64,000 nucleotides of DNA from Octopus vulgaris (lineage: Eukaryota). The stretch is from contig OX597832.1 in the NCBI GenBank assembly GCA_951406725.2, forward strand, positions 57,846,001-57,910,000, in the 5' to 3' direction. Positions 1 to 64,000 of the stretch are shown here, in pieces; positions within the stretch are counted from its first letter, which is position 1, and each line of letters begins with the position of its first letter. The translations under genes were made by a program, and so were the position numbers. A model generated the notes under the pieces. The model saw nothing but the letters and a program-made list of their open reading frames with translations. It was not told the origin of the DNA and did no database searches.

Positions 1-242
1 AATCACTACACTTTGGTCGGCTTGAGACTATAGTAGAAGACACTTGTCCAAGGTGCCACGCAGTGGGACTGAACCCAGAACTATATGGGTGGGAAGCAAG
101 CTTCTTACCACACAGCCACTTCTGAACAAAATACTTATTTTTCCTTTTAAAGTCTGTAGTTGTCTCATTTGTCCTTTTTCATTGAAGCTTCAAACATAAA
201 GAACAATTTTATTTGGGAAAGAACTTACATTTATATACAGAT

Positions 243-1265
243 GGGCGCTGACATGGCTGTGTAGTAAGAAGCTTGCTTCTCAACCACATGGTTCCAGGTT
301 CAGTCCCACTGCGTGGAACCTTTAGCAAGTGTCTCTTAAATAGTTCCAGGCTAACCAAAGCCGTGAGAGTGGATTTTGTAGATGGAAACTGTGAAAGAAG
401 CCTGTTGTATACATACATACATACACATATATATCTTTTATGGGTTTCAGCCTGAGGCCGAGGCCATGCTGGTGCACCTCCTTTATTGTGTCTGGAGATT
501 TTTCCAGTATTGCTTCTGTTGAAGTAGCAAGTTGGATGTTGCCACTCTTTGTGGCTCCTGCCGCTCTTCCTTGTGCCTCCTGCTGCTCTTCTTTGTGCCA
601 CCTGTTACAATGTGGGTTCATCCAGAATTGCAGATAAAAAACTGTCTAGACGTTTTTTGAAGACTTCCATGCCTACACCTTGCAGATCTATGATGTTCAG
701 TGGTAGGGCATTAAAAAGTTGTGGACCCTTGAATCCCAAACTATTACAATATTGGGTTCATATCCTTGATGGAGAAGACAGGACCTTTGCTACTGTGCAG
801 TGCTGTCCAGTTCAGGAATTGTTGTAGATTTCGATTCCAAAATTTGGAGCCAAACCCTCCATTATTTTCCACAATGTATAGAACTGTATATCTCTCACAT
901 CTCCTCTCAAGAGACTAGAGTCCCAGTTCCCTCAGTCTCTCCCAGTGGCCCATGTGTTTTACTGAGTATCTTCTTTGTGAAGTGGCATTGGACTGCTTCA
1001 AGTTCCGCAATTAGTTTTACACTCTGTGGGGACCACAGTCAGGAGCAGTATATATTTACGTGTATGTGTCTTTGTTTGTCCCCCCCCCCATCACCACCAT
1101 TATCGTTTGACAACCAATACTGGTGAGTTTATGTCCTTGTAACCTAGCAGTTTGGCAAAAGAGACTGCTAGAATAAGCAGCAGGCTTACAAAGAATAAGT
1201 CCTGGAATTGATTTCTTTGACAAAAAAAAAACAGGGCTGCAGTCAAATGACAAACAAGTGAAAGA
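243..1265 (+). mobile_element. SINE family A copy split by a CR1 fragment inserted in its internal (TA)n tract
   Basis: Head (TGGCTGTGTAGTAAG...GGTTCAGTCCC) at 243-432; body resumes at ~1048-1265, matching the intact copy at 12398-12801. Confidence 0.8.
435..1047 (-). pseudogene. CR1-type LINE 3' fragment (ORF2 C-terminus plus 3' tail), decayed
   Basis: Minus-strand manual translation: LWSPQSVKLIAELEAVQCHFTKKI / HWERLRELGL*SLERRCERY / LWKIMEGLAPNFGI / NSLGFKGPQLFNALP / VFKKRLDSFLSAILDEP, typical of the CR1 ORF2 end; stops and frameshifts present. Confidence 0.8.
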
Positions 1266-1388
1266 CTATACAGATGGGCTTCTCCCCCCTCAAACTCCTG
1301 AATCCACATCCCACATACGTTTATTCTTTTTCTTTATGGAAGCTGGATGCTAAACAATAATGATCTATCTACATATATATATATATAT

Positions 1389-1692
1389 TAGAAGGTTTGG
1401 AGATGATGTACAGGTATTTTATATTAGAAGAAATGAGGTACTCAGAAATTCGGATGGTTTTATATTTACAGATATTTATTTGTATATTACATGTTTTTAT
1501 ACATCATATATCATATATTATATATTAGCGCTTTCGTCCATTCTAGTGGAGTTTTCAATTTGAAAATTCCACTAGAATGGACGAAAGCGCTAATATATAA
1601 TATATGATATATGATGTATAAAAACATGTAATATACAAATAAATATCTGTAAATATAAAACCATCCGAATTTCTGAGTACCTCATTTCTTCT
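1389..1692. mobile_element. Fold-back PLE-like pLTR element: 267-bp palindrome (1426-1692) plus ~37-nt tail, within (TA)n
   Basis: Arms mirror about base 1559 with one mismatch seen; the axis abuts TCCA-CTAGAA-TGGAC-GAAAGCGCTA (hammerhead helix II, GAAA, palindromic helix III). Confidence 0.7.
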
Positions 1693-2172
1693 TATATATA
1701 TATAATGTAAGCACTTTCCTAAATAAAATTGCACTTCATAATACACAAATGGAAAAGGCTGTGAGGCACTGGTATAGACTCTTGTTACAGAGGTGATGGT
1801 CAGCTAGAGTCTGATATTTTTCATATATTTATTCTCAACCACTGTTGTACATTTTATTTCTTCAATTATCACCATTCTCTAAAATTAATCAAGAAATTAT
1901 AATTAATATTCTTAACATATTTTATTTTCTCTAATTACTTGAAATGATAAATAAAACAAAAAAACTATAGGTTTTAAAGAAATCATGTTCTTGGGAGGGC
2001 CATAATGCCAATGACAATAAACACACACACTGATCAATATCACTTCATTATTGGTGTATTGACTTTCCCAAGACACAGCAACATTTGTTTCATCACACAA
2101 ATTCACAACAAGAAAATTGCAAACTAAATGCAAAAACGAAGTTTTAAAGAAACGAATCCAAGAATTATTTAA

Positions 2173-2401
2173 CCCTCTTTTTTTTTTGTACCAATATTAC
2201 TTGAAAATGTCGCTGGTTTTGAGATATAAACTTCCTGCCTTAGAATGATCTTAATTAAAGCCTTATATCAACATTTTTTATGGTAATTTATGTTTTAAAC
2301 ACTTGATTAAATAATGACAAAGTTTTTGTAATAAATTCTTTGTTATTTTAAAAATTGAAACAAAAGCTGTGTCTTTCAGGAGGAATATGTTAACGAAAGG
2401 A
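2173..2401. mobile_element. piggyBac-type MITE, decayed
   Basis: TTAA|CCCT... at 2169 and ...AATATGTTAACGAAAGGA|TTAA ending 2405; imperfect TIRs. A similar ...AAAGGG|TTAA end occurs near 17898. Confidence 0.55.
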
Positions 2402-2906
2402 TTAAGAATTATTTTTGCACTTATCATCACTGATCTGTGGAAGATAAGTCTTTGATAACCATGATAAGTCTTTGATAACCATTTGTTCTTACAATCTCTT
2501 CTGAAATACTTCCAAAGAAGGAATATTCCGGATAATTAGAAAATTCCGTTAGTGGCATCGTAAAGTTTGAATTATCAAAGGGTTAACTACGATCTCTTTT
2601 AATATAGGAAATGTTGTGCATTTGGTATTAGGAAAACACACACATACATGCGCAGCGAGAGAGAGAGAAATATATGCACAGATGTGAATATATATGTATG
2701 TATAGTTTTAGAAAATATCTTCAAAGTAGATGACGGCAAATAATAATACAAACATACAAAAATAGAATGTAAAAAATAGGACAACAGTACAGAGAGAGAG
2801 AGGGGGTGGGTGGGGTGGGGGACAGAGATTGTTGATGCTTTCTGAATCTGAAATATATAATAAAATTTATATGTTCTATTACTTACAAATACTGTGAGAA
2901 TATCTT

Positions 2907-2908
<2 letters not shown>

Positions 2909-2944
<36 letters not shown>

Positions 2945-3190
2945 GACACATTTTTATATATATATATACATAGACACATATTTATATATATATATATATA
3001 CACACACACACAGACACACACCCACACATAGACACACATATATATATACACACACACACACACCCACACATAGACATATATATATATACACACACACATA
3101 TATATATACATATATCATCATCATCATCATCATCATATATGCGCACATATATATATATATACATATAAACACACACATATATATATATAT
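2909..3190. repeat. Compound (TA)n/(CA)n/(TCA)n microsatellite
   Basis: Read directly. Confidence 0.95.
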
Positions 3191-4397
3191 TCTTGATTTT
3201 TTGTTCTTGACTTTTGTTATTGTTATTTTATTCTTCCTCTACTGTTTTGTAGTAAAAATCATCTAAAGGTTTTTGACCAAAGTACCATTCTGTTCTAAAT
3301 TACTGTCCTCCAAGTTTTTATTAATAGACGGAATAATATTGACGACTGCTTTGATTTTTGAATTATAGGAAACAGATGTGACAAGCCTCGACTTCAAAGT
3401 GTAATGGCTTTGTTCGGCTAATGACTGACCTCGGAGAACTATCTGGGCACGAGACTCAGACATTGGCTATTTGAAATTTTTGAAATGGTTTTGTTCATCT
3501 CACGCCAACCCCGTCCCCCTTGCACCTCGCCCCCGCCACCAGTCAAACAGCCATATTTTATCTTTGGTTCAAGAGATTCTGTCTGCAGTAAGTTGCACAA
3601 AAAATGCGACTAAGCTGCCTTTTGAAACTTGCTCTTTCGCTCTTTGTCTATGTACAGACATATGTCAATAAATAATAATACGACTGTTTGGGATTAGAAA
3701 GACAGACAGTTCAACTGAAAGACCGACCGACCGGCAGGCAGGCAGGCTTGCCGACTGGCTGGCTGGCAGGCAAATTTCTTATACCTTTGCTTTTCATTAG
3801 AATATTTATATATTCTAAGAGATAATGAAAAAGACTTCTATTAAACGGAAGCTGTATCTCTGGGCGGTGCTCTTTATTCTATATGCGTCTGTTTATTTTA
3901 GTGCGTAGTGTAAACATGAAATCTCTGGGAGATTTATCTGCAACACGTGACTCTTGTCTCATTATTTCATTAAGGAATATGTTTGGTCTAGAATTTTGCT
4001 TCGCATTACAGCATAGCTGGATGGTTAAGAAGCTCACCTCCCAACTAAGTGAATCCTGGTTCAGTCCTGTCCCACGGCACCTTGCATATGTGTAGTCTAT
4101 GATAGTTCTCGATTGTGTAATATGTATTGTGACTTTTGAAACATGTGTAGTGCATAATTACCTATTCCATTCCCTTCATCCACTAACTTATCACATAATT
4201 AACAACACTTGTTACATACTGGAACTGGATAGCAGCAGTGATTCTATTGCAAATTCTGTCTAATTCCATATTAATGAAGAATATTGGATACATTGATTAA
4301 TTAACTTTATTGATTGATTATCATCTACACAAGCTTGTCTATACTTGAGCCTAACCAACTGTCTGTACTTTATTGGATCTCACTAATATATATATAT

Positions 4398-4510
4398 AGA
4401 AATTGCAAAGATAATCTGGAACTCGACTGAGGATAGAAAACTTTGAATGATCCATCCTTCTTTTCCTTGTATCGTCTGTCTGGATGTTTTGCGTTCTTGT
4501 CCCATTTTTG

Positions 4511-4520
<10 letters not shown>
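4398..4520 (+). mobile_element. Dispersed repeat flanked by (TA)n; homologous to 37020-37140 (-) and 50131-50180 (-); possibly PLE-derived
   Basis: GAAATTGCAAAGATAATCTGG...GCGTTCTTGTCCCATTTTTGTA aligns by eye with the reverse complement of the other two loci. Confidence 0.6.
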
Positions 4521-4551
<31 letters not shown>

Positions 4552-5671
4552 CAATGCAAAACATATAATTCATGAGAAAATTATTTGCAAAGATATCATT
4601 GACTCTATTATTATCTAGTTAACAGTTAATTTCTGTAGTTATTTTCGATGTATTTTGGAGATTTAAATAAGAGTTTTGACTGTTATTTCCAGCAGGTAGA
4701 CATACCTGATATCTCCTTTGATTAATTTTATACACACATACATACACACACATATATTCTTCTTCTTCTTATTATTATTATTGTTATATGTTTATATGTT
4801 CTATTACTTACAACTACTGTAAGTAATATAGGTTTTAAAGAAATCATGTTCTTGGGAGGGTCATAATGCCAATGACAATAAACACACACATTGATCAATA
4901 TCACTTAGCAGTATTTCATCAATTTTTTGTGTTCTCAGTTCAAATTCTGCCATTGTTGGCTTTGCTTGTCATCCTTTCAGGGTTGATAAAAATAAATACC
5001 AGTCTTGTATTGGGGTCAGTGTAACTGACTAGCCCTGTCCCCCAAAATTTCAGGCCTTATGCCTATAGAAGAAAGGATCATTATTATTATTGTTACCATC
5101 ATCATCAATAAGTGGCAGAAGTTACACAATAATCGAAGGCCAAGAGTTTCATCCGTTGGCACTCACCAGGCTGGTTTCAAATCAAGCTGGCATACATTTA
5201 TATATCGGTCATCATGAATGTAACTAGTATATAAATGTAACCCTCTTGACATGAAACTCTTGGTCTTTGAGATAGTTTGTAACTTTCTGCCAATTATCAA
5301 TAATAAAAAGATACCTATCTTCATCATCGTCATCATCATTATTTAACGTCCCTTTTCCAAACTGGCATGGGTTGGACTGTTCGACCGGGGCCTGGGAAGC
5401 CAGGAGGCTGCACCAGGCTCCAACACCAACTCTGGTTGTCAAGAGATGGTGAGGCGACAAACGCAGACACTCAAACATATATATATATATATATATATAT
5501 ACAACAGGCTTCTTACAGTTTCTCTCTACCAAATCTATTCACAAGGCTTTGGTCGGCCTGAGGCTATAATAGAAGACACTTGCCCAAGGTGCCACACTGT
5601 GGGACTGAACCCAGAACCATGTGGTTTGGAAGCAAGCTTCTTACCACACAGCCACGCCTGTGCCTATATGC

Positions 5672-5714
<43 letters not shown>

Positions 5715-5883
5715 TTTTCTGTGATGATGAGTGACAATTCCTTAAATATTAATATTTTATAAGCTTAAAGCTTATAAGTGATCCCCTAAAACATAGTCTA
5801 ATATTGAGGCATATGAGCCCCCATATGGAAAACCTACTGTTTTCTGTTGAGGGCTTATATGCCCCAATATTAGACTATTTTAA

Positions 5884-6103
5884 GGCGCAAGCTGACAGAA
5901 ATGTTAGCATGCTGGGCAAAATGCTTAGAGGTATTTTGTCTGTCTTTACGTTCTGAATTCAAATTCTGCCGAGGTCGACTTTGCTTTTCATCCTTTTGGA
6001 GTCGATAAATTAAGTACCAGTTATGTACTGGAGTCGATCTAATTGACTGGCACCCCCTCCCCGCAAAAAGAAATTTCGGGCCTTGTGCCTAGAGTAGGAA
6101 AGA
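5884..6103 (+). mobile_element. SINE family B (tRNA-derived head GGCGAGCTGGCAGAA...GAGTTCAAATTC)
   Basis: A/B-box-like head and conserved body GAGGTCGACTTTGCCTTTCATCC...GTCGATAAATTAAGTACCAG, recurring in dozens of copies across the window. Confidence 0.85.
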
Positions 6104-7117
6104 ATATTAGACTATTTTCTTTAGTTAGTGCATGGTGATTGCTTATAAGCTTATAAATTATCATTATTATTATTTTTCAGAATATATATATATATGAATA
6201 TACATAGACAAAAAGAAAACAAAGCCTGAAGATTTTCAGATGATATACTTAAAATATAAATATATAGATGATGTCTAGAAATGTTAATCGTCTGAAAATC
6301 TCAAGTTTTTACTTGCTTTCTCTTTACACACATATATATAATCATCATCCAATGTTTTAAATCTGGGTTTTGTCCCTGTTTACAGTGATGACCAGATCTC
6401 CCTCAATGCCATAGCAACCGAGGTACGCAGGTGTAGTCCACTCCAAACTTTGGGCTGGCTGGTGCCCATACTTCCTTGCTATCATGAGGCTTTTTTGGCG
6501 CTGTATTTTCTACAGCCCGGATTGAGGCCCAACCTTCCTATTTCTATTGCAGGGCTTACAAAAACTGAAGGATCACTTTGCAGTGGTCCTTCAGCTTTTG
6601 TTAAGGCCTGTAAAAGAAATAGGTGTGTGAATCTGACAGGAGAATATGTTGAGTAAAATCATAATTACCTGATCCTTCAAAGAAAAAACTGAAAGACAAC
6701 TAGAATAACTGTGTGAATCTGAGAGGAGAATCATCATCGTCGTCATCATCTTTGTTTAACATCCTCCTGCCATGGGTCGGACAGTTTGACAGGAGCTGGC
6801 CAGGTAGAAGACTACACCATACATCTGTTTCTGTTTTGGCATATTTAAAAAAAATTTTATGGCTGGATGCTCTTCTTAAAGAATAATGATTATGGTCAGC
6901 TCTTCTGGTGACGTCGATGTTCGCCTGGGGCTAAATGCATTAGTAACACCCCCACCACCCCACCCTGACCCTAGCCACATTCAGATGGCTGATCCCTCTT
7001 ATGGCATAATTAACTGACCGTCTTTTTTCATCACCACCCCATCATAATTCTTCCACACTGTGGTTAAGACTTATTAAACTTTAATGATAGTGAGAAATAG
7101 TGGAGATAGCAATCAGC

Positions 7118-7444
7118 TTTCACCTTTTCTCCTATCCATTTGTATATCAACCTATCTATATAATGTGCATATAAATATACATGGAGATTTTATGATCATT
7201 ATTATAAATTTTTGTGAAATCTGTCTATCTGTAACATAGCTTCCAGTTTGGTTCACAACTGCTCACTCTCTCCTTCTCTCTCTCTATATATATTATTCAC
7301 ATTTTTCCCTGTCCATTTGTATATCAATCTATTTATATAATGTGCATATAAATAACATTTCATACATGTATTATAATCATTATTGTACTTTTTGTGAAAT
7401 CAAGTCTGTCTGTGACGTAGCTTTTAGTTTGGTTCATAGCTTAT

Positions 7445-7470
<26 letters not shown>
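7118..7470. repeat. Diverged ~180-bp tandem duplication
   Basis: TCCATTTGTATATCAA...TTTTTGTGAAATC...AGTTTGGTTCA occurs twice in succession. Confidence 0.8.
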
Positions 7471-7534
<64 letters not shown>

Positions 7535-7535
<1 letters not shown>

Positions 7536-8804
7536 GAGGGGCGTTCAATAAGTAATGCCCCTGACCCACTTGCAGTTGTTTGATCTAGCTGAAATTTTGC
7601 ATGTGCACTTATTTATACCTCTATAGATTAAGTGGCAAATTACAGCTCTGAACTAATTGTGGTTTCTGATTTACAGGTGTTTGAACCGAGTCAAGTGTGA
7701 AATGGAGCCTGTTGAGTGTCGAGCAGTGATCTGGTTTTTGTATTTGAAAGGACGCACACCACGGGAGACTTTTGATGAAATGAAAGTAACTTATGGTGAT
7801 GATGCCCCATCATATGACCTTGTAAAACGCTGGCATTGTGAATTCAAACATAGTCGGAACTCTGTGGAAACAGCTCCCAGATCTGGTTGCCCCCTTCTGC
7901 CGTTGATGAGATGTCTGTCCATCAAGTTGAGGCTGCCATTTTGGAAGGTCAACGCATAACTATTCGCCAAATAGCCCATAAGGTCAAGATTAGTACCGGG
8001 TCTGTGGAAACTATCATTCATGACCATTTGTATATGCAAAAGGTGTCTGCCTGATGGATTTCCAGGTTGCTCACACCTTTCCAGAAGCAAGAACGCGTTG
8101 AGTGCTCGAGGATGAATTTGGAGATGTGCCAAGAAGATGAGTCAAAACTTTTCAAAAGACTGATCACACAGGATAAAACCTGGGTCCATCACTATGATCC
8201 ATAGACCAAAGCCCAGTCAATGCAGTGAAAGCACCGTGACTCACCTCCTCCAAAGAAGGCAAGGGTGCAGCCCTCCGCTGACAAGGTTATGCTCACAGTT
8301 TTCTGGGACCAGGACGGAGTAGTGATGACAGATTTCCTGGCAAAGGGTACCACAATTACAGGAGCCTATTATGCTTCACTTTTGAGGAAATTAAGATAAG
8401 CTATCAAAATCAAGAGGCGGGGCAACATCAGCAAAGGCATCCTCCTCCTGCAGGACAATGCTCCGGTCCACAACTCGCGTGTCGCCAGATCAGAAGCACA
8501 GGCGTGCAGCTATGAACTCCTCCCCTTGCACCCTCTGATTTTCACCTCTTCCCAGCCATGAAGTTGATTTTGAAAGGAAAGCGTTTCCCAGATGATGCAG
8601 CCTTGATTTCTGAAGTCACGTCGTTGTTGGAGGACCAAGCTGAGGTCTTCTACAAAAATGCTCTCCAGAGCTGTATCAAACGATGGGAGAAATGCATAAC
8701 TCTGGGTAGTTCCTATGTACGAAAAGACTAATAACTGTGCCAAGTGTCGTTGCTCTACTGCTATGGGAAGTGGGTCAGGGGCATTACTTATTGAACGCCT
8801 CTCG
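7535..8804 (+). mobile_element. Full-length decayed mariner DNA transposon (irritans-subfamily-like TIR)
   Basis: 37-bp TIRs CGAGGGGCGTTCAATAAGTAATGCCCCTGACCCACTT with one mismatch; TA on the right and CA on the left; inside (TA)n; 1270 bp long. Confidence 0.95.
7702..8731 (+). pseudogene. Mariner transposase pseudogene
   Basis: MEPVECRAVIWFLYLKG...; KVSA*WISRLLT (WVP motif); LITQDKTWVHHYDP; KVMLTVFWD; LLQDNAPVH; HPPYSPD deleted before LAPSDFHLF; RWEKCI. Several stops and frameshifts. Confidence 0.93.
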
Positions 8805-9017
8805 TATATATATATATACATACACATTGTGTGTGTATATGAATGTATGTATGCAAGTATGTATGTATGCAAGTATGTATGTATGCAAGTATGTATGTAT
8901 GTATGTATGTATGCAAGTATGTACGTATGTAAGTATGTATGTATGCAAGTATGTATGTATATATGTATGAATGTATGGGAACAGACACATACTTCTGAAC
9001 ACTCATTAAAGACATTT

Positions 9018-9315
9018 GAGCACATGGCCTAGTGGTTAGAGCAGCAGGTTCGCGGTTGATAGATCACAGATTCGAATCTCAGACCATGCAATATGTGTGT
9101 TTATGAGCGAAACACCTAAACTCCACGCGGCTCCGGCAGAAGGTAATGGCGAACTTCTGCTGACTCTTTCGCCATAACTTTCTCTCACTCTTTCCTCCTG
9201 CATCTTGCAGCTCACCTGCAATAGACCGGTGTCCCGTCCAGGTGGGGAACCTATATGCCAAGGAAACTGGGAAACCGGCCCTATGAGCCAAGCATGGCTC
9301 GAGAAGGAAAAAACA
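9018..9315 (+). mobile_element. SINE family C variant (tRNA head, CTGCGACGGACC...TCCCGTCCAGG domain); near-identical copy at 18648-18945
   Basis: TGGCCTAGTGGTT A-box and GTTCGAATC B-box; the two copies align along their whole length. Confidence 0.85.
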
Positions 9316-9325
9316 ACAATATATA

Positions 9326-9356
<31 letters not shown>

Positions 9357-10112
9357 GCATACATATATATGTACATATATACATGTCTATATACACATAT
9401 ATACGCACATACACATATATTCATATACGTATATATCTATATATATTTATATGTATAGATATTTAAGATCTATCTCCCTTACAGGGCTGATAGAATTGGC
9501 CGCCGATTCTTCGCAGGGTTCTCTTCCCTTCTCTCCCCCTCTTTCACATTGTCTGGACTCCTCTCTTCCTCTTCCTACTCCTCTCCATGGCCATGCATAC
9601 TTAAGCTAGTAACCTGCCTCATTCTTGATTCCGAATTCCTTTTGCCAAGTCTGTCCGTAAACGAAGTGATCCCAAGATAAGAAATCTTTGAACTTTAATT
9701 CATCCCGTATCTCTATTTATTATTATTTATTATTTATCATTATTCTGATCCCCCTAGTCGCCACTGTTTACTATTTCAGCCTCGCCTCGTTTTTGCATAT
9801 TCTGTATAATTCATTAGTTATCGTTATAGATATTTAAGATCTATCTCCTTTACAGGGCTATTCGCGGCACGCCCTCCCTACCCACCCCCACCCCCACCAC
9901 CAAAACCGGATATCTCTATTTTGCTCCAACTATACCGGATGTCGTTTCTCCCACCACCATTATAGGTGTCTACTCTTTGAACCCCCCTCTTCAATACGCT
10001 ATTTCACCATGCATTACCCCTCTCTTGATATCCTACGTTCTACTTGCCTAGAACCTGTCCTCTGAACCACCCCTCCCACTGGTGCTCCCCTATATTTCTG
10101 CACCCCCCCCAT

Positions 10113-10350
10113 AAAAAGCACCATCCGAACGTGGCCGATGCCAGACCCTCTGGCACCTGTGCAGGTGGCACGTAAAAAACACCCACTACACTCGCGGAGT
10201 GGTTGGCGTTAGGAAGGGCATCCAGCTGTAGAAACACTGCCAGACTAGACTGGAGCCTGGGGCAGTCCCGAGCTCCCCAGACCCCGGTCGAAACCGTCCA
10301 ACCCGTGCTAGCGCGGAAAACGGACGTTAAACGATGATGATGATGATGAT
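10113..10350 (+). mobile_element. SINE-like family D ending in (GAT)n; further copies at 10948-11167, 11190-11343, 23305-23440, 5330-5430 (-), 6750-6880 (-)
   Basis: Shared GAGTGGTTGGCGTTAGGAAGGGCATCCAGCTGTAGAAAC...GCATGGAAAACGGACGTTAAACGATGATGA. Confidence 0.8.
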
Positions 10351-10469
10351 ACACACATATATATACACATGCACATATATATATACATATACACATGCAC
10401 ACACACATATATATACACACACATGCACACACACACAGATATATATATACACACCCATATATATTTATA

Positions 10470-10909
10470 AGAATTTTTAACACTAACTTAAAAGTGGTGT
10501 TATTGTATGGTCTGAGGCATGGTGAACAACCGTTAAGTCAAATAAGCAAATACAATCATTCATTAACAGGTGCTTGCGTAGTATACTTAAAATTAGATGG
10601 CCCGAACACATAAGCAATATAGAGCTATGGCAAAGAATAAATCAAGTTTCGATTAGGGAGCAAATATGGAAGTGGAAGTGGATTGGTAGCACAATTAGAA
10701 AAGACACACCAAATGTAGCGAAAAGTTCTTTAAAGTGGAATCTGGATGGATATAGAAAGAAAGGTAGGCCTAAGAACTCGTGGTGGAGATCAACACAAAA
10801 GGAACTAGAGAAAGGGGGACATTCGTGGCAGCGTATAAGTACAAAAGTCAAATTTTATGCGACATGGAATTCAACAATAAGTGGCCTATACTCCGTGTTT
10901 GAGGGTTAA
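10470..10909 (+). pseudogene. RTE-clade LINE 3' fragment
   Basis: RIFNTNLKVVLLYG / LRSILKIRWPEHISNIELW...WKWIGSTIRK...LKWNLDGYRKKGRPKNSW: canonical RTE ORF C-terminus. Confidence 0.85.
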
Positions 10910-12397
10910 AGACATAAAGAAAGATATTTATAAATATATGTGTATGTATGGCACGTCTGTGCAGGTGGCACATAAAAAGCACCATTTGGGCATGGCCAGT
11001 TCCACCATACTGGCATGTAAAAGCACCCACTACACTCTCGGAGTGGTTGGCGTTAGGAAGGGCATCCAGCTGTAGAAACTCTGCCAGATCAAGATTTGGT
11101 TCGCCAGAGCTCAGTCAAATCGTCCAACCCATGCTAGCATGGAAAGCAGATGTTAAATGATGATGATAATATATATCCCCTCTGTGAGCTGGTTGGTATT
11201 ATGGCATCCAACTGTAGAAACTTTGTCGAAACAGACAGACGGAACCTGTTGCAGCAAGTCTCCAGCCTCGTCAGCTCCTCTCAAACTATCCAGCCCATGC
11301 TAGCATGGAAAATGGACGTACGTTAAACAACGATGATGATGATTCTTATTTCATTCTTTTTCTTGTATCAGTCATTGAACTCTGGCCATGCAGAAACTTA
11401 AAGGGTCCTTTCTTTTTTCAATCAAATGGCACCTAGTACTTTATTTAACTATAGTACTTATCATACAGGTCTCCCTCTTTTTTTTAATTTTTGGCAAGCA
11501 GCATAATTTTACTCATTGCCTGCCACAAAGACTTGTATGTGCACTTATCCTACATCTCTCTTACTCTCTCTCTTTCTCTATACAGTGTAAAATGTGACTA
11601 GGGATTTCAACCAGTCTACCAACCAGCATTTGTTTATATCAGCTATTATTAGAGGGACATACGAGAGAAAGAGAGAGAGAGGGGGTGTATGAATGAGAGG
11701 GAGAGAGTTTGAATTATTTCTTTCTCCCTTCTTTCCCTTCTATCTATCTTTCTTTTTTATAGACCTTACAACTTTGAAACTTATATCCCCACCGCCACCG
11801 CCATCAACACCACCACCACCACGAATCTATATGAGCAGTTTTGTCTCATTATTGACTCATCACGGCAGCCGGCTACTGTGTTATTCTGACCAGATTTTGT
11901 GCTCCACTCTAATAATTTTGTTATTATCTGCTAAAATTAAATATGATGCTTGTTTTGTTTTTTTTATATATATATTTTTATTATTTATTATCAGTAAAAG
12001 CAAAGGATATTTAATAACAGTCTTATGGAAAAATAAAAAAAAAACAAAACCATAAAAAAGATCTTTATTGATCTCCTAACGCCAACTATATTATTAAATG
12101 CTTCTATTACTTAGATTTAATAACTGTACTATATACAGTGTATAGTACTTAGCTGAGGTTCTAGACAAGTCAGTTTGACTGACTTCATTTTTCATTGCTC
12201 CAGTGAAAATCTAAAGAAACTGTGCAACTTAGTGAGAAAAATTGAACAACTAATGAAGAACTAAAAGTGTTGTTGCTCTATTCTACTATATTCTCCGATT
12301 GGCGCCTGTTCAATGAGCCAAAAAAGGAGTTCATTCCAGTAAAGGAATTCTCTAAGTAGTTGCTCATTCTGTTAGAATTAGCCATCATAGACACAAG

Positions 12398-12801
12398 AGG
12401 AGTGGCTGTGTGGTAAGTAGCTTGCTAACCAGCCACATGGTTCCGGGTTCAGTCCCACTGTGTGGCACCTTGGGCAAGTGTCTTCTGCTATAGCCCCGGG
12501 CCGATCAATGCCTTGTGAGTGGATTTGGTAGACGGAAACTGAAAGAAGCCTGTCGTATATATGTATATATATATATATATCTATGTATGTATGTATGTGT
12601 GTGTGTCTGTGTTTGTCCCCCCTAGCATTGCTTGACAACCGATGCTGGTGTGTTTACGTCCCCGTCACTTTGTGGTTCGGCAAAAAGAGACCGATTTGAA
12701 TAAGTACTGGGCTTACAAAGAATAAGTCCCAGGGTCGATTTGCTCGACTAAAGGTGGTGCTCCAGCATGGCCGCAGTTAAATGACTGAAACAAGTAAAAG
12801 A
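12398..12801 (+). mobile_element. SINE family A, full length
   Basis: tRNA-like head GGAGTGGCTGTGTGGTAAG...GGTTCAGTCCC, internal (TA)/(TG) tract, 3' tail GGTGCTCCAGCATGGCCGCAGTTAAATGACTGAAACAAGTAAAAG. Confidence 0.9.
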
Positions 12802-12861
12802 AAAAAATGTCTTGATTGAATCACGCACACACACACACAATAGCACACCCTAGCACTCTGT

Positions 12862-13226
12862 CCATTATGGCAATGAGGGTTCCAGCTGATCCGATCAACG
12901 GAACAGCCTGCTCGTGAAATTAATGTGCAAGTGGCTGAGCGCTCCACAGACATGTATACCCTTAATGTAGTTCTTGGGGAGATTCAGCGTGACACAGAGT
13001 TTGACAAGGCTGGCCCTTTGAAATACAGGTACAACAGAAACAGGAAGAAAGAGTGAGAAAAAGCTGTGGTAAAAGAGTACAGCAGGGTTTGCCACCACCC
13101 CCTGCCATAGCCTTTTGGAGCTTGAAGTGTTTTCACTCAATAAACACTCACAATGCCTGGTCTGGGAATCAAAACCGCGATCCTACGACTGCAAATCTTC
13201 TGCCCTAACCACTAGGCCATTGCCAC
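12862..13226 (-). mobile_element. SINE family C
   Basis: GAGGGTTCCAGCTGATCCGATCAACGGAACAGCCTGCTCGTGAAATTAA shared with 34726-35310, 40910-41205 and 47988-48313; tRNA head at the right end. Confidence 0.85.
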
Positions 13227-14097
13227 ACACACTCGAACACATTACAAAAGTGTGGCTGTGTGGTAAGAAGTTTGCATCCCAACTACCTGATGCCAGGTTC
13301 AGTCCCACTGTGTGTGGCACCTTCTGTCACACACAGACTGACAGAAACACACTTGCAGTTTCTGTCAACTGAATTCTTTCACAACTTATTCTTTCCTTTT
13401 CTATGCTCAAAGCCTGGAATTTTAGGGGAGTGAGCCAGTCGATTAGATCGACTCCTGTACCCAACTGGTACGTAATTTATTGACCCCAAAAGGATGAAAG
13501 GCAATTTCGCCCGGAGTGCTACTGCTTCTGCCAGCTCGCTGCCTTTAAATAATCTTTTCTTCTCTAGGCACAAAGCCCGAAATTTTTGGGGAGGGAAGGG
13601 GCCCAGTCAATTAGATTGACCCCAATATGTGAATGGTACTTAATTTATCGAGCCTCAAAGGATGAAAGCCAAAGTTGACCTCAGCAGAATTTGAACTCAG
13701 AATGTAAAGACAGTTGAAATACCACTAAGCATTTTGCCTGACATGACATGCTAACATTTCTGCCAGCTCACTGCGTTTTACAACATATTGGTTGCCTCAT
13801 GGATCAAGTAGTAGATCACTTGGCTAAGTTGAGATGTAGTGGAACTGAACCCAAAGCAACATGGCTCAGAAATGAACTTATTAAGCACACAGCCATGCCT
13901 GCATATATGCATATACATATATATTAGAAAGGCAGTGAGCTGGCAGAATTGTTAGCATGCTGGGCAAAATGCTTAGCAGTATTTCATCCGTCCTTACGTT
14001 CCACTGAAGTCGACTGCATTTCATCCTTTCAGGGTCAATCGACTTAATCCCTTTGTCCTTGTTTGTCCCCTTGTGGGCAATAGAGAAATAAATATGT

Positions 14098-14506
14098 ATA
14101 TATATTAGAAAGAAAGAATCAAAATGAAAGCAAAAAATGTGGTGTCACTTAAGAACATGTAATTTATAATCCAAACATAATTGCAAAGTTGTTAGAGTAA
14201 ATAAGGGATTAAGAATTAATGCATAAAATCTCCTACAGCTGTTTCTAGAATTGTTGCACACATGGTACATAGGTCATTGAGCAAAAATTTCCATATAAGC
14301 CAACAATACTCTCTGATGATGAAACTGGTAACTACTAATATCCTTTATTGAGGATCTTCTTTAATTCTTCCGCTCTGAAATTTGGGCAGTTGTCTTATAT
14401 GGAAATCTTTACTTAATGAGAAATGCACTGCGATTATGTTTGAATTTACATGTTCCAAAGTGATACTACTTGTTTTGCTCATTCATTCTTTCTTTCTAAT
14501 ATATAT
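14098..14506. repeat. Old imperfect inverted repeat between TA tracts (PLE-like fold-back)
   Basis: ATATATTAGAAAGAAAGAAT / ATTCTTTCTTTCTAATATAT and TTTCCATATAAG / CTTATATGGAAA are mirror pairs; GAAACAGCTGTA lies on the minus strand near 14233-14245. Confidence 0.65.
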
Positions 14507-15866
14507 CTTTTTGCTCAATGATAAACCACTTATAGCCATTCTTTGCTAGGCAGCTACAAAACCACTTTTGTTTTAGTTGCAGTTTGAACCAGAGCTTTTG
14601 TGGTAAATCAACTTGAGCACTTATAGTACATACCTTTTACATTATGTAGTTAGATGGCATTTTTTTATGCATACACACACACACACATGCACATATACAT
14701 GCATATACAAATATGTATATGTTCACATGTGTGTGTATATATATATATATATGTATGTGTGTGTTTGCATTTGTGTATGTATATATACTAACACATACAT
14801 ATATATACACACTAATGACTCATCATTGTTTGTTTGTGTAGCGGTATGGTACTAGTGTATTATTGTTTTGGTAAAATCGACCAAAAGTTTTTTTTTCGTA
14901 TTTCAGATTTTCAAAACCAGGTCACAAAATAGTTTTAATTCAAATGACTTATTTTTATTATTATCATTATTATTATTATTATTACTATTATTATTATTAC
15001 TACTACTACTACTACCATGTTTGTTATAATAATGTAGTGGTAACTATCTTTGTAAAAGTAAATTTATTTTGTTATTTAAATTTCACAATGCATTTTGATT
15101 TAACAATAACAAATGCAGTTTCACCTGAAGTTATAAAATTATGTGAAGAAAATTATAAAAATATAAAAATAAAATGTTTGAAGCAGACATGTACGGTCAG
15201 TGAACGGAACTTTTGATAAACCAAATCAAAATAAACAAATTTTGTTGAAATATCTTTTAAAGTATTGTCAGTTTAAAACTAAATAACTATGTTGAATATC
15301 TCTTAGCATTCACTTTAAGTGTAGGCATGGCTGTGTGGTAAGGGAGCATGTTTTGTAACCAGGTAGTTTGGGGTTCAGTCTCAGTGCATGGCACCTTGGG
15401 CAAATGTCTTCTTCTATCTCTCTGGGTTATAATTATATCTATATAATTATATTTCAGTAGTTAATGCAAACATGAACAAGAAGAAAACACAACAACGCGA
15501 GGACGTGGAACAAGTATAGTGTTATTGGACGCTCAGGAAAGGAAATATATATGGGTGGGGCAGCTGTGGTTGTGGCAACTTGGGCAAGTGTACACTGCAT
15601 CTTATTTGCAGAAACAGCTGTTAGTTAACAAAGTTCATAAGACAATTGTTTATTCTTATGTCAGCTCTTTTCCTTACGACCACTCTGCACTCGACTAATG
15701 CTTCATTCTGTACATTGTGTTCTACACCTGGTTATTTATATCGCAACTCTTAACCAAAAATTACACACACACACATTATGGGGTTCATTCAGGTTCCACT
15801 CATGAAGCATTTTTTGTGTATATATTTCTACCTTTTAATTCATTCTTGTTCTGTTTTCCATTGCAG

Positions 15867-15965
15867 ATGGAAGTGGAATGGGAACAGGTGCAAGCTAAAA
15901 TCGCCAAGGAATATCAACAGGAGAAAGAACGTTCACCTGCGGTGGCGAGCAGCCGAATGAAGTAG
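15867..15965 (+). CDS. Probable terminal coding exon of an unidentified host gene (MEVEWEQVQAKIAKEYQQEKERSPAVASSRMK*)
   Basis: Strong acceptor TTCTTGTTCTGTTTTCCATTGCAG|, abrupt switch to non-repetitive codon-like sequence, TAG stop, then UTR-like unique sequence. No upstream exon was identified. Confidence 0.6.
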   Translation: MEVEWEQVQAKIAKEYQQEKERSPAVASSRMK

Positions 15966-16176
15966 CCTTACTCAATCTGTCCACTGTGCTGTACTGGATG
16001 TATATTTCTTTGACCGGGTCACTGTACTTCTGTAGCATGGACTTGTTTCATGGGGGTCTCCATTTACTACGTGTATTCATTCACCCATTCACACTGTTTC
16101 TCAGTCTTTGTCTCAAGCATACAATCATAGTTAAGTAGACGCCAGTATATTTGATGTAGTAAGTGAAGAAATGTAA

Positions 16177-17075
16177 CTTATGTGAATTATTATTATTATT
16201 ATTATTAATATTATGGTGGCAAGTTGGTAGAATTGTTAGCACGTTGGATGAAATGCTTAGCAGCATTTCATCTGTTTTTATGTTCCGAGTTCAAATTCTG
16301 CCGAGGTCACTGTTGCCTTTCATCCTTTTGGGGTCGATAAATTAAGTACCAGTTGAGTATTGAGGTCAATATGATTGACTGTCCCCCTCCCCAAAAAATC
16401 CAGGCCTTGTGCCTAGAGTAGAAAGGATTGTTGTTGTTATTATTATTATTATTATTAAGGTGGCGAGCTGGCAGAAACATTAGCATGCCTGGCAAAATGT
16501 TTAGCAAGCATTTTGTCTGTTTGCATGTTCTGGGTTCAAATTCCACTGAGGTCAGCTTTGTCTATCATCCTTTCAAGGGTTGATAAATGAAGTACCAGCT
16601 GAACACTGGGGTCAATGTAATCAACTAGTACCCTCCTCCAAAATTCCTGGCCTTGTGCCAAAATTTGAAACTTGTTGTTGTTGTTGCTGCTATTATTATT
16701 ATTATTATTATTCTCTAAAAGGACAAAGGGGGCAAAGTGGCAGAATCATTAGAGCAGTGGAAGAAATGCTTTACAGTATTTATTCTGAATCTTTATATTC
16801 TGAGTTCAAATCCCACAAAAGTCGGCTTTACTTTTCATACCTCTGAGGTTGGTAATGTGTTGGATAATTGTTGGAACATCACAAAGAACTGCTTTGTGGT
16901 TTTTTTTTACTCTTTACATCATGAATTCAAATTCCATTAATGTTGGTTTTGACTTTCATCCTTTTGATGTTCATGCAAAAAAAGTACCAATCAGATACTG
17001 GGGGTTGATAGTATTGATTACCACCCCCATCCCTCAAAAATTGCTGACCTTATGTTTCAATTTTGGACATATTCT
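16177..17075 (+). mobile_element. Head-to-tail array of ~4 SINE B copies separated by (TTA)n/(TTG)n
   Basis: Heads at ~16214, ~16459, ~16728 and ~16847, all in the same orientation. Confidence 0.85.
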
Positions 17076-18219
17076 CTAAAAGGACCAATTCTAGTTAAAA
17101 TGGACATGGGAAACAATTTAAATTTTAATTGAAGTTTCTTGGTTTACTACATCACTTGTACTAGTGTCTACTCTACTGTTATGTTTTTATGCAACAGACG
17201 TCCCTGGGTAATTTCTTCCTGGTCCTTTTTCTATACATTCATACTTATACAGATATTCACACAGACACACACCTTGCAGCCTATGTTTCTCTGATAAACT
17301 CTCTATTATTACCTGAATTCTGAGAAACATTTTTGCTTTTACATTGGTCATTTAGGGAAATTATTAAAACAAACCCAATAAATCAATACCTATGTCATAA
17401 CTATATCCTCAAATGATGAAAAACTGAAACACAAACTCAGTTGAATCACACATACCCCTAATCTGGTCAGTTTTTAGTGTGATGTTGTGCTGGGTTTCAA
17501 GCTGGGGTGGGCTTCACTTTAGGGACTCTAGGTTAAATTTCTTATCTCTTTTTATGTTTCAGTACCCTGTGGATGGGCCAGGTACTCTCCCAGTAACATA
17601 ATTAATAGGTTTGCTTATATTTTCGCTCTAAAATTTTAATTATTTTTTATTCATTTTTCATTTCTAAGAACAAAAAATAAAATAATTAAAAAAAAACAAA
17701 ACAATGTCAGCTATCAATTCATATTATTCTGTTGTTTATCTCCATCCACCCTTGCACTTTTGAAATTTCAACAATATCATTGCTATTTTTAGAATGACAT
17801 TGTAGGGTAGGTGTGAGAGGCTAAAACCGGTCAGTTTGAACATAAAACGGGTAGAATATTTTGGTTGGATGGAGCTGGTTTAAGTGCTAAAGGGTTAATG
17901 ATACAGACTGGCTAACAAATGAGATCAGTTGAGCTTTTTAATGTATGTCCTCCTCCTTCTACTCATTATTGTTCTGTCCCACTTCTTTACTTCAGCTTTC
18001 ACTACATTTATTAGACATCCACTTCTGACCTCATCCACCATTTCACTGCTATGGGTTTCTAGTAAAGCAGACCTTGCTGCTCTGCCGGCTATACCCCTAT
18101 CTATCTGAACCACCCCAGGAAGTTGAGCTGTGTTTGTCTGGACTCTTGAATGAAATTACTGTTACGGTGAGCTAGTTTTGGAGATGTTATTCTCATCTTG
18201 ATAAGACGAGCCATGTGCT

Positions 18220-18358
18220 GAAGTTTGTTCAGTCAAGTACCATCATCCTTCCAGAAGTTTGTTCAGTCAAGAACCGTCATCCTTTCAGAAGTTTGTTCAG
18301 TCAAGAACTGTCATCTTTCCAGAAGTCTGTCCAGTCAAATACCGTCATCCCTCCAGAA
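18220..18358. repeat. 34-bp minisatellite x4
   Basis: Unit GAAGTTTGTTCAGTCAAGTACCATCATCCTTCCA starts at 18220, 18254, 18288 and 18322. Confidence 0.95.
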
Positions 18359-19167
18359 ATCTGAGGCTCAAACTTATTAAGACGGCAAACTGGCAGAATT
18401 GTTAGAGTGCCAGAAAAAATGCTTTTTGCAGTATTTCTTCTGACTTTTTCTATTCCAAATTCAAATACTGAGATTGACTTTGCTTGTCAACCTTTTGGTG
18501 GAGTGAGGCCAGGGTTCATAAAATAAGTATCTGACAAGTACTTGGATCAATAGAATCAAATTACCTGCCTCCCCTCCAAATTTCTTGCTTTGTGCCAAAA
18601 TTAGGATTATTATTTTTAATTATTATTAAACAGTAAGCTGACAGAAGTGGAGGCACATGGCCTAGTGGTTTGAGCAGCGGACTCACGGTCGAGGGATCGT
18701 GGGTTCGAATCTCAGACCGGGCGATATATGTGTTTATGAGTGGAACACCTAAGCACCACGCGGCTCCGGCAGAAGGTAATGGCAAACTTCTGCTGACTCT
18801 TTCGCCACAACTTTCTCTCACACTTTCTTCCTGCATCTTGCAGCTCACCTGCGACGGACCAGCGTCCCGTCCAGGTGGGGAACCTATACACCAAAGAAAC
18901 CAAGAGACCGGCCCTTATGAGCCAGGCATGGCTCGAGAAGGAACAAAGAAGCTGGCAGAATCTTAAACATCCTATACAATATTTTTTGTTGGCATTTCAT
19001 CCAGCTTTACTGAGGACAGTTTTGCTTTTCACTCTTTCATGGTTGATAAAATAAGTACCAGTTAAGTACTGAGGTCAATGTAATTGGCTTCTGTCTCTTA
19101 TGAAAACTGCTGCCTTTGTACCAAAATTAGAAAGTTTTATTTTCATCATTATTATTATTATTATTAA

Positions 19168-19630
19168 GGTGGCAAGCTGGTAGAGTCGTTAGCACGCCAG
19201 GTGAAAATACTTAGCCGTATGTACTCTGCAGCTATGTTCTGAGCTCAAATTCTGCCAAGGTCGACTTTGCCTTTCATCCTTTTGGGATCGATAAATTAAA
19301 TACCAGTGAAACACTGGGGTCGATACAATCGACTTATTCCTTCCCCACAATTTCAGGCCTTATGCTGATAGTAGAAAGGATTATTATTATTATTATTATT
19401 ATTATCATTATTAATAGGGTGGTGAGCTGACAGAATAGTTAGCATGCCGGGCAAAATGCTTAGTAGCATTTCATCCATCTTGATGTTCTGAGTTCAAACT
19501 CCACTGAGGTTGACTTTGTCTTTCATCCTTTTGGAGGTTGATAAACCAAGTACCGGTGATACACTGGCGTTGATGTAATTGACTCATCCCCTCTCCCAAA
19601 ATTTCAGGTCTTGTACTTTTAGTAAGGATT
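19168..19630 (+). mobile_element. Two tandem SINE B copies with (TTA)n spacers
   Basis: Family B head and body motifs occur twice. Confidence 0.85.
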
Positions 19631-19754
19631 ATTATTATTACTATTATCATTAAATAGGATTGGAGCCATAGGGTACTCTGACCCAAACTAGATGGTGGCC
19701 CCTCGCCCTGCTTGGTGGGTTACTCCCAATTATCATATTTGTATTTATTCATTA

Positions 19755-19792
<38 letters not shown>

Positions 19793-20676
19793 ATGCATTG
19801 CATGTTTTTTACCTCACCCCCTTGTTTATATACATCTATGTATACACGCCCACACATCCTGTAAACCAATTCATTTTAATGTGGTTTGTGTAAAATATAT
19901 ATATATATATATATATATGTGTATATATTTAAATGGGCCCTTGTGGCAAATAAAGGAAAATATCATCATCATCATCACTATCATGGTGCTGGATTGGCAG
20001 AATCAGTAGAGCATTGGACAAAATGCTTCATGCTATTTTGTTGTAGCTCTTTCCATTCTGAGTTCAAATCCTGCTGGGGTCAATTTTGCCTTTTGTCCCA
20101 TAAGGGGCAATAAAACAGAATCCTAGTGATACCCTGGGGTCGATTTAACTGAGTCACATCCTCCTTCTGCACTCAACATTGCCAGCCTTGTGCCTAAATT
20201 AAATTTCTATATATATATATATTTTTTTGTGTTATTAGATTTCTTGTATTTTATTGTTCATAATAAATGAATAAAATAAATAATAAATGAGTTTGTTGTT
20301 TTTTTTTTCTTTCTGTCTGGTTATTGATGATCTGAAATATCTATATTTATTGATTTTTGATTCCTTTTTTTTTGTTCTGGTTGAAGTTGTTATTTTCAAT
20401 GACAAGTCAGTTATCGCAAACAAGTTTATGATTGAGTGTGTCCATGTTTGTGTATGTATATATCTGCATTTGTGTATTCACGTATATCTATATGTATGTG
20501 CATATATGTCTAAGCAAATGAGTTTATATATATATATATATATATAAAGATATATTTATATAAATTATCAAGGTGGCTGTTTGCAATTTAGTACCAAAAG
20601 GTAGAAGTATAGTCGTCACTAAAGTGACAGAGTGTTAGTCAGTACCAGTATTGCTAGAAATATATATATATATATA

Positions 20677-20878
20677 CTCTCTTTTACTCTTTTACATGTG
20701 ACTGTGGCCATGCTTCAGCACCGCCTTTAGTCAAGCAAATTGACCCCAGGACTTATTCTTTGTAAGCCTAATACTTATTCTATTGGTCTCTTTTGCCGAA
20801 CCGCTAAGTCACGGGGACATAAACACACCAGCATCGGTTGTCAAGCAATGTTGGGGGAACAAACACAGACACACAAAC

Positions 20879-20917
<39 letters not shown>

Positions 20918-21083
20918 CACGACGGGCTTCTTTCAGTTTCCGTGTACCAAATCCACTCACAAGGATTTGGTTGGCCCGAAACTATAGTAGAAGACACTTG
21001 CCCAAGGTGCCACACAGTGGGACTGAACCCGGAACCATGTGGTTTATAAGCAAGCTACTTACCACACAGCCACTCCTACGCCT
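20677..21083 (-). mobile_element. SINE family A, full length; further minus-strand copies at 5500-5665, 21414-21712, 47490-47897, 53460-53775
   Basis: Reverse complement of 12398-12801. Confidence 0.9.
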
Positions 21084-22038
21084 ATATTTATATATTATTA
21101 TTATTATTAAATGCATATACTAATGTATATGTTTTGTGTATTTTCTGGTGGCCTCAGTGGCATAGCAGGGTATATAACCCTCAAGTCGCTGGTGTTAAAA
21201 CACCTTAGAGTCATGGACATCGATGTTTTGCCGTTTTTGTGGCTTTTCAACATCACGTACCTGCCTGGGTTGAAGATGAGTCACCTGGCTAGTCCAAGGA
21301 CTTGTTTGCTCCTGGCTTGTAAAGTCATGAGCTGGTATGCCCGGAAATTGTATACCTAAGAGAAAATGTACATATGAAGTAAAAGCAGGTCTAGTGTTTT
21401 CTTTTTGTTTTTTTATTTGTTTCAGTCATTTGACTGCAGCCATGCTGGAGCACTGCCTTTAATCGAACAAATCGACCCCAGGACTTATTTCTTGTAAACC
21501 TAGTATTTATTCTATTGGTGTATTTTGCCAAACCGCTAAGTTACGGGGACGTAAACACAGCAACATCAGTTGTCAAGCAATGGTGGGGGACAAACACAGG
21601 AACACACAACACACATATATATAACGGGCTTCTTTCAGTTTCCGTCTACCAAATCTACTCACATGGCTTTGGTCAGCCCGAGTCTATAGTAGAAGATACT
21701 TGCCCAAGGTGCCTTGCGCCTATAAAGGTAAAATCGACCTCGGCAGAATTTGAACTCAGAATGTAGTGACAGGTGAAATACCTCTAAACATTTCCTCTGG
21801 TGTTCTAACGATTCTGCCAGCTTACCACCCTTTTTTTATGTGTAATATTATTAAATACACAATATATATATTTTTTTATGTGTAATGAATATTAAATTTT
21901 ATGTGTAATATATATATATATATATTGTGTATTTAATAATATTTATATATAAATATTTGAAATTTACAGAAAAACAAAAGATGAAGGTGTAAAAACAATA
22001 AACGTGTATTAGTTTGATGCTCGGGAAGGTTAGAAAGT

Positions 22039-22074
22039 CTTTTACATTTCAAGCCTATGCTCTTCAACAGAAAG
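22039..22074 (-). ncRNA. Minimal type I hammerhead-like motif with variant core CUGUUGA(A), inside a PLE-like repeat (~21958-22125)
   Basis: Minus strand: CUUU CUGUUGA A GAGC AUAG GCUU GAAAU GUA AAAG. Confidence 0.55.
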
Positions 22075-22165
22075 GAACAGGAGGAAATGAAGAGAGAGAG
22101 AGGATATAAAAACTTTTGGAGTTAGCGGTCAATCATGGTGATACAACGAGCTTCTTTCAGTTTCT

Positions 22166-22393
22166 TATTTTTTTAACTGCCTACAAAGGGCTACACACAG
22201 AGAGGACAAAAAAGGACAAACGGATTAAGTCGATTATATCGACCCCAGTGCGTAACTGGTACTTATTTAATCGACCCCGAAATGATGAAAGGCAAAGTTG
22301 ACCTCGGCGGAATTTGAACTCAGAACGTAGCGGCAGACGAAATACGGCTACGCATTTCGCCCGGCGTGCTAACGTTTTTGCCAGCTCGCCGCC
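22166..22393 (-). mobile_element. Young SINE B inserted into a SINE A, 14-bp TSD
   Basis: TTCTTTCAGTTTCT on both sides. Confidence 0.85.
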
Positions 22394-22737
22394 ATATTCT
22401 TTCAGTTTCTGTCTACCAAATCCATGCACAAGGCTTTGGTCAGTCCGAAGCTACAGTAGAAGTCATTTGCTCAAGGTGTCACACAGTGGGACTGAACCCG
22501 GAACCATGTGGTTGGGAAGCAAGCTTTTTACCAGTCACATTCATGCTCTTAACTTCTTATTACCTGACACAAAGCCACCTCTTTTGATAATTCTACCCAC
22601 TTCAGTTTATGGCTCTCACTGTTTAGGCCTGGCATCCCAATACGCTATGTTTCACAGTTAGAATCTGAGGCTACAGCAATCACTCCCCTTGTCCCCTTGC
22701 TTCAGCCAGAAATACCATCTGCGAAATACCAATACAA

Positions 22738-22972
22738 AGGCGGCGAGCTGGTAGAAACGTTAGCACGCCGGGTGAAATACTTTACGGTTTTTCGTCTGCC
22801 TCTACGTTCTGAGTTCAAATTCCGTCGAGGTCGACTTTGCCTTTCATCCCTTTCGGGGTCGATTAAATAAGTACCAGTTACGCACTGGGGTCGATATAAT
22901 CGACTTAATCTGTTTGTCTGTCCTTGTTTGTCCCCTCTGTGGGTAGCCTCTTGTGGGCAGTAAAGAAATAAG
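22738..22972 (+). mobile_element. Young SINE B with ~17-bp TSD
   Basis: AGAAATACCATCTGCGA at ~22708 and ~22971. Confidence 0.85.
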
Positions 22973-23378
22973 AAATACCATCTGCGAGATGATAACTATC
23001 AATTTCTCCTCGAAGTTGTCAACGGGCTTTAATGATGACAGACTATATACGGAACTTACAGTGGAACATTAGTAAAAAAGATGAATTTTTGTAACAAGCA
23101 GTTTTCACAATGCAGAACACACACACACATACTGTCCAGACACAAATACTTAGCATTAATTTAAAACACGAATATTTACAATAAACGTATGTTTGCAGAA
23201 ATACTAAAACTTGCTCATTCAACTTTATACTGATCTAGCTGCAGGAAAACATGTTCACCTAATCAAACCCACTTGCATTTTGCATAAACATACAACTGTG
23301 AAGTAGTTGGGGTTAGGAAAGACATCCAACCATAGAAATCGTATCAAAGCTGACACTGGGACCCTGTGAAGTCTCCAG

Positions 23379-24971
23379 ATTCATCGGCTCTCGTCAAACT
23401 GTCCAAACCATGCCAGCATGGAAAACAGACGTTAAATGACAATGCACACCGACACAAGCTTCTGTTCGACTTGCACACACAGCAAGCAAACCCGCACAAT
23501 TTCGCAGATATCGTTCAATACCCCGCTTGAATTTAGCATAAACGTAAGTAGTATAATTGTCGGTCACTGGGTTGGTTCACTACCTGTTTTATTCTCTGCT
23601 GCTAGAATATTTGAATCAGGTCTTGGTATTGAGCCTTATTGATTTTTTTTGTTATCAGTAATCTATAAAGGGCTTAATGTAACGACTTAAATCACATCCT
23701 CATTGAACAGGTGACGTTTTGGTTGTTCACCAGCTTTATTAGCCAATCAGAAACGAGTCATCTGTCAGCCATTGCATTTATATAAACAGCACAAGCTCTT
23801 TTATTCAGCACTTAACAGCTATGAATAAATAAGTCATTCTTGATTCTATCTCAGACAAGGCACCTCAGATAGAAATCATGTTTCTACACTCGTCCAGTTA
23901 GTTTCAACTCATAACCACGGGGTCACGTTGGTCAATAACGATATTTACATAACTTGTGAATTATTCACTGATCAGATGCAATCGTGAGTGTATACCTAAA
24001 AATACGGACGACATATCGCAAAGCATTTTACCTGCCGTGCTGATGATTCTACCAGCTCGCTGTCTTAATAGTGATAATGATGAGGATGATGATGATGATA
24101 AAATAATGTGTCTATTTTATTTTCCAACGTGCCACCAGAAAACAGACCTCTTCACGTCCGATTGGTACAATATCTTAAAGTAGTCAAACTGAAACAGCAT
24201 GTATCCACTACAAATAGCGTACATGTTAGGACAGAAATTCGTGCATAGACAAGTTTCAACATACAACATTAATACAAATTAAACGCACATAAATATTTGT
24301 AGGAAAATATTAGGTATACACTCACGATTGCATCTGATCAGTGAATAATTCACAAGTTATGTAATTATCGTTATTTACCAAAGTGACCCAGCAAAAAGAG
24401 CGAATGGCACAGTGTTTTTTGTTCTGATAAAATGTGGTTATGAGTTGAAACTAACTGGATGAGTGTAGAAACATGGTTTCTATCTGAGGTGTCTTGTCTG
24501 AGATAGAATCGAGAATAACTTATTTATTCATAGCTGTTAAGAGCAGAATAAAGAGCTTGTGCTGTTTATATAAATACAATGGCTGACAGATGACTGGTTT
24601 CTGATTGGCTAATAAAGCTGTTGAACAACCAAAACGTCACCTGTTCAATGAGGATGTGATTTAAGTCGTTACATTAACCCTTTTCTAGATTACTGATAAG
24701 AAAATAATCAATAAGGCTAATACCAGGACGCTGATTCAAATATTCTAGCAGCAGTGAATAAAACAGGTAGTGAACTAACCCAGTGACCGACAATTATACC
24801 ACGTATGTTTATACTAAATTCAAGTGGGGTATTGAACGATATCTGCGAAATTGTGCGGGTTTGCTTGCTGTGTGTGCAAGTCGAACAGAAGCTTGTGTCT
24901 GCGTGCATCGTCACTTAACGTCTGTTTTCCATGCTGGCATGGTTTGGACAGTTTGACGAGAACCGATGAAT
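23379..24971. repeat. Local inverted duplication: arms 23379-23999 and 24310-24971, 310-bp spacer
   Basis: Arms align as reverse complements along their length (the ORF track shows near-identical peptides at 23436+ and 24914-); the right arm has ~43 extra nt. Confidence 0.93.
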
Positions 24972-25182
24972 TTACGTTCTCAGTTCAAATTTCGCTGAGG
25001 TCGACTTTGCCTTTCGTCCTTTCGGGTTCGATAAAATAAGTACCAAATGAGCCCTAGGATCGATGTAATCAACTTTTCCACCCCTTGCAATTGCTGGCCT
25101 TGTGCCAAAAAGCAAAGCATATTATTATTATTATAATCGTTAGTTCGCCGGACTAAATGCTTAGCGTCATTTCTTCTGGCTC

Positions 25183-25214
<32 letters not shown>

Positions 25215-25644
25215 ACTATGACTACGAATATAGATTATTTGTACATTCCTCTGGTGATTTCGTTGAGGTCCATGCTTCGTTGTGGAGATCATAAGTGTAA
25301 AACATATCCAGAATTCCCTCCTCCCCGACCAAAATAATTGAATTCTGTTAATGGCACAAAAACACGGGTTTTAGGAAGAGGGCTATTGTTGATTAAATCA
25401 TTTCTAATGCATAAATGATAGTGAATCTAATTTACTCCACTTCCAGGTAACAAAAGCAAAGTTTATCCCATAATTATTTCTAGTTAAGATATTAGGTTAA
25501 ATGAGTTTTACAAAACGAGTTTCAGTCTGTAAGTTACGAGTAGTTAAATTTTCGAGTCTTGTCTAAAATGTTAATTTTTTTTTTTTTTTCTTTTAATACT
25601 TTTTTCTTTAATAGATTTTTTCTTTTAATAGCCTACAAACCAGC

Positions 25645-25776
25645 CACAATTTTGCAAATTTCATTCACTTCTGACCATCACAATTTTTCAGATTTCATTC
25701 ATCTTTGACCATCACAATTTTGCAAATTCTATTCACTTTTGACTGTCACAATTTTTCAAATTTTACTGACTTCACC
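25645..25776. repeat. 34-bp minisatellite x~4
   Basis: CACAATTTT starts at 25645, 25679, 25713 and 25747. Confidence 0.9.
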
Positions 25777-27131
25777 GTTTTCATGATTATCATCTCTAAA
25801 TTCTACAGATTCTTCAGATGATGGTGTTGATAGTGATGTTTAACTGCTTACTCCCAAGTCAAGCTGTGATCAAAAGCATTCCAGCCACGATCATCTCGTC
25901 CTTCTTCTTAAAAACAGTGTATTTTAGTCTACATTATTCAATATATCTTTCCCTGTGGTGTGATTTAAGGGAGAATTGGCTGATGTGTTTTGTAAAGTCG
26001 GTTTACTGCACAGTAGCTTACTTGCCTGTTCAGTCTTTGATTAAATACCGATTATCAGCCGCCAGTCAGGCATAATAAAAGGCTTACATGAGATCAGAGA
26101 CCTGCTAACTTTTCTTTAAACTAAATTATTAAAATAAGAAAGAATTTGGAAAGGAATGAGCAAATTTTTGAGAAAACTTTCACGAAAAAGTTTGTTGACA
26201 AAATCATTAGTCAGTGCGTCTGGCACCTTTGACTCTGCCTACTGTGAAGGAGGCATAACGTGTGTGTGTGTGTGTGTGTGTGACTGGGTTCACGTGTGTG
26301 TACGAATGTTGCAGGGAATCGCTTTCACACTTCACCCGCTTAAACCTTCACCAACCATATTGCATTTCACACACCGAGACGTCTTGCCTTGATGACATAG
26401 TCGCATATTTGTTCTTGTTAGTTATCTAAATACCTCTAAGGAAGTTATCTTCTCTCTGTCTCTGTGTCTGCATCTGTGTGTATGTGTGTGTTGATGAGTG
26501 TGTGTATGTGTGTGCATGTGTGTGTGTAATGGTGATGCTGGGAGTGGCGTTGCCTACCTCTGCCTCTTAATTCAACAGTAAACAGCTGGAATGTACAGTA
26601 AAATTAATTACAATAAACTAAAATAAATAAATCACTAACAAATAATTTTTTTTCTTCAAATTAATGAAGGCATCTTCTGCTGAACTTGTGGAGTAGATAT
26701 CGCCCATCGCCTTTGCAATTCCAAGTTTCTTTCCTTTTTTTTCTATTTTTTCTCACTCAGTAGGGTGTCTGTGTATTTCCTTTGACGACTGCAACGACGA
26801 GAGCTACAAATCTTCAATGATTTGAACATTTCTCAATTAGCTTGTTCTTTTTAGCTCCCCTAGGGATATTTTAACTTATTTCCTTTCTCACTTGGATCAC
26901 TTATCTCCCTTTTCTTACTCACTCACTAAACCACACACACATACACACAGGCATACATACATACACACACATCATCTCTATCTTCATCATATCTCATTCT
27001 ATTTCGATTTTCTATTTTACTTTTTTTCCCCCTTCACAATTCTTATAATTATTCTATGTTGACAGAAAAACCCAATTTCACAAAATTACATTCCATGCCT
27101 CTATTATGTCTCTTCGTGTTTCCAGAATGGC

Positions 27132-27174
<43 letters not shown>

Positions 27175-27765
27175 ATTTGTAGGGGTTTTCATGTAGGCTG
27201 GAATAGGGGTTAGATTAACAATATCTCTGGAGGATTGGCATCCCTGTATGATTACCATCAATAGCTCACAGACTCGACTCACTTTTAACGTGATCCCCCC
27301 TCCTTTACTGATATTTGTTATTTACGAAATAAAACAATAGCAAAAAATTTATGTAAATAGATATAGAAATATATTTCCTCTTGGAACATAAAGAAAAAAA
27401 AAAAGAATGGTTACCAAATCTCAAATCTAAGTACCTTTAACTTTCATTACTATCTTCTTTCCTTTCATTTCTAACTTTTTTGCCTCCGTCTTCCCATTTT
27501 TTATTATATTTCTTCTGTATTTATATTTACAGAAAGTTGATATAGTTGGTATTTGAGGGTCGTCTTTGTCTTCTCTATTTGTCATTCCTACTACCCTCTA
27601 TCCACTCCCTCCCCCGCTCGTTTCACCACCTTTATTTTTCAGTCTTTTTTGTAGTAGTGTAGTAGTGGTAATAAATAGCAACAAAGCCGCACTTCACTGA
27701 TATGATAAATTAGTTCTTGAGTGCCAGAGTTCGAAAACGGAACATATCTATGTGTATTTGTGTTT

Positions 27766-30056
27766 GTGTGTGTGTGATATTTGTAATATTCCAAATGTGT
27801 CCGAACCACGTATTATTGAAACGACCGTAATGAAGGAATGAATATAATATCATAACCTCCATTTTTGGACTTACTTTGTGTGTATGTGTGTGTGTATGTG
27901 TGTGTGCGTGCATGCGTGATTGATTGAAGGCGCGTAGCTTAGTAGCTAGGGTATTCAGTTCACAGTCATAAGGCTTCATGGTCATGGGGGGCCCCAACTG
28001 ATGTCTGTTATTTTCTTTGACCCTTCCTTTTTGCTGCTGTTGGTATTGAGGTTTTGAAACTATCTTGTTACTGAGGCTAATTAATTCTCCCAACCCACAA
28101 TGATTAAAATAAAGAATAAACTGTTATGACGTGGGTATAAACGTCTGGTGTAAAATGGTATTAAACAAAGAAGTAGTTGGTTGTGATTATCTAAAAGTAA
28201 CCTATCGCAGAAAATATGTGTTAACACAGAACGCACTCTGTGCTTTTCGAACGTAGGTACTATGATACTCAGCATTCATTGTTCAGCTACCGACTGTTAA
28301 ACCAACACACATCGAACTAACACGGTAAACCAACACGGTTGAACTAACACCGCCAACTATCCACTTGGCAGTTCACAATTCTTATTTAATAAATCTCTGA
28401 ACGAGGTATAAACAGTAACTGCACGACAATGTGAGGTATACTTGCCATCTCAATATGGCTAACCACTAAGGGTGGGTGTTACTGTAGCTTGTAGCCCCAG
28501 GAGAACATCGTCTCCAGCTGGCTTAAGGCACACTTTCTGTGCCCTTATGGTATTTGAAAAGGGAGGTCATCCCTCCCTCGTCAACCTAAGTGATATGCAC
28601 GGACTGCAGTTTCTAGGTATTGAACTGTCTTCAGCGTACGACAAGCACCGGTTTTCGATGAAGGGAGTCCCAATGCAAATCCTTATATCATTTTTCCGAT
28701 CTCGAAAAACTGTATGCAAGCAATAATAAATCTCTGAACGAGATGTAAACAGTAACTGCACGACAGTTACTGTTATTGAGATGGCAAGTATACCTCACAA
28801 ATTCTTATTTAGTTATTTCTAAAAACTATTATTGCTATGATTTGTTTAGACATTATGTTCGGTATTTGAAATTTGATCTTTGGACGTGTACGCCATCAAT
28901 CATGCTAAGTAATGGCGCATGGCCAGGCTGCTACACCAGTGGTCAGGCTGCTGCACTAGTCCACTCGGCAGCCAAAGAATAACCATGCGATGGATTGGCA
29001 TTTCATCCAGAGAGAGCGTTGTGATCTCGGTCACTCGTATGCCATGTAAACCAGATAAGTAGCCCTGTAAGTCCTAGGACCCAAGACAGAAGTTCATACT
29101 ACAATTAAGTTGGTCCACTTTCAGGATCCTCCCACAACATGAACTATGATGGACTAGTGTCGTATGCAGGTGGAAGAAACTGTTAAGTACTATAGAATTA
29201 AGCTGCATTGATTATTGGTGGTGGTGGGTTGGTTAAAAGTATTAACTGGTGTTAACATATAATTGATTCAAATTTTGGCAGAGGTTAAACAATTTTAGTG
29301 GAGGAGGGTTTGTCGATCACATCAATACCAGAACTTGACTACAAATTTATCTTATCGACTCCGAAAAGATGAAAGGCTAAGTTGTTCTCGGCGAGATTTG
29401 AAATCAGAACGTGAAGAGCCTAAGAACTGTTGCCAAGCATCTCGTCCGATGCGCTTACGATTCTGCCAGCTCGTATATGTTGTAACAGAGCACTGTGAAA
29501 TTCATGAGTGTTTGGTTGACTTGCAGCATCACCGTCCCATCAGTAGATTGAGCGATACAGAAAGTAGAGATAAATTCCGGTTATATGATTACTAATAATT
29601 CTGAATATAATTAAGTTGTAATTAAGAGAAGAAAGCGATTGCATCATTAAATGTTGTTATTGAGCAGCAGTGGCGGACTGTCCATGTTGCCAGCTTGCCC
29701 GATGGCAAGTGGGCCCATGTGCCATTAGAATCCATACAGGGGGGCCCATGTTAGTATTTAGGGGCTCATCCCTTCAAGTTTGAGATTTTTGTATTCACTC
29801 CTGGAAGAATGTATTATTTCGGCTTGGCTGTGTTTGAAGACAGTTAAAAAAAAAATTATATGATAGGCTTAGGAGTGGCTGTGTGGTAAGTAGCTTGCTT
29901 CCCAACCACATGGTTCCGGGTTCAGTCCCACTGCGTGGCACCTTGGGCAAGTGTCATCTACTATAGCCTCGGGCCGACCAAAGCCTTGTGAGTGGATTTG
30001 GTAGACTGAAACTGAAAGAAGCCCATCGTATATATATATATGTATGTATGTATGTA

Positions 30057-30089
<33 letters not shown>

Positions 30090-30768
30090 GTATGTATGTG
30101 TGTGTATATGTTTATGTGCCTGTGTTTATCCCCCCTCCCCAACATCATTTGACAACTGATGCTGGTGTGTTTACGTTCTCGTAAATTAGCGGTTCGGCAA
30201 AAGAAACCGATAGAATAAGTACTAAGCTTACAAAAGAATAAGTCCTGGAATCGATTTGCTCGACTAAAAGGCGGTGCTCCAGCATGGCCACAGTCAAATG
30301 AATGAAACAAGTAAAAGGGATAACATTGTAGTTGCGGGTGAATGCGGACTGGCTCTAAAAATATTGGTTGCCCTTGTAGTTACATCTTCTGGCAACCAAT
30401 ATCTTTTGACCCTCTCCGCCACGGGTGAGCAGTGTCTGTCAGAAACTTACTTGCTTCAAGACTCAACGTCAAGTACACTGCCAGAACATTTCTTCTATGA
30501 AAGAAACATTTACGATATACCATAAGTTGTATCATTTACAATATGTCGAAAGATATCATCGATGGCATTACATACAAATTCGTTATTGGCAATATGGCTA
30601 ATAAAGAATTCAATCAATCACGCATGCACGCCCACCCCCCACACACATACAAACACAAAATAAGTCCAAAAATGGAGGTTGTGATATTATATTCATTCCT
30701 TCATTACGATCGTTTCAATAATACGTGGTTCGGACACATTTGGAATATTACAAATATCACGCACACAC
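27766..30768. repeat. Pair of ~160-bp inverted copies (27766-27928 and 30609-30768)
   Basis: GTGATATTTGTAATATTCCAAATGTGTCCGAACCACG...GCATGCGTGATTGATTGAA and its reverse complement. Confidence 0.9.
29668..30424. mobile_element. hAT-type MITE containing a nested SINE A (29863-30318)
   Basis: TIRs CAGTGGCGGA / TCCGCCACGG; 8-bp TSD TTGAGCAG / GTGAGCAG (7 of 8 match); subterminal GTTGCCAG / CTGGCAAC. Confidence 0.7.
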
Positions 30769-31087
30769 CCAATCTTTCAGTAATCAGCAACTCAAGTGAT
30801 TCGTTAACCACTGTTTTTCTGTATCAACAGAAACTACATTTGTCTATAGTGGCTAAATGCTTCCGATGATGCGGGAAGACGTCGAAATCTAGATTTAACA
30901 ATTCCACCACCGCTGCTGGACATTTGTCATCTGCTACTAATATAACTATGAGTCTATATGAGATGCTCCCTTGAAACAAATATCATCGCTTTGTGGCTTT
31001 TTACAAGCTTTCTTAACGTTAAGTAAGATACACATAATGCTATTATATAGCGTTTTCATTAGATACAGAATATGTCAGTCAGGTTAT

Positions 31088-31482
<395 letters not shown>

Positions 31483-32601
31483 GTCGGTCGATATCATAGG
31501 TAGTATCATACATATAGAGTATGTTAGTCGATATCAGTTAAATAAACGCCAGAAAGACAGCTCCAACAATGAAAAGGAAGTTAGAAATATGAAAGGAGAC
31601 AATAAAAACATGGAATGGAATATGAATGAGAAATACGAAAGAAAAGAATTTTTACTTCGATATTGGGCTAGACATTTGAGTAAAGATAAGCAGTGAATAG
31701 CAAAGGCTTCTTTGAGATATTTCTAACAAGAGAGGGGAAAGAAGAGGAAGAAGACTAGATGCATAAAATTAGTGACACGTGGAAAATTGAGATTGTTAGT
31801 TATAGTAAAGTGAACAGGAGAGAACGAGACGTAAATTTAAAAATCGCGAATTGAATTAGAAAAAATTTCAAAAGAATACACTTTTTTTTTTCCTATTTTT
31901 ATTAATTATTTATTTTTCTCATTATTGATTTCAATGATGTTTCCAATTTAATTTGGAATATTGCAGAATGGAAATCTTTTGAAAAGCAATTCATAAAATT
32001 GACATTTTTATTTTCTGTGAAATGTTTGAAGTTGAAAGCGTTAGAAGTATTCAGTCCGTTTGCTAAATGTTTGTTTGCCTTAGATACACCGTTTTAATAA
32101 GAAAAACTGGATGCATTGGCTTACATGTTCATGGATGAATAGTTCAAAATCAACCATTAAGGTTTCGTAGAACTTATGAACAGAACATTTTATTCTTCAT
32201 TCAAAATCACACAAAAACTGCTAACTTCACTTAAATCTTTATTACTTAGTTTCAAAAACTTTTCGCTGCACCAATTGCGACCTGGTCACTCGAGCGGTTA
32301 CACTGTATCCCAAAACGTCAGGTTGCAATTAGCGAGACGAAGATTCTGACACAAAATAGTAAATATGTTGTGTTTTTGTATGGCTAACATGCGTCTTCCA
32401 CGCTCTAATTGTTTTAGTTTTAACACGCGGTATCATCTCAAATCACTTGCCTAACAAATACGCCACCGAAATTTTATACTTTGTTGCTTTAGTTCATATC
32501 ACAGCTGGAAATAGTTGCCAGATCCTTGCATCCACCAACTGTCTCAGTTCACCTGCTTATTGAAGGAGGCGTCAGTTGATCTAACAATATTAACTGTGGT
32601 A

Positions 32602-32824
32602 CAATTCTACATTTAAGAGATGAGGAATTATGTACATTGTTTACTTTTGACGGATATTTGTTCTCATCATGTTTGTTGTTAACACAACGTTTCGAAAAAT
32701 ACCATAGGAATGAGAACCCAGGTTTGAAATTTCCCCAAGACACCTGATACAGGCTGGAGGGTATATCAGCCGAAACGTATTAACATTAAAGAAGATGAGG
32801 ACAAATATCCGTCAAATGTAAATA
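32602..32824. mobile_element. Short PLE-like insertion with inverted pLTR pieces, a decayed hammerhead and a 13-bp TSD
   Basis: TSD ATTAACTGTGGTA (32589-32601 and 32825-32837); inverted repeat 32636-32693 vs 32771-32826; ACAC CUGAUAC A GGCUG-GAGGGUAUAU-CAGCC GAAAC GUA at 32740-32779. Confidence 0.8.
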
Positions 32825-34828
32825 ATTAACTGTGGTAGACTGATAACTGCCGTAGCCAAGGGAAGATTTATGTCTCCTCTCAGGAATAGCTACCAAAGGT
32901 TCTGAGCAGACCACCAAATCGCCTTATGATAAACTGGGTGGCCGATCCCGGTGGAGGAAACTCATCTGCTTAATTCCTTGGAATTAAGTATCACTGGGGT
33001 TTTCGAAGCATTTTCATAAATTTGCCCTAGACATCCATGCTTGCTTTCAGACCTCTAGTCTTTGTTTCTTATGTTCCGTGAAATATAAAGCCTTCCTTTC
33101 ATAAGCCCCAAATTACTCTGGTGGTTGAGACAAAAAAAAAAAGAAAAAGAAATGGGAATGAGTATCATATGCAAAAACCCCAACTGTGAAAGTTTTTTTT
33201 CCTTTTGTATATCAATAACGGTACTGTTCCACGTCATTTTTTTTTTATAAAGGGCGATCGAATGCGATCTGAGTGAAATTTGGCGGCCATTTTTCTCAGA
33301 TCGAGCAAACTGGTATTGCTTTCTCTGCTGGCTAATTTATCTTTTATGAACCTTCCCGCCCACTTTCCCAAAGGGAAAATTGAAATCCGTTAGTTTGCAA
33401 ACATTGAGCAAAAATCATTGAAAAATCTTCGATGGGTATTTCGTAATTGTTTCAATATGTTCCACGGCAATTCTATGATGGCGAAATATTTCAATAAAAG
33501 TTGAAGGATGAATAAGTCTACTTAACTAATAAACATCGATGAGTAGGCGTTAGAAAGGAGATCGAACTACAAAGGGTTTACGCTAATAACTTTAGTTGCA
33601 TCATACCTCCACCGTCCCCCGCCTGTGACTGCTCTATCTCTGACCGTTTCGAGAGTAATTTACTTTAGAATGAAAGCGTTTCGCTATAAAACAATCGAAG
33701 AGGGAGCTATTATATAAGAACAATAGTAAATGCAAACTGGCATGACCTTGTATTACCTTATTTAATGATTATTACGACAATTACAGTTTATGAATTAGGA
33801 TAATCATATGATTCTGTTGGGCTAATACTCCTGATATATCGACTGTTAACATTTATTAGCAATAATTCTTTTTATGGCAGTTAACGGAGCTGTGGCGAGC
33901 GCCGTAGAGTACGTGAGGCAAGCTCCTGGCGAAACAAAACCTATCATCTTGTTGTTATTGTTGTTGTTCTTCTTCCAGTCAGGACTCACGCCATTAGCCA
34001 CAAAGAATAATCTCTAATTCGAACCTACTCTAAGCTACTAAGAATGCATGTGGCAACTTGAAGATCCACCCACCACACGTGATAGACTGGCGGTTGTACG
34101 GGCGCGAAAGTTACGTTGTTATCCTAATTCCGTAAACGGTGGCTTTTAACGGATGGAGAGCTGAACCATCCTGGGGTTCAACACTACTATACTCTTATAG
34201 TTTACTCTTTAGATATTTTGGAAATACTTTTTGATCATCCTTCGCTGATAGGGTCGAATAAGGCCGAAACATGTTAGAGCCAGATTGACTTCCCACTCAA
34301 TTTTATTATGAATTTTAATTATTGTAAATTTTAGGGTTCTTACCCAGCATTTTTAAATAAACATTTCTCCATCATTAACGGTTGTCCTCTCCTGGACCCG
34401 CTTCGAGATTTTGGGAGACATATCATTTTTACTCACGCTTCATGCTTTCCATAACAAAGTGCAAGCTTATTGCTAGGTGTTTCGGCGTTTAGGAGAAACT
34501 GCAATATATTTGACGAACGGACCCCTCTACCTAAGATCCGAACGCATCTCTTGATAATCGGTGCGTCAGACGAAATGGTATGATTATTCTTTCGAACCCT
34601 TTTCATACTGTAGTTTATGGTGATATCATTTGTTCCAGGCATCAAGTTAGTATTTATATCTGACCCGAGAAATTCATAAGAATAATTATCTCATTATTAA
34701 CATTTTAATTAATTGATACTCTGTCCGCTCCGTCGACGAGGGTTCCAGTTGATCAGATCAACAGAAAAACCCGCTCGTGAAATTAACGTGCAAGTGGAGG
34801 AGCACTCAACGGTGCGTGTACCCTTAAT

Positions 34829-35095
34829 CGGGGTCGTGGAGTCGGAGTCGGAAACAATTAAGGGAGAGTCGGAGTCAGTATAGTTTTACCGACAATATCT
34901 TTATTCTTTAATATAAACCAGTTGTAATATAAACCAGTTATAACATGTAGGTCTACTCAAAGTACAAGCGTATGCATATGCTTTATGGGATATGTAGACA
35001 AGAATCACTTGATTACATAAAGAAGAGTCGGAGCCGGAGGTGCCAATAGTAGAGGAGTCAGAGTCGTAGCTTTCTGTTTCGACTCCACAGACCTG
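34829..35095. mobile_element. hAT-type MITE with GGAGTC subterminal repeats, inserted in a SINE C
   Basis: Perfect 8-bp TSD CCCTTAAT (34821-34828 and 35096-35103); TIRs CGGGGTCGTGGAGTCG / CGACTCCACAGACCTG; the SINE C sequence resumes exactly after the TSD. Confidence 0.9.
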
Positions 35096-36270
35096 CCCTT
35101 AATGTAGTTCTCAGGAAGATTCAGCGTGACACAGAGTGTGACAAAGCTGGCTCTTTCGAAATACAGGTATCACTCATTTTTGCCAGCTGAGTAGACTGGA
35201 GCAATGTGAAATAAAGTGTCTTGCTCAAGGACGTAACGCATCGCTGGGAATTGAACTCACGACCTTATGACTGAAAGCCGAGTGTCCTAACCTCCAAGCC
35301 ACGAGCCTTCTCAGATTTAATTAACATTTCTAAGTTCTGTACTCTAAGTACCTTTTAACCTATCTTATTAACAACTAAGCAAAGACTATATTATCCAATG
35401 TGTCCTTAAAAAAGAAACAGACAATAGCATACTGAACTATTAATGAGGATACATTGTTCGTTTCTATCCCAGGCTGAAGGAGTTTCACTTCCCATACAAC
35501 TTTATTTTCCTTGGAAGAGTGGGGAATGTGGGAGCTAACGCCTAAAAATAATCAGTACGAAACGATCGTCTGCATGAAATAAAATTTCCTTATATGTTTT
35601 AACGACTTGTCTTCTTCATTTTTAACAAAATTGTTGAGTTTTATGGGATTTCGTTCCATAAATTCACTACGCATCATATACAAGTATTACTTTCATATCT
35701 TCGCAAATTTACGCCTGTAAACTACCAGCAAAATATGAAGAATCAGCATTAGAAACCTTTCTTGGAAGCCTCCATACTAAGGGACGAATCTACATTCAAC
35801 CTTTTTACACATACACACACATCGTCAATGTATCGTATATCCGAAAGAGAAGCATACTCTTAAGCATAGAACAGTAATAAAGGTAATTGATTCCCCCACC
35901 GTTTTGGCCAACAAAAAACTGGTCTGAGGGAGAAAACCCGTCCTTGCTGATTTCGGAATATTTATTCTTCCGTGGCAATTGACCAAATGACCGTGACAGA
36001 TTCCTGCCTCCCAGAGGTGAAGAATTACATTTGTTTTCGGTTTTAGAATCTGACGAGACATCCGCGAGGCTAAGGCCTTTGTGAATACGAAACCATTGGT
36101 CGCTCCCCCCTCTCTCTCTTTCTCTCTCTCTATATATATACAGCCCCTATGAGGATATTTAGACCTCTTACAGGGATATTTTAATCCAAGATACACTGGT
36201 TTGAGATATTGTATTTTGAGGAGATATTTCTTCAATGAATATATAAAATATAAAATATCATAAAATACCA

Positions 36271-36676
36271 AAAATTATTAAGTTTGAAAACGGCGAAATA
36301 CAATAGATACAAATTTATCGATTAATTAACATCTTCACCTACAATTGATTCATTTCGCATCCAAAACATATATAAATATATAAACTTGCATTTCAAAATA
36401 CCTTGGGTGGAAAAATCATCAGAGCATGAAAAGGGACAATACAAGGATTACACTACGCTCTGTTGGAATACTCCAAGGTACTAAAGAACCTGGAGTATTC
36501 CGACAGATTGTAGTGTAATCCTTGTATTGTCCTTTTTCATGCTCTGATGATTTTTCCATATATTTATATATGTTTTGTAGTTTAAATTGGATGCGAAATG
36601 ATACAATTGTTGGTGAAGATGTTAATAAATTAATGGGTATTCATTGCATCTCTACGTTTTCAAACTTAATAATTTT
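36271..36676. repeat. Imperfect ~400-bp fold-back containing CUGAUGA cores (PLE-like)
   Basis: AAAATTATTAAGTTTGAAAACG / CGTTTTCAAACTTAATAATTTT; inner arms near-perfect around a loop at ~36480-36487; right end abuts (TA)n. Confidence 0.85.
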
Positions 36677-36971
36677 ATATATATATATATATATAGTGAA
36701 GGCACATGACTCAGTGGTTAGAGTATCTAGCTTACTATCGTGAGGTTGTGATTTCGATTCCCGGACTGCATGTTGTGTTCTTGAGCAAGACACTTTATTT
36801 CACGTTGCCCGACGTCACTGGTAGCAAGCTGTATGGGCCTTTCCCTTGGATAACATCGGTATGTATGGGTGACTACTGTTCTTCCATAGGCGGCCTTGCC
36901 CAGACTTGTGCCTTGGAGGGGAACTTTCTAGATGCAAACCCATGGTTATTCATGACCGAAGGAGGACATCC

Positions 36972-37013
<42 letters not shown>

Positions 37014-37813
37014 AAAATTAAAAAAAATATACAAACTGGAACAAGAACGTGAAACAATTAGAAGACGACAGAAAAAATACGGACGGGACATTCGAAGCCT
37101 TCAATCTTCAGTCAAGAACCGGATCATCTTCGCAATTTCGCCTGATTAATCTTGAGATTGCTCCGACCTGGGCAGCCCCAAAGGAAAATCTAAGCCAAGC
37201 GCATTAGATTCCTTGGAAGAAAGCCTCGAATGTATACAAAACAAGGACGGAAAACGGACGATGTTACACGAATAAAAATACAAAAATACGTAAAAACAAT
37301 AATGATAATAATAACAACAAAACCAGGACGTGAAGGACAAGCGTCCGCAAGTACAACGTATATGCTGGCCTGTAAGATGCACTTTCTTTTCTAGAAAAAA
37401 GAAAATTGCCTGCAAAAATCACCCCGGTTCCTATAGGCAAAGATAGGCCTATAGCACATGCATTCGAGCATCTAAAGCATTTCTTTACCTGAATTTGCAT
37501 TGCTGAAATTGGGGTGCGTCTAATACGCCGGTGCAGATTTTTATGCGATCAAATACAGTACATAGAGCATACGTCACAAGGTTTTCTCTATATCATCTAT
37601 TATTTTTTTTCTAAGATGAGAATTTGGAACATTCATGCATTTCCCGAGGGCGTAAACAGCATTAAGTAAAGTACAATGGCCTTAACTGACAATCGAAACA
37701 AGCTCGCGAGATTTAATTCACCCAAAGATTAAATACAAAAGTGTATATACGTAGAACAGACGTCACAAATTTTCTTTATATTATTATTACCTATAATATA
37801 CATACATATACGT

Positions 37814-37875
<62 letters not shown>

Positions 37876-38469
37876 ATTTTTTAAAGACCACCATTAAGTA
37901 AAGTCTCTGAAATACTCCTTTTGCTATAAACATTTAACAGATCAAGAGAAGTTTTCCTATGTTTGATGAACTATCCTCCAGACTCCCAGGTGGCGCTCAC
38001 AAACGAAATTCTTTCCTTTGAATGCAGCAGACTTATTTAGCATTTAGGCAATCGATATTTTTCCGATGAAGTTCTGTTTAAAAGGGAAGGAAAAGATATC
38101 ATTTGAAGCCAATCCCCTGATATTAGTTCGACACGACGGTTTAGCTTTGATATGAGAAAGTTGACACAAACAAGTAATTCTATGTTCTGACATCATCTGA
38201 GATAACTTTACATTTATTTCTGTTACGAAGAATTGATAAATATAATGTACTTGATAATGTTTTGATAGACATAAAGCTATATCGTAAAGGCTGAGTTGTT
38301 GAATGGGCGCTTGTTTATCACACACACACACATACACACATTATATATATGTATATATATGTATATATATATACGCACACAGACGATATTCAGTGGTTGT
38401 TTAATGTAAATTATTTGTTAAATATAAGCTGTAATTGCTATGGAGGTGTAGGTCAATGTATATTGACAT

Positions 38470-38520
38470 TCAACATACACACATACATACATACATACAT
38501 ACATACATACATACATACAT

Positions 38521-38553
<33 letters not shown>

Positions 38554-39206
38554 GACGCGTGAATATACTATATCGCGGCACAAAAATATACGCACACATG
38601 CATACACACACACACGCACATATACTCACACACACGTCTATACACACACATACATAAATACGCACACGCACACATATATACACGCACTCATACGTACACA
38701 CACTCATACGTACACAAACATATATACACGCACACATGCATATATACACACATACACGCACACATATATAAACGCACGAACATATACACGCATACATATG
38801 TACACATATACATGCACACACATATATACACATATATACACGCACACATATACACACACTTATTACACGCACACACATAGACGCACACATACATATATAC
38901 AAATATACACGCTCACACACATATACACACATATACAAGCTCACGCATACATATACACAAACATATACACGCTCACACATACATATACACAAACATATAC
39001 ATGTACACACACATCTATACACGCACACATACATATACACACAAACACATATACACGAAAACATACACGAACACATACATATATACACAAACACATACAT
39101 ATATACACAAACACATACTTATATACACAAACACATACTTATATACCCACATATATACACATACATATATACACATACATATATACACATACATATATAC
39201 ACGCAT

Positions 39207-39238
<32 letters not shown>

Positions 39239-39285
39239 CATACGCACACATATACTCACATATATATATTTGTGTATGTATATGA
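38470..39285. repeat. Long degenerate (CA/TA)n and (CATA)n satellite
   Basis: Read directly; it explains the H/T/Y/I-rich ORFs. Confidence 0.95.
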
Positions 39286-39597
39286 GAATAAAACACGAAA
39301 AGTCTATTATTGATTATATTTGGACGTTTAAAAAAAATCATTACCATTAAGTAAAAAAATATACGAGACAGACTCAACTACACACACACATTGTCAAATA
39401 TACTTACCACAGATACTAAAAACTACCACCATCACCACCACTAACAACAACAACAACAACAAGAACCGTATGGAGGTCAAACGGGCATGTCAACATAGTT
39501 TAAATAATTTCTCGTCCGTGAATTATTGTTCTCTTTATCCCGATTTACCTGAAACGACTTGCTAATGCCTATCAATCAATAAATAAATATAGAAGAC

Positions 39598-39646
<49 letters not shown>

Positions 39647-39650
39647 AATG

Positions 39651-39687
<37 letters not shown>

Positions 39688-42494
39688 TAATAAAGATGAT
39701 GATGATCATCATCATCATATGATTTCAGTCTATTTATATCAACTCCAAAATGTCTGCTCCTTTTCTCTCTTTCCACATATGAACACCAGAATTCTTCAAC
39801 GTGTTTCAAGCCGGTGTGGAATCGAACCCAACAACTGTAGCGGCGGTGATGGCGATAGCAGCGGCGGCAGCAGCGAATTAAAAGGAATCGTGAAAGCGCT
39901 GGTTGGAATTACTTGAGATGGGTAGCTATTTCTTCTGAGATCGAATCTCGTCGAAGTCAGCCCTGCGTTTTTATCGCTTTGCGGAGTGCAGAAATAAAAT
40001 ATATGAGTTAGTTCTAGTTACGGAAAATCGATAAATCATTATTTTTTTTACTTTTACATCGACCCCAGTGCGTAACTGGTACTTAATTTATCGGCCATGC
40101 TGGGGCACTGCCTTGAAGAATTTTTTGTTGAACGAACCGACCCCCAGTACTATATTTTTTTTAAAGACTGGTAATTATTCTATCGGTATCTTTTGCCCGA
40201 ACCGCTAAGTTAAAGGGACGTAAGCACACCAACACCGATTGTCAAAGACGCATACATAGGCGACGGGCTTCTTTCAGTTTCCGTCTACCAAATCCACTTG
40301 CAAGGCTTTGGTCGGTCCAAGGCTATAATAGAAGATACTCTACTATAGGCGGCAAGCTGGCAGAAACGTTAGCACGCCGGGCGTTAGTGGTGGTGATGGT
40401 GGTAGTTTACGTTCTGAGTTCAAATTCCGCCGAGGTCGACTTTGCCTTTCATACTTTCGGGGTCGATTAAATAAGTACCAGTTACGCACTGGGGTCGATG
40501 CAATCGACTTAATCCCTTTGTCTTTCCTTGGTTATCCCCTCTGTGGTTCGCCCCCTGTGGGCAATAAAGAAATAAAAATAAGAAGACGCTTAGCCATGGT
40601 GCCACGCAGGGAGACTGAATCCGGAACAATGTGGCTGAGAAGTAGGCTTCTTACCACGCCGCCACGCCTGCGCCTAAATATAACCATTATTTTAAAGTAC
40701 TTTCGATCTTTACTATATTATACACAAGTAATACTTCTTTCTGATTTTGGCACAAGGCCAGCAATTTGAGAGGAGGGGAAGTTGATTACATCGACCCCCC
40801 TCCTCTTACCAGTATTTGATGTGCTTTATTTTATTGACCTCGGAAAGATGAACGGCGAAGCCAACCCCGGTGGAATTTGAACTCAGAACGTAAAAAAGAT
40901 GGGTATGCTTTCGGTTGCGACGACGAGAGTTCCAGTTGATCCGATTAACGGAAGAGCCTGCTCGTGAAATTAACATGCAAGTGGCTGAGTATTCCACAGA
41001 CATGCATACCCATAACGTAGTTCTCAGGGAGATTAAGTGTTACACAGAATATGACAAGGCTGACCCTTGTGAATTACAGGCACAAGTAATTTTTGCCAGC
41101 TGAGTGGACTGGAGCAACATAAAATAAAATATCTCGCTGGAAACCGAACTCATGACCTCACGATTGTGAGCCGAATGCCTTAACCACTAAGCCATGCGTA
41201 TTCACTCTGAACGTAAAGCCGGAAGAAATGGCGCTGAGTATTTTATCCGTAGTGATGACGATTCTGCCTGCTTATCGTATGTGTTCGGGTAAAAGAAAAG
41301 ACAGAGGCGGCAAAACATGAAATAAAGAAGATATCAATGAAAGCCAAACGATAATATCTCATGAATTATAAAATCGTATATTTTGAAAGGCTGAGGTTTT
41401 GAATTGTCTGTAGCAGACAAAGTGGTGCCTTGGAAAAGAAAAAAAACCCGATTAAAGGTGACAGAAAACTACCTTTATTTTCATTGACAATTCTATAAGT
41501 ACACGGCACTCGTCAAAGGAAGTCACCAGGTTTAGTTCGTCCACTTAATGGTGCAACACAGGAAAGAAGGGAGGGTGGAAACATAAGGTTTCATTTCAAT
41601 AGTGTACTCAAAGACGTTATTGCTGTTGTTTAGCCCACCCCCAGGTCGGACCAGTGACGACCTAGAATGCATATGATATAAACGCTCCACCCATGAGCAT
41701 CCAGATTTATAGTGTATCTCAGACCACAGTATCCAGAGACTACTTATCTCTATTTAAGACGGAAGACTATTGCAGAGTCCTTTCAAATGTGATTTATTTC
41801 GAATCTTATTTGAGAGGGGTGTTTTTGCGGTTCTATTCTTACCTGTTTTGAAATTTGACTAAATTTTACCTCATTTCAAGGCATATGACGATGGAGTGCC
41901 AAATAGAATCCTACGACTACCAAACAAAAAAAAACGAATGAATTTATCTGACAATCCAGCATTAGAATAAATCTGATACCACGTAATCAATATAAAATGT
42001 ATTCTTATGCAAAATCCAGACGATCCATGAACATCGGTACTTATAAGAAGCTTCAAAGATTGAAGCGTCCCCAACTCTTGGAATTCAACGTCATTACTCT
42101 GAAGGCAGCCAGCTTGTAATTAATTTAGTTTCCCCTCATTGCTCCTTCTGATAATTGTCATGTGATTTGAATAAGTACCCACGGTAAATAAATTAGAGGA
42201 TACCGCCTTGTAATTGTGAAACATGAAGAGAGACGAGTCGACAGAGAAATCTGTAGGTGGTGGCTCAGCTTGCAAGAAATAGTAGCCAAATCTTCCTGAA
42301 CTTATATGCTATCGGTATAAATTATTCCCATGACAAAAGGAGGTGAAAAAAGCCCAAATGGTACCTGCAAACAGCTCATATGTAAAAACGGCAAGGTATG
42401 TCTGCTCTAGAGCGATCGATTTGCAGAATCCTTAAAGTGTCAAACCGAAACGCCTTGTATTTAATTATAATCGCTGACGGTCTGAGTTCAAATC

Positions 42495-43090
42495 CTGCCG
42501 AGCTTAATGAGTATGCATTTGGTGAAAATTTCACATCTGAAACTGAAACAATCAATTTGAAATCTTAAATGTATTTGAAATGAAAATATATTTTCCATAA
42601 TACATGGGTAACATATCTTTGAACTATTGATGCTTGAATTATTCTGGTCTACATATTCCTCTAAGTTCTTAAAACGGTTACATCCACTGTCTTCCAACTT
42701 CCATATATAACCTGAACGGGTTTTAATGTCCATGCATCTTTTCGTTCCAGAAAGAAGAAATGAGATTGTAGTAGCGAATTTTGAAACTTCTCTCGGTTAT
42801 TCTTATGTAGTGTTTGTAGTTTTGTTCGTCATTACTATTATTGAGTTTACTTTAACTATCGTAGTTATATTCGAGGAAGAACATAATTTTTTGCCTTTGC
42901 ATATACATCTTGTATCAGTTTCTTTAGCTCGTTTCGATGAGCTATTTCTAATTTTGATTGTGCAACTGTGGCTCACCTTGATTGTCTTAGGGTCGAAAAT
43001 ATTTCCATTACCTGTTGTTTAATGGGAAGCTAAAACCTTTTTACTTTCTTGATATTTATAAATAAGGAGGCATAAATAATATCCTCATAG
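42495..43090 (-). pseudogene. Penelope-like retroelement relic: RT-EN linker and C-terminal GIY-YIG endonuclease
   Basis: Minus-strand manual translation: FPLNNR / NIFDPKTIKVSHSCT / CICKGKKLC (CxCx5C) / HYIRITERSFKIRYYNLISSFWNEK / SGYIWKLED / SKICYPCIMENIF / RCEIFTKC. These parallel the PLE motifs KIFN..TVKVSYSC, YIG.TE..FK.RY.NH..SF, LSKYIW.LK and C.LCL.EK in order. Confidence 0.8.
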
Positions 43091-43518
43091 ATATCTCGAC
43101 AAAAATGTGAAGTCGTGGCCTGAATGCTTTTCATCATAGAACTGCTGCTTAACTAGGACTTGAATAAGGTTAAACAACAGCAGTCATAGTAATTCTACAA
43201 TTGACTAAAGAACAGGTTCGACTGCCGTTGTTAGCGTGTGTTGCCATAAGAAATATATTCCCTTTGGCAGAGAAATTTTGAGAAAATTCAGAAAATTCTG
43301 AAATCTCTTTGAGACACTTAAAACTAAAGCATCAAAATAAAACCGAAATCAGGCTGCTTAAGATAAGAAGTTCAGACAGAAACCAGAGCCGTTTGCCTTT
43401 GCATTTCTAAGTAGATTTAATCCCAACACTTACCTCGATGGAAACATTAAAAAGCGATGTACCCTCGTTTACTTTTACACGTTTCTGAGAAAAATCCACA
43501 AAAAAGTTGGAATACATA

Positions 43519-43748
43519 AATACATAATATGCACCTATGTAAACACACACACACACACATTAATATTTACCTACACATGTATACATACATACATACACAC
43601 ATACATACACGTGTTTAATACCTAATACATAATATGCACCTATGTATACACACACACACATTAATATTTACCTACACATATGTATACATACATACATACA
43701 TACATACATAATATATATATGTGTTTAATACCTAATACATAATATGCA
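43519..43748. repeat. ~105-bp tandem duplication built around microsatellites
   Basis: AATACATAATATGCA recurs three times and ATTAATATTTACCTACACAT twice. Confidence 0.85.
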
Positions 43749-44143
43749 TGTGTGTATACATATACACACACGCACATATATATATACACATTTATATTTA
43801 CTTACACACGCATAATATATACAGGTAAGGTAACTATAGAAAAATACGAGTGCGTGTATGATTGTGTGTATGTATATATATATACAAACATACATACATA
43901 CATACACACACACATACATACACCCCCCACACATACATACATACATACATACATATTTATGTTTGCGCACGCGTGTGTGTGTTTGCATATAAAGAATTAG
44001 AACTGGTAGATAATGTATGCGATTTATTTGGTGGAGTAAGTTGGAATGTGATGTGTCGCTCTAAGTAAATGGAAAAAGAAACAGAGAGAAAAGGAGAAGA
44101 AGCGGCACAAAAAATTCCACCTCCCACCAAAAGAAACCTACCG

Positions 44144-44179
<36 letters not shown>

Positions 44180-44970
44180 GCTTCCCCCTTTCTCCTCATC
44201 CCCTCCCTCCCGTGTCGTATTTGTACCTGTATAGTATGTCATTGTGTCTTTTTCCATTTAAACTGAATAAACTTTCAATATTTCTATGCAAGTTTAGTGA
44301 AAGTTTATAGCTTTTAGACGGTGACATTCCAAACTTGAAAATTTTCTGTTATTGTCGGAGGGTTAAGGGGGAAAAAAAAAAGTCCCCCAACAAAAATCAT
44401 AGCAAAAAAAAAATAACAACACAAATGAAAAACAAGAAGTCCCCAACAAGAAACGGGTGGGAGCGAAGGATAAAATGAAGGATAAAGAGAAAAAGAATGG
44501 ATGAGAATTTAAGAGAAGACATATGCGTAGAGTGAGTGCAAAAGCTCTCCCGCAACGATATTAATAAATATGATTATTTATTTATTAATTTATTTATTTT
44601 GTTTAATATAAAATATTTTCTTTTAAAATCTGGCGTAGTTTTAACGAAATAATTCTAAAGATGTGATGAAAAAAAATCTTCAACAAGATTTCATTGTAAG
44701 TTGCGTCAGATTTTGTTAAAGACTGCGTAAGTTTATATACATTTATATGATGATAATGTAGAATTTTCACCCACACACATATACACACACACATATATGC
44801 ATACAAATGCACACAAACATATATATGTGTATATATATATTTAAGTGCGTGTTACACACATGCGCTCATGTGTTATACTTTAACAAATATAATATTGGCA
44901 GTAACTTCGACGTTTCGGTTAGCTAAGCCATCAACCTTCCTGGGACGGTTTCGTCTACATTATTCCACAC

Positions 44971-45688
44971 ACTTTGCCTTTAATCTCCTTCGTGGTAGAT
45001 AAATCAAGTACCAGCCGAGCAGTGGGGTCAAAGTAGCCGACCCACCTCCATTCTGATGGGCTTTTGATAAAATTTGAAACCAGTATTAATAAAATGAACA
45101 ACAGTACACTGGGTAAAATGCTTTGCGGCTTTTCGCCCGTCTTTACGTTCTGAGTTCAAATTCTGCAGAGGTCGACTTTGTCTTTCATCCTTTCGGTGTC
45201 GATAAAATAAGTACCAGATGAGCCCCGGGGTGAGCCAGATGTGATACAGCACCGTTTCGTTGAAACCAAAAGTTTTCGTCCTTCTAAATCTAATTTAGTT
45301 TGAATACATAAATAAATAATATGTTTAATTTAGAATAATCGTTTCTATTTTATGCACAATGCCTGAAAATTTTGAATATGAGGTTGGTTGATTATATCGA
45401 CTCCGGTGATAATCCGGTACTTATTTTATCGACCCAGAAAGAATGAAAAATAAAGTCGACCTCAGTAGAATTTGAACTCAGAATGTAAAGACGGACGAAA
45501 AGCCGCTAAGCATTTTACCCAGCGTGCTAACGACTAGCATCTCGCCGCTTTGTTCATATTATTAATACTGGTTTCAAATTTTGACAAAAGCCCACCAGAA
45601 TGGAGGCGAGTCGGCTACTTTGACCCCACTGCTCGGCTGGTACTTGATTTATTGATTTATCTATCACGAAGGAGATTAAAGGCAAAGT
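44971..45688. repeat. Local inverted duplication of a SINE B dimer: arms ~44971-45230 and ~45400-45688
   Basis: Both arms share private variants (CCAGCCGAGCAGTGGGGTCAAAGTAGCCGAC) and the non-SINE linker ATTAATAAAATGAACA. Confidence 0.8.
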
Positions 45689-45814
45689 CGACCTTGGTGG
45701 CATTTGAACTGAGAACAAAAACGCACGAAATGTCGCTAAGCATTTTGTCCTAAGCGTTTTGGTGAGATAACGATGGCCTGCTCACCACCTTTGTCTAATT
45801 TAGAATAACAAAGT

Positions 45815-46160
45815 AATTCTATGGCATACAGATCGTAGCTCGAACGATTCTATGTGACCTACAGAAACATTTTCTGATATCTCGGCCCGCAAGGGTATAT
45901 ATTTCTCACTCGAACATTCAATGATGAATCTTAAAGGATGTTGGGTTACAGTCTCGACATGCGTTATGCTCTTCACTCTCCAGTCTGCAGGAGTACGGAG
46001 GCTACTCGATTAGAGTGCCACAATTGCAACGCTACACACCTCGCTTCGTCGAGTCCCATTATTTCTGACGGCGCTCGCATATGAATAAAAAGTAACTCAA
46101 AACATTTTCAATGGCAAATCTACATCGTTCGACCGGCATAAATCCAGCGATCATTTCGTT
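45815..46160 (-). pseudogene. Possible highly decayed Tc1/mariner-superfamily transposase catalytic-domain fragment
   Basis: Minus strand LIE*PPYS (cf. EWPPYSPDL), preceded by a WFM-like segment and followed by ESFELRSVC; weak. Confidence 0.4.
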
Positions 46161-46166
46161 TTGGTA

Positions 46167-46560
46167 TGTGGCTGTGTGGTAAGTAGCTTGTTTACCAGCC
46201 ACATGGTTCTGGGTTCAGTCCCACTGCGTGGCACCTTGGGCAAGTATCTTCTACTATAGCCTCGGGCCGACCAAAGCCTTGTGAGTGGCTTTGGTAGACG
46301 GAAACTGAAAAGAAGCCCGTCATATATATGTATATATATATGTGCATGTGTGTGTTTGTCCCCCTAGCATTACTTGACAACCGGTGCTGGTGTGTTTATG
46401 TCCCCGTTACTTAGCGGTTCGGCAAAAGAGACCGATAGAGTAAGTACTGGGCTTACAAAAGAATAAGTCCCGGGGTCGAGTTGCTCGATTAAAGGCGGTG
46501 CTCCAGCATGGCCGCAGTCAAATGACTGAAACAAGTAAAAGAGTAAAAGAGTAAAAGAGT
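46167..46560 (+). mobile_element. SINE family A, young copy with (GTAAAAGA)n tail
   Basis: Matches 12398-12801; the tail unit is repeated three times. Confidence 0.9.
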
Positions 46561-47672
46561 AATATACACCTTTTGGATTACATCCCTCAGTACATTTAAC
46601 CATTTTCAAGAAGGCAGAGTATTAAACAATGCAGATTTTGCTGCAGATTTTGTCAACCCGTGTAACCACATGACGCGTTCTTCGTTAGCTCGTCAATGGT
46701 TTATGGGAATTTCACACATGTTCACACATACGCATAAGGAGGAGTCTTAATCGAGTTTCAATTTGGTCCTCGCAGTTAAAGTGATTCTAAATAATAATTG
46801 CAACTCATGAATATTGAAAGCGGTTCGTTGGAAGACGGGTCACGTTTGTAACAGAAGAGGAAACACACAGGGGTTTGGTCTGGCTTGTTTATATATGGGG
46901 TGTAAAAGGCTGTGGGGCGAGTCAGATTACAGTATAAGTGTGATTAATAAGCAGGACTCCATTGAAAGAGAGAGAGAGCGGGTCGTCACAAGCACGTCGA
47001 TTCTGTCTTTAGAAGTGATTTAAATAAAACCCCCGCTTTCTAATTACGCGTGCGCGCACACATACACACACGGGTATACACGCACAGACACACATACACA
47101 CACGTATACATACGCGTGCTGTAATTATGTTGGATCCTCCATCGGTTTCGACGATGAGTATTCAGTTGCTCGGTCAACAGAACTACCCACACGTTAGATT
47201 AATGTATACATGACTGAGTATTCCGCACACGTGTGCATCCTTAATGACATGTAATTTTCAGGCAGAATCAGCTGAAACAATACGTAGCAAAAATATCGAA
47301 AAATGAATATTTATTTTTAAAATCTAATTTTATGGTTCGTGACAAACTGAAGTATATTTCAATCTACTGATCTCATTTGATGAAGACATTAGCCGATCGA
47401 AACATGTGGCCGATTGTCACGAATCTAAAGAATTATTTTGTTTATGCATAAAAACAAAAAACAAACAAACATATACCATACATGCATTATTCTTTTATCT
47501 GTTTCAGTCATGTTGACTACGACCATGCTGTAGCACCGCCTTTAGTCGAACACATCGGCCCCAGGATTTATTCTATCGGTCTCTTAGCCGAACTGCTAAG
47601 TTTCGGGGACATAGACACACCAACATCGGTTGTCAAGCGAAGGTGGGGTGGGGGACAAACATACACACACAA

Positions 47673-47725
<53 letters not shown>

Positions 47726-48653
47726 TACATATATAACGGACTTCTTTCAGTTTCCGTCTAGCAAATCCACTCACAAGGCTTTGGTCGGCTCGAGGCTACA
47801 GTAGAAGACACTTGCCCAAGGTGCAACGCAGTGGGACTGAACTCGGAACTATGTGGTTGGGAAGCAAGCTACTTACCACACAGCCACTCCTGCGCCTAAT
47901 GTTTCTAGCATTGCGTAGATGTTCTAACAGCCTCTGTCATATTTAGTGACAATTATAGTTTTCATTCTTGGTGATACATTGTAAAGGAGCACTCCGTCGG
48001 TTGCGACGACGAGGGTCCCAGCTGATACGATCAACCGAACTGCTTGCTCGTGAAATTAACGTGCAAAGTGGCTGAGCACTCCACAAACACGTGTACTCAT
48101 AACGAAGTTCTCGGGGAGATTCAGCATGACACAGAGTGTGACAAGGCTGGCCCTTTGAAATACAGGCACTATTCAATTTTGCCAGCTGAATAGACTGGAG
48201 CAACGTTAAAATAAAGTGTCTTGCTCAAGGATACAACGCGCCGCCGGGAATTGAACCCACAACCTTACGATCATGAGCCGAATGCCCATAACCACTAAGC
48301 CACACGCCTTCACAATACATTGTAAACTGCTGCCAAATTTAATTACACACTTATGTGTGTGTGTGTGTCGTTGAGCTTTTATGGCTTTGAGTTAGTTTAA
48401 CTCTTATCTTTAGCAAAAGTAGTACTAGGTAGAACACTTTGTCACTTTTGTGACCCCTATAAATTATGCCTTTAGGCTCTGATTAATAATAAGCCACACT
48501 TTTTAAATTTGTTATATATATATATATATGTTGATAAAAGGAATTCCAACCTTGTCTGATTTTCACGTTTTATTTACAATCTTATAATGATATAATATAA
48601 TATAATATAATGAAATAAAATGAAATAATAGAATGTTAAATGTTCATTCTGAT

Positions 48654-48698
48654 TGAACTAGTACTTTCATGCATTAAATTCTGCAATCTTCAGGTTCA
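48654..48698 (-). ncRNA. Minimal type I hammerhead ribozyme (mirror copy)
   Basis: Exact reverse complement of 48776-48820. Confidence 0.85.
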
Positions 48699-48775
48699 TG
48701 TAGTAGTGGTGACAGTCATGCTTCACAATTTTTGACAGTCAAAAATTGTGAAGCATGACTGTCACCACTACTACA

Positions 48776-48820
48776 TGAACCTGAAGATTGCAGAATTTAA
48801 TGCATGAAAGTACTAGTTCA
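48776..48820 (+). ncRNA. Minimal type I hammerhead ribozyme
   Basis: UGAAC CUGAAGA U UGCA-GAAUUUAA-UGCA U GAAA GUAC UA GUUCA: 5-bp helix I, intact CUGANGA and GAAA, palindromic AGUACU helix III, predicted cleavage after A48815. Confidence 0.85.
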
Positions 48821-49029
48821 ATCAGAATGAACATTTAACATTCTATTATTTTATTTTATTATATTATATTATATTATATTATATCATTATAAGATTGTAA
48901 ATAAAACGTGAAAATCAGACAAGGTTGGAATTCCTTTTATTAATATATTCTTCTATACACAATCACACACACCCGTATATATATATATATATATATTTAA
49001 GGGCTGGTAACGATTAACTCCATGATCTC

Positions 49030-49540
49030 TGCGAGACTCCCTATCGATTAACGTTACTTCAGAGATCCTTCGAAGGAACCTTATTATGACCGCTTGCATC
49101 TGCGATGGTACTCTTTCGGTCATTATCCAACATTCACACCCATAAGTGTGAAAAGGCATGAGAACCAAATTGCTGAAGATAGCAAGGTAGTATCTTTTGG
49201 AACCTCTTCCTTTCTGGGAGTCGAAAGCTGGACTTGAAGCATCACTGTGCCAGTGGCTACAATTCCTGCTCCAAATTCAGCCGCCAGCTTCCCTTAACTC
49301 ATGGATACGTCCTCGAGATACTTAATCTTGACCACTGATAATTAATTCAATTATCTAAATTTACAGAGCTATCCAACCCGTTTAATAAATTTAATCTACA
49401 CTAAATTTCATCACCTGACTTTTCCTGCATCAACAAAGCAAGAACATTTTCGTAAGGTGAAATTAGAATGGTTTCCTTTAGCGTTCGTAAGGTCGTTGGC
49501 AGGACCGAAAAGGTAATGGTGAAACTAATTAAACACTTTG
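49030..49540 (-). pseudogene. RTE-clade LINE RT C-terminal fragment, decayed
   Basis: KIKYLE...GKL; HTYGCECWIMTERVPSQMQAVIIRFLRRISEVTLIDR (cf. LTYG.E.W.MT...QA.EM.FLRRI.GVTL.DR). Confidence 0.75.
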
Positions 49541-49852
49541 ATAATGCTTATTTACACCAAAGCCAATTGGGTCTTTTGTAATTATGCGTCTCACTCTAAC
49601 GCAGTTTGGAATATCTTATTAAGGATATCGTTCGAATATCGAAAAATTTCCGGAACATCCAGCTGGAAGTACACTTTTACAGCCTAGATTCAAAAGTCTA
49701 GGCAATTTTTATAGATTTGAAGACCCTGTTACTATTACTGTTTTTTTTTTTATTCCTTGTTCATTTCTGTGAAGTTCCATTAATTGAAACGAGTGACTGA
49801 TCGCGAGCTCCAAAATATTAAAAAAATTCTCTCTGTTTATTTCGTCGTGTTT

Positions 49853-49888
49853 CTGTCTGTTGAAGAGCGTAAGCTCGAAACGTAAAAG
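49853..49888 (+). ncRNA. Minimal hammerhead-like motif with variant core CUGUUGA(A), in a PLE-like repeat (~49820-49980)
   Basis: CUGU CUGUUGA A GAGC-GUAA-GCUC GAAAC GUA AAAG; same family as 22039-22074. Confidence 0.6.
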
Positions 49889-50088
49889 ACTTTCTCACCT
49901 TCCCGAGCGTTAAAGTAATACACCTGTTTGTTGTTTATACACCTATCTTCGTCTTTTTTCTTCTCTAAATTTCAACTATATACATACATATATATATATA
50001 TATGTAGCTGAAATTTACAGAAAAAAAGACGAAGGAAGGTGAGTGTGTGATCGATATATATAAGTGAACAAAGTGTACGTACGCCGCT

Positions 50089-50131
<43 letters not shown>

Positions 50132-50191
50132 ATACAAAATGGGACAAGAACGCAAAACATCCAGATAGACAATACAAAAGACAATATAAAC

Positions 50192-50233
<42 letters not shown>

Positions 50234-51282
50234 GTATATATGTATATATATTTATGTGTATGTGTCTTTGTCTCTGTTTTTCCCCACCCCATCGCTTGAC
50301 AACCGATGTTGGTGAATTTATGCCCTCGAAACTTAGTAGTTCGGCAAATGAGACCGATAGAACAAGTACTAGGCTCACAAAGAATAAGTTCTGGTGTCGA
50401 TTTCTTCGACTAAAAGTGGTGCTCCAGCATGGCCGCAGTCAAAGTGACTGAAACGTGTAATAAAAAAGTAATATACACACTCGTGTACCATACAATGCTC
50501 CTGCTGTTTACGAAAATGCGCTGTACCTTATCATTGTACTTATATATTTACATCTATATTGACTGAATCATCAAGATTTCAGAATCTTTGTTATTTCTGT
50601 GGTCGACAAGATAGGAAATGTTTATCCTTGGGGCGACAGACGTTCACACCTATCTAACTCGGTTAGATGAAAATTTTGCTGATTGAATTAGTCTAGTTTT
50701 TAACTACTTCGAAGCACTATCTGTATAAAAATAGGAAATTTGCCCCTCACCTCGGCAAATTTTCATTTACACCGTCTAAACATTACAATTTTCTGAAATC
50801 ATCTCTTTTGATATGGAGATAACCAATACCATTCCATGAGTACACGTTCTAACTACAGACGAAAACGAAAACAATCTTAGCCTCAGACCCAAATTGTTAC
50901 TTCTGCTGATTAATATAGCATCTGATTATCTATCTATCAATCTACAACGTTATCTATCTTTTTTTCTTTCAAAAAGGAAAGCTCTGCATTGTATTTTGTC
51001 CCCTCTTTGTTCGGCCTTGTGTGGCTAATAAAGAAGCTTATGTATCTATCCATCTATCTATCCTATCTATCTATCTATCTATCTATCTACCTACCTACCT
51101 ACCTACCTATCGATCTATCCGTCTACCTGCCGGTCTGTCTCTCTCACTCTGTCTGTCTGTCTGTCTCTATTTGGTCAGCTCGGTAACTATATTTTTCTAA
51201 AAAACAATGTGTTGAGTTCAATCAACAGCGCTTTGTTTCGTCCGAGAACATGTCATGGAATAAACAATAAGGCAGAGTGCCT

Positions 51283-51313
<31 letters not shown>

Positions 51314-51466
51314 GTATACACGGGTGTGTATGATTGTGTATTGAAGAATATATTACTCAAAGAAATTCCAACTTTGATTTTCACGTTTTATTTACAATCT
51401 TATAATAATATAATACAAGATAATGCAATATAATGAAATGATAGAATATTAAATGTCCATTTTGAA

Positions 51467-51511
51467 TAAACTAGTACTTTCATGCATTAAGCTATGCAAT
51501 CTTCAGGTTCA
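51467..51511 (-). ncRNA. Minimal type I hammerhead ribozyme, third copy of the 48.7-kb family
   Basis: UGAAC CUGAAGA U UGCAU-AGCUUA-AUGCA U GAAAGUACUA GUUUA; differences are confined to loop II and one G-U pair in helix I. Confidence 0.8.
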
Positions 51512-51582
51512 CAAACGAAAGGACTATTAATAGTTTCATGCTATTTCGATGCGTGAACAGGAATATTAAATATATACATGGA

Positions 51583-51628
<46 letters not shown>

Positions 51629-51766
51629 TAGATCGACAGAAACATAAGAGCATGGGAATAGAGGAGGCGATGGTGGTGTAAGTGAAAAAAGATAGTTTGA
51701 TAGTTAATTAAAGATAGCTAATTAACGGTCTATCTATCTGCTCGTCCGTCCGTCATCCATCCGCCC

Positions 51767-51833
<67 letters not shown>

Positions 51834-52018
51834 AAATCTATCAATCCTTAATTCATTCTTTTTATATTTTTGTTATTTTTCAATATATTTTATGTTTGAA
51901 AAAAGGAAGAAATTTCTTATTTTGTAGAATTTCCCTCCAAATGCTGAAGTTTGGGGAAGACAGACACGATTGATCGGAGATGAACAGCAGATATAGATAC
52001 AAAATACACATTCATGCA

Positions 52019-52065
<47 letters not shown>

Positions 52066-52312
52066 TACATATATGCGTACTTACAATTAATCATGTATAT
52101 ATATACATACAAATAGACATGTTATATATGTAAATACATTCATAAAATATAGGTGTGTAAAATGTATACAAAATTTTACACTCATACACTTCCAAAATTA
52201 AACAAATTAATTGGTGTGTGTGTATATACATACAGACATATGCGCACACATGCATATAAGGATATATATGTATATGTATAATACATATGATTTATAAATA
52301 TGCATGCATATA

Positions 52313-52346
<34 letters not shown>

Positions 52347-52562
52347 CACATATATACATGTAATTGTATGCATGTATGTACTGAAGGTGTGCGTGTGTGT
52401 GTGTGAAAAAGGGCGGCAATGATAATGTAAACAACGTTGCAAAAATTAAAGATTAAATAAATAAATAACTCGAACTGTGACACCTAGCAAAAACCTTACT
52501 TCACATCTTGCTTGCGTTTTACTTCGCTAGTTACGTCCCTTCATTTTTTAATACACACACAT

Positions 52563-52618
<56 letters not shown>

Positions 52619-52717
52619 GCATAGATAGATATATAAACACATAGACAGACAGACAGATCACACCCCACTTCATTGCACCTCGTAACACCAAACTCTCAGC
52701 AATATTCTAGCACTTTC

Positions 52718-52752
<35 letters not shown>

Positions 52753-53074
52753 TATTATTATTACTACTACTTTTTATCATTTAGTTAAGTTTTTTGTGTG
52801 TCATCTCCATTTTTTAATATATTTTTCATGTATTTACTGGAAGTTGTAATTTTGCAAACACAGATATTTGAAATAAATTCTGATATGTTATAATAATTAT
52901 TATTATTACAACTATTATTATTATTATTATTATTATTGTTGTTGCTGATGCTGTTATCGCTATTAGTTTTTGAAAATTTTATTCGTAGTTAATTAAAAAA
53001 AAGTGTTTGAAAATACCTTGTATTTGAAAATATAGAGAAAAACAAACTATATATATATATAGACACGCACAAAC

Positions 53075-53139
<65 letters not shown>

Positions 53140-53811
53140 ATATATATTTATATATACGCAAACAGACACATATATAATTTATATTAGGAAATTTTAAAAA
53201 AATCTTTCAAAACAGAAACACTCACACAAAAATATTATTTTTCTTGTATTTTTCGTTTTTATCTATTTTGACATTTTTAAAAGGGGTGTCAGCTTCTGGG
53301 CAAAGGAGATGCCGCCTATTGAGGTGGGTTGATGATAACGACGTGGAGGAGGATCATAATGAGGACTATGATGATGACGACGACGACGATGATGTCATTA
53401 ATGATGGTGGTGATGACGATGATGATGATAATGATGTTCTTTTATATTTTCATTTTGTTGTTGTTTCAGTCACTCGACTGCGGCCATGCTGGGGCACCGC
53501 ATTGAAGGATTTTTAATCGAACGAATCGACCCCAGTACTTATTTGTTTTTTGTTTTTAATGCTTTGTGCTTATTTCATTGTTCTCTTTTGCCGAGCCGCT
53601 AAGTTACGGGAACGTAAACACACCAATAAACACAGACATAAAGACACACCACACGCACACACATATGTATATACGACGGGCTTCTTTCTGTTTCCGTCTA
53701 CCAAATCCATGCAGTAGGAACTGAACTTGAAACCATGTGGTTGGGAAGCAAACTTCGTACCACACAGCCATGCCTGACGATGATGATGATGATCATGACG
53801 TAATATCCCTC

Positions 53812-53844
<33 letters not shown>

Positions 53845-54171
53845 GACAAAGGCTGTTCCTACAATCAACTTCCTTACATTGTTAGCACCGAGTTCTATCT
53901 TCCATTATCTTTTTCCCACGCTATCATCATCATCATCATCGTCATCATGATCATCATCTTCACCACCACCACCACCAGCATCATCACCATCATCATTATC
54001 AGCAGCGTCATCATCACCACTACCAGAATACCAATAACTTTATTTCCAACATCAGCAGCTGCACCACCACCACCAACAACATCACCAACATTATGAACAT
54101 CAAAAACATCACCAGCACCAAAAACATCAGTACAACCGCTACCACTATCTCCACCACAACTACCACCACCA

Positions 54172-54700
54172 CCCCACAACCAACGTTTCCAACACCATCA
54201 CCACCCATCATGACAACGACGACCGCCACCACCACCATCATCATCATTACTGCTATCACCACCACCATCACCACCCCACAACTAACATTTCCAACACCAT
54301 CACCATCGCCACCATCATCTTGACAACGAAAACCGCCACCACCACCACCACCACCATCATCATCATTACTGCTACCACCACCACCCCACAACCAACATTT
54401 CCAACACCATCATCATCGCCACCATCATCTTGACAACGACGACCGCCACCACCACCATCATCATTACTGCAACCGCCACCCCACAACCAACATTTCCAAC
54501 ACCATCACCATCTTGACAACAACGACCGCCACCACCACCATCATCATTACTACTACCACCCCACCTCACAACCAGCATTTCCAACACCACCACCATTGCC
54601 ACCATCATCTTGACGACAATGACAGCCACCACCACCAACACCACCACCATCATCATTATTGCTACCACCACCACCATCACCACCACCGTCAATATCACTC
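54172..54700. repeat. ~85-110-bp higher-order repeat (x5) built from CAC/CAT triplets
   Basis: The anchors CACAACCAACATTTCCAACACC and ATCTTGACAAC recur. Confidence 0.85.
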
Positions 54701-54961
54701 CCATCACCCACCTACATCATAACCTCCGCCGCCGCCGCCGCCATCTGCAGGGTTCACAGCTGAGAAACGTCCCCTAATTATACAAGATGATCACAACATG
54801 CATTACATCTGTTCTGTGCAAGAATCTGTTTTTTCCTTTGCTGTTGGTGTTTGAAATTTTGTTTTTCCTCCACTGTTGTTGCCTGGCCATGTTTTCCATG
54901 TTTCCAATTATATGGATTCCAGACTCCACAACGAAAGACAACACTGAATGAATCCCCCCAC

Positions 54962-54996
<35 letters not shown>

Positions 54997-55234
54997 TCCC
55001 AATCACCTCCCACCACTACGACTATGGCTACGACCACAGGCATCGGGATCGAGTCGCACGCAACGCACACCGTCATCACACAACACAACAAAACAACACA
55101 ACAGAGTCTTTCATATCGGTTGATAGCAACACACACAGACACACACACACATATATATATATGTATGTATATGTGTGTATGTACACACACGTATATACAC
55201 AAATGTTTATACAGATATTTATACATACTTATAT

Positions 55235-55265
<31 letters not shown>

Positions 55266-55506
55266 CATACACATCCATATATATATATATGTATACATAT
55301 ACACATGTATATATGTACAAATATAGATATATGTTTATAGGTACACACACATATATATTCATAAATATATACATATATGCATCCATATATATCTATATAT
55401 ATATATATACACATATATGCATCCACACACACATATATATATACATTCATATACACACATATATACATATATATTTATATTCATAAATATATACATATGT
55501 TTATGC

Positions 55507-55546
<40 letters not shown>

Positions 55547-55597
55547 GCATATATATCCATATGTACATGCATACATACGTGCATATACACATGCATA

Positions 55598-55632
<35 letters not shown>

Positions 55633-56312
55633 TATACACATATATATATATGTTATACACTCACACACACACACACACACACACGCACGCATACACACAC
55701 ACAAACACCCACGCACGTGCATACATACCCCAGCTTTCTTTTCTGCCAATATCTCTAAGCAAGCGAACGCGCGCTCTAACATCCCCCGCCGCACCCCCTT
55801 TTTATTACCCACCCCACCTCTCTTTTTGTTTTGTTTTTTTTTCATTGTTTCGCAACTCAATTAAAAGACAGAGCAAATATGTGAGAATCACAACAGCAGT
55901 TCCGCTTTCTTCTTTTTTTGTCTTTCCTTTTTTTTTCTTGTGTTTTTACGGTTGCCACCAACATCATCATCACCACCGCCGCCGCCTCCTCCGCCACAAC
56001 CACCATCTTCATACATCGTACAATGGATACTGTTCTTGGAGGTGGTGGGTACATGGTGGCGTTGGCGCGGGAACACGAACCCTACACCTGCTTGTTCTGT
56101 TAATAAGCCTCGTCGGCATCCTTTCGTTATCATCCTCATCGTCGCTGTTGTAGTTGGTGTTTTCGTTTGTTAATATATGTCATTGCTTTTTGTTGTTGTT
56201 GTTATCGTTGCTGTTGTTAAGTCCCCTACAAATAAAGCGTTGTTATCGGTGTTGTTAGTATTACTATTGTTGTTGTTGTTGTTGCTCGTTCATGGTGTTG
56301 TTGAAGGTTTCG

Positions 56313-56722
56313 TTACTGATATTGCTTATGCCAGCACCCCCACCGCCGCTGCTCTTTGCCGCTACCGCCGCCACCGCCATTGCTGCCACCGCCACTGCTG
56401 CCATCTCCATTGCTTTCACCAACACTGCTGCCGCCGCCACTGCTTCCACCGCCACTGCTGCCGCCACCACTGCTGCCACCGCCACTGCTTTCACCACCAC
56501 TGCTGCCGCCGCCACTGCTTCCACCGCCACTGCTGCCGCCGCCACTGCTTCCACCGCCACTGCTTCCACCACCACTGCTGCCGCCGCCACTGCTTCCACC
56601 GCCACTGCTGCCGCCACCACTGCTTCCACCGCCACTGCTGCCGCCACCACTGCTGCCGCTTCCACCGCCACTGCCACCGCCGACCTCATCGACTCTGCTG
56701 TTCTTGGTTTTTGTTGTTATTG
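56313..56722 (-). CDS. Candidate exon encoding a Gly/Ser-rich (GGGSS)n segment
   Basis: Minus-strand branch point CCCTAAC ~18 nt before TGTGTAG|; open frame ITTKTKNSRVDEVGGGSGGGS...; unit variation is mostly at Gly third positions. Confidence 0.3.
56340..56682. repeat. 15-bp GC-rich minisatellite (CCRCCACTGCTKCCR)n
   Basis: About 20 units; reads (GGGSS)n on the minus strand. Confidence 0.95.
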
Positions 56723-57226
56723 CTACACAGACAACGATGGTTAGGGAGTGATAATAGTGAGACCATGAACACTGCAAGCTCCCTGCAGACAAAAGGTGCA
56801 ACTGTTTGAATTCACTCAATATACAGCGAGTACACCTCTTTCAAATAAACTCGTGTGCAGCAATTTTTGCCTGCGTGCGCACATGTAATTGCCGTATATC
56901 AAGAGATTGGAATAAAAAGCCTTTGCTTCTTGCAGGTTTATCATTAGACGATTTCTATTGAAACTTTGGCAGCGAAGCATTCACCGATTGCTTTCGTGTA
57001 TCTTGTCAACACGGTTATTTCATTCCATTCGCTCACCCACCACTCTCTCTCTCTCCCTCACACACATAGAACCATCCTATCGCTTCTTCCAACCGTTTCC
57101 TCTTTTCTCTCCTTGCTCAAAGTAGCCATGTTTCTTTCGACGAGAGAAACGAACAGACAACGAATGATTCACTCCTATTTCTCCTTTGCTCCGATCCTTT
57201 AAGAACTAATGGTGATGATGATGATG

Positions 57227-57298
<72 letters not shown>

Positions 57299-57939
57299 GC
57301 AATATTCTAAATATTACTTTCTTGTTAAAGAACCGTCGTTGCAAGCAGCTATAACAATTTACAGGAAGTTTCTCCCTGTCTGCTCGCCTCTCTGCCTTTT
57401 CCCCCACCTCTCTGTGTTTGTGTGTGTATTTTTTTTTTTAATAATTTCAACGAAATTCATGGACTGAAAAATGTGTTAATAATTCTCGATCGATTATAAA
57501 TAGCTTACAGTATCTCAATAGACAAGGTTTAATATATATGTAGTTAAATTAAATTTCTATTTTCAATACGTTCACCGTTTCGGGTTTGGTCGATTGGCAG
57601 CCTCGTTGAGTAGCAGACGAAATCCCTCCAGGCATTTAGCTGTTCTCTTCTTCATCGTTCCGAGTTCAATTCTGTCTGAGGTTGATTCTGGCTTTCATTT
57701 ATCCGGGTTTATCTTTTACTTGCTTCAGTCATTGGACTGCGGCCATTCTGGAGCACCGCACTTGAAGGGCTTAGTCGAACAAATCGACTCCAGTGCTTAT
57801 TTTTTTTTAAAGCCTGATAACTTATTCAATCGTTCTTTTCTTCTTGTTTTTTTTAGCTGAACACGAGGACGTAAACAAACGAACACCGGATGTCAAGCGG
57901 TGGGAGGTGGAGACGAGTTCACAAACACAAAACACTTTC

Positions 57940-58336
57940 TTACTTCTTTATTACCAACAGGGGGCTACACATAGAGGGGACAAAGATAGACGAGGGGATT
58001 AAGTCGATTATATCGACCCCAATGCATAACTGGTACTTAATTTATCGACCCCGAAAGGATGAAAGGCAAAGTCGACCTTTGAATTCAGAACGTAACGGTA
58101 GACGAAATACCTATTTTTTTACTACCCACAAGAGGCTAAACACAGACAGGACAATCAAGGTCAGGCAAACGGATTAAGTCGATTATATCAACCCCAGTGC
58201 ATAACTGGTACTTATTTAATCGACCCCGAAAGGATGTAAGGCAAAGTCGACCTCGGCGGAATTTCAACTCAGAACGTAACGGCAGACGAAATACGGCTAC
58301 GCATTTCGCCCGGCGTGCTAACGTTTCTGCCAGCTC
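57940..58336 (-). mobile_element. SINE B with internal tandem duplication (dimer)
   Basis: GGATTAAGTCGATTATATC...GACGAAATAC occurs twice. Confidence 0.85.
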
Positions 58337-59009
58337 ACAAACACAAAAAACTTTATCTCTCTCTTTCTTTCTTTCTCTCTCTCTCTCTCTCGCTATCACA
58401 CACACATACACACACAGGATATACAAATAGTGTAAAGGTAGTTATTTTTCCGTGGGCGTCTTTAAGTTTCCGTCAACCGAATCCACCCACAAGGCATTGG
58501 TCGGTCCAGGACTATGCGAGAAGAATCTTTCTTAAGGTGCCGTGCAGTGGAACTGAACCCGAGACCGCATGGTTTCGAAGCAAGCATCTTAACCACACAG
58601 CCACGCCTGCAACTTCTTCACACCCGCCTCTTTCCTCCTGTTAATTTCTCGTCTTCTTTCTATTCTCCTTCTCTACTCCGTCTCTTCCGCTCGCCTTCGC
58701 ACTCTTTCTAGCTTTCTTCCTACGCTTCTCTCTCGCGTACAAATGAACTGCCAGGTTTGATGTAATTGTCTGCACTCGCCCCCTATCACTGTTTTGTGAC
58801 CTTGTCTATATGTTATACGCAATAGTTAAGAATAGCAATGAAACACAGAAAATGACAAGCAAAGGCAGCTAAAAAGATGGACACATTCCATTAGCGATGT
58901 CTACGGATATTCATCAAAGTCATCGATATAAACTTTACAGACAGATTCTCCACCACCACCCCCACTCTCAAAATGACCCCCCCCCGCAAAGTAAATCCAT
59001 TTTCTGCAG

Positions 59010-59265
59010 AACATCGAGGCACGGTTTCAGTTTCGTTCATCAAGTCATCTTGTGGCTACAAACTTCTCGGCACGCAAAGTTGGCAATGAAATAGACCCTG
59101 GGAGAGGGGAAGCGGCGCGGGGTGGGGGTGAGCCCAAGAACCCCTTGTACGGAACTGTTTAGGAAGATCTTGAACGCATCAGGACCAGTTACACAAGGAC
59201 GGGGAGAATTGCACACGTTAGCTTGTTGCCTTCTGCGTAACACATCACGGAAAGACCATGACTAA
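59010..59265 (+). pseudogene. RTE-clade LINE 3' end fragment, decayed
   Basis: SRHAKLAMK*TLGEGKRR..PRT / EDLERIRTSYTRTGRIAH (cf. A+.W....GKRRRGRPRTTW...EDL). Confidence 0.55.
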
Positions 59266-59295
59266 GGACATGTTATCAATAGATACAGTGTGCAA

Positions 59296-60128
59296 TGGCG
59301 GCGCGGTGGCAGAATCGTTAGCACGCCAGGCAAAATGTTGAGCGCTATTTTGTCCGTCTTTATGTTCTGAGTTCAAATTCCACCGAGGTCGACTTTGACT
59401 TTTATCCTTTCGGCGTCGATAAATTAAGTACCAGTTTAGTACTGGGGTTGATGTAATCGAATTAACCCTTCCACCAAATTTCAGGCCTTGTACTTATGGT
59501 AGAAAAGAAGATCATCATCATCATCCTCAGGGTGGTGTGTTGGTAGAATCGTTAGCACACCGGGCAAAATGTTGAGCGCCGTTTCGTCCGTCTTTATGTT
59601 CTGAGTTCAAATTCCGCTGAGGTCGACTTCGTCTTTTATCCTTCTGGGGTGAATGAAATCAACTTACCTACTTCCTTGAAGGTGTTGGCTTTGTACTAAA
59701 TTTGAAACCAATACATACGGCGTACAAAGTGGCGACCTGGCAGAGGCGTTAGCATGCCGGGTAAAATTCTTAGCGGTATTTCGTCGTCCGTCTTTACGTT
59801 CTGAGTTCAAATTCGACTGAGACCGACTTTGCCATTCATCCTTTTGGGGTCGATAAATTAAGTACCAGTGACGCATTGGGGTCGATGTAATCGACTCAAT
59901 CGTTTGTCTGTATTTGTTTGTCCCCTCTATGTTTGGCCCCTTGTGTGTAGTAAAGAATTAGGTATTTCGTCGTCCGTCTTTACGTTCTGAGTTCAAATTC
60001 GACTGAGACCGACTTTGCCTTTCATCCTTTTGGGGTCGATAAAACCAGTACCAGTTGAACACTGGGGTTGATGGAATCGACTTACTTACTTCCTCGACAT
60101 TTCTGGCCTTGCGCTAAAATTTGAAATT
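59296..60128 (+). mobile_element. Head-to-tail array of ~4 SINE B units
   Basis: Heads at ~59296, ~59531 and ~59729, plus an internal duplicate at ~59961. Confidence 0.85.
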
Positions 60129-61220
60129 AATACATGCAGTGTATCGCAGTTGAATTCCGATTCAAAAGTTTTGATTTTTCTAACATAGGCACAGAGCTAC
60201 CCCTTTGAGGGAGAATGTCTTTTGGAAGGATGAAAAGCAAATTCCCTCCTGCACGACATTTTAGTGTTTCAACGAATCCCGACCCTTTTCAAAAATATTG
60301 ACTTCTTCCTAAGGTGCCAGACCTTAGGAATGTATAGTTGTGTACAGTTGTATACAATCAACTGTATGTATACAGTTGATTAAATCAACCCCAGAATATG
60401 GCTGGTGCTTATCTAACTTTATTTCGTTTTTTGATTTGGTTTGCAAAATTCCTTATGTGAGTTCGTGTCTTGAAGCATATTCTGTTGTGTCTGGGGAGAG
60501 TCATTCTATTTTGGTGCCTTTTAATTTAACGCACTCACCGGTAAAATTTCCGTTGCGTCTTGCAACCTTTTCAATAGTTTTGACTAACTTTGCTATAAAG
60601 TAAAGCAAAAACTGATGTTTCGATCAAGGTTTTTTAATTGGAAAGGATCCAACGAAAACATCTCTGAAGAGCAGTTCTGCTTGAAACGTAGGACATCTCT
60701 CATACACGGTAAACTAACTTATACTATTCTACTTAATGAACTTATATTAACATAACAGTCACTTCAAACTCTGTGTTAGTAGGGTAATTGAGTGCTTTGT
60801 GATTCAGACATCAGCCCTACAAACATGTTGAACTTAAGACCGATAATAAAAGACGGCATATCGTCTTAAGGGTTCTTAGTCTAAATATATAAACCGCACT
60901 TGAAACATGTCTACACTTCTCTTATTTTTATCTAATGATAATCCGGAAGAATAATAGCGAAAATATAGTTAAATCTTTTCATTTGAGCGAAATGGTTGTT
61001 TAGAGTATATGTGCAATATTTATTTGCAATATATATGATACATAGATGTTATAATTTTATGTATATGAATGTGGATTTAACGATAATGTGAAGCATAAAT
61101 GATTATGAGAACTGAAAAGAAGTAGCTATATATATGTGTGAGTATGAATATTTATGTATATGCGTAGATGGATATGCATACATACATGTGTTTGTGTGTG
61201 TGTGTATATATATATATGTA

Positions 61221-61255
<35 letters not shown>

Positions 61256-61479
61256 ATATCTATCTATCTATCTATCTATCTATGTATCTATCTAACTCTA
61301 TGTATCTATCTATCTATCTCTCTCTCTATATAGATATCTGTACACAGATCTGTCTGTCTGTCTCTCTCATATATATATATATATATATAATCTTTATAGA
61401 TAGATGTATCTATATATCTATACATAGAGATCTATCCATCTATAGATAGATAGATCTCTATCTATATATCAATACATAG

Positions 61480-61522
<43 letters not shown>

Positions 61523-61730
61523 GATAGATAGATGTGTCTATATATCTATCTATCTATCTATCTATCTGTCTACTTGCATGCACTATATTCATACTATCAA
61601 ACACACATATAATACAAATATAGACACAACGGTATATAAGTACAGATAATACAAAGAGACACTTGTAAGTAAAACCAAAGAACATATTCAATCTCTCTAC
61701 ATATACGTATAAATGAATATATACGCACGC

Positions 61731-61764
<34 letters not shown>

Positions 61765-62089
61765 AAATTCAGAGACAAAACGGTATGTTAAATACTCGAT
61801 TAGGCTCGTTCTTTTTGTTTCACTAAGAAGATTTGTATTTCTTAAAAACCTGGATTAAGACATTTTAGATTTTAATCCTAATCCGTGTCACTATGAATAC
61901 GGAAGTACATTTGAGAAACAGCATCAGTAAAGATATCCTACACATTTGTATTCGTTCTGCTCTCTTCATCGTTTCCTCCTCATCGTCGTTATCATCCTTA
62001 ACAACAACAGCAACAGCAGCAGCAGCAACGATGATGATGACGACTACTAAGTTATTGTTATCAGTGTGAACAGGAACTCATTTGGACGC

Positions 62090-62455
62090 AATTAACATCA
62101 TCAAATCATCATCATCAACATCTACATCATCATCACCATCACGATCATCACATCATCATCATCTCAATACCATCATCATCATCATCATCATCACTATCAT
62201 CATCACCATCATCATCACCACCATTATCATCATCACCGTCATCATCATCACCATCACGATCATCACATCATCATCATCTCATCACTATCATCAACACCAT
62301 CATCATCACCATCACACTCATCATCATCATCATTACTATCATCAACACCATCATCATCATCACAATTATCATCACCATCATCACCATCATATCATCATCA
62401 CCACCATCACTATCATAACCATCATCATCATCTCACATCATCAACATCATTATTA
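62090..62455. repeat. Degenerate (CAT/CAC)n triplet satellite
   Basis: Read directly. Confidence 0.95.
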
Positions 62456-62542
62456 TAAAGCTGGCAGAATTGTTAGCACGCCAGACAAAATGTTTAGCGG
62501 CATTTCGTTCGGCATACATACGTTCAGAGATGTATGTAAGTA

Positions 62543-62954
62543 CGTGCCCTGGTCAATAGGCATCAGGACGGTTGAGCAGAAAATCTGCATCAAATTTTGC
62601 CAAAAGCTTGGCGTTACCTGCTCAGAGGCCTACGCAAAGTTTTCAAAAAGTCTGAACCACTCATACACTTGCGTGCGGCACATATACTCCTCTCCATACA
62701 CTTTCTGCAACTTTGCATAGACCTCTGAGAAGGTATTGCCATGACAACTTTCTTTGTTATGGTCAATGCGACGATCACACGCTACACATCTTCCTTCCAA
62801 GCACAGCTGTAAACAACGGAAATGAGCTGGAACGTCAAAACTTAGCGAGCGAGCACAGCAGAGATCAAGGTCAATCTCTGCCGAGCAGCTTCACTTTGCG
62901 TGCTTTCGCTTCGTTACTATGGCAACAATCTGGACACCTATTGATCAAACCTCG
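62543..62954. mobile_element. Non-autonomous mariner derivative made of two inward-facing 5' ends
   Basis: TA on both sides; imperfect ~32-bp TIRs (CGTGCCCTGGTCAATAGG / rc CGAGGTTTGATCAATAGG); plus strand EQKICIKFCQKLGVTCSEAYAK, minus strand NTFSEVYAKLQKVYGEEYMCRTQVYEWFRLFE (mariner N-terminal HTH). Confidence 0.8.
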
Positions 62955-63181
62955 TACGTATGTATGCATGCAAGGATGTATGTGTATATGTTTGTGTGTG
63001 TGCGTGTGTATATAAGAATAGCAGTTTGCTTTGATTAAAATATTGAGATTTTTAGCGATAGGGAGCTAGAGAAGTGAGATATGATACCATGACCAGAGAA
63101 GGGGGCCAAGTGAAGGAGAGACTCTTGAGTTGACCAATAACTTGTAAAGGGAAGTTCTTTGGATATCGATTATATGTATTA

Positions 63182-63692
63182 CTAGCAGTATCGCCCGGCG
63201 TTGCTCGGGTTTGTAAGGGAAATAACTATATAAGCATTTTTAGAGAGTTACTTCCCTTATAGATGCCAATTTGGGCTTTCTTAGCCATTTCTGTTTTGGT
63301 CTTCAAGCCATGAAGTCGTTGTTCTAAAAGAACGCTGGTCTCCTTGACAACGCTTTACGACGTTAATTTCCTTACACTCCCTTCCTCACAGCTTCACGAG
63401 GGAGGGAAGAAGGGGGAGATGCAAACAGGTGCAGGTGTGACCATGGACACCAACTCTGCCGCCATCGACACACGAAAAATTATGCATTAAAATGGAATAA
63501 AAAATGATGTTAAATTATTTTTTAAATCGTAGACTCATCGTAGACGCGCGCTAATACTCAGACGGGCTCGATATGAATCACGACTATAAGATACCCGAAT
63601 TTGGTTAAACTGCACCGCAAAATGTGGGAGTAGTTAGGAATCTAAATCGAAGGGGACAGACACTCACACAACTACAGTTTTATATATATAGA
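63182..63692 (-). mobile_element. Non-autonomous Helitron
   Basis: Minus strand A|TCTATATATATAAAA...CCCGAGCAACGCCGGG hairpin...CTAG|T: 5' TC, 3' hairpin plus CTAG, A-T target, no TSD. Confidence 0.88.
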
Positions 63693-63932
63693 TAATCACA
63701 TTATAAACAAAGGAGACAGAACTCTCGTAAATTTATGCTGGATTCCCCTATTACTCAGATATGCGTGCATTGCCCACATTTATGATATCAGATAATTCAC
63801 TGAAAAGAATACATAGACATATACATACGAAAACTTATGAATTTACAAACCCATGAACCAATTTTGGTGTTAAAATCTGTGAAACTCCGCAATTATGTGC
63901 ACATACTCATACACAAGAATAACACGTTGTGC

Positions 63933-63981
<49 letters not shown>

Positions 63982-64000
63982 AGTGAGTGTACGTATCTAT

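Follow-up and report, generated by a model that had tools for sequence, protein, structure and literature searches.

EN+ Penelope-like elements (PLEs) form tandem full copies, target (TA)n and leave palindromes at their junctions (Arkhipova et al. 2013, PMC3846280; Craig et al. 2021, PMC8557442). According to the same two papers, a typical insertion has an inverted pLTR, so that it is a head-to-head palindrome, with a tail of 30-40 bp on one side only. Minimal hammerheads in the pLTRs of metazoan PLEs (Cervera and de la Pena 2014, PMC4209133) are of type I, with a helix I of 4-5 bp and a palindromic helix III, and they occur as thousands of solo copies as well as in opposite-strand pairs 100-700 bp apart. 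Neptune PLEs (PMC8557442; killifish Neptune, PMC12602865) encode an RT, a CX2-5CxxC linker and, at the C terminus, a GIY-YIG domain with CCHH-type residues; they have an upstream ORF1 and prefer (TA)n. In the green anole element Poseidon, two RT starts define the tail, insertion is independent of hammerhead cleavage and, in the available text of that report, no reads end at the cut (Frangieh et al. 2024, PMC11167929). In vitro, the hammerhead of the anole element is reported to cut only with protein (PMC11167929). Non-LTR retrozymes (bioRxiv 10.64898/2026.07.22.740005) are short, non-coding and PLE-derived, and bear type I hammerheads.

The locus described here resembles each of these systems. 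It lies in a window of 64,000 nucleotides of Octopus vulgaris DNA, the whole stretch that was analysed, and consists of two short PLE end-pieces fused head to head. It is highly probable (about 0.88) that this palindrome is a head-to-head pLTR insertion of a Neptune-type PLE; RT probably copied an uncut sense RNA from an internal start as far as the 5' end, where the mirror arm would then have been built. The palindrome is young and an ordinary by-product of retroelements of a known class.

Architecture of the palindrome and its copies in the genome

The initial annotation had described a 407-bp palindrome with a 1-nt axis at 48737, (TA)n on either side and a 35-nt tail on the right, and all of these were found. 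The arms (48534-48736 and 48738-48940) are mirror-symmetric about A48737, with three mismatches per 203 bp, at 48622, 48613 and 48612. Pairing reaches 211 bp per arm in BLAST (97.6% identity), so the 407 bp are the core of a palindrome of about 423 bp. Its features, and those of a related copy nearby, are as follows.

48513-48529, no strand: (TA)n target, left
48526-48736, minus strand: inverted arm, the pLTR or 5' leader of a Penelope-like element, tail-less, with a (TA)n end
48654-48698, minus strand: mirror copy of the hammerhead motif
48737, no strand: axis of 1 nt, the A of CTACA/GTC in full copies, likely a transcription start
48738-48940, plus strand: direct arm, the pLTR or leader in the sense orientation of the element
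48776-48820, plus strand: minimal type I hammerhead motif, predicted to be cut after 48815
48941-48975, plus strand: one-sided tail, flanked by two UA-rich stretches where copies of the family end
48976-48996, no strand: (TA)n target, right
51315-51511, minus strand: solo tailed copy from an older subfamily of the same element, beginning at hammerhead helix I

With (TA)n on both flanks of the palindrome, a target-site duplication would be masked.

Amplified or long-read libraries can yield near-perfect palindromes that have a 1-nt centre, and this precedent is what an assembly or library fold-back artefact has in its favour. At this locus the flanks are unrelated to each other, the arms contain mismatches, and the mirror ends at the element's own ends, which are asymmetric in that only one has a tail. 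The junction, moreover, is biologically defined and recurs: an identical 1-nt junction was found at 80 loci (exact pattern; control 0). Nine contigs of a separate DNA run also terminate in (TA)n at the tail-less end. We therefore dismiss an artefact as extremely improbable and regard the palindrome as genuine.

A search of the animal's own 2.8-Gb assembly with the arm returned 1,296 candidates, of which 40 were scored and 29 distinct loci were read. Exact matches numbered 1,843 for the 3' half of the hammerhead and 1,455 for a pattern made of the arm's first 23 nt, against 0 for control patterns. Together with the 80 junction loci, these counts show that the palindrome is neither an artefact nor unique. 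The single locus is accordingly of little weight, being one among at least 80 alike. Copies of the family end at either of the two UA-rich stretches, within (TA)n, and include some with a 30-40 bp tail at one end; tandem or partial-tandem copies that form pLTRs, direct or inverted, are also present. Among the 15 junction loci that were read, a tail was present at one end and missing at the other in 10, and present at both ends in none; the remainder had a short or broken arm.

An exact junction common to 80 loci would also be expected if a non-autonomous palindromic element of a MITE- or retrozyme-like kind propagated itself as a unit from a master palindrome. We regard such an origin as highly improbable. 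The axis letter, read toward the tailed arm, is A in 9 loci and T in 4, and the junction is found in three subfamilies, each with its own letters in both arms. The spacers vary (1, 3, 16, 17, 22, 71 nt and more), and, unlike in retrozymes, no short hammerhead unit is repeated here in head-to-tail tandem.

The window as a whole is repeat-rich animal sequence. Elsewhere in it, inverted arms of 241 and 158 nt (95% complementary) surround a 748-nt centre at 23379-24971, with outer ends that resemble a SINE-like repeat; there are also a GC-rich 15/30/75-nt tandem array (56359-56659) and, at 54151-54687, a strongly GC-skewed long tract of (CCA)n-like sequence. Inspection by eye of 38 long open frames in the window revealed no frame of the Neptune-type parent and no recognisable host exon.

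The parent element and the site of the junction

At 12 of the 29 best-matching loci the arm is preceded by shared upstream sequence containing remains of RT and GIY-YIG. Complete tandem units of 4,271 bp (4,275 bp in one) were present in five of the six stretches that were fetched. Each unit runs from a leader with the hammerhead through the tail, ORF1 and an overlapping ORF2 to a 3' region; in tandem units, the arm comes after the RT/GIY-YIG frame and before ORF1. ORF1 (430 aa) had no Pfam match. ORF2 (775 aa) matched RVT_1 (E = 2.3e-6), with a score of 27.9 bits that is slightly below the Pfam cut-off of 29.6, and GIY-YIG (E = 2.6e-5), and contains a CX4CxxC linker. The parent copies have a PLE-type RT with a DKG motif, followed by the C-terminal GIY-YIG. 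Judged by domain order and linker, the parent, which the initial annotation did not identify, is an EN+ Penelope-like element of Neptune type. Contigs of three runs that we guess to be RNA cover much of the unit, including the promoter, and are silent on starts, strand and level. Among the joints listed for these three contig sets there was no splice joint in the leader, and there was no strand-change joint among the 15 joints listed.

ORF1 overlaps ORF2 in the -1 frame at all five full-unit loci (L050-L054, e.g. L052:4955-8481), with U UUU UUU at the overlap, and three relatives of ORF1 (40-43% identity) retain an IHF(L/F) motif and the same stop position. This pattern suggests a conserved -1 ribosomal frameshift between the two frames. 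Frameshifting between two ORFs was rejected as a new feature, as a figure legend in PMC8557442 mentions a PLE ORF1 separated by a frameshift. ORF1 was not found fused to RT in longer proteins, which is weak evidence. A terminal stretch of a 706-aa mussel protein (P0005) is 53% identical to half of ORF1; RT similarity is absent from the Mytilus match, and the protein is possibly a gene model that absorbed element sequence.

The axis base corresponds, in full copies, to the A of CTACA/GTC, and 32 nt above it stands TATTTAA (or, in the young subfamily, TATTTATA). We take this motif to be a TATA-like box, and three further elements upstream of it to be CCAAT-type boxes. The 5' ends of copies lie within 4 nt of the axis at 15/29 loci, a figure obtained with a query that began at the axis and so under-samples copies ending further downstream. 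Among 30 copies selected instead with a pattern that lies downstream of the cut, the 5' end was within 4 nt of the axis in 8 and at the cut in none, three of the 30 being second arms of the same insertions. Genome-wide, the axis site directly preceded by (TA)4 gave 134 matches (77 loci among the 100 matches listed, and an estimated ~100 loci in all), compared to 6 matches at 5 loci when (TA)4 abuts the cut site; 3 of these have their start upstream of the cut. The intact upstream junction had 176 exact matches, from which no ratio was drawn because the pattern misses the young subfamily. Fold-back at the identical ACA/GT site is seen in the older subfamily as well, despite different neighbouring letters (L126, L127 and L141). 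A 7-bp hairpin (ACAGUCA/UGACUGU), only partly kept in the older subfamily, begins at the axis site and could stall RT there.

These motifs and boundaries make it fairly likely that the axis is the transcription start of the element. As 5' ends are concentrated at the axis and are rare at the cut, the template was probably a sense RNA that had remained uncut and was copied as far as its 5' end, and the boundary counts favour this template over both a ribozyme-processed and an antisense one. The TATA-type start proposed here is unlike the promoter of Drosophila Penelope, which is internal and TATA-less.

A second palindrome is present at 1420-1698 of the window, within a feature that spans 1389-1698, with a 1-nt axis, 139-bp arms, a one-sided tail of 31 nt and (TA)n flanks. 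It belongs to another abundant family (1,765 candidates), and its arms contain a hammerhead-like variant with U3-A8 for C3-G8, a palindromic AGCGCU and a helix I of only ~2 bp. Examination of 30 copies of this family revealed no coding frame at a distance of up to 1.5 kb. TATAAAA lies 32 nt above an initiator-like TTAGTT at which 15/30 copies start, a figure with the same under-sampling of copies that end further downstream.

Hammerhead motifs and the question of self-silencing

A pattern scan of both strands of the window gave four hammerhead matches: 48776-48820 on the plus strand, 48698-48654 on the minus strand, the copy ending at 51511 and an unrelated one at 28634. The Rfam scan of the window gave 0 matches at the gathering score, and the call is made from the pattern scan and comparison with the literature. 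The two motifs in the palindrome are identical, with a 5-bp helix I (UGAAC/GUUCA), CUGAAGA, GAAA and a palindromic AGUACU, and with the predicted cut after A48815. All 13 core positions are intact (C3 U4 G5 A6 N7 G8 A9, G12 A13 A14, A15.1-U16.1 and H17). The initial annotation had reported identical hammerheads with complete cores on both strands, of the minimal kind with a palindromic helix III, and the motifs agree with this description in everything except a mismatch that it missed: helix II has 4 bp plus a U-U at 10.1-11.1, where the usual G-C or Watson-Crick pair is absent. According to PMC3088659, U-U at this position is a natural, tolerated variant. The match at 28634, on the minus strand, reads CUGAAGA...GAAA CUGCAG UC with a doubtful helix II, and may be due to chance.

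The copy at 51315-51511 has the altered loop II noted in the initial annotation, which took it as a sign of structural constraint; it lies on the minus strand, and its helix I additionally has a G-U pair. Between the subfamily of this palindrome and the older subfamily, differences were found at 0/37 core and helix positions compared to 20/133 others (Fisher p = 0.005; 29 copies per subfamily, picked by likeness to the query, with a 4-nt deletion scored as four). The parent lineage thus kept the hammerhead motif. Constraint holds in this sense for the parent element, but not for the copy in the palindrome.

The most numerous young subfamily has a U4C change in the core (1,191 exact matches, compared to 415 for U4). 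It has near-identical tandem full-length units and, from these sequences, looks recently active. As reported in PMC3088659, U4C lowers in vitro activity considerably. The spread of U4C suggests that fast cleavage is dispensable and, together with the lack of copies beginning at the cut, it argues that cleavage does not set the end of the template.

Folding predictions depended strongly on context. For the isolated 45-mer, helices I and II were predicted, as was dimerization through AGUACU at -17.0 kcal/mol. Within the whole arm, predicted pairing of helix I was only 0.06-0.08, and for a transcript reading through the palindrome a hairpin of about -320 kcal/mol was predicted, with a probability of 0 for hammerhead helices I and II. 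The idea that a hairpin competes with the ribozyme in such a transcript therefore agrees with the model, which predicts full masking on both strands, although as an incidental consequence of the geometry. The statement that minimal hammerheads are efficient as dimers was overstated: published rates are low, with no activity for monomers and low activity for dimers of PLE minimal hammerheads in the available text of PMC4209133 and PMC6765202. The two hammerheads of the palindrome are most simply viewed as passengers.

It had also been proposed that the palindrome silences its own ribozyme or feeds dsRNA pathways. A self-silencing ribozyme cassette, or a dedicated dsRNA source, kept for masking or for the supply of small RNA or editing substrates, would be consistent with the predicted masking, with the constraint on hammerhead positions within the family, and with at least 80 such loci, some of which would be expected within transcribed regions. 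We nevertheless consider it very unlikely. The promoter above the axis is lost from the stub, and active Penelope is transcribed from tandem copies, not stubs (PMC2377424). In many cases the arms differ in length or are broken (lengths of 27, 41 and 60 nt in L049, L037 and L047); they also diverge over time, from 0-7 differences in young pairs to 11-23 in old pairs, and the palindrome is a routine form of PLE insertion. Self-silencing is thus a by-product at best; a contribution of the palindrome to dsRNA pathways is possible.

Formation of the mirror arm and relation to known elements

How might the mirror arm be built? In the reading that we prefer, the RNA would start at the axis site, 32 nt below the TATA-like box. 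The endonuclease would nick (TA)n, and the nick would prime on the UA-rich stretches of the leader to give a tailed or a tail-less end; both 3' ends coincide with such stretches. The cDNA (~210 or 245 nt) would pass the uncut hammerhead and reach the 5' end of the RNA, which would account for solo copies. Its 3' end could then use the AC-N-GT micro-palindrome to re-prime, either on the same cDNA or on a sister one; once the second arm was written and joined to the target, a palindrome would result.

Alternatively, the same element could have produced the palindrome by self-priming on an antisense transcript (Arkhipova et al. 2013). The available text of PMC3846280 argues that head-to-head palindromes require such a template, and private variants that are common to both arms (L014 and L041) fit an origin from a single template. 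However, the junction hot spot lies at the spacing of a sense promoter, in two subfamilies and in the second family, and an antisense RNA would need to end precisely at the junction. In addition, the in vitro work on the anole element, as far as described in the available text, was done with sense RNA and attributed the tail to a pair of RT starts. We therefore consider an antisense template unlikely.

Within the preferred reading, from a sense RNA, the arms bear on the number of templates. In nearly all of the 29 head-to-head pairs, both arms are of one subfamily. The arms are unlike at common variants in few pairs (L124 at 7 sites, with two arm types, and L045 at 1). The evidence for two templates per palindrome was mostly negative: in 22/154 arm differences both letters were common, and most of these were in old, diverged pairs. 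The shared private variants lean toward one template, and a 1-nt loop, too short for a simple hairpin, together with the mixed axis letter leans toward two annealing strands.

A tentative version, which we hold to be doubtful but possible, takes the axis as the start and a capped, uncut sense RNA as the template, with a pair of cDNAs whose priming took place on opposite target strands, at the two sites that define the tail. These cDNAs might meet at the 5' end of the RNA and anneal via ACTGT with a central T-T mismatch, which would explain both an axis of A or T and the single tail. On the same speculative footing, the hammerhead fold may serve to pair two RNAs via AGUACU more than to cut, a role that would fit the tolerance of U4C. 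If this were true, genomes would hold a fossil map of the template.

Compared to known systems, the inverted pLTR, the optional tail, the (TA)n targets and the opposite-strand pairs of hammerheads are all previously published. A link between axis and transcription start was not found in the literature searched, and the supplements of PMC4209133 and PMC11167929 may bear on it. In the available text of PMC3846280 and PMC8557442, the junction is not mapped to a start site and an antisense template is favoured. Unlike in these reports on EN+ PLEs, the palindrome described here comprises the pLTR only, and its junction is tied to the promoter spacing. Its hammerheads differ from those in PMC4209133 by U10.1-U11.1 in place of G-C, by a shorter helix II and by a dominant young subfamily with U4C. 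The parent differs from described Neptune elements, among which it is placed by domain order and linker, in that its ORF1 (430 aa) overlaps ORF2 in the -1 frame. Whereas the starts in Poseidon are AC-rich and non-homologous to the target, both ends here are at UA-rich stretches that match (TA)n, and whereas retrozymes are head-to-tail tandem repeats, the palindrome is a head-to-head pair. The new part is modest: the axis lies at promoter spacing, the 5' ends of copies pile up there as opposed to at the ribozyme cut, and the most numerous young subfamily has U4C. A young and abundant family with identical tandem copies thereby offers a testable handle on how PLEs form inverted ends and on the purpose of their hammerheads.
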